Shown: positions 1 to 64,000 of the stretch, piece by piece
How the letters are laid out: every line of letters begins with the position of its first letter
How positions within the stretch are numbered: position 1 is the first letter of the stretch
Assembly (NCBI GenBank): GCA_041650715.1
Contig: JBAZKQ010000001.1
Location: 723,913-787,912 of the forward strand
Direction of reading: 5' to 3'
From: Patescibacteria group bacterium
Lineage (GTDB): Bacteria; Patescibacteriota; Patescibacteriia; Patescibacteriales; UBA12465
DNA: 64,000 nucleotides
Notes under the pieces: generated by a model
What the model saw: only the letters and a program-made list of their open reading frames with translations
Database searches by the model: none
What the model was told of the DNA's origin: nothing
Program-made: the position numbers and the translations under genes

Positions 1-446
1 CTCAAGCTTTCCCGAATTTTGGTGTCGAGCGCACAGGCGCTCCGATACAATCTTTCGCGCGCATTAGCCGCGAACCGATTATTACCCGCGAACAAATTTA
101 TGAACCCACAATCTTGATTATTCAGGACTCGACTCTGCTCGACACGGTTGATGTTTTCGCCGGTTGCTCGAAAGATACGCTCGTGATTATTAATGCCACG
201 GAAAATAAATGGCCAAAATTAACCGCTAAATTTAAAAAACTATATCTCGCCGGCGCCACCGAAATCGCCTTGGAAATTTTCGGAAAAAATATCGTTAATA
301 CGATTATTCTCGGCGCTCTGGCTAAACACAGCCAGCTCGTCAGTCTAAACTCTCTCCAAAAAGCCATCACCGAAAAATTTAAAGATAAAGGCGAAGCGCT
401 GATTGCCAAAAATATCAAAGCGATAAAAATGATTTATGAAGAATAA
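1..446 (+). CDS. porG: 2-oxoacid (pyruvate):ferredoxin oxidoreductase gamma subunit, 5' end cut by window edge
   Basis: The frame of ORF 114..446 stays open back to nt 3 (QAFPNFGVERTGAPIQSFARISREPIITREQIYEP...), which is PorG-like. It overlaps the downstream porD start by 11 nt. Confidence 0.8.
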   Translation, partial: QAFPNFGVERTGAPIQSFARISREPIITREQIYEPTILIIQDSTLLDTVDVFAGCSKDTLVIINATENKWPKLTAKFKKLYLAGATEIALEIFGKNIVNTIILGALAKHSQLVSLNSLQKAITEKFKDKGEALIAKNIKAIKMIYEE

Positions 447-711
447 AAAAATTAGTTTAATTACTGATCCCAATACAACTTTAAAGAATAAAACCGGGCC
501 TTGGCGCACCCAAAAACCGGTGACTGATTATAATACCTGCATTAGCTGCGGCTTATGCTCTAAAATCTGCCCAGACGCTTGCATCGAAATGAAAGCACAA
601 GCCGGTTTTAATAAAGAGAAGCCGGTCACGAATTATGATTATTGCAAAGGCTGCGCTTTGTGCGTGCATGAATGTCCGGTAAAAGCGATTAAAATGGTAG
701 CCGACTATTAA
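436..711 (+). CDS. porD: PFOR delta subunit, 2x[4Fe-4S] ferredoxin
   Basis: 91 aa with two CxxCxxCxxxCP motifs (CISCGLCSKICP, CKGCALCVHECP). Sits between porG and porA. Confidence 0.85.
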   Translation: MKNKKISLITDPNTTLKNKTGPWRTQKPVTDYNTCISCGLCSKICPDACIEMKAQAGFNKEKPVTNYDYCKGCALCVHECPVKAIKMVADY

Positions 712-712
712 T

Positions 713-1861
713 ATGGAAAATAAAAAACAAATCATGGAGGGTTCGCAGGCAATTGCGGCGGTTATTAATAATATTAACCCAGCCGTTATTTCTGCTTACC
801 CGATAACACCCCAAACTCATATCGTCGAAAAGCTCGCGAAGCTCAAAGCAAACGGCGAAGCCAACTATGAATATGTGCGCGCGGAAAGCGAGTTCGCGGC
901 CGCTTCGATTATCCTCGGGGCGAGCGCGACCGGTGTCCGCGTTTATAGCGCGACCAGCTCCCAGGGCTTACTCTTAATGGCCGAAGTCATTTTTAATATC
1001 GCGGGCATGCGCCTCCCGATCGTGATGACTTGCGCTAATCGTGCCCTATCCGGACCGATTAATATTTGGAACGATCAGAGCGATGTAATGTCTATCCGCG
1101 ACGCGGGCTGGATTCAATTATTTGCCAGCGATAACCAGGAAGCGGTTGACCTGCATATTTTGGCTTATAAGCTGGCCGAAAAATTAAATTTACCGGTCAT
1201 GGTCAACGTTGACGGTTTTATTTTAACGCATGCTTATGAACCGGTAGCAATTCCCGACCGTAAAACCATTAAGAAATATCTACCCGACTATAAAGCGGCG
1301 CGCGGCACTTATTTAGACCCTAATAATCCGGTAACGCTCGGCGCCTTTTTTACGCCGGCGCATTATTTCGAAACGAGAGAAGATTTGCATAATGACGGTT
1401 TAGCTGCCATAGGCACTATTAAAAAAGAATACCAAAGTTTAGTAAAAATTATCGGCCGCAAAAATAAAGATAATGGCTTAGTCGAATACTACGGACCAAA
1501 AAAGCCGGAAACGATTTTAGTTGCGCTCGGTTCGGTCGTCGGCACCTTGCGGGAAAGCGTTAAGGACAATAATAAGGTCGGGGTCTTAAAAATAAAAACT
1601 TTCCGCCCTTTCCCGGCCGCCGAAATTAATAAAATAATTTTACGCGCGAAAAATGTCGCGGTGATTGAAAAAGCCATTAGCCTCGGCCAAGCCGGCCCGC
1701 TATTTTCCGATCTTAAAGCCGCTCTCCCGAATAATAAATTAAATCTCAGTAATTATATCGTCGGGCTCGGCGGACGCGATGTCACACAAAAAATGATTAA
1801 GAGCATTATTGTGAGTGCGAAGAAAATAAATAAACAAACTAAATTTATCGGCAAAATATGA
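713..1861 (+). CDS. porA: PFOR alpha subunit
   Basis: 382 aa. The N-terminus (EGSQAIAAVINNINPAVISAYPITPQTHIVE) is typical of PorA. Starts 2 nt after the porD stop. Confidence 0.85.
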   Translation: MENKKQIMEGSQAIAAVINNINPAVISAYPITPQTHIVEKLAKLKANGEANYEYVRAESEFAAASIILGASATGVRVYSATSSQGLLLMAEVIFNIAGMRLPIVMTCANRALSGPINIWNDQSDVMSIRDAGWIQLFASDNQEAVDLHILAYKLAEKLNLPVMVNVDGFILTHAYEPVAIPDRKTIKKYLPDYKAARGTYLDPNNPVTLGAFFTPAHYFETREDLHNDGLAAIGTIKKEYQSLVKIIGRKNKDNGLVEYYGPKKPETILVALGSVVGTLRESVKDNNKVGVLKIKTFRPFPAAEINKIILRAKNVAVIEKAISLGQAGPLFSDLKAALPNNKLNLSNYIVGLGGRDVTQKMIKSIIVSAKKINKQTKFIGKI

Positions 1862-2691
1862 TTAAGTCTAAATTTAATTTTGCTAAACTTTCACTCGGCG
1901 TAATTTTCGGCCTGCAATTGGCCGCTGCCACTTTAATTTTTTCTTCCCCTCTTCCCGCAAGCGCGCAAACAAAGATTCAATCCTTAAACTTTGTGCCTCA
2001 AGTGAGCATTCCTAATTCCGAATTTAACGGCAGCGTTTCGGTGGGTAGTTACAACGATAAAACGGGAACAATCAGCAGCGATTTATTGGCTCGCTATATC
2101 AAAGCCTTTTATAATTACGGCTTAGCGGCAGCCGGAATATTGGCGGCCCTTATTTTAATGGGCGGCGGCGTACTCTGGTTAACTTCCGGCGGCGATGCCG
2201 GCAAAGTCGGCCAAGCGAAAGAATTAATTACCGGCAGTATCGTTGGTGTCGTCATTCTTGTCTGCGCTTGGGTGATACTAAATACGATCAATCCGAACCT
2301 CGTAAACTTACAACCGATTGAAACGACAGTTGTAAAAAAAATCGCTTATTGTTGCGACTCTAAACTTGGTAATGTCATGATGGATAAGGATGGAAATTGT
2401 CCGAGCGGGAAAGCTTGTGAAAACGGATTAACTTGTTTAAAAATGGACTCGACCAGCTATAGCTGCGCCGAAAATAGAATTTGTTGCCAATGCGGCGTCC
2501 ATTGCGTCGGCGGAATATGCCCGGATATTCTTTGTAAAAATGACACCACCGTCCAAGAATGTGATAATTGGTGCGAAAATGAAAAATATCTCGGAACCGG
2601 TTGGGCCTCGGCTTATTACGCCGGTGGAAGCAAATCCTATGAATGCAAAGCTATTCTCGGACTGATTGGAGTGGGCTGCGTAAAACAATAA
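1858..2691 (+). CDS. secreted T4SS-pilin-like (TrbC/VirB2-like) membrane protein with Cys-rich C-terminal domain
   Basis: Signal peptide (..PLPASA|QT). Two-TM hairpin core (AAGILAALILMGGGVLWLTSGGDAGKVGQAKELITGSIVGVVILVCAWVILNTINPNLVNL) is shared with ORFs 3591 and 4969. 16 Cys in the last ~110 aa. ATGA start/stop overlap with porA. Confidence 0.7.
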   Translation: MIKSKFNFAKLSLGVIFGLQLAAATLIFSSPLPASAQTKIQSLNFVPQVSIPNSEFNGSVSVGSYNDKTGTISSDLLARYIKAFYNYGLAAAGILAALILMGGGVLWLTSGGDAGKVGQAKELITGSIVGVVILVCAWVILNTINPNLVNLQPIETTVVKKIAYCCDSKLGNVMMDKDGNCPSGKACENGLTCLKMDSTSYSCAENRICCQCGVHCVGGICPDILCKNDTTVQECDNWCENEKYLGTGWASAYYAGGSKSYECKAILGLIGVGCVKQ

Positions 2692-2693
2692 AT

Positions 2694-3569
2694 ATGAAAA
2701 ATAATACAAAACAAAAATTTCTCTCTCCCGGTCATAATGCCTGCGCTGGCTGCGGCCAATTAAGCGCGGCTCAAGCCGTGATGCGGGGTTTAAATAAAAA
2801 TGTCATAATTGCCAATGCGACTGGTTGTTTAGAGGTAACCACAACTGCTTATCCGCAAAGCGCCTGGGGTCTTCCCTGGATTCATTCTTTATTTGAAAAC
2901 GCGGCGGCCGTTGCGTCCGGTATTCAAGCGGCTCTGAATAAAAAAGGAGATAAGACAACTAAAGTTATCGTTCAAGCGGGCGACGGCGGAACTTATGATA
3001 TCGGCCTGGGACTCATCAGTGGCATGTGGGAACGCGGCGAAAATATTTTATATATCTGCTACGATACTGAGGCTTATTCTAACACCGGTATCCAGGCCTC
3101 TGGCGCGACGCCCTATGGCGCCGACACAACGACTTCTCCTGCCGGTAGTGCTTCTATCGGCTCCAACCAGCGGAAAAAGGATATGCTGGCCCTGGCTCTT
3201 GCTCACGGCCTTAAATACGCCGCGCAAAGCACGGCCGGTTTCCCCGATGATATTACAAATAAAGTAAAAAAAGCGCTCAGTATTCCGGGCCCAAGCTATA
3301 TCCAAATTCTATCGCCCTGTATGCCCGGCTGGCGCATAAATAATGACGAAGCGGTGATGATGGGCAAACTGGCAGCTGCTACCGGACTTTTCCCTTTACT
3401 CGAGTACACTGACGGCCTTTTAAGCGCTTCGAGCGTGAACGCAAATTTCATAGCCAAGCCGGTCGCTGAATACTTATTAAAACAAGGACGCTTCAAACAT
3501 CTAAAAGAAGAAGATATTGCCGCTATCCAAAAATTAGCGGATGCCAATATAAAGAAATACAAAATTTAA
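2694..3569 (+). CDS. porB: PFOR beta subunit (TPP-binding)
   Basis: Contains GHNACAGCG and the QAGDGGTYDIG TPP motif. I prefer ATG 2694, 3 nt after the upstream stop. The track start at 2643 would overlap ORF 1858..2691 by 49 nt. Confidence 0.85.
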   Translation: MKNNTKQKFLSPGHNACAGCGQLSAAQAVMRGLNKNVIIANATGCLEVTTTAYPQSAWGLPWIHSLFENAAAVASGIQAALNKKGDKTTKVIVQAGDGGTYDIGLGLISGMWERGENILYICYDTEAYSNTGIQASGATPYGADTTTSPAGSASIGSNQRKKDMLALALAHGLKYAAQSTAGFPDDITNKVKKALSIPGPSYIQILSPCMPGWRINNDEAVMMGKLAAATGLFPLLEYTDGLLSASSVNANFIAKPVAEYLLKQGRFKHLKEEDIAAIQKLADANIKKYKI

Positions 3570-3590
3570 AAGAAGAAGCCTAAATTTATT

Positions 3591-4961
3591 ATGAAAAAAA
3601 TAAAACATTTTTATATACTGTCTATTTTATTTTTTGTTTTATTTCCATTTTTTTTAGTTTCTGCTGATATCGCTCCAATGGGAAAGGTTAATAGTGCTGC
3701 TGATTTCAATGCTTGGGGCGGAGGCAAGTGCGTCTACTATTCGGGCGGGGGCTGCAGCTCGGGCCAATGGTTAAATAGTGACAAGAGTAATTGCGCCTGG
3801 GAGCCCTGTTGCAAACAACACTTGGATGGCTATCCCGCCAACGACTTTATTTATCGATTTGCGACTCTTAATACTCCTTGTGTTAGTAAGACCGGTTTAA
3901 CTGAGACCATAGAACCTGACCAAACAAAATGTGTTAATCCAAACTTTGACTGCTGCTGTCCGGGTGCTCCAATTATTGCGCAGCAAAGTACCGTAGAAGA
4001 AAAAAAAGCCATCTATACTCCTCCCGATTTGCAGGTGAAGATACCAGGTATGGAAAAACTGTCGACTATCAGTTGTGACGAAACCGGACAATGCGAAATT
4101 CCTTGGCTCGGGCAATATGTAATCGGTATTTATAATTACGCCCTGAGCATCGTCGGTATTTTAGCGGCCATTATGCTCATGGCCGGCGGCCTACTTTGGT
4201 TAATTTCGGCCGGAGATGCTTCAAAAATAACTCAAGCGAAAGAGCTTATCACCGGCAGCGTTACCGGCCTAATTATTTTGGCCGCCTCTTTTATAATTCT
4301 TGTCCAAATTAATCCTAACTTGGTAAATTTTAATGCCCTTAGTTTATCTTCAATCAAGCGAGTAGATCTCGGTGATGCCGCTTGGACCCCAATAGTTTCC
4401 ACTAAACAATCGGTTGCGGCCTATTGCGGCTGTGTTGATTGGCATACCTTATATGCAGGTTCTAATCTAAAATCAGCCTCGGCGATAAAAGCGAAATTAG
4501 CAGGTTCACCCTTAGAAAGTTATAGCGATTTAGTTGCTTCTGCTTGTCAGCAAACCCAAATTGATCCGGCTTTAGTTTTAATTATTTGGCGCGTTGATAG
4601 TATCTACGCAACCGCCGGTCCAGGAAAAAAGAACAACAATCCCGGTAACGTCCGCTGCGGTGAGAAAAAAAGTGGCAATGGCTGGACCTGCGTCGACAAC
4701 TTCAGGCATTATGATAATCTCGCAATCGGCATTACGGATTGGTTTGTCGTTGTTGGCCAAGGCAAGCGCCTGAGCTCAAGTAAGAATATTCGTGAATTAA
4801 TTAAAACCTATGCCCCACCCAGCGATCATAATGATACTCAAGCCTATATTAATTTGGTTATGAGCGCGATAGACTCCGCTCACGGCGGCCAATTAAAAAC
4901 GACCGACGGCAGTGCCGCTTCTTTGCAGAAATGTACCGATATAAATAGTACTTGCCCATAA
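3591..4961 (+). CDS. secreted pilin-like membrane protein: Cys-rich N-domain, two-TM pilin core, lysozyme/SLT-like C-domain (tentative)
   Basis: Signal peptide (FFLVSA|DI). Core IPWLGQYVIGIYNYALSIVGILAAIMLMAGGLLWLISAGDASKITQAKELITGSVTGLIILAASFIILVQINPNLVNF. The C-domain has QIDPALVLIIWRVDS...NNNPGNVRC, which resembles the lytic transglycosylase/muramidase helix plus NNxxN motif, with D in place of the usual catalytic E. Confidence 0.65.
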   Translation: MKKIKHFYILSILFFVLFPFFLVSADIAPMGKVNSAADFNAWGGGKCVYYSGGGCSSGQWLNSDKSNCAWEPCCKQHLDGYPANDFIYRFATLNTPCVSKTGLTETIEPDQTKCVNPNFDCCCPGAPIIAQQSTVEEKKAIYTPPDLQVKIPGMEKLSTISCDETGQCEIPWLGQYVIGIYNYALSIVGILAAIMLMAGGLLWLISAGDASKITQAKELITGSVTGLIILAASFIILVQINPNLVNFNALSLSSIKRVDLGDAAWTPIVSTKQSVAAYCGCVDWHTLYAGSNLKSASAIKAKLAGSPLESYSDLVASACQQTQIDPALVLIIWRVDSIYATAGPGKKNNNPGNVRCGEKKSGNGWTCVDNFRHYDNLAIGITDWFVVVGQGKRLSSSKNIRELIKTYAPPSDHNDTQAYINLVMSAIDSAHGGQLKTTDGSAASLQKCTDINSTCP

Positions 4962-4968
4962 GACTATT

Positions 4969-5997
4969 ATGAAAAAACTAATTTTTATCATCAGTTTCAT
5001 AACTATATTTTTTATTTTTTCCGCTCCCGCTTGGGCGGCGTGCTCTTGGGAAACGGAAATTACCACTACGACCTATACCGCTCTCGGCTCAGCCCCGGTT
5101 ACGTCTGTTTCGGGAGGCTGCATCGCTAAAAGCATGCTTAAGGATAGTGATACTAAATGTTCCGGGACTAAGCCGACTTTTAGCATCAACTCCGGAAAAT
5201 CGGCCGTTTGTTGCTGTGATGGCGATCTTGGAAGCACGGATAAAATGCCGTTATTTAATATTCCTGATTTACAAGTAAAAATTCCGGGTATGCAAAATTT
5301 TAGCCAAACCACTTGTATCCCCGGAGCCAGTGGCGGTTATTTTTGCCAAATACCATGGATTGGACAATATATAATCGGTATTTATAATTATGCCATTAGC
5401 ATTGTCGGTATTTTAGCGGCGATTATGCTTATGGCCGGCGGCTTACTTTGGTTGCTTTCGTCGGGAGATGCTTCAAAAATTAGCCAAGCCAAAGAATTAA
5501 TTATCGGCAGTGTAACCGGCCTAATTATCTTGGCGGCCTCCTACATAATTCTCGGTCAAATTAATCCCAATCTCGTAAATTTTTCGCCAACCGCGATTAA
5601 TACGGTGGCCGATGTCGAACCGCTTTCCAGCGACGGCAATATAAATAACAGCACCGAATGCAATAATTGCGTTTCGCTGCAAAGCGCGATACCTTATAAA
5701 AATGGCCACCTCATAAATAGTGATTTGAATGCTAAATTGGCAACCGCTTGGGCAAACTCGGGTAGCCTGAAGTGGAGGGTAACCGAGGCTTATCCGCCCT
5801 CAAGCATGCACAACAGCCTTTGCCATAATAACGGCATGTGCGTCGATATCGCTTTGACGACCGATAAGAGTTGCACTAATGTAAATAAATTAATCTCAAT
5901 TTTAAAAAACGCCGGCGTATCAGTTTTAAATGAATACACCGGCTGCGGCGGGACCCAGACGACTTATGCCACGGGCGGGCATTTACATGTCAGATAA
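4969..5997 (+). CDS. secreted pilin-like membrane protein with LAS/peptidase-M15-like zinc hydrolase C-domain
   Basis: Signal peptide (SAPAWA|A). The pilin core is a close match to ORF 3591 at both protein and DNA level. The C-domain has H-x6-D (CHNNGMCVD) and a terminal HxH (GGHLHV), the LAS metallopeptidase signature. Confidence 0.65.
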   Translation: MKKLIFIISFITIFFIFSAPAWAACSWETEITTTTYTALGSAPVTSVSGGCIAKSMLKDSDTKCSGTKPTFSINSGKSAVCCCDGDLGSTDKMPLFNIPDLQVKIPGMQNFSQTTCIPGASGGYFCQIPWIGQYIIGIYNYAISIVGILAAIMLMAGGLLWLLSSGDASKISQAKELIIGSVTGLIILAASYIILGQINPNLVNFSPTAINTVADVEPLSSDGNINNSTECNNCVSLQSAIPYKNGHLINSDLNAKLATAWANSGSLKWRVTEAYPPSSMHNSLCHNNGMCVDIALTTDKSCTNVNKLISILKNAGVSVLNEYTGCGGTQTTYATGGHLHVR

Positions 5998-6402
5998 CTA
6001 TCTCCCCCGATCCATTGCTTCGTTAGCCAGGCGATCGGCTTCCCCATTCCGCTCCCGCGGAATATGAGTATAAGAAATTTTCTTAAAATTTAAACTTAAA
6101 TTGTGAATAGTCAAAAACAAAGGCGCCAAGTCTTTGTTTTTTACTTTATATTCATGTTTTAATTGTTTGACGACAAGTTCACTATCTAAATAGCAATCAA
6201 GCTCATTAGCCTTTAAAGAGGCGGCTTTCTGAAGGGCGGCGATAAGCGCTTTATACTCAGCTTGATTATTCGTGGCCACGCCAAGATACTCGGAAATTTC
6301 TGCCACGAGTTTTTTGTTTTCGTCATAAATTACTGCGCCGATGCCAGCCGGTCCGGGATTACCCCGCGCTCCGCCGTCGGTAAAAATAATCGCTTTATTC
6401 AT
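5998..6402 (-). CDS. rnhA: ribonuclease HI
   Basis: 134 aa: FTDGGARGNPGPAGIGAVI...NNQAEYKALIAAL...SELVVKQL...NGEADRLAN (DEDD RNase H motifs). Confidence 0.85.
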   Translation of the reverse strand: MNKAIIFTDGGARGNPGPAGIGAVIYDENKKLVAEISEYLGVATNNQAEYKALIAALQKAASLKANELDCYLDSELVVKQLKHEYKVKNKDLAPLFLTIHNLSLNFKKISYTHIPRERNGEADRLANEAMDRGR

Positions 6403-8224
6403 ATTTTTTTATATCAATCATTTTTAATTGCGGTTCACGCCGACCGTTAAAATCGTTCACTTCCAAATAATAAACCAAATCAACCCGATCGCCCACTTTA
6501 AATTCTTTATAACTGGCTGCTCCACCAAAAGCCAAGGCCCAGAAAGAGGACGCCGGGTGTGAAGCCGCCTGCGGATTAAACTGCGAGAAACGAATTTTAA
6601 TATGTTGATTATCGAAACCCATCGTTGTCACGTCATCCACGCGCAAATCATAGCTCACGAAACGGGGCTGCTGATTATTTTGGCCATAAGGTGCGAGCTT
6701 ACTGATACTATCAGCCAAATCAAGATTAATCGAAGAGAAATCCAGTTCCGCTTCGATTTTCAGTTTCGGTACCAGTTTACTTTTATCAACTGTTGTTTCG
6801 GCTAATTGCTGGATTTCCGTAACGAATTTATTTAATTTTTCTTCTGACTTTATAGAAAACCCGCAGGCCATCGGATGGCCGCCGAACTTATCAAGATTAG
6901 CGGAGCACGCTTCAATCGCGTGGATTAGGTTTAATTCTTCAACGGAACGTCCGGAACCTTTAAAGGCGACTTTCTTTGGCACGAGCTTCTTCGCAACGGG
7001 ATCAAACTCCGCCGCCTCAATTAAACGGGTAATGATTAAAGTTGGTCGATAATATTTTTCCGTAATTTTTCCGGCCACGAGTCCGATTACGCCTTCATTC
7101 CAAACCTCGTCTTCACCGGCGATACCGACAATTAAATTAGGCAGATTATTCTTATCAATCTGCTTTTCAACCGCTGCAATTATTTCCTCGGTGATTTGCT
7201 GGCGACTAATATTGCGTTGATTTAACTCGGCTGCCAGCCCTTGTGCCTCGCTCTCGTCAGTCGTCGTGAGCAGGGCGAAGGCGCTATTAGCATGGCTCAG
7301 ACGGCTTGCCGCGTTTAGGCGCGGCCCGATTTGCCAGCCAATATTCCAAGCCTCAAGCGGTCGCCCGCTATTTATTTTTGAAACTTTAATTAATTCGTTT
7401 AAGCCTAAGCGCTTACTGGTATTTAGAATTTTTAAACCGCTTTTAACGAGCAAGCGATTTTCTCCGAGTAAGCTGACCATATCGGCTACGGTTCCGACTG
7501 CCACTAAGTCCAAACTTTTATCGAGAATTAATTGTTTTTGCTTATCCGGCAAACTGGCTTTAGTTAAAAGAGCGCTAATTAATTTGAAAGCGACGCCAAC
7601 GCCGGCTAAATACGGCCAAGGATAATTATCGCTTTTATCCGCCGGATCGATATACAAACAATCAGGCGCGTCTTTCGGATCTTCCGGCAAGACGTGGTGA
7701 TCAGTCACAATAATTTCCAAGCCCTTACTTTTGGCGTAAGCAATTTCTTCATGATTGCGAATCCCGTTATCAACGGTTATGAGCAATTTAAAACCTTGGG
7801 CGACAATTTGATTAATCGCAACTTTATTCAAGCCGTAGCCCTCACTGACTCGATCCGGCAAATAGACTTCGGCGTTTGCGTGTAAAATCTTTAAAGTCTC
7901 CAGAAGGATAACGGAAGAGGTAACGCCGTCAGCGTCATAATCGCCGTACACAACTATCGGGCTGCCTTTTTTTATGTGGCTGATAATCAAATCGACTATC
8001 TGGGCCATGTGCTTAAATAAAAATGGATCGTAGAAAGCGTGTTCCGCGTTTTCCCCGATTACTAAAACTTTATCCGGCGAGAGTTCGCTATCTAAAAAAG
8101 CTTTAATATCAACTTTATTTTTCAAATCGCGATTATAAAGCAATTGCAAAAGCACCGGATTAATCTCCGGGTACTGAGCAAAAAATTCACTCGTGGCGGC
8201 AGGTGCGATTAGCCATTCCTTCAT
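6395..8224 (-). CDS. recJ: single-stranded-DNA-specific exonuclease RecJ
   Basis: 609 aa with DHH family motifs (VVYGDYDADGVTSS, ITVDNG, VTDHH) and DHHA1-like GGHPMACG. Confidence 0.9.
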   Translation of the reverse strand: MKEWLIAPAATSEFFAQYPEINPVLLQLLYNRDLKNKVDIKAFLDSELSPDKVLVIGENAEHAFYDPFLFKHMAQIVDLIISHIKKGSPIVVYGDYDADGVTSSVILLETLKILHANAEVYLPDRVSEGYGLNKVAINQIVAQGFKLLITVDNGIRNHEEIAYAKSKGLEIIVTDHHVLPEDPKDAPDCLYIDPADKSDNYPWPYLAGVGVAFKLISALLTKASLPDKQKQLILDKSLDLVAVGTVADMVSLLGENRLLVKSGLKILNTSKRLGLNELIKVSKINSGRPLEAWNIGWQIGPRLNAASRLSHANSAFALLTTTDESEAQGLAAELNQRNISRQQITEEIIAAVEKQIDKNNLPNLIVGIAGEDEVWNEGVIGLVAGKITEKYYRPTLIITRLIEAAEFDPVAKKLVPKKVAFKGSGRSVEELNLIHAIEACSANLDKFGGHPMACGFSIKSEEKLNKFVTEIQQLAETTVDKSKLVPKLKIEAELDFSSINLDLADSISKLAPYGQNNQQPRFVSYDLRVDDVTTMGFDNQHIKIRFSQFNPQAASHPASSFWALAFGGAASYKEFKVGDRVDLVYYLEVNDFNGRREPQLKMIDIKKYE

Positions 8225-8245
8225 GAGGATATGTGAAAAAAATTA

Positions 8246-8344
8246 TTAATAAAACATGGAACTAAAAGTCCAAGCGAGCATTGAGACAACCACAATCAGC
8301 GAAATTATCGTCCATAAGACTTTGGCGATTTTTTTCTTTTTCAT
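8246..8344 (-). CDS. possible 32-aa small membrane protein (below ORF-track cutoff)
   Basis: My own translation: MKKKKIAKVLWTIISLIVVVSMLAWTFSSMFY. It has a Lys-rich N-terminus plus one hydrophobic helix and fills the lepA-recJ gap. No clear SD. Confidence 0.3.
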   Translation of the reverse strand: MKKKKIAKVLWTIISLIVVVSMLAWTFSSMFY

Positions 8345-8353
8345 ATTATCTTT

Positions 8354-10180
8354 TTATCTTTTTAGTATTTTAACAAAAGTATCAGGGGGGATATCAACGC
8401 TTCCCTTGCCCGCCGCCATCATTTTTTTCTTGCCTTTTTTCTGTTTCTCGAGTAATTTGCGTTTCCGCGTTACGTCGCCGCCGTAAAGTTTAGCGGTTAC
8501 ATCTTTGCGCATCGCCGATAATTTATCGGCGGCGATAATTTTACCGTGGAGAGCCGCTTGAATTTTCACGGCAAACATTTGACGGGGTAAGTTATTTTTT
8601 AAAATATCGACGACTTCCCGCCCCTCCCGCATCGCGTCTTCGCGGTAAACGATAGTCGCCAAGGCTTCAATCGGTTCTTCGGCGACTAAAATATCCATGC
8701 GCACGACATCGGCCGGACGATACTCGAGATATTCATAGTTAATTGAGGCGTAACCCGAGGAGACACTCTTTATCTTATCATAAAAATCGGTTAAAATCGC
8801 GGCCATCGGTATTTCGTAATGCAGAATCACTCGCGCTTCATCGCTTTCCGCCGATATATATTCCGTATTTTTATAAATACCTTTCTTTTCTTGGGATAAT
8901 TTAATGATATTACCCATATAATTTTTGGGGGTAATAACATCCAAGCTCACCCAGGGTTCTTCTATGATATCAATATGTGTCGGATCGGGCAATCGCTGCG
9001 GTGTCCGAATTATCATTTCTTCGCCGCTGCTTTTAAGAACTTTATAAGCGACGCTCGGCACGGTCACGATTAAATCTAAATTATATTCTCGGCGCAGCCT
9101 TTCTTGAAAAACCTCGAGATGCAAGAGCCCTAAAAAACCACAACGAAAGCCGAAGCCGAGCGCGTCCGATCTTTCCGGCTCATATGATAAGGCGGCGTCA
9201 TTTAATTTTAATTTTTCCATGGCTTCGCGCAGTTCCTTAAAATCATTACCTTCGCGCGGGAAAATACCAGCGAAAACCATCGGCTTAACTTCTTTATAAC
9301 CAGAAAGAGCTTCAATTTTATTAAAATTAACTACTCCGGCCTTAGCCGTCATCGTATCGCCGACTCGGCAATCGCCGACGGTTTTAAAACCGGTAATAAC
9401 ATAGCCGATTTCGCCCGGTTCAAGCACGCCGGTCGATAAATAATCGGGCTTAAAAATCCCGCAGTCGAGTACTTCACTCTCCACCCGCATGGATAGCAGG
9501 CGAATTTTGTCGCCTTTCCTAATCGCCCCGTTAAAAACGCGAACATAAGCGACAACGCCCCGATAAATATCATATTTAGAATCAAAAATCAAAGCACGCG
9601 GATAATTATCCTGATCGCCGAGCGCATCTTCCTCCGGGGGTAAGCCTTTAGCAATCACTTCGTCTAAAACTGCCGCCACGCCTTCGCCCGTTTTTCCGGA
9701 ACAGCAAAATATTTCCTCTTCTTTGCAGCCCAAAAGCTTAATGATTTCCCGTTTTGTTTTTGGAACATCGGCCGCCGGCAAATCAATTTTATTAACCACC
9801 GGAATTATCGTTAAATTTTGTTCCATGGCCAAATATAAATTCGCCAGGGTTTGCGCTTGGATGCCTTGAGTACAATCGACCAAAAGAACGGCCGTCTCGA
9901 CGGCCGCGAGCGATCGGGAAACTTCGTAAGAAAAATCAACATGGCCGGGAGTATCAATCAAATCCAATTTATAACCCTTATAATCCATGGTCACCGGCTG
10001 CAATTTAATCGTTATTCCCCGCTCCCGCTCGATATCCATGCCATCCAGAATCTGATCTTTCATTTTTCGCTTATCGACTGTGCCGGTAATTTCAAGCATA
10101 CGATCGGCCAAGGTAGATTTGCCATGATCAATATGAGCGATTATGCAGAAATTTCTGATTTTTTTTATTTCTTCTATCAT
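8354..10180 (-). CDS. lepA: translation elongation factor 4 (LepA)
   Basis: 608 aa. IRNFCIIAHIDHGKSTLADRMLE G-domain and LepA-specific C-terminus. Confidence 0.95.
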   Translation of the reverse strand: MIEEIKKIRNFCIIAHIDHGKSTLADRMLEITGTVDKRKMKDQILDGMDIERERGITIKLQPVTMDYKGYKLDLIDTPGHVDFSYEVSRSLAAVETAVLLVDCTQGIQAQTLANLYLAMEQNLTIIPVVNKIDLPAADVPKTKREIIKLLGCKEEEIFCCSGKTGEGVAAVLDEVIAKGLPPEEDALGDQDNYPRALIFDSKYDIYRGVVAYVRVFNGAIRKGDKIRLLSMRVESEVLDCGIFKPDYLSTGVLEPGEIGYVITGFKTVGDCRVGDTMTAKAGVVNFNKIEALSGYKEVKPMVFAGIFPREGNDFKELREAMEKLKLNDAALSYEPERSDALGFGFRCGFLGLLHLEVFQERLRREYNLDLIVTVPSVAYKVLKSSGEEMIIRTPQRLPDPTHIDIIEEPWVSLDVITPKNYMGNIIKLSQEKKGIYKNTEYISAESDEARVILHYEIPMAAILTDFYDKIKSVSSGYASINYEYLEYRPADVVRMDILVAEEPIEALATIVYREDAMREGREVVDILKNNLPRQMFAVKIQAALHGKIIAADKLSAMRKDVTAKLYGGDVTRKRKLLEKQKKGKKKMMAAGKGSVDIPPDTFVKILKR

Positions 10181-10199
10181 TTATCAAATAATTTATAAA

Positions 10200-11846
10200 T
10201 TAAACTCCGCGGGCCTCACCCTGATCGCCAACTTTAAGCTTCCGGAAGGAAAAGCGCTTGCGCAGAGAACCGACCAGGCTAAAATATTCTTCACTTCTAA
10301 GCAAATAGCAGAAAAAGGCATAAATCAGCAGGCCGGCCGTAAAGGAGCTGAACAACTGTACAAAGACTCCGGTGAATTTTGTCATATCGATAAACGGCCA
10401 AACCACTATCTTCATTAATTGCGCCGCGGCCCCGGCGGCAATTGCGCTCGCCGTAAATTTTAGTACCGAACGTAAAATATTTTTAATATCCAAACTGCCG
10501 ACATGTAAAGACAACCAGACCCAGAGCAATAAGAAATTCAATATATTGGCAATTGAAAAAGCGAGCGCTAAACCGGCGACGCCCATGCGCGGGCCAAGAA
10601 TAAAGGAAAGGCCGATATTAAGAGCAACAGTAACAAGGCCAAGATAAAACGGCGTGGAAGAATTATGACGCGCGTAAAAAACTCGGATTAGAAGCGGGGT
10701 CGTCGCTTGGGCGAATAGACTCAAGGCAAAATAGCCGAGCGTATTCATCGTAAGAATCGTATCTTCCCAGTCGAACGCACCCGAACCCAAAACGACGCGG
10801 ATAATTTGCGCGCGCAGAGTAATTATTAAAACCGTGGCCGGCACGATAAAAAATAAAATCTGCCGAATTGTCTGCGAGAAATTTTCCGTTAATTCTTTTT
10901 TATTAAAAGCGGCCGCCGAGAGAGCCGGAAAAGCGGCGATGGCGAAAGAAATGCCGAAAATGCCGATGGGAAATGACTGTAAATTATTGGCCAAATTAAA
11001 AATCGACAAAGAACCGCTCGATAAACCCGAGGCAATAATCGTAATGACGACTAAATTAATCTGAGAAATCGCCAGACTTAAAGTGCGCGGCACCATCATG
11101 CGCCCAATCTTAATTGTATTAAGGTCCCGCCAAAAAATTATAAATTTATAGCGGAAGCCTAAATGATAAACTGAAGGGATTTGAATCGCCATATGCATAA
11201 ACGCACCCAAAACTACGCCCCAGGCCAAACCATCAAGCCCCCACCACTTCATAAAGTACAAAGCGCCGATAATGATGCCAATATTATAAAAGATTGGAGC
11301 CAGCGAATAAATCAAAAATCTTTTGAATGATTGCAAGACGCCGCCAAGCACACCGGACAAGCCAAGGAATAAGGGCGACAAAAACATAATGCGGGTTAGG
11401 GCCGCCGTTTTTAACTGCTCTTCCGGACCAAAACCAGGCGTTATTAAACGTGTTAAGAGAGGCGCAAAAATGATGCCGATAATAGATAAAGCCAATAAGC
11501 CAATAAACAAATAATTCAAAACATTATTCGCCAAGCCCCAAGCTTCTTTATTGCCATCGCTCGCAGCGCCGTCTTTTTTGGTTTCAACGGTAAAATCTTT
11601 AATCAGCCCGGTAAAAATCGGGACAAAACCGGCCGATAAAGCACCCAAAACAATAAGATTGAAAATTAAATCCGGTATACGAAAAGCGGCGTAGTATATG
11701 TCCAAAGTCGTGCTGGCACCAAATTGGCCGGCCAAAATACGGTCGCGGATAACGCCCAAAAGACGAGAGGCCAGCGAAGACAGGGCGACAAGGGCTGCGG
11801 CCACGGTAATACTATTGATTTGCTGATGGAAAAGCTTCCTAAACAT
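10200..11846 (-). CDS. murJ: lipid II flippase MurJ (MviN family)
   Basis: 548 aa polytopic membrane protein. The N-terminus (SRLLGVIRDRILAGQFGASTTLDIYYAAFRIPD) is typical of MurJ. Confidence 0.85.
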   Translation of the reverse strand: MFRKLFHQQINSITVAAALVALSSLASRLLGVIRDRILAGQFGASTTLDIYYAAFRIPDLIFNLIVLGALSAGFVPIFTGLIKDFTVETKKDGAASDGNKEAWGLANNVLNYLFIGLLALSIIGIIFAPLLTRLITPGFGPEEQLKTAALTRIMFLSPLFLGLSGVLGGVLQSFKRFLIYSLAPIFYNIGIIIGALYFMKWWGLDGLAWGVVLGAFMHMAIQIPSVYHLGFRYKFIIFWRDLNTIKIGRMMVPRTLSLAISQINLVVITIIASGLSSGSLSIFNLANNLQSFPIGIFGISFAIAAFPALSAAAFNKKELTENFSQTIRQILFFIVPATVLIITLRAQIIRVVLGSGAFDWEDTILTMNTLGYFALSLFAQATTPLLIRVFYARHNSSTPFYLGLVTVALNIGLSFILGPRMGVAGLALAFSIANILNFLLLWVWLSLHVGSLDIKNILRSVLKFTASAIAAGAAAQLMKIVVWPFIDMTKFTGVFVQLFSSFTAGLLIYAFFCYLLRSEEYFSLVGSLRKRFSFRKLKVGDQGEARGV

Positions 11847-11851
11847 ACTAT

Positions 11852-13405
11852 TTATCTTAACGGGTTTGGTAAATTAAGCAAGTGCTGGTAGGCCTGATAA
11901 TTACGTGGATTAATACGCAGCGCTTCCTGCCATAAATTCTCCGCTTCTGTCAATCTTTTTTCCGTGAAATACAAATTTCCCAGATTTACCAGGGCCGTAT
12001 CATAATTCGGATATAAGCTTAGCTCTTTCTTGTACTCTCTCTCGGCCGCGCCGTAACTCCCCTGGTCAGCATAAATTAAACCCAAATTGTTGTGGACCAT
12101 CGGTTCGTTTTCATTAATAAGGAGGGCCTGGCGATAGCTCTTCTCGGCGCCTTCAAGATTATTATCTAAATAATACATCGCTCCGAGATTGCGGTTAGCG
12201 AGCGCCGAATGAGGCGAGCTTACGGCCGCCGATTGCCAAAAAGTAATTCTATCTTTAAAGACGCCAATATGGCGCCAACTTAAAATAAAGAAAAATAGAA
12301 TTAAGAGCAGGCTACCGAATTTTATTATCTTTTTATTAAAATCTAAATTTTTAATCCACTCAACTTCAAGCAACACGATAAAAAGACCGATCATGGGCAA
12401 ATAGAGACGGTGTTCGAGAAAATCGGGCGTGTCTATCGGGTTGAGCCGGACAAGCGAGGGTAGAAGAAATAATACAAACCAAACGAAACCAAGGCCGAGG
12501 TAGGACCATCTTTTATTTTTGGAAAATAATAGGGCGGCGATTAAGAGCGGCAAAACTATTAAGCCGTAAATAATTTTTGCATCCGCCAAAATCGGCAGAA
12601 CGCTGAGATTAAACGGCAAAAACACCTTGCCCAAGCTTACTAAAAAAGCGGGTGCATTCCGGATAATTGAGCTAATAACGATGTTTCCAGTTACCGGGTC
12701 CGACCCCAGGGCAAAGTAACGGAATAAATACCAGACAAAACCGGTGGCGAGCGAACCAAAAATTAATAGCCATCTATCACGCGCCAAAATTTTATCCCTG
12801 GCTATAAACGAAAAATAATAAATCACGACCAGCGGCAGGAGCGCGGCTGTTTCTTTGGTAAAAAGGGCCAGGAGAAAAGTTAATAAATAACCAAGATAAT
12901 ATTTAAGGCGCGGCTTGTCTTTAAAGGCAAGAAAAAAATTAAAGGCGGCCAAAACAAAAACGGCAAGCAGCGAATCGTTTCGCCCGGGTATCCAGGCAAC
13001 AGCCTGAGTTAAAACCGGATGAACGACAAATAAAGCCGCGAAGAAAAAGGCGAGCTCGCGCCGATATTTTAATTTGCTAAGTAATAAATAGAGCAAGGCG
13101 GCGCCCAAAATATGGATGAGAATATTATCGAGGTGATAAATAAAGGGCAAAACGCCGCCCACTTTCATATCGGCCATGAAAGATAAATTGAGGAGCGGCC
13201 GATAATAGTATTTACTGCTGGAGAAAAAGGCATCGCTCGTAAAAACCGTGCCGATATTCTGGAAACTGCTCAGTATCGGTGCATTATTTAAAATTAAACT
13301 TTGATCATCAAAATAAGAAAAATCAAAAAACAAGCTCTGACCGTAAAGCGCAAAGCCCAAAACAAATAAAATAAAATAAGGACGCCACCCTTTAAGCATA
13401 ATCAA
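11852..13405 (-). CDS. GT-C-type membrane glycosyltransferase-like protein with C-terminal TPR repeats (PMT/TMTC-like)
   Basis: 517 aa with ~10 TM segments (YHLDNILIHILGAALLYLLL motif), then TPR repeats (NRNLGAMYYLDNNLEGAEKSYRQAL...). 4-nt overlap with the upstream GT2 gene. Confidence 0.6.
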   Translation of the reverse strand: MIMLKGWRPYFILFVLGFALYGQSLFFDFSYFDDQSLILNNAPILSSFQNIGTVFTSDAFFSSSKYYYRPLLNLSFMADMKVGGVLPFIYHLDNILIHILGAALLYLLLSKLKYRRELAFFFAALFVVHPVLTQAVAWIPGRNDSLLAVFVLAAFNFFLAFKDKPRLKYYLGYLLTFLLALFTKETAALLPLVVIYYFSFIARDKILARDRWLLIFGSLATGFVWYLFRYFALGSDPVTGNIVISSIIRNAPAFLVSLGKVFLPFNLSVLPILADAKIIYGLIVLPLLIAALLFSKNKRWSYLGLGFVWFVLFLLPSLVRLNPIDTPDFLEHRLYLPMIGLFIVLLEVEWIKNLDFNKKIIKFGSLLLILFFFILSWRHIGVFKDRITFWQSAAVSSPHSALANRNLGAMYYLDNNLEGAEKSYRQALLINENEPMVHNNLGLIYADQGSYGAAEREYKKELSLYPNYDTALVNLGNLYFTEKRLTEAENLWQEALRINPRNYQAYQHLLNLPNPLR

Positions 13406-14106
13406 GAAAATAAATATTTAAGTCCTTCCCATACCGTTCCAAAGCCATATTTTAAGCTCCGGGTAAAATTTATAGACGAGGCTTCTTTAAAATAGCGGAC
13501 CGGGACAGGGACTTCGCCAATTCGGTATTTCTCGCGCACAATCTGAAATAAGACTTGGCTATCAAACACAAAATCATCGGAATTTCCCTGCCACTTTATT
13601 TTTTCCAGCACCGACCGCTTATAAGCGCGCATGCCAGTGTGCCATTCCGAGAGATTATAGCCGGTCACTAAATTTTCAAAAATAGTCAGAGCGCGATTAG
13701 CCAAGTATTTATAACGGGGCATACCGCCGGCGAGAGTCTCGCGCCGGCTGCGGATACGCGTCCCCAGCATGACATCATAATAATCATCGACAATAAACTG
13801 AACAAAAAAATTAATTAATTTCGGATCATATTGATAATCCGGATGCACCATAACAACGATATCCGCGCCGTGTTCAAGCGCCAAGCGGTAACACGTTTTT
13901 TGGTTCGCTCCATAGCCGCCGTTTGTTTCGCGCCGAAAAACAAAAAGCCCTAAGCGTTCGGCTTCAGCCACTGTCGTATCGGCGCTGCGGTCGTCAACTA
14001 AAATAATTTCATCGACGAGCGCCGGTATATCGCGCACTGTGAGCGCTAAAGTCTCGGCCGCGTTATAGGCCGGAAGGACAACAATAATTTTCTGGCCTTT
14101 ATACAT
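13402..14106 (-). CDS. family 2 glycosyltransferase (polyprenol-phosphate sugar synthase-like)
   Basis: 234 aa. VVLPAYNAAETL...ILVDDRSADTT is the GT2 DxD region. Confidence 0.8.
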   Translation of the reverse strand: MYKGQKIIVVLPAYNAAETLALTVRDIPALVDEIILVDDRSADTTVAEAERLGLFVFRRETNGGYGANQKTCYRLALEHGADIVVMVHPDYQYDPKLINFFVQFIVDDYYDVMLGTRIRSRRETLAGGMPRYKYLANRALTIFENLVTGYNLSEWHTGMRAYKRSVLEKIKWQGNSDDFVFDSQVLFQIVREKYRIGEVPVPVRYFKEASSINFTRSLKYGFGTVWEGLKYLFS

Positions 14107-14107
14107 A

Positions 14108-16093
14108 TTAAATAATTATTCTGACGTCAGCGGCTAAACATTCTCCCGGCATTACAAATAAGGGGTTAATATCAAACTCCTTAATTTCCGGGTGTTCATT
14201 GGCGAGCCGCGCTAAATTTACCAGTGCCTTCACTAAGCCTTTTAGGTCATACTTCTTCTGACCGCGCGCCCCGTTTAAAATTGGAAATATTTTCAATTCC
14301 ATAATAGCCGCCAGCGCAGATTTAGAATCGAGATCACCGGTCGCGAGTTTAATTTCCTTAAATATTTCCGTATAAATTCCGCCGAGCCCGACCATCATAA
14401 TCGGACCAAAAGAGGCGTCGCGCTTAAAACCAAGGATGATTTCCTGAAAGTGATCCGCCTGCGTCTGAACGATAAAATAATTTTCCGGCTTCTCAAGCAC
14501 GCGTTTATTTTGCTGTTTCAATTCTTTCACTGCTGCCTTTAAGGCGCTTTCATTTTTTAAATTAGCGACCACCGCTTTTTTATCAGACTTATGCAAAAAA
14601 TCCGGACCAATTATTTTTAATACAACTGGGTATTTATAATTTGCCGCTCGCGCCTCTTCATATTTTACGGTTTTAACGGTCGGAATTTTATAATCGCGCA
14701 GTAATTTTAAAGATTGCAAATAATCCGTATTTGTTATGACCTTTCTAACTTTTACGCGAGGCGCTTTATAGGGCTTAATGGTCGCAATCGTATTCTTATA
14801 AGCGATTAATTTTTTAAAACTGCGTACGGCTTCCTCCGGGTAATTAAAACTTGGGATATTACTTTTTTCCAGCATATCCTGGGCTTTCGCCACGGCTTCC
14901 CCGCCCAAAAAACAGGCCATAATCAATTTATGCGGATATTTTTTAGCAGCCGCAATTATCGCGGCAGCCGTTTTTTCCGGTTCGGTGGAAGTTTGCGGGG
15001 TTAAGAGCACCAATAAATTATTGATTTTTTTATCGGCCAGCATTTCTTTCAAGCCCGCCGTGTAGCGCGCGGCATCGGCATCGCCGAGTAAATCCCAGCT
15101 CCTGCCGAAGGGTAATTTCTGCCGGCTAATTTCGTCGACCGTTAAAACGGCTACTCCGCCGGCATTAGTTAAAACATAAAGCTTCTGTTCTCCCGGATTA
15201 TGCCAGGCTTCTTTCCGGAATAATAATAAAAGATTGAATAATTCTTCCAGGTTCTCCAACCAAATTGCACCGGCGCGGCGTAGCCCGGTTTCAACGGCGG
15301 CGCTTGACCCGGCGAGCGATCCGGTATGGGATAGGGCTAATTGTCCACCAGCGGCGCTTTGGCCCGCTTTAAGAATCGCAACGGGCTTATGTTTAACCAG
15401 GCGAGAAACAAGGGCCATTAATTTTTCGCCATCTTTAATTTCTTCAAGATAGGCAACTACCAAATCGATTCTCTTCTCGGTCGCCAGATATTCAATAATT
15501 TGATTTTCTTCTAAAACCGCTTTGTTTCCCAAACTGATAAAATAACCAAAATTAAAATCTTTCACTTTTAACCAATCAAGGGCGGCCGAACCGATGGCGC
15601 CGGATTGCGATAAAAGAGCCGTATTACCGGTTGCTTTATCGGCGGCAGCGAAAGTTGCATTCAATTTATGCCAAGTATTAATCAGGCCCAGGCAATTCGG
15701 CCCCAGGATATGAAGATGATGGCGGGCAGCTAAAGCCACGATATCTGCCTCCTGTTTTTTACCTTCTTCCCCCGCTTCCTTAAACCCGGCGGTAATAATA
15801 ATAATATTTTTAATGCCGAGGTGCGCGCATTTCTTTATTTCTGCCAGTACAAATTGAGCCGGGATGGCGATAATTACCAAGAGCGCCTCATATTCGCGGC
15901 GAGGTAAATTCTCTAAATTCTCATAGGCGATTAGGCCGGCGATTTTCTTTTCCTTCAAATTTAGCGGATAAATTCTCCCCTGATAGCCGCCGCGGATAAT
16001 ATTATCTAAAACTTGGCGTCCAATTTTCGCCTTATCGCTTGAAGCGCCGATAACGGCTACTGACTTGGGGTTAAAAAAATACTTTAAAGACAT
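14108..16093 (-). CDS. ADP-forming acetyl-CoA synthetase (fused alpha/beta; CoA-binding plus ATP-grasp)
   Basis: 661 aa. FNPKSVAVIGASSDKAKIGRQV CoA-binding N-terminus, succinyl-CoA-synthetase-like middle, ATP-grasp C-terminal third. Confidence 0.8.
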   Translation of the reverse strand: MSLKYFFNPKSVAVIGASSDKAKIGRQVLDNIIRGGYQGRIYPLNLKEKKIAGLIAYENLENLPRREYEALLVIIAIPAQFVLAEIKKCAHLGIKNIIIITAGFKEAGEEGKKQEADIVALAARHHLHILGPNCLGLINTWHKLNATFAAADKATGNTALLSQSGAIGSAALDWLKVKDFNFGYFISLGNKAVLEENQIIEYLATEKRIDLVVAYLEEIKDGEKLMALVSRLVKHKPVAILKAGQSAAGGQLALSHTGSLAGSSAAVETGLRRAGAIWLENLEELFNLLLLFRKEAWHNPGEQKLYVLTNAGGVAVLTVDEISRQKLPFGRSWDLLGDADAARYTAGLKEMLADKKINNLLVLLTPQTSTEPEKTAAAIIAAAKKYPHKLIMACFLGGEAVAKAQDMLEKSNIPSFNYPEEAVRSFKKLIAYKNTIATIKPYKAPRVKVRKVITNTDYLQSLKLLRDYKIPTVKTVKYEEARAANYKYPVVLKIIGPDFLHKSDKKAVVANLKNESALKAAVKELKQQNKRVLEKPENYFIVQTQADHFQEIILGFKRDASFGPIMMVGLGGIYTEIFKEIKLATGDLDSKSALAAIMELKIFPILNGARGQKKYDLKGLVKALVNLARLANEHPEIKEFDINPLFVMPGECLAADVRIII

Positions 16094-16238
16094 ATATAAT
16101 TAATTTGCGTTTCAGCTAAGCTTTTTCTACGCTTAGATGATTTCTGGGGAAAAATTAATCTTTTTTCTTAATTTTTTATTACACGTGATTAATTTTTCTT
16201 AACGAAATCATATGCGCTCCGAACAACTTAGCTGAAAC

Positions 16239-16433
16239 TTATTGATAAATTTTAATATTTTTTTTTAATAAATTAATTAATCCGCTCATAAGACACAAAA
16301 CAATCAGGTAATTTATATTAAAATAGGCAAGAATAATGTTCGGCCAAACAAGTTCCAAGCCGATAAAAGCCAAGAGGAGGAAAAAGAGAAAATAAAAAAT
16401 TTCCCGACTGATTATTGCCAAATTTTTTGCCAT
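16239..16433 (-). CDS. small membrane protein (2 predicted TM helices)
   Basis: 64 aa and hydrophobic. Overlaps the end of ORF 16412..17932 by 22 nt on the same strand. Confidence 0.4.
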   Translation of the reverse strand: MAKNLAIISREIFYFLFFLLLAFIGLELVWPNIILAYFNINYLIVLCLMSGLINLLKKNIKIYQ

Positions 16434-17932
16434 AGGGTCCGGCCTTTTAATTCTATTTTAATTTGATAAATTTCTAAATTATCTTCAACTCCATCTTCCG
16501 TCTTTAGGCCCGGTACCGAAATCATAAAACTATATTTACCGTTTTCCCGATAAGTTCCCTTTAAATCGAATTCGGCCGTGGCGGTTTTAAAGCCCTCTTC
16601 TTCGCTCGGTTTATGATAATTCGCCACGATATATTTAACCGGATCGGAGACCGAAAAATACCGATCGACTTTAGGCAAAGCGGGATTAAAAAGGCTGTTG
16701 GCTGACCAGGCAAAAACGCCATTATTTTCCAAAATTAGGTTGTCTTTGCTTAATTTTATCGCCTTCTTTATTTCTCCGCCCTCAGCTTTAAAGTCATATT
16801 GCTGATAGGCCGTGCTGAGAGTAAAATTTTTCCCCCCGAAATTAATCGTCTGTAAGCTCGCCGGCGTAGGCGCCTTAACCTGTAAATAGGCTGAATCGGT
16901 ATAAAGAGTCAAAGCTCCCGGATTCGATACCGGCCAAATTTTGTTGATGAAAGACAGGCGATCAACCGAACTGACAATTTTCTTTATAACCATATCATCG
17001 GTTATTTTCACCTCAACTTTATAAACACCAGCCGGCAAGTTCCCCGGATCAAGAGTCAGCTCTTTTTCTTCGGTCTGCCCGCTACCCGGCTGCGGATTAG
17101 GGTCACTCAAATCCCGTGTCTCGATAATTTTATCACCGCGAGAAATAATTAAGCTAATTGGGGCCGGTTTCAGGTCTTGATTTAAATCGACAAAAGTAAA
17201 GGCCAGGCGCAGAGGTTCATTTTTAACGTAAACATAAAATTGATGCGCGCCGCGCAAAGGGATATTAAGCGTAAGCGGAACGGCCGCTTGATAGTTTTGG
17301 ATCTGATAATCATACTCCGGAGCGTAATTATAAACGGCCAGACAATTTTTTGAAACTTGGTCGCAGCCCTTAATATCGCCCTTGCTTAAATCCGCTTCGA
17401 GAACACTTAAACTCGTATAATTTTCTTCCTTTTGCAAAAATAATTTACCGTTCTCCTCACTCAGGTGCCAGCGCAGCATTAAATAGTCGAGAGCCTTATT
17501 ATCAAGCGGCTGCAAATTATAGCGCCAGACAATATTATCGGCTAAAACACCGGCCTCAACAACAGGAGTATCGAGCCCGAGATTATCACGATAAACAACG
17601 GTCAGTTTTGCCCGATCAAAAGTGCGCGACGTAAACACGGAAAAATAAATTGGGTCGCCAATGACGCGCGGCAATTCCCCTTTTTCAACCGCGACTCTTT
17701 CCGCCGGCGTAAACCCATAAATAAAGCCCTTGCCTGAGCGCCAAGGCGAACTATAATCGCGCGTATAAACAATCTGACCGAAGGGCACAATTTTCAAATA
17801 TAAAAAAGAAAAAATAATAATAAACAAAATAAGCCCCAAAAATAGGCGTAATTTAAATAAAAATGGCCATTTTTTCCAAATAGTTTTAAGCATATCTATC
17901 TCTATTTTACGCCATTTTGCACTCGCTGGCAA
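16412..17932 (-). CDS. hypothetical membrane-anchored protein
   Basis: 506 aa. One N-terminal TM helix (LFLGLILFIIIFSFLYL) followed by a large, probably extracytoplasmic, beta-rich domain. No motif recognised. The true start may be the internal MLKTIWKKW. Confidence 0.6.
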   Translation of the reverse strand: MPASAKWRKIEIDMLKTIWKKWPFLFKLRLFLGLILFIIIFSFLYLKIVPFGQIVYTRDYSSPWRSGKGFIYGFTPAERVAVEKGELPRVIGDPIYFSVFTSRTFDRAKLTVVYRDNLGLDTPVVEAGVLADNIVWRYNLQPLDNKALDYLMLRWHLSEENGKLFLQKEENYTSLSVLEADLSKGDIKGCDQVSKNCLAVYNYAPEYDYQIQNYQAAVPLTLNIPLRGAHQFYVYVKNEPLRLAFTFVDLNQDLKPAPISLIISRGDKIIETRDLSDPNPQPGSGQTEEKELTLDPGNLPAGVYKVEVKITDDMVIKKIVSSVDRLSFINKIWPVSNPGALTLYTDSAYLQVKAPTPASLQTINFGGKNFTLSTAYQQYDFKAEGGEIKKAIKLSKDNLILENNGVFAWSANSLFNPALPKVDRYFSVSDPVKYIVANYHKPSEEEGFKTATAEFDLKGTYRENGKYSFMISVPGLKTEDGVEDNLEIYQIKIELKGRTLWQKIWQ

Positions 17933-17956
17933 CCGAATTTAACGAGTTTCCGCCAA

Positions 17957-17991
17957 CAAAAAAAGAAGTTTAAATTTAAACTTCTTTTTTA
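17957..17991 (-). terminator. intrinsic terminator downstream of rpoC (bidirectional-looking)
   Basis: GAAGTTTA/TAAACTTC stem flanked by an A-run and a T-run, 32 nt after the rpoC stop. Confidence 0.7.
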
Positions 17992-18022
17992 TAAAATTCG
18001 AAATAATTTTTTTGCCGCTCAA

Positions 18023-21000
18023 TTATTTTCCGTAATCGACGCGTTTTTTCTTACCTTTATATCCGGTACCGGCTGGGATTAAACAACCGATAATAACGTT
18101 TTCTTTCAGACCCTCGAGATAATCGATTTTGCCGTTAACGGCGGCGTCGATAAGAACGCGAGAGGTTTCTTGAAAGGAGGCGGCGGAGAGGAAGCTGTCG
18201 GTAGTAAGAGATGCCTTGGTAATACCAAGCAATAACTTTTCGGCCTTGGCCGGATTCTTCAGCCCCTTATTCGCTTGCGCCAATACTTCGTCCTCGATTG
18301 TTTCACCCGGCAGGAGCGCGGCGTCGCCGGCTTCTTTCACCAAATAACGGGAGAACATTTGACGCGCAATAATTTCAACGTGCTTATCGTTCAAGGGTTG
18401 ACCCTGAGAACCATAAACATATTGGATTTCTTGAATAATATATTTCTGAGTTTCAAGTTGGCCTTTAAGTTTATATAACTCACGCAAATCGAGACTGCCT
18501 TCAGTCAGCTGCGTGCCCCGTTCAATAACATCACCGTCTTTAACCATTAACATCGTACCCTTCAGAATCGAGAATTCCTTAACTTTCTCCACATCTTTGG
18601 CGACGCTAATGTATTTATCGGTTACCGATGCCTGACCGGCTGATTTCGAGCGCACGACATCGCCGTTGATACTGAAAAGATCAGTGTTTTTGGCGACTTC
18701 GGCCCCATCCTTAACCAAAACCTTGGTTTCCAATTTCTTTTTATCCTTGGCAGTAATACCACTGGACAACTTAATCTCATTAATTTTTTCCGAGAAATAA
18801 TATTTATCGTGGTCCTTGCCTTTGTAGAAAATGCTAAGAATCTTGGCCTGCGGGTTATTTACGGAAATCTCTTTCCCTTCCTGATCTTTAATAATTTTCT
18901 GCGCAAACTCAATTTTAACCCGACCGGCGACATCAGAAATTAAAGCCTTTTTCTTCGGGCTGCGCGCTTCAAAGATTTCTTCAACGCGCGGTAAACCCTG
19001 GGTAATATCGTCCTGACCGGCCACACCACCGGAATGGAAGGTTCTCATAGTTAACTGTGTGCCCGGTTCACCGATAGACTGAGCGGCAATAATTCCGACG
19101 GTCGAACCCATCGCCACGGGCTTATTGTAAGCCAAATCCCAACCGTAACATTTCGCACAAATTCCTTTGTGCATCTTGCAGCTTAGAACCGAACGGACGC
19201 AAGCTTCACTAATATCTTTAGTTTTAACTAATTTAATGTTTTCTTCATTCAAAATTTCTCCAGCCGCAAGTACGAGCTTGCCTTTGACGTCGACAATATC
19301 TTTAGCGACGTAGCGACCGGTCAAACGGCGGAAGAAATCTTCACCGTTCTTCTCGATTTCCGCGCGCTTAAGAGTCATACCGACAGTATCGCCGCAGTCG
19401 TCTTCCGCGATAATAACATCTTGCGAAACATCAACCAAACGACGAGTCAAATAACCGGCGTTAGCTGTTCTTAAAGCGGTATCGGATAAACCTTTACGCA
19501 CACCATGAGTAGAAATAAAATATTCCAATACGCCGAATCCCTGTTTAAAGTTTCCTTTCACCGGTAATTCGATGATGGCGCCACTTGGTGAGGTAACTAA
19601 ACCCTTCATTCCTAAAATCTGTACCGGCTGCGCCCAAGAACCGCGGGCTCCGGAATCAATCATCGAGAAAACTGGCAAAATATCCATCAATCCTTTTTTA
19701 CAAATATCGGCAATCTTATCTTTAGTATTGGTCCATTCTTCAATAACTTTGGCGTAGCGTTCTGATTCGGTGAGTAAACCTTCGTTATATTGTTCCTGAA
19801 TGAGTTCTACTTTTTCATTGGCCAAATCGATTAATTTATCTTTCTCGGGCAGGCTCGGCAAATCGCCGAAACCCCAGGACAAACCAGACTTGGTAATAAA
19901 GGCAAAAGCGCGGTTCTTTAAGCCATCAATAAACTTAACGGTTTCGTCTTCGCCATAAATGCGTAAACATTCACGAATCAAATCTTTTAATTTACTCTTA
20001 CCGACAACATCATTAATGAATTTTAATTTTTCCGGAAGCAACGAGTTAAAAATTAGGCGACCGACAGTTGTCTTAAGCATCTCGCCTTTATATTTAACGC
20101 TAATCGCTTCATGCAAATCAATATAATTACTTTCGTAAGCAAGCAAAGCTTCGTCTTCATTATAGAAATAACGCATTTCGGTGACTGGTTTTTCCAGGAA
20201 ATCTTTTTCCACCAAAGTAATATAATAGGTACCCCAAACAATATCCTGCGCCGGGGCCACGATTGGGTCGCCGGTCGCCGGTTTAAGCAGATTGTGAGTA
20301 GAAAGCATTAAAGTTTCCGCTTCGTGGCGAGCTTCTTTAGTCAGCGGAACATGAACAGCCATTTGGTCACCGTCGAAGTCGGCATTAAAAGCCGTACAAA
20401 CGAGCGGATGAATCTGGATAGCTTTACCTTCGATTAAAATCGGGCGGAAGGCCTGAATACCTAAACGATGCAAAGTTGGTGCACGATTTAAGAGAACGAA
20501 GGCGCCGCGGACGATTTCTTCCAAAATATCCCAAACCTCGTCATGCCCGGCTTCGATATAGCGAGAAGCGCTGCGCACATTATGCACAATTTCTCTTTTA
20601 ATCAATTGGGAAATGATGAAGGGTTTAAATAACTCGAGGGCCATAATCTTCGGTAAACCGCACTGATCCAAATTTAATTTCGGATTAACAACAATAACCG
20701 AACGGCCGGAGTAGTCGACGCGCTTACCGAGTAAATTCTGACGGAAACGGCCCTGTTTACCTTTCAAAGTATCCGCTAAGGATTTCAATTGTCTCTTTTG
20801 ACCAGTTGAAGCAGTTACAGTCTTGGTGTGACGGGCGCTATTATCAATTAAAGCATCAACTGCTTCCTGTAACATTCTTTTTTCGTTGCGGCAGATAACT
20901 TCCGGCGCGTTAAGATCCATTAATTGCTTTAAGCGATTATTACGGTTAATCACGCGACGATATAAATCATTTAAATCGGACGCGGCAAAACGACCGCCGT

Positions 21001-21949
21001 CGAGCGCAACCATCGGACGTAAATCCGGCGGTACTACCGGGAGAACAGTCATAATCATCCATTCCGGACGAATATCATTATTGCGAAAACTCTTAAGCAG
21101 TTTTAAGCGCTTCACTAATTTTTCTTTTTTAGAATCAACCGCGTCCGTTAATTTGCCTTCCAAATTTTCGATGCTGGCCACCAAATCAATCTTCATGAGT
21201 AATTTGCGAATCGCTTCGGCGCCAATCGAGGCTTCAAAAATATGTCCAAATTTCAAACTTAAATTCTGATATTGTTGTTCCGATAAAATTAAGAGGGGTT
21301 TTAATTCTTTTAATTCTTTTTGGGTAACGCCGAAATCTTCGTCTAAGCGCGCCATTCTTTCGGCCTTAGCCTTGGCGGCGTCTTTAATTTCGCTTTCGCC
21401 GTTTTCACCCTTCTCTTCTTTTATTTTTTTAAGGCTATTATTATATTCATTATCAATCCCTTTGACTTTAGATTTATATTCCGCTTTAATCTGCTCAATC
21501 GTTGAGTCCTTAAGAGCGTCGTCAACATCGGTCACGATAAAACTGGCATAATAAATTACTTTTTCCAAAGACTGAATACCGAGATTTAAGAGCAAGCCGA
21601 TTTTAGAAGATAGGCCGCGTAAAAACCAGATATGGGTAGCCGGCACCTGTAAGCTAATATGGCCCATGCGTTCACGACGCACAACACTGCGCGTAACCTC
21701 AACGCCGCATTTATCGCAAACGATACCCTTATAACGGATTTTTTTATATTTACCGCAAGCGCATTCCCAATCCTTGGTCGGACCAAAAATCTTTTCGCAG
21801 AATAAACCGTCTTTCTCCGGTTTTTGCGTGCGATAATTAATCGTTTCCGGGCGCGTTACTTCGCCATGGGACCAATTAAGAATCTCATCGGGCGAAGCCA
21901 ATTTGAGGCGGATGGCGCTGAAATCGCTTGTTTTTATTGGATTTAACAT
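18023..21949 (-). CDS. rpoC: DNA-directed RNA polymerase beta' subunit
   Basis: 1308 aa with the NADFDGD catalytic motif and zinc-binding CxC..CxxC near the N-terminus. Confidence 0.97.
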   Translation of the reverse strand: MLNPIKTSDFSAIRLKLASPDEILNWSHGEVTRPETINYRTQKPEKDGLFCEKIFGPTKDWECACGKYKKIRYKGIVCDKCGVEVTRSVVRRERMGHISLQVPATHIWFLRGLSSKIGLLLNLGIQSLEKVIYYASFIVTDVDDALKDSTIEQIKAEYKSKVKGIDNEYNNSLKKIKEEKGENGESEIKDAAKAKAERMARLDEDFGVTQKELKELKPLLILSEQQYQNLSLKFGHIFEASIGAEAIRKLLMKIDLVASIENLEGKLTDAVDSKKEKLVKRLKLLKSFRNNDIRPEWMIMTVLPVVPPDLRPMVALDGGRFAASDLNDLYRRVINRNNRLKQLMDLNAPEVICRNEKRMLQEAVDALIDNSARHTKTVTASTGQKRQLKSLADTLKGKQGRFRQNLLGKRVDYSGRSVIVVNPKLNLDQCGLPKIMALELFKPFIISQLIKREIVHNVRSASRYIEAGHDEVWDILEEIVRGAFVLLNRAPTLHRLGIQAFRPILIEGKAIQIHPLVCTAFNADFDGDQMAVHVPLTKEARHEAETLMLSTHNLLKPATGDPIVAPAQDIVWGTYYITLVEKDFLEKPVTEMRYFYNEDEALLAYESNYIDLHEAISVKYKGEMLKTTVGRLIFNSLLPEKLKFINDVVGKSKLKDLIRECLRIYGEDETVKFIDGLKNRAFAFITKSGLSWGFGDLPSLPEKDKLIDLANEKVELIQEQYNEGLLTESERYAKVIEEWTNTKDKIADICKKGLMDILPVFSMIDSGARGSWAQPVQILGMKGLVTSPSGAIIELPVKGNFKQGFGVLEYFISTHGVRKGLSDTALRTANAGYLTRRLVDVSQDVIIAEDDCGDTVGMTLKRAEIEKNGEDFFRRLTGRYVAKDIVDVKGKLVLAAGEILNEENIKLVKTKDISEACVRSVLSCKMHKGICAKCYGWDLAYNKPVAMGSTVGIIAAQSIGEPGTQLTMRTFHSGGVAGQDDITQGLPRVEEIFEARSPKKKALISDVAGRVKIEFAQKIIKDQEGKEISVNNPQAKILSIFYKGKDHDKYYFSEKINEIKLSSGITAKDKKKLETKVLVKDGAEVAKNTDLFSINGDVVRSKSAGQASVTDKYISVAKDVEKVKEFSILKGTMLMVKDGDVIERGTQLTEGSLDLRELYKLKGQLETQKYIIQEIQYVYGSQGQPLNDKHVEIIARQMFSRYLVKEAGDAALLPGETIEDEVLAQANKGLKNPAKAEKLLLGITKASLTTDSFLSAASFQETSRVLIDAAVNGKIDYLEGLKENVIIGCLIPAGTGYKGKKKRVDYGK

Positions 21950-21976
21950 ATATTAATAATGGCTAATTAATTATAA

Positions 21977-24900
21977 TTATTCTTTGTCCCCGCCTTCTTC
22001 AAGTAAGGTCGCGATAATTTCCGGCTTATCATAAATAAGCTTTTCATCATTTCTGATTTCTTCATCAATTTCAGTAACTACCTCAGAGGCCGGCTGTCCG
22101 CCGTTACCACCCAAGAGTTCCACGTTTAAGCCTAAGCCCTTGAGCTCACGGATTAAAACGTTGAAGGATTCAGGAACATTTAATTTTTCAATTTCTTCGC
22201 CCTTAATAATAGATTCATAAGCTTTGGAGCGACCAGGAACGTCATCGGATTTAATCGTTAACATTTCCTGTAAAGTGTGGGCGGCGCCATAACCTTCAAG
22301 CGCCCAAACTTCCATTTCTCCGAATCTCTGGCCGCCGAATTGCGCTTTACCGCCTAAAGGCTGCTGCGTGATTAAGGAGTAAGGACCAATAGAACGTTGG
22401 TGGATCTTATCTTCAACCATGTGGTTAAGTTTCAGTACATATTTATAACCGACCGTAATCGTGTGGTCGTAAGCGCTGCCGCTTTTACCGCTATAAAGAG
22501 TTACTTTTCCGTCCTCAGGCAAACCCGCGCGGATAAGTTCTCCCCGAATCTGATCTTCATTAATACCATCAAGCGCCGGGGTCATAACGCGATAACCAAG
22601 TTTCTTCGCAGCAAAACCTAAATGAGTTTCGAGCAATTGGCCGAGGTTCATACGAGAGATAATGCCGAGCGGAGACAAGATAACATCAATCGGTGTGCCG
22701 TCGGCCATATAAGGCATATCTTCAATCGGGACAACCTGAGAAATAACACCCTTATTACCATGGCGACCGGACATTTTATCGCCGACCTGAATCTTTCTTA
22801 AATTAGCGACGGCCACCTGAATAGATTTCAAAACGCCAGCCGATAATTTATCGCCGTCTTCACGCGAGAAAATTTTAATATCAACCACTTTACCGTGTTC
22901 GCCGTGCTCCAAGTATAAAGAGGAGTCGCGCACGTCTTTAGCTTTCTCACCGAAAATCGCGCGTAATAATTTTTCTTCCGCCGATAAAGTAGTTTCACCT
23001 TTCGGCGTAATTTTACCGACTAAAATATCACCGCTCGAAACTTCAGCGCCAATACGGATAATTCCGTCTTCGTCTAAATTCTTTAATTTTTCTTCACTGA
23101 TGTTTGGAATATCATTCGTAATCACTTCCGGACCGAGTTTTGTATCGCGGACATCAATCGTATAATTTTCAATATGGATAGAAGAATAAATATCTTCTTT
23201 AACGAGGCGTTCGGAAATAATAACCGCATCTTCATAATTGAAACCTTCCCAAGTCATGAAAGCAACAAGCACGTTGCGGCCCAAGGATAATTCACCGTTG
23301 TCGATGGCCGGGCCATCCGATAAAATATCTCCCTTCTTTACTTTCTGACCAACATCAACTACCGGGTGCTGGTTAATACAGGTGGAAGAATTAGAACGTA
23401 AAAATTTATTTAAAGGATAACGGTCGAGCGCGCCTTTCTTATTCTGAACTTCAACCGTCGCCGCTTCAACCTTAGTCACAACACCGTCTTCAAGCGCAAT
23501 CGCGACATGGCCGCTATCGCGGGCCGCTCTTTCCTCAACGCCCGTACCAACAATCGGTGCTTCGCTCTTCACGAGCGGCACAGCCTGACGTTGCATGTTC
23601 GTTCCCATGAGGGATCTCTGTCCATCGTTATGTTCCATGAAAGGAATAAGCGAAGTCGCGATAGAAATAATCTGATTAGCGGCCACACCGACGAAGTCGA
23701 TTTTACCAACTTCTTCCATGCCCGGTTGGCCGTGTTTGCGCACTTCAAATTTGCTGACAATAAAATAACCGTCCTTATCAAAAGGCACGGTGGCATCCAC
23801 CGTAATAAATTTTTCTTCTTCAAAAGCATCAAGATAAACAATCTCGTCGGTGACGCGGCTGCCTTTCTTATCGCGCACCACTTTTCGGTAAGGAGTTTCC
23901 AAGAAGCCGTAACTATTTAAGCGGGCATAGCTCGCTAAATGGCCGACTAAACCGATATTCGGACCTTCCGGAGTCGCAATCGGGCAGATACGTCCATAGT
24001 GAGTAGCGTGCACATCGCGGACATCAAAGCCGGCGCGTTCCCGGGTTAAACCACCCGGACCCATCGCTGATAAGCGACGCTTATGTTCGAGTTCAGCTAA
24101 AGGATTAGTTTGATCCATGAATTGGGATAACTGCGAAGACATAAAGAATTCGCGCACCACACCGATAACCGGACGGGCGTTAACTAATTTTGATGGCGTT
24201 AAGGAAACGATATCAGTTGTCGACATACGATCCTTAATAATGCGCTCCATTCTCGCCAAACCGACGCGGAAACGATTTTGAATCAAACCGCCAATCGCGC
24301 GGATACGGCGATTGCCTAAATGATCGATATCATCCTCCAGCTCTTTAGTAATATTTAATCGTATTACTTCTTTAACAATTAAAACTAAATCTTCTTTGCG
24401 TAAAATTCGGTTTTCTTTTTTATTGGCCGGCAAGTTCAATTCGAAACGGCGGTTCAATTTATAACGGCCAACGCGTCCGAAATCGTAACGGTCAAAGCGG
24501 AAAAACATCGAGTAGATTAATTGGCGCGCGTTTTCGACGGAAGCTAAATCTCCCGGACGAATGCGGCGATAAACTTCCTGTAAACCTTCCGCTTCAGTTT
24601 TAGCGGCATCTTTTTCAATAGTCGCTTCGATAAAAGATTTTTCATCCTTATTCTTAACGAGATCGACGTCGGCAAAAAGCTTAATCAGCTCTTCGTCTTT
24701 TTCATAACCAAAAGCCCGGAGCAATGAAGTCACCGCGACTTTTCTTTTACGATCGATGCGCACCCAGAGAACTTTATTTGAATCGGTTTCAATTTCGAGC
24801 CAAGCGCCGCGATTCGGAATAATTTTCGCGCCATAGCATTTCTTCCCTTTAACAAATTCAGCGGTAAACATAACACCGGCGCTACGGATGAGCTGAGAAA

Positions 24901-25276
24901 CAACCACACGTTCAATGCCGTTAACGATAAAAGTTCCCTTCTCGGTCATGAGCGGAAAATCACCCAAGAAAACTTCTTGGTTAATCGCTTTATTCGTTTT
25001 TTTATTAAGCAAGCGCGTCTTAACGCGGAGAGGCGCTTCATAAGTAATATTTTTCTCGCGGCTTTCAATTTCCGAGAATTTCGGTTCGTCTAAATAGTAA
25101 TCTTCGAAATATAATTCTAAATCGCGTCCGATAAAATCGGTGACCGGATTTATCTCATCAAATAATTCGGCTAATCCTTCTTTCAGAAACCAATCATAAG
25201 AATCTTTCTGAATCTCGATTAGGTCAGGCATCGGCATGATAACCTGGAGCTCAGAAAATGATTTTCTTTTAGACAT
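21977..25276 (-). CDS. rpoB: DNA-directed RNA polymerase beta subunit
   Basis: 1099 aa. Conserved RpoB blocks (GRHGNKGVIS, FGEMEVWALE). Immediately upstream of rpoC. Confidence 0.97.
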   Translation of the reverse strand: MSKRKSFSELQVIMPMPDLIEIQKDSYDWFLKEGLAELFDEINPVTDFIGRDLELYFEDYYLDEPKFSEIESREKNITYEAPLRVKTRLLNKKTNKAINQEVFLGDFPLMTEKGTFIVNGIERVVVSQLIRSAGVMFTAEFVKGKKCYGAKIIPNRGAWLEIETDSNKVLWVRIDRKRKVAVTSLLRAFGYEKDEELIKLFADVDLVKNKDEKSFIEATIEKDAAKTEAEGLQEVYRRIRPGDLASVENARQLIYSMFFRFDRYDFGRVGRYKLNRRFELNLPANKKENRILRKEDLVLIVKEVIRLNITKELEDDIDHLGNRRIRAIGGLIQNRFRVGLARMERIIKDRMSTTDIVSLTPSKLVNARPVIGVVREFFMSSQLSQFMDQTNPLAELEHKRRLSAMGPGGLTRERAGFDVRDVHATHYGRICPIATPEGPNIGLVGHLASYARLNSYGFLETPYRKVVRDKKGSRVTDEIVYLDAFEEEKFITVDATVPFDKDGYFIVSKFEVRKHGQPGMEEVGKIDFVGVAANQIISIATSLIPFMEHNDGQRSLMGTNMQRQAVPLVKSEAPIVGTGVEERAARDSGHVAIALEDGVVTKVEAATVEVQNKKGALDRYPLNKFLRSNSSTCINQHPVVDVGQKVKKGDILSDGPAIDNGELSLGRNVLVAFMTWEGFNYEDAVIISERLVKEDIYSSIHIENYTIDVRDTKLGPEVITNDIPNISEEKLKNLDEDGIIRIGAEVSSGDILVGKITPKGETTLSAEEKLLRAIFGEKAKDVRDSSLYLEHGEHGKVVDIKIFSREDGDKLSAGVLKSIQVAVANLRKIQVGDKMSGRHGNKGVISQVVPIEDMPYMADGTPIDVILSPLGIISRMNLGQLLETHLGFAAKKLGYRVMTPALDGINEDQIRGELIRAGLPEDGKVTLYSGKSGSAYDHTITVGYKYVLKLNHMVEDKIHQRSIGPYSLITQQPLGGKAQFGGQRFGEMEVWALEGYGAAHTLQEMLTIKSDDVPGRSKAYESIIKGEEIEKLNVPESFNVLIRELKGLGLNVELLGGNGGQPASEVVTEIDEEIRNDEKLIYDKPEIIATLLEEGGDKE

Positions 25277-25446
25277 AGGACGTATATTTTATAAAATATT
25301 TATGTAAAACAAAAGAAAAAATAAAGGGCTCGATGATTTTTTAACAAAAAAATCCCAATCCCAAATTGGCTTGAGTTCAAGTCTATTTAATTAATTATTT
25401 TTTCGATAAATCACTTTTTTTAGATAAAAAAGTGTTAATGCCTTTA

Positions 25447-26904
25447 TTATATATCCTTAATGGCTGCCTTGTCAATATCAATTCTCGCCATAATTTCCGC
25501 GTGGACAACTAATCTTTCATCCCAGGGGAGTTTCGTGCCATTTGGCCCGCAAATTGCCTGCTCGGCGCCCTTACCCGTGAAGAGCAATAAATCGCCCTCT
25601 TTGGCTAATTCAAGCGCTTTTTTAACCGCCTCCCGCCTATCAAGAATTTTAAATAAGTCGACATTAAGGGTTTTACCCGCCTCTTCGGCACCGGCCGCCA
25701 CCTGATTTATAATTTGAGCCGGGTCCTCGTCATAAGGATCTTCATTGGTGACAATAACAATATCTGCGTTGTCGGCGGCAATTTTGCCCAAAATCGGTCG
25801 CCGCGCAGCATCTCGTCCACCCCCGGTCGAGCCTAATAGATGAATTACCTTTTCGCGCGGCACGAGGGCAAGCGCCTGATAAAGTTTAGCGAGGGCCATC
25901 GGCTCGAATGAGTAATCAACAATGGCCGTATAATTTTGCCCGGCCGCAATAAGTTCAATCTTCCCTGCCAAGCCGCGAACGCTTTCTAAGCCGAGCCGCA
26001 GTTTTTCTGAATTAATATTTTGGTTAATACCAACCGCATAGGCGGCCAGCGCGTTAAACGCATTAAATTCTCCCAGGAGATTTAATTTAATTAGGTCCTG
26101 CTCTCCCCCCTCGATACGGAAAGAAATACCCTCAACTCCGGAACTAATATCCGCCCCCTTAACCAAAGAAAAATCTTTAACTGCCGCTTCACTCGGTAAT
26201 TGCCTGAGTAGTTCATCTAAGGAAAACCCGGCACGGAAAGAGCACACAATTTTTGCTTCAGCCCAAAAACCCAGGAAATACGGGGCATTTTCGTCATCGC
26301 CATTAGCAATAATCGTTTTCACAACACGTGTTAATTCCAGTTTTTTTAGATTACTCATCGGTTTAACCACCTGTCTTTTCTCGTTAACATATTTAACGGA
26401 GCAATCTTTTAAATGGGCAAAAAGTTTTCCCTTGGCCTCTTTATACTTTTCAAAATTACCATGAGCCTCAATATGCTCGGGATATAAATTTGTAAAAACA
26501 ATCGTATCGTAATTAATAAAGCGATGACGGAATTGCTTAATGCCCTCAGAGGTCGTTTCGACGATTGCATAGCGGCAATTATTTTTTAGCATCAGCTTTA
26601 AAGTTTTCTGAATAAAAAAGCGACCCGGCATGGTCATCTTTTTATCATTCAACCATTCCTCGTCGCCATCCGAAAAAACCGCAGTCGAGGTGAAGCCCGT
26701 TTTATAACCGGCCGCTGAGAGCATTTTTGCCAAAAGGTAGACAGTCGAAGTCTTGCCGGCCGTTCCAGTCACGCCGATAACAATCATCTTCCGGCTTGGA
26801 AAACCATAGCTAATAGCTGCCGCCAGGGCAACCATAAAATGATAAACCGGTTGAAAAAAATGAAACAGTTTTAAGGGAATTAGTTTTTTGATTTTATTAA
26901 GCAT
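25447..26904 (-). CDS. murE: Mur ligase family protein, MurE-like
   Basis: GVTGTAGKTST P-loop and a DRREAVKKALELAKEGDLLLFTGKGAEQ C-terminus. I chose the start at internal ATG 26904 (MLNKIKK). The track's 20 extra codons overlap the ftsK terminator U-tract, and a TATAAT box lies 7 nt upstream of 26904. Confidence 0.75.
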   Translation of the reverse strand: MLNKIKKLIPLKLFHFFQPVYHFMVALAAAISYGFPSRKMIVIGVTGTAGKTSTVYLLAKMLSAAGYKTGFTSTAVFSDGDEEWLNDKKMTMPGRFFIQKTLKLMLKNNCRYAIVETTSEGIKQFRHRFINYDTIVFTNLYPEHIEAHGNFEKYKEAKGKLFAHLKDCSVKYVNEKRQVVKPMSNLKKLELTRVVKTIIANGDDENAPYFLGFWAEAKIVCSFRAGFSLDELLRQLPSEAAVKDFSLVKGADISSGVEGISFRIEGGEQDLIKLNLLGEFNAFNALAAYAVGINQNINSEKLRLGLESVRGLAGKIELIAAGQNYTAIVDYSFEPMALAKLYQALALVPREKVIHLLGSTGGGRDAARRPILGKIAADNADIVIVTNEDPYDEDPAQIINQVAAGAEEAGKTLNVDLFKILDRREAVKKALELAKEGDLLLFTGKGAEQAICGPNGTKLPWDERLVVHAEIMARIDIDKAAIKDI

Positions 26905-26945
26905 ATAGACCATTATAACAGGAAATGGCGTAAAGTAAAAAGCAC

Positions 26946-26985
26946 CCCAAAAAACAAAAACCACCCCGATTCCGAGGGGTGGCTT
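26946..26985 (-). terminator. intrinsic terminator downstream of ftsK
   Basis: Minus strand reads CCACCCC-UCGGAAUC-GGGGUGG followed by UUUUUGUUUUUU. Confidence 0.7.
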
Positions 26986-27132
26986 TGTTTAATTTATTCT
27001 ATTTATTTCAAGCACCAAACGAGCTTAATATTTTATCACTTTCTCGTTTGATAATCTTAAATAATAATACGGATGATTAGTTAAATTGTTACAAAATCTT
27101 GACAAAATCTTGTATTTTAATTAATCACGCCC

Positions 27133-29682
27133 TTACTTGGCAAAAAACATTTCATCATCATCCTCGTAAGGCTTTGCCGCCGGCTTATCGCCCTCAACTT
27201 TCGGCAAGGGATGATCCTGATGAATCTCCTCTAATATTTCATCCTCATCGTCAATTGTAGCGTCTTCTTCTTCCGGCGTCAAACTTAATTCTTCTTTAAT
27301 TTCTTCTTCATTTTCTGGGGCTTCGTCCTCCGCTTCTTCTTCCTCATTTTCATCCGGAGCGGGCTTGTCATTCTTAAAAACCAAAACATCATCCGCCTCC
27401 TCTTCATCTTCATCCGCCTCATCTTCTTCGCCTAAATAACTGGCTGGCGCCACGGCTGTCGCCCGATCATGAACCGGAATTCCGCTAATAACTTCCGTAT
27501 TCGATGCTTCATATTGTTCCTGGCTAATCATCACTTCGCGCGGCTTCGCGCCATTTGAGGGTCCAATAATACCTGACTCTTCGAGCATATCTAATATCTT
27601 AGCCGCCCGGCCATAACCGATAGAAAGACGGCGCTGCAGCATTGAGGTTGAAGCCTTTCCGGCTTTAACAATTATTTCTTTAGCTGCTTCGAATAATTCA
27701 TCTTCATCACCGTGATTACCGTCTAACCCGACTCCGGCGTTTCCGCCCACTTTCTGACGGTCGGTTACCCCCTCTAAATATTCAGCTGGTCCGCACTTAT
27801 CTTTAATATAATTTACGACATCGTTTATTTCATTATCGCTTAAGTATGCCCCCTGGATTCTTTTTGGTTTGGAAAACTCAGCGGTCATAAATAACATATC
27901 GCCTTGGCCCAATAATTTTTCTGCGCCCGACGAATCAAGAATTGTTTTCGAGTCGACGAGCGAAGCCACGGAAAACGCGATACGCGTCGGTACGTTCGCT
28001 TTGATTAACCCGGTAATAACATCAACGCTCGGCCGCTGTGTCGCAAGTATCAAATGGATACCGATGGCGCGCGACATCTGGGCAAGACGGATAATAGCCG
28101 CTTCCATTTCCTTACCGCTCGTCATCATAAAATCGGCGAGCTCATCAATAATGAAAACGATATAGGGTAATTTTTCTTTAGCTGTTTGATTATATGATTG
28201 GATATTGCGCTTCCCCGCTTTATTTAAAACATCATAGCGGCGCTCCATTTCATTCAAGCACCACTTAAGCGCGTTGATCGTTTTATTAACATCGGTAATG
28301 ACCGGGGTTAGTAAATGAGGAATGCCGTTATAAGTCGGGAGTTCAACCCGCTTCGGATCAACCATGATAAAGCGTAGTTCATCCGGATTATTTTGGTAAA
28401 GCAAAGAAACAATAATTGAATTTAAACAGACTGATTTCCCGGAATTAGTCGCGCCCGCCACAAGGAGGTGCGGCATGCGCGTTAAATCATAAAGCCAGGC
28501 CGTACCGGCGACATCTTTACCAAGAGCAATAAATAAATTATTTTTTCGATCTTTAAAAGTTTGATCTTCTAAAATTTCTCTTAGACCAACGATTGCTTTC
28601 GCGCGGTTAGGCACCTCGACACCGACTAATGACTTACCCGGAATCGGTGCTTCAATTCTAATCGGATGCGCGGCGAGCGACAACGAGAGATCATTACTTA
28701 AAGTTGTAATCCGAGAAAGTTTAACGCCTTCCGCCGGACGAAAAGTATATTGAGTCACAGTCGGGCCAACCTTAGTATCTCCCATCTCGACATCAATGCC
28801 GAATTTATTTAAAGTTTTTTGAATCTTAAGTGCATTGGCGTCGGTATCGCCGCCGATTGCTTTGGTAAATTTATTATTTAAAAGTTCGAACGGCAAATCA
28901 ATTTTAATTAAGCGTTTCGGCCAAACAATTTTTTCCTGTACCTTCGGCTTATCTTTAAGTGCCTTAGCCGGTGAAACTATTTCATCTTCCTCTTCTTCAA
29001 TTTCTTCCGGTTTCACTTCTTTCTTCTGCCAGGCACTTAAAATTTCTTCTTTCGCTTCGGCCACAAATTTCTGACCCTGATTATCCTCCACTTCCGAACT
29101 GGAAAATAAATTCTTGAAGAAAAGAGCAAAGGGCCGGAAAATCTTAGCGAGCATACTTTCCTGACCGATAATGCGCGCGAGCGAAGTATTGAAGACGAGC
29201 ACGAGCGATATTAATAAGAGGGCAATTAAAACGAGCACACCGCCCCAGAAACCGAAGATATAATTAAATAACTCACTCAAATACAAGCCGATATAGCCAC
29301 CGCCAACCCCTGTTTCCACCGTCGTCTCCCAATTAATCTGGTCGATAAAAAAGTGAAATAGAGTTTGATAAGAAATAAAAAGCGTAGTCAATCCCAAATA
29401 GTCCGTAAATTTTAAAGGTTTCTTGGTCTTACGGATTAAAATAAGCGCCCAATAAAGAAAAATGAGCGGGACAAGCCATTTACCGAAGCCGAAAATAAGG
29501 GTCAACCACTTCGAAAGGAAAATGCCAAAATGGCCGGAAAGATTAAACAGGCCGAGCAGGCTAACAAGACCGAGCACAATGAGAAACACGATAATAATAC
29601 TGCGCTTAGCGCGATCATCAAGGTCGAACTCTGGCAAGGAGATGTAATCAAGGGGATTAGAATTTTTCTTTTTACGAGACAT
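27133..29682 (-). CDS. ftsK: DNA translocase FtsK/SpoIIIE with acidic C-terminal tail
   Basis: 849 aa. N-terminal TM segments, Walker A (VAGATNSGKSV), a gamma-like winged-helix region (LQRRLSIGYGRAAKILDMLEE), then a ~100-aa Glu/Asp-rich tail. Confidence 0.9.
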   Translation of the reverse strand: MSRKKKNSNPLDYISLPEFDLDDRAKRSIIIVFLIVLGLVSLLGLFNLSGHFGIFLSKWLTLIFGFGKWLVPLIFLYWALILIRKTKKPLKFTDYLGLTTLFISYQTLFHFFIDQINWETTVETGVGGGYIGLYLSELFNYIFGFWGGVLVLIALLLISLVLVFNTSLARIIGQESMLAKIFRPFALFFKNLFSSSEVEDNQGQKFVAEAKEEILSAWQKKEVKPEEIEEEEDEIVSPAKALKDKPKVQEKIVWPKRLIKIDLPFELLNNKFTKAIGGDTDANALKIQKTLNKFGIDVEMGDTKVGPTVTQYTFRPAEGVKLSRITTLSNDLSLSLAAHPIRIEAPIPGKSLVGVEVPNRAKAIVGLREILEDQTFKDRKNNLFIALGKDVAGTAWLYDLTRMPHLLVAGATNSGKSVCLNSIIVSLLYQNNPDELRFIMVDPKRVELPTYNGIPHLLTPVITDVNKTINALKWCLNEMERRYDVLNKAGKRNIQSYNQTAKEKLPYIVFIIDELADFMMTSGKEMEAAIIRLAQMSRAIGIHLILATQRPSVDVITGLIKANVPTRIAFSVASLVDSKTILDSSGAEKLLGQGDMLFMTAEFSKPKRIQGAYLSDNEINDVVNYIKDKCGPAEYLEGVTDRQKVGGNAGVGLDGNHGDEDELFEAAKEIIVKAGKASTSMLQRRLSIGYGRAAKILDMLEESGIIGPSNGAKPREVMISQEQYEASNTEVISGIPVHDRATAVAPASYLGEEDEADEDEEEADDVLVFKNDKPAPDENEEEEAEDEAPENEEEIKEELSLTPEEEDATIDDEDEILEEIHQDHPLPKVEGDKPAAKPYEDDDEMFFAK

Positions 29683-29754
29683 AGTTAAAAATTAAGAAAA
29701 TAAAGGATAAATACATTATATCATAAGCGGGGATAAATAAAATACGGAAAAATA

Positions 29755-29893
29755 AAAAACCGTCAATAATCTGTAGAGCGTTATTTACCGGCCCGAAGGC
29801 TAATAAACGACGAAAAGTAAAAACATATTTAAGGAGAGAGATTGATTAAATGCGTTTTAGACTTCTCCGCTCTACAAGTTATTGGCGGTTTTT
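29755..29893. repeat. 26-nt imperfect inverted repeat (23/26) enclosing ~87 nt; terminator-like or structured RNA at the distal end of the GC-rich block
   Basis: 29755-29780 (AAAAACCGTCAATAATCTGTAGAGCG) pairs with 29868-29893 (CGCTCTACAAGTTATTGGCGGTTTTT). The inside holds a GCC-UUCG-GGC hairpin (minus-strand reading). A/T runs on both outer sides give a U-tract on either strand. Confidence 0.6.
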
Positions 29894-29898
29894 AGCTT

Positions 29899-29985
29899 AT
29901 TCTCTTCTGAAGATACCATAATTATATGATATTTTCGGGAAAGAAGCGAACAGGTGAACTGCCTGTTCGCGCTTTTTTTGAACTT
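29899..29985 (-). ncRNA. conserved intergenic element, copy A (hairpin plus second hairpin; no hammerhead core)
   Basis: Shares GUUCAA, a GCGAACAG(G)/(C)CUGUUCGC stem, CUUCUUUCCCGAAA, a covarying second hairpin and UUCAGAAGAGAA with 33568-33658. Starts 8 nt after the helicase stop. Confidence 0.55.
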
Positions 29986-29992
29986 AAAAGAA

Positions 29993-32900
29993 CTATTTGA
30001 TTAACCCAGCGCGACGCAAGGCTTCAGCCATAGCGTCATTCGAAGTTCCGACTTTATCTTGCCAATTTTCTTGGCGCAACTGTTTCGGTTCTTCGTACGA
30101 AGTGTCATTTCCGAAATGATATTCCGATACATAGTATTTGACATCATTCGGATCGGCGCCACAAAAAAAATCTGAAGTTTCGCCAATAGACGACCAAACG
30201 TCGCTTAAATTGCGGCTAACTCGGGCGCGCCCGCAGGAAATTTCATGAGCATCAATTTTACGGGTCGGCAATTTAGACACATTATCCATAAATTGAAGCG
30301 CACGGTCAACGTCGTTTGCGAAAGCATTAAGCAAGTAAGCCGGAATATTATTGGCCCTTACTAAAGCGTCACGGTCGGCTTGGCGTGTTTTTAGAAGATC
30401 AACGAGTCCGGCGATAAAATTATTGGCCTCGTTAATCTTTACTTTAGCTTCCAAAAAATTAGCTTCATTACTCAGGCTACGTGCTTCGGAAACTAAATAA
30501 CGGAAACGGCTCGATTCTTCAGAAATTAATTCTAAGGATTGATTAGAAAAATGATTGCTAAAGTTATTTTCTGCTTCTTCAATCAATTCTCCCACTTCGC
30601 TGTTTTCCGAAAGCAAATTTGCCTTCAGCGTACGTAAGCCCTGTCTGCTTTCGCTTAGGAGCTCAGAAAAATTTTCCGCGTTTGCCCGTTCGACAACCTG
30701 AGAAATAATTCTTGTACTTTCAGTTTGGAATCTTTCAGTCATGGCAGTCCAGCCCCAGCTATACCAGGGTCTATCGGATTCCAAGAAAAATTCACCGCTC
30801 AGTAGCGCCCGCATCATACTTATTATCGCGGAGCGATTAGCAAGCTTTGCATCTTTAGAATCCTTATGAATGGCGAGGCGGAAACTATTACCACTCAGTG
30901 AGATATACGGAAAAGCATAAACTTTTTCTCCGTTATCTTTCTGGGCATATTCTAACGGCTGAAGCTCTTTCAGCAAAGCAACAAAACTTTCTCCGCTCTC
31001 TAACCAAGGAGCATTCCTCAGCTCGCTTTCCTTAATCCGCCACGCTTCTTCGAGGCGTCTATTTTCAAAATAAACGTTTACCTCGTCAAAGCTATCAAAA
31101 CTTGTATAAGAATCGACATACAGTCTCAGCTGACGACCACCGGCAAGACTTAAGGTGCCAATTTGGTTCTTAGCCTGCTCGGCATTGATACGAATTGCAG
31201 CCTGATTATTGTTATAGTTAACAGAAATTTCTTCACCATTAACTAAAATAGAGTCAGGATTATCAGCCAGCACTTTTGCTTCGAGCTCGGCGTCGATATT
31301 AGTAAGAAGAAAATCTTCTACCTTTATCTCAGCCAAACACTTTGCCGAAACAAGTTTCAATGAAACAAACTCTTGCCACTCCGATCGTTCGAACGGATAA
31401 ACAAAAATTTTCTCACCGGCACGACGATTTAATTCTTTGGCCCGCTTTATTATTTCGTTATCAGCGGCGGCGAATTCATAATTGTCTATGCTGTAACCAT
31501 AAGACAATTTATTCACCAGCCAATTACCAAAAATTTTAGCGGCCTCAGGATGATCCGGCGTTTCCAGAACTTCTTCTTTAACAAGCATGTCATTAAAGAA
31601 TGTCTGACGCGTCGAAACACAAACGTCTTTTTCCGAGTCAAATTTAGGACTTACTCCTTCTTCGACTTTAGCCAGTTGCGGAGCAACCTCGACTAACCAT
31701 GAAGTGTCCACGTTTGTGGCCATTGTGACAAGACGAAATATTCCGCGTCGGGTCGCGAGATCGAAGGGTTGTCCGACAATCCAATTTTTTCCGTTAACAA
31801 TGGATTCATTGGAAAGCCGACGAGAATAACCGTCGCCGTTTCTGTAATCCGACCATGAGCCCTGATATAAGTGCTCAACCATGCCGGCACAAAGTGCTTT
31901 TAGGATATCCTCCCTCTTTCCAGAACTCTGAAAAGAAGAAATTTTTCCTTTGAGCGCATTTGCCAGAAGCTGACGGCGATCACGTGCCTGATGATAGGCT
32001 TTCACGAAGACACCTTTTAAACGGCGTTCTTCGTTAGACATATTCCTGGCACCGCGGAAAACCGCGAGTTGCGCCATCGGGTCCGAATCTTCTTCCTTCG
32101 GACAGAAAGCCGGACGCCAAAGATCGACTGCATCCATTACATCGTCGCCGATTGTAACTTTACGAGCAGTTACTCCACCTTGTTCAAGAATAGCGGCGAT
32201 ATCAATAATATCGTCGACTACCCCGTACTTTTCCGCAGCGATAACCATGCGGCCATACTGAACAGAAATAGGCAGGCGAGAAACCTGACGCCCGATTGCA
32301 GTTACCAAACCGCTTTCGTCCATGCAACCAAGAGCTCTGAGAGCTTGCTTAGCCTCATGAATTTGATCTTGAGGCGGCTGATGGAAAAAATTTAATTCTT
32401 CGGCATCAATCTTAGCTTCGGCCAAACGTAAGACGGTTTGGTCGAGACGAACGCGTAGAATTTCGGCTTCCGGGAAGGCTAAACGATTTTCGTCGTCCGT
32501 TGGACAACAATCGATATAGACTCCCTCGCGGCAACGACCGGCCCGGCCTTTGCGTTGGGCGCGATCAGCTAGTGAAATCGCTTTCAGGAATAATCCTTCG
32601 ACGCCTTCATTAAGCTCGATACGACGCTCAGTCCCACCATCAACAACGGCATCAATATCCTCAATCGTAATCGAGGTCTGAGCGACGTTAGTGGCAATGA
32701 CACACTTGGGGCGACTATAGGAACGGAATACCCGATCCTGTTCGTCAGCTTCAAGTTCACCGTGCAGCGGCAGGATTTCGGCGTTGAGGCCATAGCTTTC
32801 CAGCTGGCTCCATAATTCACCGATTTCTTTTTTTCCCGGCTGAAAGGCTAAAACATTGCGACCCTCTTTAAGAAGACTGCTAATGTCCTGGCCCATGTTT

Positions 32901-33457
32901 CCGGAACTAACTTGCTCCTCAACCGGGTAACAACGACCGGGAATACTAATCACCGGTGCGTTGTTGAAATAAAGCGATAATTTTTCCGCTTCAAGTGTAG
33001 CGGACATAATTACCAATTTAAATTCGACGCCGCTTTCGATTTGGCGTTTCGACCAAGCAACGAGAACCTCCATATTGAGATTCCATTCGTGGACTTCGTC
33101 GAGCACCAGAATCTGGTGACGATGAGTGCCCATTAACTCTCTCACGAGAGCGAGGCCGTCCGTTACGAATAAGCAGCGCGTATTCGGTCCGTCCTGTTTT
33201 TCATAAGCAGTCCGGAATCCGATTTCGCTACCAAGTTCGCAATTACGTTCTTGGGCAACACGTTTCGCTACCGAGCGAGCGGCGAGACGACGCGGTTGAG
33301 TTACAACGAGAGAATATCCCTCGTCGAGCAAAAATTGCGGCACGCGGGTTGATTTCCCGGCGCCAGTTTCAGCGGTGATGATAACAACTGAATTGTTAAT
33401 CACTGAATTAATAATCTGGGCCCGGTAAGAATCCACGGGCAATTTCTGGTTTTTCAT
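29993..33457 (-). CDS. DEAH-box (HrpA/HrpB-like) ATP-dependent helicase with ~500-aa extra C-terminal region
   Basis: 1154 aa. TGAGKST Walker A, DEVHE motif II, SAT, QRKGRAGR motif VI, then an HA2/OB-like region to about aa 600. I could not assign the rest. Confidence 0.8.
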   Translation of the reverse strand: MKNQKLPVDSYRAQIINSVINNSVVIITAETGAGKSTRVPQFLLDEGYSLVVTQPRRLAARSVAKRVAQERNCELGSEIGFRTAYEKQDGPNTRCLFVTDGLALVRELMGTHRHQILVLDEVHEWNLNMEVLVAWSKRQIESGVEFKLVIMSATLEAEKLSLYFNNAPVISIPGRCYPVEEQVSSGNMGQDISSLLKEGRNVLAFQPGKKEIGELWSQLESYGLNAEILPLHGELEADEQDRVFRSYSRPKCVIATNVAQTSITIEDIDAVVDGGTERRIELNEGVEGLFLKAISLADRAQRKGRAGRCREGVYIDCCPTDDENRLAFPEAEILRVRLDQTVLRLAEAKIDAEELNFFHQPPQDQIHEAKQALRALGCMDESGLVTAIGRQVSRLPISVQYGRMVIAAEKYGVVDDIIDIAAILEQGGVTARKVTIGDDVMDAVDLWRPAFCPKEEDSDPMAQLAVFRGARNMSNEERRLKGVFVKAYHQARDRRQLLANALKGKISSFQSSGKREDILKALCAGMVEHLYQGSWSDYRNGDGYSRRLSNESIVNGKNWIVGQPFDLATRRGIFRLVTMATNVDTSWLVEVAPQLAKVEEGVSPKFDSEKDVCVSTRQTFFNDMLVKEEVLETPDHPEAAKIFGNWLVNKLSYGYSIDNYEFAAADNEIIKRAKELNRRAGEKIFVYPFERSEWQEFVSLKLVSAKCLAEIKVEDFLLTNIDAELEAKVLADNPDSILVNGEEISVNYNNNQAAIRINAEQAKNQIGTLSLAGGRQLRLYVDSYTSFDSFDEVNVYFENRRLEEAWRIKESELRNAPWLESGESFVALLKELQPLEYAQKDNGEKVYAFPYISLSGNSFRLAIHKDSKDAKLANRSAIISMMRALLSGEFFLESDRPWYSWGWTAMTERFQTESTRIISQVVERANAENFSELLSESRQGLRTLKANLLSENSEVGELIEEAENNFSNHFSNQSLELISEESSRFRYLVSEARSLSNEANFLEAKVKINEANNFIAGLVDLLKTRQADRDALVRANNIPAYLLNAFANDVDRALQFMDNVSKLPTRKIDAHEISCGRARVSRNLSDVWSSIGETSDFFCGADPNDVKYYVSEYHFGNDTSYEEPKQLRQENWQDKVGTSNDAMAEALRRAGLIK

Positions 33458-33567
33458 TTTTATAAGTTTTGGTTTTGAGGATGGTCAAACAAATTTAGCC
33501 AGCCTAAAAACCAAAACTAAAGGATAAATAATAACCTTATTACTATTAAGTTTTAAACGTACACTTT

Positions 33568-33658
33568 TTTCTCTTCTGAAAGCACCATTGGTAAATTTCA
33601 CTAATGATGATTTCGGGAAAGAAGCGAACAGTTTGAAAGTCTGTTCGCTCTTGAACTT
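33568..33658 (-). ncRNA. conserved intergenic element, copy B
   Basis: Paralog of 29899-29985. Lies between the DHH-motif gene stop (33727) and the helicase leader. Confidence 0.55.
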
Positions 33659-33726
33659 TTTTCTCATCCGATTTCGCTCTTAGAGATTAAAGCGCTCAAT
33701 TTAATGTCGAGAGATGACGAAAGGAT

Positions 33727-34575
33727 TTATGCCTGGGGTTTGTCGTAAGCCCCGGCAAAACCACGGCCAGCATCACCATAGGCCTGATAAAGACCGTTAG
33801 CAGCTGCCCAGCCGTTGGGATAAGTTGGCCGGCCTTCGGCCATTACGGCCTCACCGAGAAATTCGGCGACAACCGGTTTGGTACCGGACAGGTTCACCTT
33901 GTCCGGGAAACGTTTGTCTCCCTTTGCGAGATAAGGTGTGGCTGTCATGACTCCGGCCTCTACCAAAAATGGTATCGGACCCGAGTCGCGAACATCTGCT
34001 ACCTGGACACCGCCGAGCGTGACAGTTTTGGTCGGATTTTTCAGCTGCTGAACAGCGGCTTCGATTCCGGCCATAGCTTCGGCCTCCGAAGAAACGTTTT
34101 CACGTTTCATAATTTCGGGAAGACGCATGGCGAGAACTTCTTCAGCCGTAACACCAGGACACTGTCCCTGGTAGGCGGCGCCAAGACAGTGGTCTGCGGC
34201 AGCTATCACCCGGTCCTCCTGAGTTGGCTCAACTTCGAGATATTTCAGGAGTTGCCCCAATGAGGAAGCCTCGAGATACTGGCTTGGCGGTAAGCCGAAG
34301 CCAAAATTTCCTGGGTTATGATGGTCGCATTGCCCAACCATGACCAGCGAGCCGGCGGCTTTCGGAGAGCATTCAAAAATAATGCATTCCAAAGCCTCGG
34401 CGGCAGATTCGGTTGAATCCAGAACGAAGCCGTCGGCACGGTAGGCTGTCATTGGGTTGCACTTTTCGCCTGCAATTGTTGCCGTGGCTAAAAGTAAACC
34501 GTGCTGAGCGGCAATTTTGCGTGCTCTCTGCTCCTCGATGTCGGGAGCGCCGAAAATAATCACAATTTTATTCAT
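33727..34575 (-). CDS. DHH-motif protein (putative phosphoesterase), paralog 1
   Basis: 282 aa from MNKIVIIFGAPD. Contains QCDHHNPGN and AAADHC. It aligns by eye with ORF 34862..35632 (KIVIIFGAPD/KIFFIVPAND; CDHH/IDHH; SSLGQLLKYLEVE/SSIEQVAALLGVE; IAAADH/IAANDK). The track's upstream 17 codons fall inside the conserved leader hairpin, so I trimmed them. Confidence 0.6.
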   Translation of the reverse strand: MNKIVIIFGAPDIEEQRARKIAAQHGLLLATATIAGEKCNPMTAYRADGFVLDSTESAAEALECIIFECSPKAAGSLVMVGQCDHHNPGNFGFGLPPSQYLEASSLGQLLKYLEVEPTQEDRVIAAADHCLGAAYQGQCPGVTAEEVLAMRLPEIMKRENVSSEAEAMAGIEAAVQQLKNPTKTVTLGGVQVADVRDSGPIPFLVEAGVMTATPYLAKGDKRFPDKVNLSGTKPVVAEFLGEAVMAEGRPTYPNGWAAANGLYQAYGDAGRGFAGAYDKPQA

Positions 34576-34601
34576 TTTTTTCTTTTTTTCTCCGCGCACC
34601 A

Positions 34602-34656
34602 TTGCTCGGATTATTCTGTAACTCATAAATTATGAAATCCAAAATAATCCGGACAA
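34602..34656 (-). promoter_or_regulatory. conserved 5'-leader long hairpin, copy 1
   Basis: Arms 34602-34615 and 34643-34656 (minus strand UUGUCCGGAUUAUU / AAUAAUCCGAGCAA) enclose a 27-nt loop containing CAUAAUUUAUG. About 100 nt of leader is near-identical to 36580-36690. Confidence 0.6.
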
Positions 34657-34723
34657 TATGCTCCTTAAAAATGAAACAAATTTTTAGGTCTTTCTATTTC
34701 TATATTTTTCTATCAAAGAACAT

Positions 34724-34776
34724 TTCCATTTCGTCGTTTCCGACTCATCAGCACTGATACACATCAGTGGATGGAA
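34724..34776 (-). ncRNA. type III hammerhead ribozyme (HHR-1)
   Basis: Minus strand: UUCCAUC|CACUGAU-GUGU-AUCAGUG-CUGAUGA-GUCG-GAAA-CGAC-GAAA-UGGAA. All core invariants are present (C3-A9, G12-A14, A15.1:U16.1, C17, G10.1:C11.1). Stems I, II and III are 7, 4 and 6 bp. Confidence 0.9.
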
Positions 34777-34861
34777 GAGCAAGTTTAAACGGCTTGCTCT
34801 TTTGAACTTTTTTTTGCTGGCCAACGCCAATTACTCCGCAAAAGAGAGTATGATTTTGAAA

Positions 34862-35632
34862 TTATTTTTGCCAGAAAAATTCCAAAATCTTGACCTGGGT
34901 TTCTGGAGTGGGTTTTTCCACTCCCGAGAATCCATTCTTCGGATCACCACCGGCCCAGCGAGCGAATGTCGTTCCATCCTCAGTGAGAGCATAAAACTGC
35001 ATGTGCCGTGGACCGAAATAAATCCATTTTCCATTGAGGCCGTCAACGGTCAGAAGTTCAGCGTACTGACCAAAAATGCGGTCGGTAATTGCCGAAGTGG
35101 AGCCCTTTGGGCAACGGACAAACCATTTTTCGCCCCGGATTTCAGCCGACCGGATATCAGCTACTGCTTGGGCCTCTTGATCAGGAGTGACGCCCTGCGA
35201 CAAGCGGTCTTGGGCACGAACAATTTTAATTTCGTTTTCAGTTGCGCCCATCGCCCTTAATGCCGGAATGTATCCTTTATCATTGGCGGCGATAAGGAGT
35301 TGATGGTGAGTAAGTTCTACTCCCAAAAGAGCGGCCACCTGCTCGATTGAGGATTTTTCGTTGAAACGATTTTCATCACGGTAAATGTGATGATCAATAT
35401 TAATTGCGTTCCAACGAGCGAGCCCGCCCAGTTCAACCCCGTAAATCACGGCCGAAGGATTAGCGGATAAAACTCCCTCAACTTTTTCAACCACGGTTTG
35501 TTCTAACCTGGCCCAGGTTGCTCCCCAGGCTTGACGGGTAACTACGTGACTGATTTTAGCGGCCTGAAGAATTTTACGGATTTCTACCGCTTCGCCATCA
35601 TTAGCTGGCACTATGAAAAAAATTTTTTCCAT
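34862..35632 (-). CDS. DHH-motif protein (putative phosphoesterase), paralog 2
   Basis: 256 aa. Contains NIDHH and AANDKGY. Start is coupled to the upstream stop (UAAUG). Confidence 0.6.
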   Translation of the reverse strand: MEKIFFIVPANDGEAVEIRKILQAAKISHVVTRQAWGATWARLEQTVVEKVEGVLSANPSAVIYGVELGGLARWNAINIDHHIYRDENRFNEKSSIEQVAALLGVELTHHQLLIAANDKGYIPALRAMGATENEIKIVRAQDRLSQGVTPDQEAQAVADIRSAEIRGEKWFVRCPKGSTSAITDRIFGQYAELLTVDGLNGKWIYFGPRHMQFYALTEDGTTFARWAGGDPKNGFSGVEKPTPETQVKILEFFWQK

Positions 35633-36063
35633 TACACAAAGTTTAATTGGCCACCAAGCTCATAAGCAACGGCGTCCTGGTTGGTTAAAACTTTTATCTC
35701 TTCGGCGAGCGAAGCTAAGTTCTTCCGAACTTTACTGGCTATGCCTATACCCCAGAGAATCCAAATATATTCAATTTGAACCACTCCGTTTTCGGATAGT
35801 ACCCACATACCGCTAGCCGGGGTTTCATTGCTGAACCCCAAACTCTTAGCATGTTCACGTAGCTTCTGGACGTGCTCGGTTGCCACCGGCTCACCAGTTT
35901 TTTGTAGAGTTGGGATATATAGGGCATCCCGTCCCCCTTTAAATTCTTCTCCGAGTTCCGAAAGTTCTTCAGTGGAATATGTCCACCAACCGATTTCCGG
36001 TTCAAGAGTACACCCACCAGCTCTAAGAGCCGCCTCAAGAGGCGACTTTGCTAAATATTTCAT
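35632..36063 (-). CDS. hypothetical protein (143 aa)
   Basis: The ORF starts 24 nt after HHR-2 and its stop overlaps the next start. No motif recognised. Confidence 0.55.
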   Translation of the reverse strand: MKYLAKSPLEAALRAGGCTLEPEIGWWTYSTEELSELGEEFKGGRDALYIPTLQKTGEPVATEHVQKLREHAKSLGFSNETPASGMWVLSENGVVQIEYIWILWGIGIASKVRKNLASLAEEIKVLTNQDAVAYELGGQLNFV

Positions 36064-36087
36064 CTACCGCGTTGTTTTAATGAACAT

Positions 36088-36140
36088 TTCCGTTTCGTCG
36101 TTTCCGACTCATCAGCACCGACATACATCGGTTGACGGAA
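36088..36140 (-). ncRNA. type III hammerhead ribozyme (HHR-2)
   Basis: Minus strand: UUCCGUC|AACCGAU-GUAU-GUCGGUG-CUGAUGA-GUCG-GAAA-CGAC-GAAA-CGGAA. Core and stem II are identical to HHR-1. Stems I and III carry compensatory changes. Confidence 0.9.
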
Positions 36141-36180
36141 GAGCAAGTTTGAACGACTTGCTCTTTTTTGAACGCCCTTG

Positions 36181-36579
36181 CTATTTAGCCTTGGGCCGAA
36201 AATCCAAGTACTCGAACTCCACTTCCAAAAAAGTGAGTTGAGTTGTTGACTGGCCCAATTTTTTCGCGGTCCTTTTCAGAACCTTGAGAGTCGCGGCTTT
36301 GTAGGCCGCTAATTCGGTGTATTCCGGATTACATTCGCCAGTGATGGCGACTGTAATTTCACCTCCGACAGGGCAGCCCCAGTCTTTGTGATAAACCGTG
36401 CGCGCCGACGTAATCACGGCTCCAACATAGGTGCCGTATTTTTTCATAACTGCGGCCGCTGATTGCTGCCATGCTTTTGCAGCGATTTCCACTGCATTGT
36501 CGGCAGTAATCACTGCATTGTCGTGGCCATAGCCTGCAACAACTCCCAGGCTGGCAAAAAATTTACTGGTTTTTTTCAT
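36181..36579 (-). CDS. hypothetical protein (132 aa)
   Basis: ORF preceded by the conserved leader hairpin and an A-rich tract. No motif recognised. Confidence 0.55.
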   Translation of the reverse strand: MKKTSKFFASLGVVAGYGHDNAVITADNAVEIAAKAWQQSAAAVMKKYGTYVGAVITSARTVYHKDWGCPVGGEITVAITGECNPEYTELAAYKAATLKVLKRTAKKLGQSTTQLTFLEVEFEYLDFRPKAK

Positions 36580-36606
36580 TTTTTTCTTTTTTCGTCCGCG
36601 ACACCA

Positions 36607-36661
36607 TTGTCCGGATTATTCTGTAGTCCATAAATTATGAAATTCAAAATAATCCGGACAA
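36607..36661 (-). promoter_or_regulatory. conserved 5'-leader long hairpin, copy 2
   Basis: Perfect 14-bp arms at 36607-36620 and 36648-36661 (UUGUCCGGAUUAUU / AAUAAUCCGGACAA). Confidence 0.6.
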
Positions 36662-36719
36662 TATGATCCACAAAAAATGAAAAATCTTTTTCGACTATTC
36701 AATTTCAAAGAACTTTTTT

Positions 36720-37668
36720 TCCTCTACCTAATCTAATTAATCTATTCTGAGGAAGTTCCCGAGTCCCAAGCTTGTTCAAGGCTTAATGGCTCGGCCGATC
36801 TCCTCATAAGAGACGGTCACGATTGTCGCTTTTCTCCGAGCCTTTTCTCCTTTCGGAAATACGGCCACAAGATACTTGGATCGCCTGCGCCCTTGATTAT
36901 AGTTTGCGACATAATCTCGGGATCAGCTCGACTAACCGTTTATTCTTTCCGGTCCGTAGGCCACGAAAGAAGCAAACGAATGAGCGCTTGCTGGTCTTAG
37001 GAAATGAACTCTCTCCCTGACTCGCAATTTTTGCGAGCAGATGTTAATTCATCTTAATCTCCTAAAATCGACACTAATCGCTCGATAATTTTTTTATTAT
37101 TTATGTACGATAGATTATTCCTTAATCTAATTAGGAGAACGGTTTAACCGCCGTTCTTTCGGCTCTCCGCTAAGCGGATAGTGATGAAGGGGAGAAACGA
37201 ATACATTATTTTGTGGCGCGCATGGGGCTGCACCGCTCTCTCTCCTCTCCATTACTATTCACTCAACAAAAAACTCTCTATTATGGAGAGAGCAAAGTTC
37301 CTATATATGCGGGCGCGCCTTAGCTTAATCAAGCCTCTGCGCTCACGTATATATCTTGGTTTTAAATAATGGCTCTCTCCTTCCATTACTTTTCTATTTG
37401 TAAATGTTCGTCTCGACTTCTCGCCCGGCTCTTGGCCTGGGCATTAGCGGAGACTGGGTCTCTCTTATCTTATTGATAAGGGATGGCCACTCGCCGTTAA
37501 GGCTTTCCCTGTTCTTACCCTTCGGATTGGACTACCACCATGCTCTCTCCTTCATAATGGTCGTCACTCTAACCCAGCTAAGTATAGAATCGGGGAGTGA
37601 TATCTCTTTATTAATGAATGTACTGGGATGTGTCCGAATGTCTCTTTGCCTTTTCTCACTTTCGATAC
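36720..37668 (-). ncRNA. candidate large structured non-coding RNA or long leader (no ORF of 60 aa or more on this strand)
   Basis: Lies downstream of the minus-strand promoter at 37701-37673. Dense local hairpins. Three GGAGAGAG-containing repeats (plus coordinates 37538-37560, 37367-37390, 37233-37256) and a complementary GCUCUCUCC (37285-37293). Class unknown. Confidence 0.45.
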
Positions 37669-37672
37669 TAAC

Positions 37673-37701
37673 AGTTTAGCATAGATATTTAATCTTGTCA
37701 A
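37673..37701 (-). promoter_or_regulatory. sigma70-like promoter facing the GC-rich block
   Basis: Minus strand TTGACA (37701-37696), 17-nt spacer, TAAACT (37678-37673). Confidence 0.55.
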
Positions 37702-37797
37702 TACTAAATCTTACATTTTATTGCTATTGTTAGCAAAACAGCGGACAGTATTGAGTAAAATAGGCATATTTATTTACTAAAAGTGTCATTATTTGAG

Positions 37798-37826
37798 TTG
37801 ACACCTATATTTAAATTTGCTATAAT
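37798..37826 (+). promoter_or_regulatory. consensus sigma70 promoter of the TrmB-like gene
   Basis: TTGACA (37798-37803), 17 nt, TATAAT (37821-37826). The -10 is embedded in palindromes GCTATAATATAGC and TATAGCTATA. Confidence 0.7.
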
Positions 37827-37911
37827 ATAGCTATAAACTACTATTTCGCTTGACGCCTAATAAGCGCAAACGAAATAAAAATCATTATTTGTAAAGTTAT
37901 CCCCAACCCAT

Positions 37912-38700
37912 ATGAACGAAAAAATCTTAATTAGTCTCGGTTTAAGCGGTGTACAAGCAGAGGTTTTTAGTTGCCTGCTCCAAAACGGACCGCAAAAAGC
38001 CAGTGATATCGCCAAATTAACCAAGCGCCCCCGCGGTGTCGCCTACAAAGGCTTAGAGGAATTGATTAGCTTGGGTCTGGCCAATAAAAAAGAAGCAAAG
38101 GCCGGTATAGCTGTCTTCGCGGCTGAGCACCCCTCGAATCTCGAGAAGGTCATAGAACAAAAAGAAAAAGACCTGGCTAAAACCAAGTCTGCTTTTGCGA
38201 GCTCCCTGCCCGATCTGATATCGACTTTCAATCTTGTCAGCAATAAGCCAGGAGTTAGATTTTATGAGGGGGAGGAAGGAATTAAAAAATCCCTGGAAGA
38301 TACCTTAAATTGCCAAGACATAATTTATACTTTTGCTGACATCGAGGCCGTTGAAAAAAACGTCAAAGAAATTAATGACGCTTACGCTAAAAAGAGGGAG
38401 AAGGCACAAATTAAAAAAAGAGTTATCGTCGCCGATACTCCTTTTAATCGCTCTTATTTAAAAAATTATAATGGCACTATTACCGAGTTTCGTTTTCTCC
38501 CCAAAGATTTTTACAGTTTTAACAGCGGCGTGCAAATTTATGAAAATAAAGTTTCTTATCAAGTAATTTCGGCGGAGAATAAGATGGCTATTATTATTGA
38601 AGACAAAAATATATACCAAATGAATAAGCTTTTATTTGAGTTTATCTGGGAAAAATTGGCAACTAAAATTAATGATTCTTCTCAAACGCCAAATACCTAA
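37912..38700 (+). CDS. TrmB-family HTH transcriptional regulator (paralog 1)
   Basis: 262 aa. N-terminal wHTH (LGLSGVQAEVFSCLLQNGPQKASDIAKLTKRPRGVAYKGLEELISLGL). The shared block PGVRFYEGEEGIKKSLEDTL matches ORF 52657..53430. Confidence 0.75.
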   Translation: MNEKILISLGLSGVQAEVFSCLLQNGPQKASDIAKLTKRPRGVAYKGLEELISLGLANKKEAKAGIAVFAAEHPSNLEKVIEQKEKDLAKTKSAFASSLPDLISTFNLVSNKPGVRFYEGEEGIKKSLEDTLNCQDIIYTFADIEAVEKNVKEINDAYAKKREKAQIKKRVIVADTPFNRSYLKNYNGTITEFRFLPKDFYSFNSGVQIYENKVSYQVISAENKMAIIIEDKNIYQMNKLLFEFIWEKLATKINDSSQTPNT

Positions 38701-41182
38701 TATTTCCCTGGGGTTCTTCATCCTTATCATAAAAATAACGCGTTAAAGTATATTTCCCCTTCTTCGCTTCCAGCTCCCGTCCCTCATCATCAACCTTGGG
38801 TAATAATTCACTCAAGGTTTTTTGATAGTCGGCCATCTCGGAATTTAAATCAAAACGCAAAACAAAAGTTTCGCGGCCAATTAAATCTTTTAACTCCACG
38901 CAGCTTTGCGCCGCCATTTTTAACTCACTAATCGTCAACGGACCGTCCTTCCCTTCCGGTCTAAGAGTATAATTTGAGTTGTTCTCTTTATCCAATTTTA
39001 TATTATATAAGCTTTCGCCGGTCTGATGATAATTCTCAATGATCCCGTTAGCCACAAAACCAATTTTTTCGACATAAGAACAACCCGCCGGAATTTTTAT
39101 GGAAGCAGTTGCCTCTAAAACATTATCGTCCCCTTCTCTCATTAAGGCTTTTTCCATCAGGTCATTGCCAATTGCTAAACCACGCAAATCTTTAGAAACA
39201 TTAAACGACCCGGCATAAACAGTGCTCCGGTCAGTTTTTTCAAAACGAACGAAACCGATTGCCTCATCTTTAAACTTTAAAATATAAGCCCGTTGGTTTT
39301 TATCATTTTCCAAAGCTTCCTCCAATCCGGACAGAGCCACCTTGGCCATTTTATCGTTGCCAAAATTATTCCAATTAGCTTCAGCCATTTCCAAAACCTC
39401 TTTCTTGTCTTTTTCGTTTATACCTTCACCGTAATCATTGACCTGTAAACTTAAATCTCGGGCCGATTCAATATTGAACTCTTTTTGATATTTCTTAATT
39501 GACTCTAAAAGGCCCGCTAAAATAGTTATTTCCGATTTATTATTGTTAAGATTATGCAGGAGCGCATCAAAATTTTTATTTTTGTTGTCCGCCAATTCTT
39601 CAATAATTTTCGCCGACTTCTGGAGTAAAACCTGACGCAAACCATTAACGGTATCGTCTTCAACACTTGTACCGCTCTTAAAAAACAGCGGAATTAGATC
39701 ATTAATCTTCTGTGTGGTAAGTTCATTTATCTTACTGATTGCCGAGAAAACCGCGCTTGCCTTTTCCGGAGCTATCCTATTGCCCAGACCCAACTCGATT
39801 ATCTTTTCACCGAGATTATTGCCCCGCTCCATGGCTAAAAACGTTTTTAGGCCATCAATGCCATAGCGTCCGACAAATTCTTTTAATTTCTGTTCATCTT
39901 TTATTTCCGATGTATAATTAGCGATTAAAATTTGTTCCGACCAAGACAATTCCCTAATTGGAGTTTTTGTTTCTAAAAATAAAGACCGAAAACGATTATG
40001 GACAAAATTTACATCATTGAGGTTAGACAAACGATCGGCATATTCTTCGACGGATTCTTGCGGCCGTTTCGGAAAATGGTCTGAAACATGATAAGGTTTA
40101 ATCCGCTCCTTCATATGTTCGGCTGGAATAGTCCGAAAAACATCCCGTTTGTCGGCAAAAGAAAAGTCTTTATATTCCGGCTCGGATAATTTATTAAAAG
40201 TGTATAAGATTTTTTCTCGGCCATGGCTTGTCTCCGTAATACCCATTAAATCTTTGGCTAGTTCCACTGCCTTAATGTCGGGCGTTATCTCCTTGTCTGT
40301 TCCGGTTATCTTATTACGGCCAATATAATATCTAACTAATTTATTATTTTCTCCAGAAATATTAACATAGGGGTTGGATCCGCCAAATTTGCGGTCATGC
40401 GAAAAAGACACGGCGGCCGACTCGGAATCAGTGGGTCGAGTTTTTAAATCTTCATTTTTAAATAGATTTAACGAGTCAATCGTCGGTAAGAATTTTTTAA
40501 TAAAAATCGTGGGGGTTCCCTCAAATGAATATTTCTTTCCATCCGCGACAAAAGTTATTCTGCGATTAAACAACTCTCGTGATTTTTTGAACGCAAAATC
40601 ATTAGTCTGCCCGTTTTTGGGATCAGTATATTCTAAATTTCCTTTTTCATTACGACGCAAATCAATTTCTTTAAACTTCTGTAAATAATATAATTCAGCT
40701 AATGATATATTGTTACCATCATCCAATTTAAGTTGGCTAGAAAATTCCGGCCGCTGACCAATTTCCCACGGCTTAATTATACCTTTAGAGAAATCGCCCC
40801 TCTTAGCATCTTCAATGTTGTTAGGGAGCGAAAGGAGCGGCTTTCCCGCCTGGGCGGCTGCACCATTATCGTCGCTCGCATCTTTCGCTAATCCCTTTTT
40901 ATCCCTTAAATAGTCTAAAATATCCTGATAATTTAAATAGTGTCTTCCCCCGTTTTGATTAATTGATTTGTTTATAAAACGATCGGACATTTTAAAGCCT
41001 CCGAGTGCATCGAGGTCAAACCGCTCTGCGCCATCCTCTCCGGAAATAATACCTAATTGTCTAAACTTTTTATCGACATCAGAAAAAATCAAGTCGCGAT
41101 CAAACCCGTCTGGTTGGTTCCCTGACTCGGCTTTTGAAATATCTGGCGCAATTACCTCATTTTTCAACATATATTGAATCAA
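38669..41182 (-). CDS. large hypothetical protein with GNAT-like acetyltransferase domain near the C-terminus
   Basis: 837 aa with no signal peptide or TM helix. AYILKFKDEAIGFVRFEK...VSKDLRGLAIGNDLMEKAL...GFVANG resembles the GNAT motif A region. The first ~620 aa are unassigned. Confidence 0.55.
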   Translation of the reverse strand: MIQYMLKNEVIAPDISKAESGNQPDGFDRDLIFSDVDKKFRQLGIISGEDGAERFDLDALGGFKMSDRFINKSINQNGGRHYLNYQDILDYLRDKKGLAKDASDDNGAAAQAGKPLLSLPNNIEDAKRGDFSKGIIKPWEIGQRPEFSSQLKLDDGNNISLAELYYLQKFKEIDLRRNEKGNLEYTDPKNGQTNDFAFKKSRELFNRRITFVADGKKYSFEGTPTIFIKKFLPTIDSLNLFKNEDLKTRPTDSESAAVSFSHDRKFGGSNPYVNISGENNKLVRYYIGRNKITGTDKEITPDIKAVELAKDLMGITETSHGREKILYTFNKLSEPEYKDFSFADKRDVFRTIPAEHMKERIKPYHVSDHFPKRPQESVEEYADRLSNLNDVNFVHNRFRSLFLETKTPIRELSWSEQILIANYTSEIKDEQKLKEFVGRYGIDGLKTFLAMERGNNLGEKIIELGLGNRIAPEKASAVFSAISKINELTTQKINDLIPLFFKSGTSVEDDTVNGLRQVLLQKSAKIIEELADNKNKNFDALLHNLNNNKSEITILAGLLESIKKYQKEFNIESARDLSLQVNDYGEGINEKDKKEVLEMAEANWNNFGNDKMAKVALSGLEEALENDKNQRAYILKFKDEAIGFVRFEKTDRSTVYAGSFNVSKDLRGLAIGNDLMEKALMREGDDNVLEATASIKIPAGCSYVEKIGFVANGIIENYHQTGESLYNIKLDKENNSNYTLRPEGKDGPLTISELKMAAQSCVELKDLIGRETFVLRFDLNSEMADYQKTLSELLPKVDDEGRELEAKKGKYTLTRYFYDKDEEPQGNIRYLAFEKNH

Positions 41183-41271
41183 TTAAAGCTTAAGCTTCGT
41201 GCCTTACCTATATTAATACTAACATATTTTGCTACTTTTGTAAATAGGCACCACTTTGCCCATGACGGCAT

Positions 41272-42327
41272 TTAATTTATCTCAATATCAATAAATACCG
41301 CCTGCGGAACCTCAGCGCGAATCTTTTTCTCAATATCGTCTATCTTCTTCCCGACTAAACGCGGGACGCGATCCAGATATTCAACCGAAAACTTCATAAA
41401 ATTCTCAAAGCTTAATTTTGCATCATCGTATTCGTTTTCAAAAAAATGATGCTGCGACATTTCCTTCAAAAGAATAGAAGCGTTAAACTCCACATCGAAT
41501 TTAATCAAATATTTATTAACGTCTAAAATCGCCGATTTAAAATCAAGAATTTTTTCAATCGTCGGATCGGCATTTAATATGTCCCTGATTGTTTCTTCCA
41601 CTTCCGGTGGAATCGATTTCGTAATCAAATAGTTTCGATTTTTCGCGATTAGAACAATGGCCATCACACCGAGAAGCAAGCCAATCAAAATTGAACCGAT
41701 CGCGTCCCAATAAGTCTGCCCCGTTAAATAAACTAAACCGATACTAATTAAAGCGATAATAATCCCGATAACGGCCAAGCCATCCTCATATAAAACTGCA
41801 AGAACCGATGGGTCGGCATCGGCCAAAGCCTTTTTTAGTTTTATCTTCGGTGAAGTCAAAAGATGCTTTCGGATTTCTCGAACTGCAATTAAGAAAGTCG
41901 AGAATTCAATAACAAAGGAAACGCCTAAAATAATTATCGCCCAAATATTAAAATGAATTTCCGGTCCGTGCATGAGTGCGCTCACGCCGTGATAAACGGT
42001 AACGCCGCAACCGATGAAGAAAATGCCGCAGGCGGAGATGAGCGCCCAAATAAATCTTTCTTTACCATAACCATAATTAAATTCTTTGTCCGGCTTTTTC
42101 GCCGATGAGCGTACGCCGATAACGAGTAAAAACTGATTCGCCGTGTCGGCGAAACTATGAATCGCTTCAGAAAAAAGGGCGCCTGACCCCGTAAAAAAGA
42201 ACCCGACAAATTTAGCGGCACAGACGATAGCATTACCGATTAGGGCCGCTAAAACCGGCAAGAGACCGGAAACTTTGGGTGCTTTGGCTAATGACGCCGT
42301 CACTGGCATCTTCGCTTTAGGAAGCAT
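41272..42327 (-). CDS. cation diffusion facilitator family transporter
   Basis: 351 aa. GNAIVCAAKFVGFFFTGSGALFSEAIHSFADTANQ is the CDF signature. 5-6 TM helices plus a cytoplasmic domain. Confidence 0.8.
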   Translation of the reverse strand: MLPKAKMPVTASLAKAPKVSGLLPVLAALIGNAIVCAAKFVGFFFTGSGALFSEAIHSFADTANQFLLVIGVRSSAKKPDKEFNYGYGKERFIWALISACGIFFIGCGVTVYHGVSALMHGPEIHFNIWAIIILGVSFVIEFSTFLIAVREIRKHLLTSPKIKLKKALADADPSVLAVLYEDGLAVIGIIIALISIGLVYLTGQTYWDAIGSILIGLLLGVMAIVLIAKNRNYLITKSIPPEVEETIRDILNADPTIEKILDFKSAILDVNKYLIKFDVEFNASILLKEMSQHHFFENEYDDAKLSFENFMKFSVEYLDRVPRLVGKKIDDIEKKIRAEVPQAVFIDIEIN

Positions 42328-42394
42328 AAATTTTTTTTATTTAATATCTTTAATTTACTTTAAGAATTTAACTTGTTTTGCCGCGATCTCAATT

Positions 42395-42982
42395 TTAAGT
42401 TTTTTCAAAAATCATTAAATTATTCACCAGCCACCAGACTACTCCCTGGGCCCCCATTATCTTCTTCATTTCTTCTGTCCGCGCTTCCAAATAACGGAAT
42501 CCCTTCTCGCGAAATTTCTCAATCCAATAACTATGCGGTTGCTCATTAATATGCCCGATACTACGCGGCCCTTGACCGAGAACCGCCGCCGTAAAAATAA
42601 TATTGTCCGCGGCGTTAATTATCGTTTCCACAAGCGTGTCGGCATCCGCTTCCGGCAGATGCTCGGCTACCTCCAAGCAAAGACTAAGATCATACTTCTT
42701 GGCAAACTTATATTTTTTTGCCAAATCAAAAATTATTAGTTTGTCTTTTTCTAATAAAAATTCGGCGGCTGCCGCCGGTGAGCCGTCAAGGCCTAAGATA
42801 TCTTTAATTCCCCGACGCTGAAATTCCTGAAGATACAGGCCTGCGCCGCAACCGATGTCAACCACGCTGGCTGGCGAATAATATTTCAAAATAATATCCA
42901 CAAACTGAGCCGCCGACTTGGCTTCCAGCTTGATGGTATTTTGAAAGAATTTCCGGTCATAAATATGTGTTTCAACTGCCAT
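42395..42982 (-). CDS. class I SAM-dependent methyltransferase
   Basis: 195 aa. VVDIGCGAGLY motif I. Confidence 0.8.
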   Translation of the reverse strand: MAVETHIYDRKFFQNTIKLEAKSAAQFVDIILKYYSPASVVDIGCGAGLYLQEFQRRGIKDILGLDGSPAAAAEFLLEKDKLIIFDLAKKYKFAKKYDLSLCLEVAEHLPEADADTLVETIINAADNIIFTAAVLGQGPRSIGHINEQPHSYWIEKFREKGFRYLEARTEEMKKIMGAQGVVWWLVNNLMIFEKT

Positions 42983-43062
42983 ATATAAAATTATAAATTC
43001 GGGACACCGAGCGACTTTGGCTGTCTAATTTAAGCTTTTCGAAAATAATATGGCTTGTCATA

Positions 43063-44085
43063 TTATATTTTTAAATTATTTTTAACCATATTTAACAAAG
43101 CTTCGCCACGCTCCTCATTGTGGCCCGCCTTGAGAAACCAATAAGTCGAGGTGCGAATCGCTGTCCAATTATAATACAAATCAATTCTGGCGCGCAGACT
43201 GGCATCAAGTTCTAAGCCGGCCGCGTCTAAATATGTTTCTAAAAAAATATTTTTAATTTTATCCGCAAATAAAGAATCGCTAACTTTCATATTTATTTTA
43301 TACTCGACTTGCTGAATAAATGCTCCCAAGTCGCGGGCGAAATCGCTTAAGCATAAATCCGTAAAATCGATTAGGCCGATCCTATCCTCTCCCGTTTTAA
43401 TGATATTTTCCGGATGAGCGTCACCATGGATTAATTTTAGCGGTGCGCCGGACGCGAAGAAAACGGCCTCGCGCTTGGCCAAAATATCATAAATCGCCTC
43501 AAGCGTCGGCGTATACTTGCCATGATAGCGCGCTCTCATTTCGGAAAAAATCATGGCTGTCCCCGGAATAACGGTTTGAATACGAGCATTTAAGGGGTTA
43601 AAATTAGCTTCCGGCCCGACAGATAGCGCATGCAGTCGCGCAAACAGTTCAGCCGATTCACGGGTAATTTTCTCGATACTCGCCCTATCTTTATTAATAA
43701 TATAATGGAGCAAATTTTCGCCGTTCAAGGCGCGATAAAAAGTGCCATTAAAATGGTGCGAAAAAAATAAAGGGCGCGGTAAATCGATTCCCGACCGGTT
43801 AATTTTTTTCTCCCAAAGATAATTAAGGCCAATAAAGACATTCTCCCGCGCCTCGTCGCTGTGCGCGGAACAAATAATCGGAATCTTTATTTCTTTTTTT
43901 CCCTTCGCTAAAAAATAAACATTAAAACCGATCACGACGTGATAGGTTGTCTCCCAGATTAATTTTTTGTACGGTTTTATTTCAACGCGCTTTATCTCCT
44001 TAAAGGCCGGATAAAGCGGTAATAATTTACGGCGGAAATAATCAAGTACAAACGCCTCGTCAAATAATTGCCAGATTTTATTCAT
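43063..44085 (-). CDS. phosphotransferase (APH/choline-kinase fold), possibly maltokinase-like given the neighbours
   Basis: 340 aa. LIHGDAHPENII...GLIDFTD is the Brenner/catalytic loop. 8-nt overlap with the GH57 gene. Confidence 0.6.
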   Translation of the reverse strand: MNKIWQLFDEAFVLDYFRRKLLPLYPAFKEIKRVEIKPYKKLIWETTYHVVIGFNVYFLAKGKKEIKIPIICSAHSDEARENVFIGLNYLWEKKINRSGIDLPRPLFFSHHFNGTFYRALNGENLLHYIINKDRASIEKITRESAELFARLHALSVGPEANFNPLNARIQTVIPGTAMIFSEMRARYHGKYTPTLEAIYDILAKREAVFFASGAPLKLIHGDAHPENIIKTGEDRIGLIDFTDLCLSDFARDLGAFIQQVEYKINMKVSDSLFADKIKNIFLETYLDAAGLELDASLRARIDLYYNWTAIRTSTYWFLKAGHNEERGEALLNMVKNNLKI

Positions 44086-45262
44086 ATTGTTTCTTCCAGT
44101 GTTTTTTCCAATGCTCTTCCCAAATTAATTTTTTAATCTTTAAATAATATTTTTCCGCTTCGATTTTTGCTTTTTTTGTTTTCTGATCATTAAGCGAGCG
44201 AATACTTCGAACTAAATCTTCCAAACCGCGTTCAATATCGTCCGGGCTCCAGGCGTAGGGACCAAAAATTTTCGAAAAATCGCGGGCGCTCGCCCACCAG
44301 AAAGTGCAACTGGCGAGTCCGCGCGCCAAATGCCAGCGATACCAATAATAATTTTTATCTTTTTTATATTTTTTCTCCAAATCTAAAGCGAGTTTCGCTA
44401 AGCGCCAAAGCAGAACCTGAATCTTATTGTTTTTATTCTGCCAGAGGCTATAGGCTTCGCCGGCCTTAACTTCCTTGGCCGTGCTTTCCCAGGAAGAGGG
44501 CCAAATCTTAACTTTTTGCGTGCCCGTCTTCGGCATTCTTTTTAAATAAGCCGATAAGGTCATGGTTGTTATCTCCCGGCTTTTCACAATTTTTTCCATT
44601 TCTCCGGTCGGGTCCTCATGGCGCAAACCATAAAGCTCGGCGTCAGTCGCGGTCAATAACTGCGCCGGCATCTTTTTCTCCTTCAAGAAAGATAGAATTT
44701 TATCGGGGGGATAAGCGCTCGAGATTTCCCGGTCGCGGAATAAAACTTTTAGGCCGCTTGCCTCATCGATATATAAATGATTAATATCCGGTCTTATTTT
44801 CTCGCCCCCGCTAAAAGCAATCTCATCTAAAATCAACCACTGATAACCTAAGCGCTTAATAATTTTAGCGACCGCCGGCGCATAGGCCATTTCCGGCAAG
44901 AAAAAGCCGCTCGCCTTAAAGCTTTTCCCAAATACCTTACGGAGCATTTTTTCGTTTTCTTTAATTTGCCGAATAACTTCCTCTTCCGGTAAGAGCGGCA
45001 AGAAACCGTGATAATAAGCGGAGCCGGTTAATTCAATCCTTCCCTTTTTCACCAAAAATTTTAAGCGCTCGAGGAAAGCTTTTTCTTTAGCCTCAAGCAA
45101 GCGCTCAAGCAGGCAGCCACTAATATTAAAAGTCATTTTTATTTCCGGGTGTTCTTCAAGCAAACGCAAAAGACGCCAATAGCTTTTATCAAGCGCTTTG
45201 CGGATATTATAAAATTCGGCGTTGGCGGGCTGATAAAAATGTAGAAAATTAAGCCACAGCAT
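44078..45262 (-). CDS. glycoside hydrolase family 57 protein
   Basis: 394 aa. FLHFYQP, GRIELTGSAYYHGFLPL, FFLPEMAY and WLILDE match the GH57 conserved regions. Confidence 0.7.
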   Translation of the reverse strand: MLWLNFLHFYQPANAEFYNIRKALDKSYWRLLRLLEEHPEIKMTFNISGCLLERLLEAKEKAFLERLKFLVKKGRIELTGSAYYHGFLPLLPEEEVIRQIKENEKMLRKVFGKSFKASGFFLPEMAYAPAVAKIIKRLGYQWLILDEIAFSGGEKIRPDINHLYIDEASGLKVLFRDREISSAYPPDKILSFLKEKKMPAQLLTATDAELYGLRHEDPTGEMEKIVKSREITTMTLSAYLKRMPKTGTQKVKIWPSSWESTAKEVKAGEAYSLWQNKNNKIQVLLWRLAKLALDLEKKYKKDKNYYWYRWHLARGLASCTFWWASARDFSKIFGPYAWSPDDIERGLEDLVRSIRSLNDQKTKKAKIEAEKYYLKIKKLIWEEHWKKHWKKQYE

Positions 45263-45265
45263 AAA

Positions 45266-46732
45266 TTATTTTTTTAAGGCCTTTTTATATAGCTCTAAAT
45301 ATTTTTGCGCCGGTATCTCCCAGCTGCTTGATTGCTTCATGGCCCGCTTCACTAATTTTTCCCAAGCCTTCTTATGTTTAAAATTTTCCAGAGCTCGAAT
45401 AATCGTCATATAGAACATCGACTCGTCGTCATCTTGAAAATTAAAACCATTCCCCGTGTCTTTAATCGGATCATAATTTTCGACTGTATCGTAAAGACCG
45501 CCGATAGCGCGCACCACCGGAATACAGCCGTAGCGCATCGCAATTAATTGATTGAGGCCGCAGGGTTCGTGCACCGACGGCAGCAAAAATAAATCACTCC
45601 CCGCATAAACTAAAGTTTCATACTTCTGATTGGCGGCGTGCGAAGGAATAACAATAATTTTACTGGGATTTTTCGTCGCAATTTGCTGTAATTTTTTTAA
45701 ATAAGTTTTATCACCCGTACCAATAATAATAAATTGGGCATCAAGCTTTAAAAGTTGAGGCAATAATTTAATAATAAGTTCAAAACCTTTCTGGAAAGTC
45801 ACTCGGGAGGTCGTACATAAAATCGGCATGTTTTTATCAATCGGTAATAAAAACTTTTTCTGCAGCGCCACTTTATTATCCATTTTAGCGGCCGGGTTCG
45901 CGGCCGTGTAGTTTTTAGAGAGCCCCGCGTCACGCGCCGGGTTATAAGCGTTATAATCAATGCCGTTAACAATGCCGAATAAATGGTCCGCGCGATTTTT
46001 TAGGGTTCGCTGCAAATCCTGACCGAATTTCTTGGTCATAATTTCTTCGCGATATTGTTCACTCACGGTATTTATAATATCGGCCGAGCGAATCGCACGC
46101 TTGGCAAAATTAATATCTTCTAAGCGCGGGTCGCTTAAATGCGGCAGTTTGCCGCGTCCGTAATCCTTGCGGTCGAGCGGAATTTCCCACCAATTATGGC
46201 CGAGCTGAAAAATTAAATTATGAATCGTAAAAATAGTTTTTGCCTTCTTCAAAGTTTTAGAATAACGGAAATCCGTTTTTAAATAATAGGGGATAAGACC
46301 GGTCTGCCAATCGTGGCAATGGATAATATCAGCCGAGAACTTTAAGAGCGATAATAATTTAAGGGCGGCCACGCTAAAAACTAAGAAGCGGGCGTTTTCA
46401 TGGATCGAACCATAAATCCGTTTATGCTTGGAAAAAAAGCTTTTATTCTCGACGAAATATACGGGCAGATCATTCATTAAATAACCCCGCCAATAATTAA
46501 CCTTTACCGTCTCGAGTGAATTAAGACGGAGTTCGATATTTTCAAATATTAACTCTAAGTTAAATTCTTTTTTATCGATTGTTCTCCCGTAAAGAGGCGT
46601 AATCAAAATGACCTCCTGTCCTAAACGCTTAAGCGCTTTCGGCAGACTACGAGCCACATCACCTAAGCCACCGGTTTTAGAAAAGGGTGCGACCTCGGAA
46701 GCGATATGAACAATTTTTAATTTTTTGGACAT
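45266..46732 (-). CDS. glgA: glycogen synthase
   Basis: 488 aa. IVHIASEVAPFSKTGGLGDV N-terminus, GT5 family. Confidence 0.9.
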   Translation of the reverse strand: MSKKLKIVHIASEVAPFSKTGGLGDVARSLPKALKRLGQEVILITPLYGRTIDKKEFNLELIFENIELRLNSLETVKVNYWRGYLMNDLPVYFVENKSFFSKHKRIYGSIHENARFLVFSVAALKLLSLLKFSADIIHCHDWQTGLIPYYLKTDFRYSKTLKKAKTIFTIHNLIFQLGHNWWEIPLDRKDYGRGKLPHLSDPRLEDINFAKRAIRSADIINTVSEQYREEIMTKKFGQDLQRTLKNRADHLFGIVNGIDYNAYNPARDAGLSKNYTAANPAAKMDNKVALQKKFLLPIDKNMPILCTTSRVTFQKGFELIIKLLPQLLKLDAQFIIIGTGDKTYLKKLQQIATKNPSKIIVIPSHAANQKYETLVYAGSDLFLLPSVHEPCGLNQLIAMRYGCIPVVRAIGGLYDTVENYDPIKDTGNGFNFQDDDESMFYMTIIRALENFKHKKAWEKLVKRAMKQSSSWEIPAQKYLELYKKALKK

Positions 46733-47211
46733 AGCTTAGAATTTAAACCGCAAATGGCAACGGCGAGAGCGTCGGCCGCATCATCGGGTTGAGGTAATTC
46801 TTTTAAATTAAGAATTAATTTAACCATTTTTTGTACCTGCAATTTCGAAGCCTGGCCGTAAGCCGAGACCGCCGACTTAACTTGCGAGGGCGTATAGTCA
46901 AAAGTAGCCAATTTATTTTGTTTAAGCGTTAAGAGTACGACGCCGCGGGCCTGGCCGACAATGAGCGCCGTCCGCACGTTCTTATTAAAAAATAATTGCT
47001 CAATGCTGGCGTAATCCGGTCTATACTGCTTAATTATTTTATCGAGTTCCGTGTGCAAAATTTCCAGACGGGAAATTAAATCAAGTTTCGCACTCGTTTT
47101 TATCGAGCCGTAACACAAGCAGTCAAGCCGGCTGCCTTCGGATTTAATAACCCCATAGCCGGTGTCGGCTATTCCCGGGTCGATGCCTAAAATTATTTTT
47201 ACGCTCGCCAT
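46717..47211 (-). CDS. ruvC: crossover junction endodeoxyribonuclease RuvC
   Basis: 164 aa. ILGIDPGIADTGYGVI ... DAADALAVAIC. Confidence 0.9.
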   Translation of the reverse strand: MASVKIILGIDPGIADTGYGVIKSEGSRLDCLCYGSIKTSAKLDLISRLEILHTELDKIIKQYRPDYASIEQLFFNKNVRTALIVGQARGVVLLTLKQNKLATFDYTPSQVKSAVSAYGQASKLQVQKMVKLILNLKELPQPDDAADALAVAICGLNSKLCPKN

Positions 47212-47222
47212 AATTTCCGGCT

Positions 47223-47942
47223 TTAAGCCAAATTAGTGTAATAGTCACTCACATCTTCGTTTTCATCGAGTGCTTCAATAAATTTTTCCATCTTTTCCTT
47301 ACTGTCAGCGGGTAATTCCAATTTTTCTTTGGCGACATACTCAATATCGGCCGACTCGGTTTTCAGGTCCTTAGCTTCTAAAAACTCTTTGATGCTTTGC
47401 AGGTCCTTAATTTCCGTATAAACCGTAATACCCTCTTCTTCCTTTTGGAAGTCACTAATATTTAAATCGATTAATTCAAGTTCTAATTCTTCATTGCTTA
47501 ATTTTTTCGCTTTAATTTCCTCGCTCGCAATCCGAATTACTCCCAATTGCGAAAAATTCCACATGACCGCGCCGAAAGCCCCGCCATTTTTGGTAAATAA
47601 ATGACGGACGGTCGAACCGCTGCGATTTTTATTATCTGTTACGCACTTAACGACTACCTGAATTCCCGGCGGCATGATGCCTTCATAGAATAATTCTTCG
47701 AGAATCGCTCCCCCAAGTTCACCGGTGCCCTTTTTTATCGCCCGTTCAATATTGTCCTTCGGCATACTCGCGTCGCGCGCCCGATCAACTGCCGCGCGCA
47801 GCGAAGGGTTGCCATTCGGGTCACCGCCTTTACGGGCAGCAATCGTAATTATATTGGCCAGTTTTGTAAAAACGGCGCCGCGCTTAGCGTCCACCAATTC
47901 TTTTTGGCGATGCGTTGTCGCCCACTTTGAGTGTCCAGACAT
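47223..47942 (-). CDS. yebC: YebC/PmpR family DNA-binding regulator
   Basis: 239 aa. MSGHSKWATTHRQKELVDAKRGAVFTKL. Confidence 0.9.
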   Translation of the reverse strand: MSGHSKWATTHRQKELVDAKRGAVFTKLANIITIAARKGGDPNGNPSLRAAVDRARDASMPKDNIERAIKKGTGELGGAILEELFYEGIMPPGIQVVVKCVTDNKNRSGSTVRHLFTKNGGAFGAVMWNFSQLGVIRIASEEIKAKKLSNEELELELIDLNISDFQKEEEGITVYTEIKDLQSIKEFLEAKDLKTESADIEYVAKEKLELPADSKEKMEKFIEALDENEDVSDYYTNLA

Positions 47943-47982
47943 AAATTAAATTCGTTAATAATCACTTTTATCCTACCCCAAA

Positions 47983-48011
47983 TTGAAATTAAAATCAAGA
48001 TGAATTATAAT
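47983..48011 (+). promoter_or_regulatory. sigma70-like promoter
   Basis: TTGAAA, 17 nt, TATAAT. The -10 ends 28 nt upstream of ATG 48040. Confidence 0.55.
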
Positions 48012-48039
48012 AAAAACATAAGTAAAATAAAGCAAAAAT

Positions 48040-48957
48040 ATGAATTACAATAAATTGCCTAGTCTTGACGAAAGTGTTATCGCCGCCCTCGACTTCTTTG
48101 TAAAAAATAATCCGCCCCATTTAAATCTTAAACCCTATTCCCTGCCTATCGTTGTCGGGAGCGGCAATGCCTATAATACCGCCCAAATTATTTTTGCCGG
48201 GCGTCCGGCGATTATCGCCAATGAAAGTAACTTCAAGACAATCTTAACCGGTTACAGGAAATTAATTAGTAGTAAGACTATCAGCCAGGCAATTATTATT
48301 TCTGCTTCCGGCGAAAAAGATTCGATTTGGGAAATTAAATTAGCCAAGAAAAGTAAATTAAAAACCGTTCTCATTACTTGTAATTCGGACTCGAGCGCAG
48401 CCAAATTAGCGGATCAAGTCGTCGCCTATAAAAAGCTCCCCGAACCTTATACTTATAATGTCTCTACGTATTTGGGTATGATTTTATCGGCCGGCCAAGA
48501 AGAGTCTCGCGGAATCAAAGAATTTATCAGTAAAATTAAGTTACCGGCTAATTTCAAAAAATATAATGCCTTCTCCTTTATTCTGCCTGACGAATTTGGC
48601 GCTATTTCTCCCATGCTTGAGATTAAACGCAATGAATTATTCGGTCCCTATATTTCCCTACGCGCTTTTAGCTTCGGCGAGGCGCGCCATGCTAAATTCG
48701 TGAATAATTCAGACAAGGAACTGGTGATTAGTTTCGGCGACAATAAATATTTCGGCCTAAAAGGAAATCGCTGGGAAATTAAAATACCACGTAACGCCGG
48801 CAATAGCTTTATTATGGCTTTAAGCTATTATCTAATCGGTAAAATCCAAGAGTCGAAAACACCCTATTTTAAGAAAAACATCGCTGATTTCTGTAAAGAA
48901 GGACCTTTAGCCTATGGCAGTAAGCGGCCGTTTGATATTATTGTCCCAGGAAATTAG
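48040..48957 (+). CDS. hypothetical protein (weak SIS/sugar-phosphate-binding-like pattern)
   Basis: 305 aa. VVGSGNAYNTAQ...IIISASGEK...LITCNSDS resembles SIS-domain segments. Low certainty. Confidence 0.5.
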   Translation: MNYNKLPSLDESVIAALDFFVKNNPPHLNLKPYSLPIVVGSGNAYNTAQIIFAGRPAIIANESNFKTILTGYRKLISSKTISQAIIISASGEKDSIWEIKLAKKSKLKTVLITCNSDSSAAKLADQVVAYKKLPEPYTYNVSTYLGMILSAGQEESRGIKEFISKIKLPANFKKYNAFSFILPDEFGAISPMLEIKRNELFGPYISLRAFSFGEARHAKFVNNSDKELVISFGDNKYFGLKGNRWEIKIPRNAGNSFIMALSYYLIGKIQESKTPYFKKNIADFCKEGPLAYGSKRPFDIIVPGN

Positions 48958-49014
48958 ATTAATATTAGCTTAATTATTAGCAAGTCATAAAAGCCCCAAA
49001 TCAAGGGGCTTTTA

Positions 49015-49044
49015 TTGACAAAAATAGCAATATCGTGCTATAGT
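49015..49044 (+). promoter_or_regulatory. sigma70-like promoter after a terminator hairpin
   Basis: TTGACA, 18 nt, TATAGT. Preceded by the AAAAGCCCC..GGGGCTTTTATT hairpin (48989-49014). Confidence 0.55.
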
Positions 49045-49125
49045 GACACCTGTTAGATACAGAAGAATTGTAATTAAATCAAAAACCCCTACTCGGTAAT
49101 GAGTAGATCTTTAAAAACTTAGAAA

Positions 49126-49683
49126 ATGGAAAAAAAAATTAGACCGGCGAGCATTTTTATTGCTCTGAGTTTTCTGGCAATCGGCGGCACAGCACTTTTT
49201 ATGGGTATTAAAATAATAATTCCCCACTGGCCCACCATTGTTCAAGCTTCAAGCAGCGCAGCAATCTATACCGCAATTATTTCGGTAGCTGCCTGCTGCG
49301 GTACATTTTATGCGCTTGGTAAGGATTTTAAATTTTTATCAGTAAAAGTAGGCAAAAAAATCATTCTTTCAAGCATTGTCATTTTTACTATAAACACATT
49401 CGCTCTATTCAATAAATTCGGTCTCTTAAACTTGTGGCTAATTATTCTTGGCGGACTCTTCCTTCTGAGTTTGCTCTACCTGACCTACCGGTATTTAGAA
49501 AATGACAAGGATAGTAATTTGCCCATGGTTCTCGCCATTTTCCTGCTTATCGGTTTCATGTACTATTTAGACGCGATTATTTTTTCTTGGAACCAACCCT
49601 ATTTAAGCGGTCTAAGCGCTCTTTTAATAACCGTTAAATTTATTAATTCCTTGTTTCCAAACAGACTTAAAAAAAGAATTTAA
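49126..49683 (+). CDS. hypothetical polytopic membrane protein
   Basis: 185 aa with ~5 hydrophobic helices. Confidence 0.6.
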   Translation: MEKKIRPASIFIALSFLAIGGTALFMGIKIIIPHWPTIVQASSSAAIYTAIISVAACCGTFYALGKDFKFLSVKVGKKIILSSIVIFTINTFALFNKFGLLNLWLIILGGLFLLSLLYLTYRYLENDKDSNLPMVLAIFLLIGFMYYLDAIIFSWNQPYLSGLSALLITVKFINSLFPNRLKKRI

Positions 49684-49776
49684 CGATTAATATTTCGGTG
49701 CCTTAAAGCGCCGGAAACAATAAAGCCTCGCAAGCAATGCGAGGCTCTTTTATTTTAAAATCTAAAACACAAATAC

Positions 49777-50523
49777 TTATTTTTTCTTTTCCGTTTTTCC
49801 CTGATTTTCAATTTTCGCAATCGCCGCTTTCAGTTCTTTCGGGCTTGCCAAAAAATAATGTCGAATCGGTTTCAACTTAGCGTCGAGTTCATAAACCAAG
49901 GGAATCCCCGTCGGGATATTAAGGTTCGTGATTTCTCCGGCCGGAACTTTATCTAAATATTTAATAAGCGCCCGCAGACTATTGCCGCTTGCCGCAATAA
50001 TTATTTTCTTGCCCGCTTTAATCTGCGGCGCAATTTCATTTTGCCAGAGAGGTGTCACGCGCAGGACAACATCTTTTAAACTTTCTGCTTCCGGCACTTT
50101 AATGCCTTTATATTTCGGATCATTTTTCTGATTATACTGATTAGCCTTAGCAATCTTCGGTGGGCGAACCGAATAGCTCCGGCGCCAAATTAAAACCTGC
50201 TTTTCGCCGAATTTCGCAGCCATCTCTTTTTTATTTAAACCCTGCAAATTGCCATAATGGCGCTCGTTAAGGCGCCAATCAATGACAACGGGAATTTTTG
50301 TTAATTTTAGGAAATGTAAAACTATATTTAAAGTGCGCGACGCGCGTACTAAAAGTGAGGAATAGGCTAAATCAAAAGTGTAGCCCTTTTTTTTAAATTC
50401 ACGCGCAGCCTTTTCCGCTTCTTTAACTCCGGCGGCCGTTAAATTAACGTCGGTCCACCCGGTAAATAAACCCTTTTTATTCCAAACACTTTCACCATGA
50501 CGCAGTAAAACAATTTTATACAT
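49777..50523 (-). CDS. gpmA: 2,3-bisphosphoglycerate-dependent phosphoglycerate mutase
   Basis: 248 aa. LLRHGESVWNKKGLFTGWTDVNLT. Confidence 0.9.
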   Translation of the reverse strand: MYKIVLLRHGESVWNKKGLFTGWTDVNLTAAGVKEAEKAAREFKKKGYTFDLAYSSLLVRASRTLNIVLHFLKLTKIPVVIDWRLNERHYGNLQGLNKKEMAAKFGEKQVLIWRRSYSVRPPKIAKANQYNQKNDPKYKGIKVPEAESLKDVVLRVTPLWQNEIAPQIKAGKKIIIAASGNSLRALIKYLDKVPAGEITNLNIPTGIPLVYELDAKLKPIRHYFLASPKELKAAIAKIENQGKTEKKK

Positions 50524-50603
50524 AATTGAACCTATTAAAATTATTAATTTTATTATATCATAAATTGACTATAAAAGTTCAAAAATGATAGTATAGTTAT
50601 GAG

Positions 50604-52001
50604 TTGAATAAATATATAAATACACAGCCACCAAGACAATTCAAGAAAATAGCCGTAGAAATCGGTCTGATTACGATAAAAGGCACTGTTTTACTGAAAA
50701 AACTACTGGCTTTCCCTTTCCGGCTAATCGCCGGTTTTTTTCGTTGGGTCTTCAAGCTGCTTTTTTATAAAATATTAGTCAAAATATACTATCAATTATT
50801 CCGCCTCCGCAAGCTCGGTTTTATTAAACACTCGCCGCTCGAGTTATTTCGCCGCCAATCGGTTTATTTCTTTATTTTTGGTTTGCTGGTTATTGTTTTG
50901 ACAATAAATTTTAGCGCTACAAAACGCGCCAGCGCTATGGACACTAAGATACCCAAAACCGTTATGTTTCAATTAGTAGCGACCGACTTTAGTGTAACGG
51001 CGGCAGACGACTTAATCGAGGAAATTGCCTCGCCCAATAGCGTTCTCACGGCCGGCAAAGACAAATATATCGACGACTCCTGCAGTTTGCCAAAACAAAC
51101 AATTATCAATTCGACTGATGAGAGCGATCAATTCAACTCTTTTTCTTTTGACGAAAACAGCGACTTAGTTTTCAAACCCGAACTGATTACTCCCGGCTCC
51201 AGTGCAGATAACGGCAGTTCGGCCACAGCCCGCACGGAAATTGTTGAATACACTGTTCAGAACGGCGATACAGTTTCTTCAATTGCGCATCGCTTTGGTA
51301 TAACCATCAACACAATTCTGTGGGCCAATAACTTGACCGCCTATAGTTTAATTCGCCCGGGTGACTCCTTGAGTATTTTACCCTATAGCGGCGTTTTGTA
51401 TGTCGTAAAGAAAGGAGATACCCTGGCCAGAATTGCTCAGCTATATGATGTCGAGTTAGATAAAATATTAAGCTGTAATAATTTAGGCAACAGCATTGCG
51501 GTTGGCGAAAAAATTGTCGTGCCGGGTGCCCAAAAAATTAACACCGCCGTCGCTGTCAAAAAACCAAGCGCCAGTTATACCGGTATTTCCGTAATTAAAG
51601 ATTTAATTTCCAGTCCGGGCGTTAAAGCGAGCGGCAATAAAATGGTTTGGCCGACAGTTGGCGCGAGGATCACTCAATATTATGGTGCCGTTCATACTGG
51701 AGTTGATATTGCCAATAAGGTCGGGACGGCAATTTATGCGGCTGATGACGGTGTTGTTCTTATTTCCCAAGGCGGTTATAATGGCGGCTATGGTAACACG
51801 ATTGTTATTGATCATGGCGGCGGCGTAAAAACACGTTACGGTCATGCTTCGAAGCTTTATGTTAAGGCCGGGCAAACTGTCACCAAGGGACAAGTGATTG
51901 CCGCGATGGGCTCAACCGGACGTTCAACCGGATCGCACCTGCATTTCGAAGTACTTGTTAACGGAGCGCGGCGCAATCCTTTAAACTATATTAAATACTA
52001 A
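50604..52001 (+). CDS. LysM-domain M23 family metallopeptidase
   Basis: 465 aa. TM anchor, two LysM repeats (YTVQNGDTVSSIAHRFG.., YVVKKGDTLARIAQLY..), and M23 motifs HTGVDI and GSTGRSTGSHLHFE. The TTG start is uncertain. Confidence 0.8.
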   Translation: MNKYINTQPPRQFKKIAVEIGLITIKGTVLLKKLLAFPFRLIAGFFRWVFKLLFYKILVKIYYQLFRLRKLGFIKHSPLELFRRQSVYFFIFGLLVIVLTINFSATKRASAMDTKIPKTVMFQLVATDFSVTAADDLIEEIASPNSVLTAGKDKYIDDSCSLPKQTIINSTDESDQFNSFSFDENSDLVFKPELITPGSSADNGSSATARTEIVEYTVQNGDTVSSIAHRFGITINTILWANNLTAYSLIRPGDSLSILPYSGVLYVVKKGDTLARIAQLYDVELDKILSCNNLGNSIAVGEKIVVPGAQKINTAVAVKKPSASYTGISVIKDLISSPGVKASGNKMVWPTVGARITQYYGAVHTGVDIANKVGTAIYAADDGVVLISQGGYNGGYGNTIVIDHGGGVKTRYGHASKLYVKAGQTVTKGQVIAAMGSTGRSTGSHLHFEVLVNGARRNPLNYIKY

Positions 52002-52012
52002 AATAAACAAGT

Positions 52013-52282
52013 ATGGGACAAGTAATCCTCGGCATTATTATTACCCTCGCCAGCGTTTTTATGATTATAAAGACGGAATGGCTGGTTAATAATTTTGGCC
52101 GCATCGCCTGGTTCGAAGACAAGCTCGGTTCCGAGGGCGGTACAAGGCTTGGTTATAAATTAATCGGCATTATCGCACTATTTATCGGTATCGTTGTTAT
52201 GACCGGTAGCGGGCAAGATTTAATGAATTGGCTGCTCAGTCCACTCATCAAATCTGGTCAGCCCTCTTCACAAATTAAATAA
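52013..52282 (+). CDS. small membrane protein
   Basis: 89 aa with two hydrophobic helices. Confidence 0.5.
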   Translation: MGQVILGIIITLASVFMIIKTEWLVNNFGRIAWFEDKLGSEGGTRLGYKLIGIIALFIGIVVMTGSGQDLMNWLLSPLIKSGQPSSQIK

Positions 52283-52326
52283 TCCTGTTTATAATCATAA
52301 AGTCATCTTTCGAAGGTGACTTGATT

Positions 52327-52399
52327 GGGCCCTTAGCTCATCTGGTAGAGCACCTGCTTTGCAAGCAGGGGGTGGCAGGTTCGAGTCCTGTAGGGTCCA
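52327..52399 (+). tRNA. tRNA-Ala(UGC)
   Basis: Cloverleaf folds by hand. Anticodon loop CUUUGCAAG, G3:U70 identity pair, T-loop GGTTCGAGTCC. CCA is not encoded. Confidence 0.9.
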
Positions 52400-52410
52400 C
52401 TAAACAAAGA

Positions 52411-52440
52411 AAATTCCTAACTACGTTAGGAATTTTTTTG
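52411..52440 (+). terminator. intrinsic terminator after tRNA-Ala
   Basis: ATTCCTAAC-TAC-GTTAGGAAT followed by T7. Confidence 0.75.
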
Positions 52441-52454
52441 TTTATGGTTCGCAA

Positions 52455-52612
52455 CTACAGGACGAGAACAGGCGGCGAGCGAGATATTAGGGCGAGTGAA
52501 ACGAGCCATAATAATCGAGCGACGATAAACGCGAGTTGGCGAGCGTTTAGCGGGTCCGCCACGGCAAGGAGCAGGCGCCGCTAAGGCGCTTGCGACGCGA
52601 AAGTCCTGTAAT
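52455..52612. ncRNA. GC-rich structured element of unknown class
   Basis: Closing inverted repeat ACAGGAC (52457-52463) / GTCCTGT (52603-52609). Internal hairpins (AAACGC..GCGTTT; AGGCGCC-GCTAA-GGCGCTT). Repeated CGAG(C/T)G words. Composition stands out from the flanks. Confidence 0.35.
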
Positions 52613-52656
52613 TAATTACGACCGTGACCGAGTCCTGAACGTAATAACTCTTACAT

Positions 52657-53430
52657 TTAATTTTTACCCATTCTCTTTGCTTCTATCCAAGCCAACTCAA
52701 ACATTTTTTTCATAACATCGGCGATTTCATCTGACTCAATAATAATTCCTAATTTCTCTCGCCAAGAGGCAATCATAATTTTATTATCATAAATATCAAT
52801 TTCAGGAGAGAAGCCGTATTTATCAATCGGAACTAAGGCAACTTCACGAGCTTCATCATTCCCCAATCTCATTCGTTCGCGCGCCAAAGGTGTATCCGGA
52901 ACAATCCCCCTAATAGAAATGCCTTTTTCAGCACGACGTTTATAATATTCCGGAAAATAATTTGGCAAAGTTTTATGCATATCCTCAAAAGCAGCATAAG
53001 CTACAATTGGCTCAGTGGCTGTTAGTGTATCTTCGTAAACCTGCTTTAAGCCATCTATGCCTTCATAAAAACGGACCTTAGGACGGTCGCCCACATTATA
53101 AAGCGAGGCGAGATCCGGAATCATTTTATTAATTTCATTAACAATAGATTTTTGTTTTTCAACTTGTCCATTTAAATATTTAGACAAATTTTCCGGAGAT
53201 TCAGCCATATACTCCTGCTTAGGCTCTTTTCCAGAAATGCTTGCCAGACCTTTGCTGGCCAAGCTATCAAGAATAACATAACCAGTTGTGCGATTTATCT
53301 TTGCTTTACGAGAAATTTCAGAGACTGTCCCCCGCCCCATTTCCAGTAGTGTCAAAAAAACAGAGACTTCTTTATCTAAAAATCCCGCCTTTCTTAATAG
53401 ATCTTCTATTTTAATTAGCTGTTCTTTCAT
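52657..53430 (-). CDS. TrmB-family HTH transcriptional regulator (paralog 2)
   Basis: 257 aa. wHTH region (VSVFLTLLEMGRGTVSEISRKAKINRTTGYVILDSLASKGL). RPKVRFYEGIDGLKQVYEDTL block shared with ORF 37912. Confidence 0.75.
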   Translation of the reverse strand: MKEQLIKIEDLLRKAGFLDKEVSVFLTLLEMGRGTVSEISRKAKINRTTGYVILDSLASKGLASISGKEPKQEYMAESPENLSKYLNGQVEKQKSIVNEINKMIPDLASLYNVGDRPKVRFYEGIDGLKQVYEDTLTATEPIVAYAAFEDMHKTLPNYFPEYYKRRAEKGISIRGIVPDTPLARERMRLGNDEAREVALVPIDKYGFSPEIDIYDNKIMIASWREKLGIIIESDEIADVMKKMFELAWIEAKRMGKN

Positions 53431-53438
53431 ATAAAATA

Positions 53439-53467
53439 ATTATACACCAAAACCAATTTTGTGTCAA
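53439..53467 (-). promoter_or_regulatory. consensus sigma70 promoter giving a (near-)leaderless trmB-like mRNA
   Basis: Minus strand TTGACA (53467-53462), 17 nt, TATAAT (53444-53439). Only 8 nt separate the -10 from ATG 53430. Confidence 0.65.
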
Positions 53468-53556
53468 TAATATATAACAAAATATTTTACTACTAAAAAT
53501 AGCTATATTATTTGGCTATTTTATAATATATTTATGATAATTTTAATTGACATCTA

Positions 53557-53585
53557 TTGACAAGCTCATTTTAATATGCTATAAT
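53557..53585 (+). promoter_or_regulatory. consensus sigma70 promoter for ORF 53640
   Basis: TTGACA (53557-53562), 17 nt, TATAAT (53580-53585). A second TTGACA lies 10 nt upstream. GGAG SD at 53627-53630. Confidence 0.7.
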
Positions 53586-53639
53586 TTTCTATTGATAATA
53601 AAACCAGTAAATTAACAATCTAATATAGGAGAACAAACA

Positions 53640-54317
53640 ATGTACATAGATCTTAGCTCTATTAAAGCAAAAATTTTGGAGGAAACAGAAGATGAAAGGA
53701 ACAAAATCCAAGACATCATTCGATTACGCAACGAGATAGATAAAAGGCGTACGCGAATAACATATTATGTATTCGTATGCGCATTGGCTTATGTTTTAAT
53801 CGCCACTCAAGGCTGGATTAATTGGTATCTGATCCCAATTATGATAGCCGTACTACTAGCGGGGTTTTTATTCGCTGATTCTAAATTTATCCAATACTGC
53901 TCCGAGGGGGTTCAAAAAAAGGGAGAAGACCTTTTTTCACTGAAGGAGGTTGCCTCGAAAAAAAAAGATATGATTCTTCAGGAGAGCGATAATGTATCAA
54001 AGTATTTAAGCTACCTGCAACAAGAAACAATGAAGGCTGTGCTAAATGATTTCGACTATTATTCTGTATGTATGAAGAATAAAGGCGAGGTTGATCAAGA
54101 AAGAAAAAGAATAATCAATGAAATTAGATCAGCATTCTCGAAACGCGGGTTGTTTCTATCATTTACTTCTTCATACCAGGATCTAAAATTCGAGTTCTCT
54201 CGCAAATTTAATTATAAATGGGGGGACGGTCTTGAACATACAAAAATTTGTCAAATAAGTGCACACGGTGACAAAATCTCTTTTTACTCCTATTCTTATT
54301 ACCCAAGTTACTTTTAA
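53640..54317 (+). CDS. hypothetical membrane protein (AT-rich accessory gene)
   Basis: 225 aa. Charged N-terminus, two TM helices (YYVFVCALAYVLIA.., LIPIMIAVLLAGFLF), soluble C-domain. Good SD and promoter. Confidence 0.65.
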   Translation: MYIDLSSIKAKILEETEDERNKIQDIIRLRNEIDKRRTRITYYVFVCALAYVLIATQGWINWYLIPIMIAVLLAGFLFADSKFIQYCSEGVQKKGEDLFSLKEVASKKKDMILQESDNVSKYLSYLQQETMKAVLNDFDYYSVCMKNKGEVDQERKRIINEIRSAFSKRGLFLSFTSSYQDLKFEFSRKFNYKWGDGLEHTKICQISAHGDKISFYSYSYYPSYF

Positions 54318-54420
54318 CAATGCTTTTTCAATCCAAGTACAAATTGTCTCCAAATTGACAAAATTGAAGCTCTAACCAAAAAAAATTGACATCCTTTCTG
54401 TAATTTTATAAAATAAATAA

Positions 54421-54720
54421 AGAAGAGGTTGTTTGTTTTCATTTTCATTACTCGTCGACTTTGATCGGCTCGTAAACAAATTACTCGTATTCACTCTTTA
54501 AGTGCTTGGTTAATCGCTTGATGGTTTGTTGATGGTTGGTTGGTTTTCCTTCCCAGATACGGAGTGCCAATAAGCTCTCCCACATCTACGCAAAATGTAC
54601 GTTCTTTAAATCTTCTCGGATCCGAGCCAAAAAATTGGCTCGCATATCCACGCAGCACCCCACCTCTGTTCTGTTTTCCTGTGTTCAAAGCTTCGGTATT
54701 TAAAAACCGAAGCTTTTTTC
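54421..54720 (+). ncRNA. candidate ~300-nt small RNA bounded by a promoter and an intrinsic terminator
   Basis: Promoter TTGACA (54386-54391), 17 nt, TAAAAT (54409-54414). Terminator AAGCTTCGGT..ACCGAAGCTT plus T-run (54688-54720). No convincing ORF. Internal CGAGCCAA-AAAA-TTGGCTCG hairpin and a G/U-rich repeat tract. Confidence 0.4.
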
Positions 54721-54779
54721 TTTTCCAAGGCTTTATTTTTGCTTTTGCCCCTTTATCCTAAAGATGATAAAATTAAGCC

Positions 54780-57542
54780 ATGTCCAAAACAAAACCCAAA
54801 TTAATAATCATTGACGGGAATGCCCTAATTCACCGCAGTTTCCACGCCCTCCCTCCTACCCTACGCACCAAAAAAGGCGTTTTAGTAAACGCGGTTTATG
54901 GCTTCTCCTCCTTCCTCCTCAAGGCTCTGAACGAATTCCACCCGGAATACGTAGTTTTAACTTTGGATAAAAAGGGCCCGACTTTTCGACATGAGGCTTA
55001 TGCTGAATATAAAGGGACGCGCGTTAAAGCACCCGATGAGTTATATGAGCAAATTCCTTTAGTTAAAAAGGTGGCCGAAGCTTTTAATATTCCAATCTTT
55101 GAGCTCAGCGGCTTTGAGGCGGACGACCTCATCGGTACGCTTTGCGAAAAAACAAAAACCGAGAAGAACTTAGAAAAAATAATTATTACCGGCGACCTTG
55201 ATACTCTCCAACTTATTGACGATAAAACTAAAGTCTATACGATGAGCCGCGGCCTGTCCGATAGCGTCCTCTATGGTGCAGACGAGGTCAGAGCGCGTTA
55301 TAATCTCAACCCGGATCAAATTATCGACTATAAGGCGCTACGGGGCGATGTGAGTGATAATATTCCCGGCGTTAAAGGCATTGGCGAAAAGACGGCCAGC
55401 GAATTACTGGTTGATTTTAAAACTTTAGACGGCGTTTACACGGCGGCAAACAAAAATGATAAAAAAATTAAGCCGCGGATTATTGATTTGCTCAAAGAAC
55501 ATAAGTCCGACGCCTATCTTAGCCAAGACTTGGCGACAATTCATTTAAACGCGCCCATTAAATTCTCCCTGGCTGATGTTAGTTTTCGCTCCTTCGAATT
55601 AGAGAATGTCCTCTCTATTTTCAGTGAATTTGAATTCCGTTCCCTGCTGCCGAAAGTAAAAGAATTGCGCGATAAAATCAATAAAGAAAATGATAACCAA
55701 AAAAATTCCCTTCTTCCGGAAAACAAGAACTCGGGCGACATAAAATTCGCCCGTAACGCCAAGCAATTTAAATATGAATTAATCGATAATGATAAAAAAT
55801 TCACCAGCTTCTTAAAAAAAATAAAAGCTCAGAAAGAATTTGCGCTCGACGCGGAAACTTCCGGCCTCGATCCGATTACTTCCGATTTGCTCGGCCTGTC
55901 TTTCTCCTGGAAAACGGGCGAGGCTTACTTTGTTTTAATTAATAAAAAGAGACTTGCCGAATTAAAGCCCTTGCTCATAAATCCAAAAATAAAAAAATAC
56001 GGCCATAACCTTAAATTCGATTGGCGCGTTTTAAAAAACCAAGGAGTTGAGCTTCAGGGGCTCGCCTTTGATACGATGATCGCCTCCTATTTATTAAACC
56101 CCGGCAATCGGCAACATAATTTAGACGCCGTCGTTTTTTCCGAACTGGGCTTTGAAAAAATCAGTAAAATAAATTTGGCCGATACTCAACCGGGCCAACT
56201 CAGTCTCGATTTTACCGCGCTCGACCCGGAAAAATTAAGCCTTTACTCCTGCGAGGACGCGGACTTTACTAATCGCCTGGTTAAAGTTTTGGGCTCGCGT
56301 TTAAAAAGCGAGAAATTAACTGATTTATTTAATAATTTAGAGATGCCGCTTGTAGCGATTCTGGGCGAGATCGAAGATAATGGCATTAAGCTTGATTTAA
56401 CGCCTTTAAAAATTTTAGATAAAGAAGTGGGCGGTAAATTAAAAAAGTTGGAAAAAAATATTCACACTCTGGCTAAGGAAAAATTCAATATCAATTCTAC
56501 TAAACAACTGAAGGAAATCCTCTTTGAAAAATTGGCGATTCCGACCGATAATCTTAAAAAAACCAAAACCGGTTTCTCTACGGCTGAAGATACTTTAGAA
56601 AAATTAAATGATTTGCATCCAATAATTCCCTTACTGCGTGACTACCGTGAACTTAATAAACTTCAAACGACTTATTTAAATGCCCTGCCGGAAATGATAA
56701 ATTCGAAGACTGGGCGTATCCACACTAATTTTAATCAAACCGTAGCCGCCACCGGCCGTTTATCTTCAAACGATCCTAATCTGCAAAATATTCCTACCCG
56801 AACCGAAGAAGGCCGGAAGGTGCGCACTGCCTTTGTCGCTGCGCCCGGCTATTCGCTTCTCAGTTTCGACTATTCCCAAATCGAGCTTCGCCTGGCCGCT
56901 CATATTTCCGGCGACAAGAAAATGATTGCCGCCTTTAAAAATAATGAGGACATCCATACGGCGACGGCTGCCGAAATTAACGGACTGAAATTAGACGGGG
57001 TCACGAAAAATATGCGCCGCGAAGCCAAGGCGATAAATTTTGGTATTCTCTACGGTCAAGGTCCGCACGGCCTAAGCCAAAGCGCGGGGATTCCTTATTA
57101 CCAAGCCACCGAATTCATAAAAAAATATTGGGAAGCCTACCCAAGCATAAAAAAAATGATTGATAACTCAATTAAGACGGCCCAAAAAAATTCCTATGCC
57201 ATTACTTTATTTGGCCGCCGCCGCCCTTTGCCGGAAATAAATTCGACTATCCCGATGGTCCGAAAAAGCGCCGAGCGCATGGCGATAAATACGCCTCTCC
57301 AGGGAACGGCTGCTGATTTAATTAAAATGGCGATGATTAAAGTCGAGGAGTTAATTAAGGGACATGAGACAGATATTCGTATGCTCCTGCAAATTCACGA
57401 TGAGTTGATTTTTGAAGTAAAAAAAGATAAGCTTGATTTCTACTCACCGAAAATTAAAAATATCATGCAAGACGTGCTTGCTTTGCGCGTCCCGATTATC
57501 GTTGACGAGGGCCGGGGTAATAATTGGGGCGAATTAAAATAA
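54780..57542 (+). CDS. polA: DNA polymerase I
   Basis: 920 aa. 5'-nuclease N-terminus (IIIDGNALIHRSFHAL), a 3'-5' exo-like middle, and pol A motifs (DYSQIELRLAAH, QIHDELIFE). Confidence 0.95.
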   Translation: MSKTKPKLIIIDGNALIHRSFHALPPTLRTKKGVLVNAVYGFSSFLLKALNEFHPEYVVLTLDKKGPTFRHEAYAEYKGTRVKAPDELYEQIPLVKKVAEAFNIPIFELSGFEADDLIGTLCEKTKTEKNLEKIIITGDLDTLQLIDDKTKVYTMSRGLSDSVLYGADEVRARYNLNPDQIIDYKALRGDVSDNIPGVKGIGEKTASELLVDFKTLDGVYTAANKNDKKIKPRIIDLLKEHKSDAYLSQDLATIHLNAPIKFSLADVSFRSFELENVLSIFSEFEFRSLLPKVKELRDKINKENDNQKNSLLPENKNSGDIKFARNAKQFKYELIDNDKKFTSFLKKIKAQKEFALDAETSGLDPITSDLLGLSFSWKTGEAYFVLINKKRLAELKPLLINPKIKKYGHNLKFDWRVLKNQGVELQGLAFDTMIASYLLNPGNRQHNLDAVVFSELGFEKISKINLADTQPGQLSLDFTALDPEKLSLYSCEDADFTNRLVKVLGSRLKSEKLTDLFNNLEMPLVAILGEIEDNGIKLDLTPLKILDKEVGGKLKKLEKNIHTLAKEKFNINSTKQLKEILFEKLAIPTDNLKKTKTGFSTAEDTLEKLNDLHPIIPLLRDYRELNKLQTTYLNALPEMINSKTGRIHTNFNQTVAATGRLSSNDPNLQNIPTRTEEGRKVRTAFVAAPGYSLLSFDYSQIELRLAAHISGDKKMIAAFKNNEDIHTATAAEINGLKLDGVTKNMRREAKAINFGILYGQGPHGLSQSAGIPYYQATEFIKKYWEAYPSIKKMIDNSIKTAQKNSYAITLFGRRRPLPEINSTIPMVRKSAERMAINTPLQGTAADLIKMAMIKVEELIKGHETDIRMLLQIHDELIFEVKKDKLDFYSPKIKNIMQDVLALRVPIIVDEGRGNNWGELK

Positions 57543-57592
57543 AAAACCGCCTCCGAAGAAAGAGACGGTATAAAAGAGAACATTTTTGGAAA

Positions 57593-57841
57593 CTATCCGG
57601 CTTCGAGAGTGGGATCTTCTTCAACCGGTTGCAAAAGAATTGCAAAGGCCAGCGAAAGGATTCCTCCGATAAGAATGAGATAGGCCACCCATTGATGATT
57701 AGCCGGCTCAAACCAGGCGAGGGTAGAAAAAGTAAAAACGACAAAATCGATTTTGAAGCCAACCAGCAAGATAACGTTGGCTACAAAAACCGCGAAAACC
57801 AAATAAAAGAAAATTGAAAGGAACTTCCGAAACTTTTTCAT
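57593..57841 (-). CDS. small membrane protein
   Basis: 82 aa with two or three hydrophobic helices. Convergent with polA. Confidence 0.45.
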   Translation of the reverse strand: MKKFRKFLSIFFYLVFAVFVANVILLVGFKIDFVVFTFSTLAWFEPANHQWVAYLILIGGILSLAFAILLQPVEEDPTLEAG

Positions 57842-57941
57842 AAAACCAAGATTTAGTAGGCAGTTAAGAGATCTAATGAACTATTCAAACCTTATAATAT
57901 TTCGTGCCGATAGTCAATAATACAGGCAGTGCATAAAAAAA

Positions 57942-60545
57942 ATGAAACCAGACAGCAAAAAACCAAATATATTTACTTTTGAATCATATTCGATTAATGA
58001 AAAAACGGATACGATTAATTTTTGTTATTCTTTCGACAATGGCCTTAAATTTACGGAAACAATTTCTCTCGGCGGGGGTAAAATCGATTGGCATCGCGTC
58101 AATCGCCCATTAATTACCAGGATAATTTTTAATCTCCAGCTCGCTCTCGGGATTGGTTATTATAAAGCTTATTGCCCGAAAAAAATACTTATTAAAAGCG
58201 GCGCGCTTTCCCGCGGAGAAGCCGAATTTTGGAATAAACTTTATACTAAAGGCCTCGGCGAATTTTTTTATCGCAATAAAATTGATTACCGCGGTTTAAT
58301 TAATTTCCCTTACCAAAAAAATAAAAGTACTCAGGCCGTCACTATTAAATTAAGTGAGCGCGTTCTTCTCCCTTGGGGTGGCGGTAAAGATTCATGCGTC
58401 TCTGCTGAACTCTTAAAAGAGTTGGGGCACGATTTTACTCTTATTACTTTACGCGATAGCGATATCCAAAGAGCCACGGCGAAAATAAGCGGTAAAGCGC
58501 GCATTATTAATGATCGTATTATCGACCCGGCTCTTATTGAATTAAATAAGTCCGGTGTTTATAATGGCCATATTCCAATTTCCGCAATTTACGCCTGGAT
58601 GACGGTTTTGGGTGCGGTTCTTTATGACTATAGCCACATTATTTATTCTAATGAAGCCAGCGCCAATTTTGGGAACATCAATTATCTGGGCTCAGAAATA
58701 AATCATCAATATAGTAAGTCGCTTGAATTCGAAAATGATTTTCGGGATTATTTAAAAAATTTCGTTTCTCCCGACATTAATCATTTTAGTTCCCTGCGCC
58801 AATTTTCTGACTTAAAAATCAGCCGCCTTTTTTCCAAATATCCAAAATATTTTCCCGTATTTTCCAGTTGTAACCGCAATTTTTCAATTACGAAGAAAGC
58901 GGCTTCGCGCTGGTGCGGCGAGTGCCCGAAATGTTTATTTACTTTTTCCCAACTGGCCGCATATATTGAACGCCCGAAGTTAATCGCCACCTTCGGCCAA
59001 AATTTATTCGCGCGCAAAGAGCTTCTACCTTTATTCCAGGAGCTGTGGGGCGAAAAAAAATTTAAACCCTTTGACTGCGTCGGCACACCCGGCGAAGTTC
59101 GGGCCGCCCTGCTTTTAAGCGCGGCCAAAAAAGATTGGAATCAAGACTTTATCGTAAAATATTTTAATAAACAGATCGCTCCGAAAATAAGCAATCCGGG
59201 AAAGTTGATTAATGATGCCTTAAAAAATAAAACGGAACATAATATCCCGGCCAATTTCCGCTCAACTTTGATTCTCGGTTTTGGCATCGAAGGTAAATTT
59301 GCCGCCGACTACTTACAAAAAAAATATCCCGGTTTTAAATTTGCGATTGCCGACCAAAAAGATGGACCGGACTATTTATCTGCGGTAAAGGACTATGATG
59401 TAATTATAAAATCACCCGGCATTAGCCTCCGAGAACCGGAACTCGTCGCTGCCCAAAACTCCGGCCGAGAAATAACTTCGATTACTAATATATTCTTGGA
59501 AAAATATGGCGCGCAAACTATCGGCGTTACCGGCACCAAGGGAAAAAGTACGACCGCTTCGCTTATCTATGAAATACTTAAGGCCGCCGGAAAGAACGTC
59601 TATCTGGTAGGCAATATCGGCTTCGACCCGCTATCGCACCTCCTCTGTGCACCCGACAAAAATAAAATATTTGTCTACGAATTATCGAGCTATCAATTAG
59701 AAAGCGCTAAACACAGCCCCCATATTTCCGTGTTTATCAATATCTTCCCCGATCATCTGCCTTATCACCGCGGCTTTAATAATTATTTTAAAGCCAAAAC
59801 CAATATCACTAATTTCCAGACGCCCGCCGACCTTTTTATTTACAACGATAAATATCCGGCCATAAAAAAACTAGCGGCCCGCACGCCGGCGCAAACCCTG
59901 GCCTACCCAAAAGAATGCTCCGTCCGTGGCACCAATATTTATTATTTTTCAGAAAAAATAATTGCCTTGTCTGACATTAAACTTTTGGGTGAACATAATA
60001 TTAAAAATATTATGGCGGCCATCTGCGTGGCTAAAAATTATAAAATCTCCACGGCCGCGATTAAGCGCGCCTTAAGTAAATTCACCAATCTCAATCACCG
60101 TTTAGAATTTGTCGGCCGGTTTAAAAATATCGCTTTTTACGACGACGCAATTTCCACCACCCCGGAATCAACGCTGGCGGCTATTGAAGTATTCAAAGAA
60201 AAAATTGGCACCCTTATTTTAGGCGGCGAAGACCGCGGCTATAAATTCGGCGCCTTAGCCAAACGCTTGGCTGAACTTAAAATCAGAAATTATGTTTTCT
60301 TTCCGAATAGCGGGCGAGCAATTGCGTCCGCGATTCAAAAAGCGTACCAGAAAAAAGGACTAAAGGCTCCAGACATCCTATTCACCAAAAGTATGGCTGA
60401 AGCCGTAAAATTTGCCTATAAAAATACCGCGGCCGATCAGATTTGTCTCCTTTCCACCGCCTCGCCAAGCTATTCAATCTTTAGAGACTTTAAAGAGAAG
60501 GGAGATTTATTCCAAGCCGCCGTAAAAAAGACCGCTAAATTATGA
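57942..60545 (+). CDS. murD: fusion protein: N-terminal PP-loop (adenine-nucleotide alpha-hydrolase-like) domain plus C-terminal UDP-N-acetylmuramoylalanine--glutamate ligase (MurD)
   Basis: 867 aa. The N-half has PWGGGKDS (SGGxDS-like PP-loop) and WCGECPKCLF. The C-half has a MurD Rossmann N-domain (ILGFGIEGKFAADYL) and a GVTGTKGKSTT P-loop. Confidence 0.75.
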   Translation: MKPDSKKPNIFTFESYSINEKTDTINFCYSFDNGLKFTETISLGGGKIDWHRVNRPLITRIIFNLQLALGIGYYKAYCPKKILIKSGALSRGEAEFWNKLYTKGLGEFFYRNKIDYRGLINFPYQKNKSTQAVTIKLSERVLLPWGGGKDSCVSAELLKELGHDFTLITLRDSDIQRATAKISGKARIINDRIIDPALIELNKSGVYNGHIPISAIYAWMTVLGAVLYDYSHIIYSNEASANFGNINYLGSEINHQYSKSLEFENDFRDYLKNFVSPDINHFSSLRQFSDLKISRLFSKYPKYFPVFSSCNRNFSITKKAASRWCGECPKCLFTFSQLAAYIERPKLIATFGQNLFARKELLPLFQELWGEKKFKPFDCVGTPGEVRAALLLSAAKKDWNQDFIVKYFNKQIAPKISNPGKLINDALKNKTEHNIPANFRSTLILGFGIEGKFAADYLQKKYPGFKFAIADQKDGPDYLSAVKDYDVIIKSPGISLREPELVAAQNSGREITSITNIFLEKYGAQTIGVTGTKGKSTTASLIYEILKAAGKNVYLVGNIGFDPLSHLLCAPDKNKIFVYELSSYQLESAKHSPHISVFINIFPDHLPYHRGFNNYFKAKTNITNFQTPADLFIYNDKYPAIKKLAARTPAQTLAYPKECSVRGTNIYYFSEKIIALSDIKLLGEHNIKNIMAAICVAKNYKISTAAIKRALSKFTNLNHRLEFVGRFKNIAFYDDAISTTPESTLAAIEVFKEKIGTLILGGEDRGYKFGALAKRLAELKIRNYVFFPNSGRAIASAIQKAYQKKGLKAPDILFTKSMAEAVKFAYKNTAADQICLLSTASPSYSIFRDFKEKGDLFQAAVKKTAKL

Positions 60546-61510
60546 TTATATTTTTACATGGAGCCGACACTTTTCGTAGCCACCGCATGCTCCAAGACAT
60601 GAAAAAAAAATTTATTAATGACGTCGATCCAAACGCCAACAGTTTAAACGTGCTCGACGGGCAAAATACCAGCCTAAAAGAAATCGGCGAAAAAATTAAT
60701 ACCGGTTCCCTCTTTGTAAAAAAACGCCTGATTATAATTGAAAATATTTTTAAAAATAAAAAAACTAAAATATTTTCCGAGCTCGCCGAGTATTTAAAAA
60801 AATTTGTGAGCGATGGTGATAATATTATTATTTTTAGCGATGAAGAGGTGAGCGGCAAAAATAAAGTTTTGAAAGCGGATGCCAAAAAACTTTTTACTTT
60901 TTTAAATAAGCAAAAATTTGCCCAAGAATTTGCGCCTCTAAGCAATCTCCAGCTGCTTGCTTTCATAAAAAAAGAAAGCGCCGCTTACGACAAAGAAATC
61001 GGCGCGAGTGCCGCCTCCCGTCTGATAAATTTGAGCGGCGGCGATCTCTGGATAATCGCCGGTGAAATAAAAAAACTGGCTTTTTATACATCCGCTAAAA
61101 TTATTAATGAGGCTGACGTGAGCACGCTTTCGACTGGCACAGTAAACGACGATATCTTTGCCCTGACCGATGCGCTGAGCGCAAAAAATAAGAATCTGGC
61201 TCTAAAATTAATTGAAGAGCAATATGCCGCCGGCCTCAGCGATGAATATTTAATCGCCATGTTAATCCGCCAGTTTAAAATACTTTTGCAAATTCGGGCC
61301 GCGCTTGATAGCCGACTAAGCCAAACAGAAATGGCCAGCCAATTAAAACTTCATCCTTATGTTATTAAAAAGGGTATGTTCCAAGCGAAAAATTTTTCGC
61401 TCTCCGATTTAAAAAACTATCTAAACCAATTGATTCATTTAGATTTTTCGCTCAAAAACGGCCTCAGTCAGATTAAAACCGAATTAATGCTTCTTATTTC
61501 CACCCTTTAG
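60542..61510 (+). CDS. holA: DNA polymerase III delta subunit
   Basis: 322 aa. MIIFLHGADTFRS... and C-terminal helical domain typical of HolA. 4-nt overlap with the upstream gene. Confidence 0.7.
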   Translation: MIIFLHGADTFRSHRMLQDMKKKFINDVDPNANSLNVLDGQNTSLKEIGEKINTGSLFVKKRLIIIENIFKNKKTKIFSELAEYLKKFVSDGDNIIIFSDEEVSGKNKVLKADAKKLFTFLNKQKFAQEFAPLSNLQLLAFIKKESAAYDKEIGASAASRLINLSGGDLWIIAGEIKKLAFYTSAKIINEADVSTLSTGTVNDDIFALTDALSAKNKNLALKLIEEQYAAGLSDEYLIAMLIRQFKILLQIRAALDSRLSQTEMASQLKLHPYVIKKGMFQAKNFSLSDLKNYLNQLIHLDFSLKNGLSQIKTELMLLISTL

Positions 61511-61582
61511 CCGCCCCCACCCGAGATTAAAAAGCTTGCGTTTTTATTTATTATTTGATATATTCTTACTCGTAAATTCAAA

Positions 61583-61656
61583 GGGCAATTAGCTCAGTTG
61601 GTTAGAGCGCAACACTGATAATGTTGAGGTCGGAGGTTCGAATCCTCCATTGCCCA
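61583..61656 (+). tRNA. tRNA-Ile(GAU)
   Basis: GGGCAAT/ATTGCCC acceptor stem, anticodon loop CTGATAA, T-loop GGTTCGAATCC. Confidence 0.9.
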
Positions 61657-61680
61657 CTCTAAAGTATAGTTGATAATTAT

Positions 61681-61753
61681 AGCGGGATAGAGCAGTTGGC
61701 AGCTCGCTAGGCCCATAACCTAGAGGTCGTCGGTTCGAGTCCGACTCCCGCAA
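61681..61753 (+). tRNA. tRNA-Met(CAU), initiator-type
   Basis: Anticodon loop CCCATAA. An A1/A72 mismatch at the top of the acceptor stem and A73. The body is close to what I recall of E. coli tRNA-fMet (GAGCAG..GCTCG...AGGTCGTCGGTTCGA.TCCG.C.CCCGCAAC). Confidence 0.8.
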
Positions 61754-61777
61754 CAAGTTTAACAATAGTATTTTCAT

Positions 61778-62092
61778 GCCTCGGTAGCTCAGTGGTAGAG
61801 CAAAGGACTGGTTTTCGGTCCGCTCAATGGAAACATTGAGATGAAAATCGGGTGAATTCGGGGAAGCCTTAATTTAGAAATAAAAAAGGTAATCCCGAGC
61901 CAAGCTTTAATTGGGTAAATAATTAAAGAAGGTGTAGAGACTAGCGGGTGAGCCCAACAATAACCCCGCCGCGAGCGCCCGACTCCGTCCTTAAAAATTA
62001 AGCGGAGATGATATAGTCCGATCCTTAAGGAAACTTAAGTTGTAGCAAGGAAAATCCTTGTGTCGTCAGTTCGATTCTGACCCGGGGCACCA
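61778..62092 (+). tRNA. tRNA-Phe(GAA) interrupted by a group I intron; CCA encoded
   Basis: Exons 61778-61809 and 62050-62092 join to GCCUCGGUAGCUCAGUGGUAGAGCAAAGGACU|GAAAAUCCUUGUGUCGUCAGUUCGAUUCUGACCCGGGGCACCA. This makes a normal cloverleaf with anticodon GAA. Confidence 0.85.
61810..62049 (+). ncRNA. group I intron (IC3-like) in the tRNA-Phe anticodon loop
   Basis: P1 pairs exon GGACU with the intron guide GGUCC (61817-61821), with a U.G wobble at the 5' splice site. The intron ends in G. Core strings AAUUCGGGGAAGCCUUAA, AAUCCCGAGCCAAGCU and GAAGGUGUAGAGACUAG match tRNA-borne IC3 introns (Azoarcus tRNA-Ile, cyanobacterial tRNA-Leu) as I recall them. Confidence 0.85.
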
Positions 62093-62103
62093 ATCAGTAG
62101 ATA

Positions 62104-62153
62104 AAAAAGTGAACCCATGATATAATTATACTGTTACCGTGGGTTCACTTTTT
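62104..62153 (+). terminator. long hairpin plus T-run after the tRNA cluster
   Basis: AAAAAGTGAACCCA ... TGGGTTCACTTTTTT. The loop contains TGATATAAT, an extended -10-like sequence. Confidence 0.6.
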
Positions 62154-62158
62154 TATTT

Positions 62159-62842
62159 ATGCGTTTAGATAAACTAGAAGTCATAGAATTAAGAAAATCC
62201 GGCCAGTCTTATGGTCAAATAAGTGCTTCTTTGCATATTCCGAAAAGCACCCTTAGTGTTTGGCTAAAAGATATTAAACTTTCACAAATCGCGCAAAAAA
62301 AGATAAGGTCTCGGACAAATTTAACTGCTATAAGCAAATTAATTGAGAGAAATAAAAACCAAACCATCCTTGCGGCCGACAGGCAGGAGAAAATTCGGTC
62401 CTTAGCTAAGGCCGAGTCAAAAAAATTACTTTTAGATCCTCTATTTCTGGCCGGCGTTTCCTTATATTGGGCCGAAGGCTATAAACAAGGGGCGCTCGGC
62501 AGCAAATGGAAAAGCATTGACTTTGCCAACTCCGATCCGGAAATGATCAGATTGATGGTTAATTTTTTCACAAAATTCTTTGAATTTAAAAAAACAGAAA
62601 TTAAAGTCCAAATAATGCTGCACAATCCAAAAGACTCCACCGCGGCTATTAATTTTTGGCAACATCTTACGGGCATACCAAAAACCAATTTTTTTAAAGT
62701 TTCCACAGCTATTAGCCGGGCCAGTTTACAAAAGAGAAATAAAAAACTACAATATGGAACGATACACCTGAGAGTCAATAAGGTCGAATCTTTTTTTCGT
62801 CTGATTGGGTGGATTGATGGTTTAAAAGAAAAATTATTATAA
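62159..62842 (+). CDS. LAGLIDADG-like homing-endonuclease-family protein with N-terminal HTH (tentative)
   Basis: 227 aa. N-terminal HTH (SGQSYGQISASLHIPKSTLSVWLKD). Single LAGLIDADG-like helix (DPLFLAGVSLYWAEGYK). Wedged between two tRNA genes; its stop abuts tRNA-Pro. Confidence 0.45.
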   Translation: MRLDKLEVIELRKSGQSYGQISASLHIPKSTLSVWLKDIKLSQIAQKKIRSRTNLTAISKLIERNKNQTILAADRQEKIRSLAKAESKKLLLDPLFLAGVSLYWAEGYKQGALGSKWKSIDFANSDPEMIRLMVNFFTKFFEFKKTEIKVQIMLHNPKDSTAAINFWQHLTGIPKTNFFKVSTAISRASLQKRNKKLQYGTIHLRVNKVESFFRLIGWIDGLKEKLL

Positions 62843-62913
62843 CGGGGCGTCGTATACCGGTAGTACGCATGCTTTGGGAGCATGTTGACTGGGTTCAATT
62901 CCCAGCGCCCCGA
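62843..62913 (+). tRNA. tRNA-Pro(UGG)
   Basis: CGGGGCG/CGCCCCG acceptor stem, anticodon loop TTTGGGA, T-loop GGTTCAATTCC. 71 nt with a short D-loop and variable loop. Followed by the GAAGGC-TTAG-GCCTTC plus T-run terminator (62919-62948). Confidence 0.85.
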
Positions 62914-62976
62914 CATTAAAAAAGAAGGCTTAGGCCTTCTTTTTTTTGTTCTCTCATTAATTTAACTCTCGGCTTA

Positions 62977-64000
62977 TCAATTACCCGCCTGCTTAACGCT
63001 TATCTTATTTGCCGCCCGCGGCTTAGTAATAAGATCCGTGACTTTAGAAGCCGCCCAGCCAAGCGCGACAAAGAATGCTATATATAGAATAGTCGCGAGC
63101 CAAGCCGGCAGAAAACGATAGATAAAATCATAATGGTACATGATCGGCCAATGCCAAAGATAAATTTCGTAAGAGTAAATGCCAATCCAATAAAAAATTC
63201 TAAACTCAATCTTCTTTAGAATAAATACTCCCGAAATCGCCAAGACCGCGACGATACTCATCCATTGTTCTTTATTCGGGCTGACGCCGATACCAGAATT
63301 ATAATTCGCATAAACGAAGAGCGCGAAGAGAGCGAGCAAAACAACATAATATCCGACGGCGCGCCAACCGCGCGCTAACTTTTCCAATATTTCCGGATTT
63401 TTTAATTTACTGACACCCCAAGCTGCTAAAACACCCAGAGGGAAAGCGATGAAATGGACTTTATACAAATACAAAACATAATCCAGGGGCGCGGGCTGGA
63501 AATAAATTATCAAATAACCGAGCGCATATAAAATAAGTGCGGATAACCAGGGCCACTTTTTAATATACACGAGCGGATACAGCAAATAATAACCGAGAAT
63601 AAAAGTAAAATACCATAAAGGAGAATTTATATCTTGGTATAAATCGGCGTGCGTAAAAATACCGACCAGCGCTTTGGCCATGTAACTTAGAGAATAGCTA
63701 TGATGCAGCCCAAAAAAGTCCAAGGCGAAAAATACAATTAGTGCCAACCAGAAAGGCACAAATAATTTCAATAGTCTTTTCTTATAAAATTGGCCGACGC
63801 TCAAATTCTTTTGCATCTGGCTGGCAGTAAGCCCAAAGCCGGATAAAAACAAAAATAAATTGACGCCGACGCCCGCCATAATCGAAAGCGGCCACAAAAA
63901 ACGCGTATCGGTCACTAAGAAATAACCGATGTGCGATAAAACAATCACGAAAATAGCCAGACCTTTGAGCTCCGTCGTAAGCGATGAGGGAAACCAGGCT
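62977..64000 (-). CDS. acyltransferase family 3 membrane protein, 5' end beyond window
   Basis: Polytopic membrane protein. The frame stays open upstream of the track's GTG (..ELKGLAIFVIVLSHIGYF..) to the window edge. Confidence 0.7.
   Translation of the reverse strand, partial: AWFPSSLTTELKGLAIFVIVLSHIGYFLVTDTRFLWPLSIMAGVGVNLFLFLSGFGLTASQMQKNLSVGQFYKKRLLKLFVPFWLALIVFFALDFFGLHHSYSLSYMAKALVGIFTHADLYQDINSPLWYFTFILGYYLLYPLVYIKKWPWLSALILYALGYLIIYFQPAPLDYVLYLYKVHFIAFPLGVLAAWGVSKLKNPEILEKLARGWRAVGYYVVLLALFALFVYANYNSGIGVSPNKEQWMSIVAVLAISGVFILKKIEFRIFYWIGIYSYEIYLWHWPIMYHYDFIYRFLPAWLATILYIAFFVALGWAASKVTDLITKPRAANKISVKQAGN

Follow-up and report, generated by a model that had tools for sequence, protein, structure and literature searches.

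Group I introns are placed in subgroup IC3 by the formal criteria of the Michel-Westhof scheme. A survey of ~80,000 bacterial genomes for tRNA introns extended the combinations of host tRNA and insertion site from the four classical types (Leu.3Ug, Arg.5Ug, fMet.2Ug, and Ile2.5Ug) to 21 (Williams, 2020; bioRxiv 10.1101/2020.01.27.920355). The supplementary seed alignment of that preprint includes Mba55.Phe.2Ug, an intron inserted at loop position 2 of a tRNA-Phe, with U at position -1 and a terminal guanosine (omega G). Group I introns have also been reported to make some tRNAs of CPR bacteria hard to detect (PMC8172020).

Here we describe an intron in a tRNA-Phe(GAA) gene of a Patescibacteria genome, located in a 64,000-nucleotide stretch of DNA (the window; coordinates are positions in this stretch; the interrupted gene with its intron elements, the neighbouring 227-aa ORF, and the 867-aa gene described below lie on the + strand). 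Judged from its sequence and those of its relatives, it is very probably a functional, self-splicing group I intron of the Phe.2Ug class that carries no ORF and separates U33 from G34 of what is probably the sole tRNA-Phe gene.

Comparison with described tRNA introns

We compared the window intron (61810-62049, 240 nt) with 13 published seed sequences. Mba55.Phe.2Ug gave the top score and aligned through the whole core, with ~82% identity at the aligned positions and a much shorter P9 in Mba55; Lys.2Ug ranked second, Asn.4Ug third, and the Azoarcus Ile2.5Ug intron lowest of the 13. Mba55.Phe.2Ug and the window intron share the host tRNA, insertion after U33, U-1, omega G, and the core, and both carry an extra hairpin, with the loop UGAG(U/C)CCAACAAUAA(U/C) in Mba55. 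They differ in the exon/guide pairing, which is GCCCU/GGGGC in the Mba55 lineage and GGACU/GGUCC in the window. By host, insertion point, U-1, omega G, and seed homology, the window intron belongs to the Phe.2Ug class, and this combination of host and site is not new. The original prediction had treated tRNA-Phe as an unlisted host and the 33/34 insertion as uncommon. Neither view held: Mba55.Phe.2Ug was catalogued in 2020 and the intron is common in the phylum, with at least 61 Patescibacteria loci of this kind found here, and 33/34 is the classical site of the cyanobacterial tRNA-fMet intron (fMet.2Ug). Beyond the Williams preprint, our search of the literature on tRNA-Phe group I introns found nothing relevant.

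The introns next in rank, Lys.2Ug (Dba165) and Asn.4Ug (Pam37), have the same P3 (GGGUG/CGCCC) and J8/7 (AUGAGAUAGUCC) as the window intron, and in both, as in the window, P7 is followed by a hairpin whose loop reads ...AAC(C)AAUAA. Host tRNA or insertion position is different, and the bases of their P6 and hairpin loops are different but still complementary. The cyanobacterial fMet.2Ug intron (Biniszkiewicz et al., 1994) has the same 33/34 site, an IC3-type core, U-1, and omega G. It differs from the window intron in its host tRNA, its larger P9 domain, and the lack of a hairpin after P7, and some copies hold an endonuclease gene inside the intron, whereas the window intron is ORF-less. The Azoarcus tRNA-Ile(CAU) intron (Aol6.Ile2.5Ug) is nearly identical to the window intron in J3/4-P4, P4'-P6, and J6/7-P7 (AAUUCGGCGAAACC, CGCCGAGCCAAG, and GAAGGUGUAGAGACUAG), and in both introns L2 and L9 are GAAA tetraloops, which are nearly invariant in our alignment of relatives (A1, below). 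Unlike the window intron, it is inserted after position 36, has no hairpin after P7, and has a different J8/7.

The core strings had been described as close to those of the Azoarcus and cyanobacterial tRNA introns, and they do match the published Azoarcus seed sequence. The proposed IC3-like assignment stood in part. The IC3-type core strings, a P2 without P2.1, and GNRA loops on P2 and P9 are all present, but a 26-nt hairpin lies between P7 and P3', where Azoarcus-type IC3 introns have no peripheral helix. We describe the intron as IC3-related, with an added P7.1-like element.

The interrupted tRNA-Phe gene

The interrupted gene is the third of a cluster in the order tRNA-Ile(GAU), tRNA-Met(CAU), tRNA-Phe(GAA), an ORF of 227 amino acids, and tRNA-Pro(UGG). 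Its 5' exon (61778-61809) supplies tRNA positions 1-33, that is, the acceptor and D arms, the 5' strand of the anticodon stem, C32, and U33 (the 5' half of the tRNA is GCCUCGGUAGCUCAGUGGUAGAGCAAAGGACU). The 3' exon (62050-62092; GAAAAUCC...GCACCA) supplies positions 34-76 with an encoded CCA, and the 3' half reads GAAAAUCCUUGUGUCGUCAGUUCGAUUCUGACCCGGGGCACCA. The intron between them starts with GGUUUUCGGUCC and its last bases are ...GCAAG. ARAGORN with default settings missed the interrupted gene; with introns allowed, it reported tRNA-Phe(gaa) i(33,240). Removal of these 240 nt had been expected to leave a normal tRNA-Phe, and deletion of 61810-62049 in silico did yield a perfect, canonical 75-nt tRNA-Phe(GAA) with a standard cloverleaf. 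The 64 kb of the window and the extra downstream flank in L001 contain no second tRNA-Phe, and this Patescibacteria genome probably has no tRNA-Phe gene besides the interrupted one.

Two features of the setting were recorded separately. The 3' CCA encoded in the window tRNA-Phe (62090-62092, GCACCA) is absent from 19 related interrupted genes (e.g., GCACAAA and GCACATT). Positions 57942-60545 encode an 867-aa protein in which a MurD-type Mur ligase is fused to MurL-like domains, one N-terminal and one epimerase (Pfam).

Related interrupted tRNA-Phe genes

Relatives were sought in one genome per species with a pattern consisting of the P7-3' strand GATATAGTC, a gap, and the tRNA-Phe 3' half, which gave 30 loci. 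At 19 of these, tRNA-Phe(GAA) is interrupted at the same point by an insert of 224-266 nt, with 72-90% identity to the window intron and mostly the same tRNA cluster. Their labels are Falkowbacteria, Magasanikiibacteriota, Parcubacteria, Paceibacterota, or Patescibacteria, except for five labelled "uncultured Gammaproteobacteria". An independent metagenome scan anchored on the neighbouring ORF added ~40 further interrupted tRNA-Phe genes. In total, 61 interrupted genes could be parsed exactly, all with the same insertion place, in a sample biased to relatives in that loci were gathered by a sequence pattern (GAUAUAGUC plus the tRNA-Phe 3' half) or by the ORF. ARAGORN labelled some interrupted tRNA-Phe genes as Ser, Leu, Pro, or Phe(aaa); an explicit exon parser re-assigned L017, L064, L080, and L092, with L095 not among them.

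The remaining pattern matches included eight false positives from Burkholderiales and Treponemataceae, in which tRNA-Phe is uninterrupted and GATATAGTC lies ~20 nt upstream. The string recurs in this position in the Burkholderiales loci L003, L007, L024, L026, L027, L030, and L031 and may be a conserved promoter -10 region there. Two loci from Planctomycetia and Omnitrophota MAGs (L011 and L014) contain a non-Phe tRNA with UGU in the anticodon region (Thr-like) and were left out of the alignment. For this Thr-like tRNA, parsing of the exons suggested an insert of 585 nt that does not end in G, with tentative boundaries. The L011 site is at 4263-4468, and in L011 Rfam detects a group I intron (52 bits) next to the tRNA.

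The five MAGs labelled "uncultured Gammaproteobacteria bacterium" (L005, L010, L016, L028, and L029) have the Patescibacteria-type interrupted tRNA-Phe, three of them also with the ORF, and tRNA-Met, tRNA-Ile, or tRNA-Ala adjoins where the flank is present. Assignment of these MAGs to Gammaproteobacteria looks doubtful. The pattern also hit L015, which is labelled likewise, but its 5' exon was not found.

Intron helices and covariation

The Rfam group I model (RF00028, Intron_gpI) matched 61801-62040 over its full length (model positions 1-253) with 93.3 bits (E = 1e-22), compared with a curated gathering score of 50 bits. The minimum free energy fold of the precursor recovered P1, P2, P3, P4-P6, P8, and P9 and was more stable than shuffled sequences (z = -4.5). 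The intron signal is far beyond chance. No coding capacity was found in the insert (61810-62049).

We evaluated the individual helices on alignment A1, which comprises one published sequence, the window intron, and its 19 relatives, with an explicit P1-P9 structure that includes the P7 pseudoknot. Standard pairs were formed in 93.6% of cells, against 28-49% when partners were slid by 1-3 columns. Changes on both sides were found for 39 pairs, a number reached by none of 500 shuffles (mean 23.3). The observed value was reached in 0 of 500 shuffles on four of the five measures and in 40 of 500 on the other, further pair types. Compensatory changes were many in P2, P6a, the extra hairpin, P8, and P9, with some in P3 and P4.

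P1 (61805-61821) is formed by exon bases GGACU (61805-61809) and the internal guide GGUCC (61817-61821), with the wobble U61809.G61817 at the 5' splice site. It is 100% paired in A1, with compensatory changes in three of five pairs. The five intron bases directly 5' of this guide strand (UUUUC, 61812-61816) pair with GAAAA of the 3' exon (62050-62054) as P10. A contiguous 10-nt guide (61812-61821, UUUUC-GGUCC; UUUUCGGUCC) can thereby pair with tRNA positions 29-38, divided into P1 (29-33, with the U.G wobble at the end) and P10 (34-38). Both halves vary with their exons. The P1 exon/guide combinations among the 61 genes are GGACU/GGUCC, GGAUU/GAUCC, GCCCU/GGGGC, and GGCCU/GGGCC, and for P10 the window lineage has GAAAA/UUUUC, while another has GAAGA with UCUUC or UCUUU. 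Because the guide co-varies with both exons, we place the junction at 61809|62050. A one-nucleotide ambiguity had been left at the 3' splice site (GG); P10 removes it, and so does the length of the anticodon loop, which is 7 nt at this junction, as moving the junction by one base in either direction gives a loop of 6 or 8 nt that ARAGORN cannot assign.

P2 (61823-61840, CUCAAUG-GAAA-CAUUGAG) has compensatory changes in all seven pairs. The P3 strands UCGGGUG (61848-61854) and CGCCCGA (61976-61982) are 100% paired in A1, with two compensatory pairs. Pair support in A1 was also found for the P4-P5 domain (61858-61898; P4 UCGGGG/UCCCGA, P5 GCCUU/AAGGU) and for P8 (61983-62007). The P6/P6a hairpin (61899-61933) has the loop bases GGG at 61913-61915 and compensatory changes in all seven P6a pairs. 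P7, presumed to be the guanosine-binding helix, joins GAGACUA with a bulged A (61937-61943) to UAGUCC (62014-62019), before which lies J8/7 (AUGAUA). Both strands align to RF00028, and the helix is 100% paired yet invariant in the 21 sequences, hence uninformative on covariation. P9 (62024-62039) is closed by its GAAA tetraloop and is 100% paired, with four compensatory pairs. The terminal guanosine (omega G, 62049) and the U-1.G pair are found in all 61 interrupted tRNA-Phe genes. Judged from this alignment, the P3-P9 core helices, including the P3/P7 pseudoknot, are kept by compensatory changes, with P7 itself invariant.

The main elements of the original prediction were borne out by these results: an insert of group I type behind U33 in tRNA-Phe(GAA) by the Rfam score, the in-silico splice, and the covariation; P1 (GGACU/GGUCC) with its U.G wobble and the GAAA hairpin of P2 by pairing or compensatory changes; and an intron ending in G by its recurrence in every parsed gene.

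A hairpin between P7 and P3' and its probable loop contact

The P7.1-like hairpin (61944-61969, 26 nt) reads GCGGG-UGAGCCCAACAAUAAC-CCCGC, with CCC at 61953-61955 in its loop. It is an insertion relative to the Rfam model, and four of its five stem pairs show compensatory changes in A1. Hairpins of this kind are present in the published Phe.2Ug, Lys.2Ug, and Asn.4Ug seeds, whereas none follows P7 in the seeds of the four classical types (Leu, Arg, fMet, and Ile2). Its loop, UGAGCCCAACAAUAAC, is almost invariant across A1. Three bases of this loop are complementary to three bases in the 5' part of the P6 loop, and a change at one site is matched by a change at the other. The P6 and hairpin loops are GGG and CCC in most sequences, AGG and CCU in L019, L025, and L028, GAG and CUC in L049 and L056, and GUG and CAC in L092, so that the covariation comes from few variant lineages (3 + 2 + 1 sequences). 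The published seeds for Lys and Asn also show such loop pairs, GCC/GGC and AGG/CCU. From these paired changes, the P6 loop probably pairs with 3-4 bases of the extra-hairpin loop and would thereby stabilise the fold. We found no description of a P6-loop/P7.1 contact in the searchable literature, a search range outside of which much of the older group I literature lies.

A second architecture of the insert was seen in the tRNA-Phe introns of L044, L047, L075, L089, L097, L103, and L110. A UUCC-GNRA-GGAA hairpin, GUACUC, and a second hairpin replace the single hairpin with the CCCAACAAUAA loop in these introns. Introns with the two-hairpin architecture lack the GGG of the P6 loop.

The neighbouring ORF family

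The 227-aa ORF that follows the tRNA-Phe gene (62159-62842) has an N-terminal helix-turn-helix (HTH) domain, its sole family match in Pfam and NCBIfam, and a conserved C-terminal domain with invariant E106, K109, D121, N124, D126, Q151, H155, H203, and R205. Its family counts at least 242 members at E <= 0.001. Among the 120 members listed, every source-given name is Patescibacteria and the annotation is at most "hypothetical" or "helix-turn-helix". Homologs are found in L004, L006, L012, L016, L017, L019, L021, L028, L029, and L033-L112. No nuclease fold was found in searches of Pfam, NCBIfam, and PDB profiles, and an AF2 model (pLDDT 87.9) had no significant Foldseek match in PDB or BFVD. 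A LAGLIDADG homing endonuclease, guessed from the motif "LAGVSLYWAEGYK", was rejected after these same searches (Pfam, NCBIfam, PDB profile, and Foldseek) gave no match.

At 80 ORF-anchored loci, the ORF almost always adjoins tRNA-Phe(GAA), in one of three arrangements: downstream on the same strand (25 homologs with at least 48% identity and four more distant ones), upstream on the same strand (17 loci), or divergent (four loci). All 25 homologs with at least 48% identity and enough upstream sequence follow an interrupted tRNA-Phe. Overall, the tRNA-Phe beside the ORF is interrupted at ~50 loci and uninterrupted at 13, and four ORF copies follow tRNA-Glu(UUC) instead. In the intron-anchored set, the ORF is present at 9 of 19 loci and absent from the other 10. 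The spacer between tRNA-Phe and tRNA-Pro measures ~735-756 nt with the ORF and 27-219 nt without it, and loci whose introns are near-identical may differ in whether the ORF is present (L025 vs. L028, L020 vs. L029). Because it adjoins tRNA-Phe and is present or absent between near-identical introns, the ORF gene is a tRNA-Phe-linked, apparently dispensable gene, recently gained or lost, which behaves like a selfish element. It does not depend on the intron.

Between tRNA-Phe and the ORF, at 62098-62155, a T run comes after a long inverted repeat (GUGAACCCA...UGGGUUCAC), with a promoter-like TG-TATAAT in the loop of the repeat and the promoter-like site spanning 62098-62126. This region may combine a terminator of the tRNA cluster with a promoter of the ORF.

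Proposed splicing and alternative explanations

By the established group I mechanism, splicing of the window intron would begin with an external guanosine bound in P7 that attacks after U61809. G62049 would then replace it in the guanosine site, and the freed 3'-OH of U33 would attack after G62049, so that U33 and G34 become ligated in tRNA-Phe(GAA). The guide of the intron tracks lineage-specific changes of the exons, so the intron seems to be passed on mainly along with its tRNA gene.

An intron of this kind could also be a decaying remnant that no longer splices, in a tRNA pseudogene replaced by a tRNA-Phe copy elsewhere. Inspection covered the 64 kb of the window and a few kb beyond it, in a genome of ~0.8 Mb, which leaves space for such a copy. 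We nevertheless consider a remnant very unlikely: all core elements are intact, the exons form a perfect tRNA-Phe, compensatory changes keep P1, P10, P2, P3, P4, P6, P8, and P9 across 20-61 genomes, and some CPR tRNAs are detected only when group I introns are allowed (PMC8172020). Still further from plausible, and rejected here, is an assembly chimera or another type of insert, such as a group II intron, an IS element, or a protein-spliced tRNA intron. Apart from the metagenomic origin of the contig, nothing speaks for it; ~60 assemblies, obtained independently and from different samples, share the architecture, only the group I model of Rfam matched, and the insert has no coding capacity.

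A different proposal concerns the unit that moves. The intron and the 227-aa ORF could form a composite mobile unit, in which the ORF product would act as a free-standing homing endonuclease and cut tRNA-Phe genes that lack the intron, while the intron would split the target site and so protect the host allele ("collaborative homing"). Free-standing homing endonucleases that act with ORF-less introns are known from T4 (mobE/I-TevIII; PMC2790892) and a cyanophage (F-CphI; PMC6083498). The likeness, an analogy only, is that a dispensable gene with a DNA-binding domain, here the N-terminal HTH, adjoins an ORF-less group I intron. The ORF's own promoter-like site (62098-62126), its clean presence or absence in the spacer before tRNA-Pro (L025 vs. 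L028, L020 vs. L029), its place beside tRNA-Phe in three arrangements, and the prevalence of interrupted neighbours (~50 vs. 13, and 25 of 25 among the closer homologs) fit this proposal. Unlike the phage proteins, the ORF shows no nuclease family, motif, or fold in Pfam, NCBIfam, PDB profiles, or Foldseek on the AF2 model, and some copies lie next to uninterrupted tRNA-Phe (13 copies) or next to tRNA-Glu (4 copies). It is missing from 10 of 19 intron-bearing loci, and its association with interruption may reflect linkage to tRNA-Phe only. We regard the composite unit as unlikely. Equally doubtful, in our judgement, is the wider proposal that the ORF family is a new kind of free-standing selfish homing endonuclease, aimed at tRNA genes and with an unrecognised catalytic fold, which co-evolves with the Phe.2Ug intron as a two-part mobile unit in Patescibacteria, and, separately, that the P6-loop/P7.1-loop contact is an undescribed tertiary contact that defines a branch of IC3-like tRNA introns specific to the CPR. 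The account we favour is a self-splicing Phe.2Ug intron that travels mainly with its tRNA gene.

Significance

The loop-loop contact and the tRNA-Phe-linked ORF family are both leads worth keeping. The 61 natural variants make up a set of compact (~240 nt) IC3-like introns, with a covariation-supported loop-loop contact that is amenable to mutagenesis. The ORF family, if it is a nuclease, would explain the movement of ORF-less tRNA introns in Patescibacteria. For annotation, default tRNA finding with ARAGORN misses the interrupted gene, with the result that Patescibacteria genomes seem to lack tRNA-Phe.
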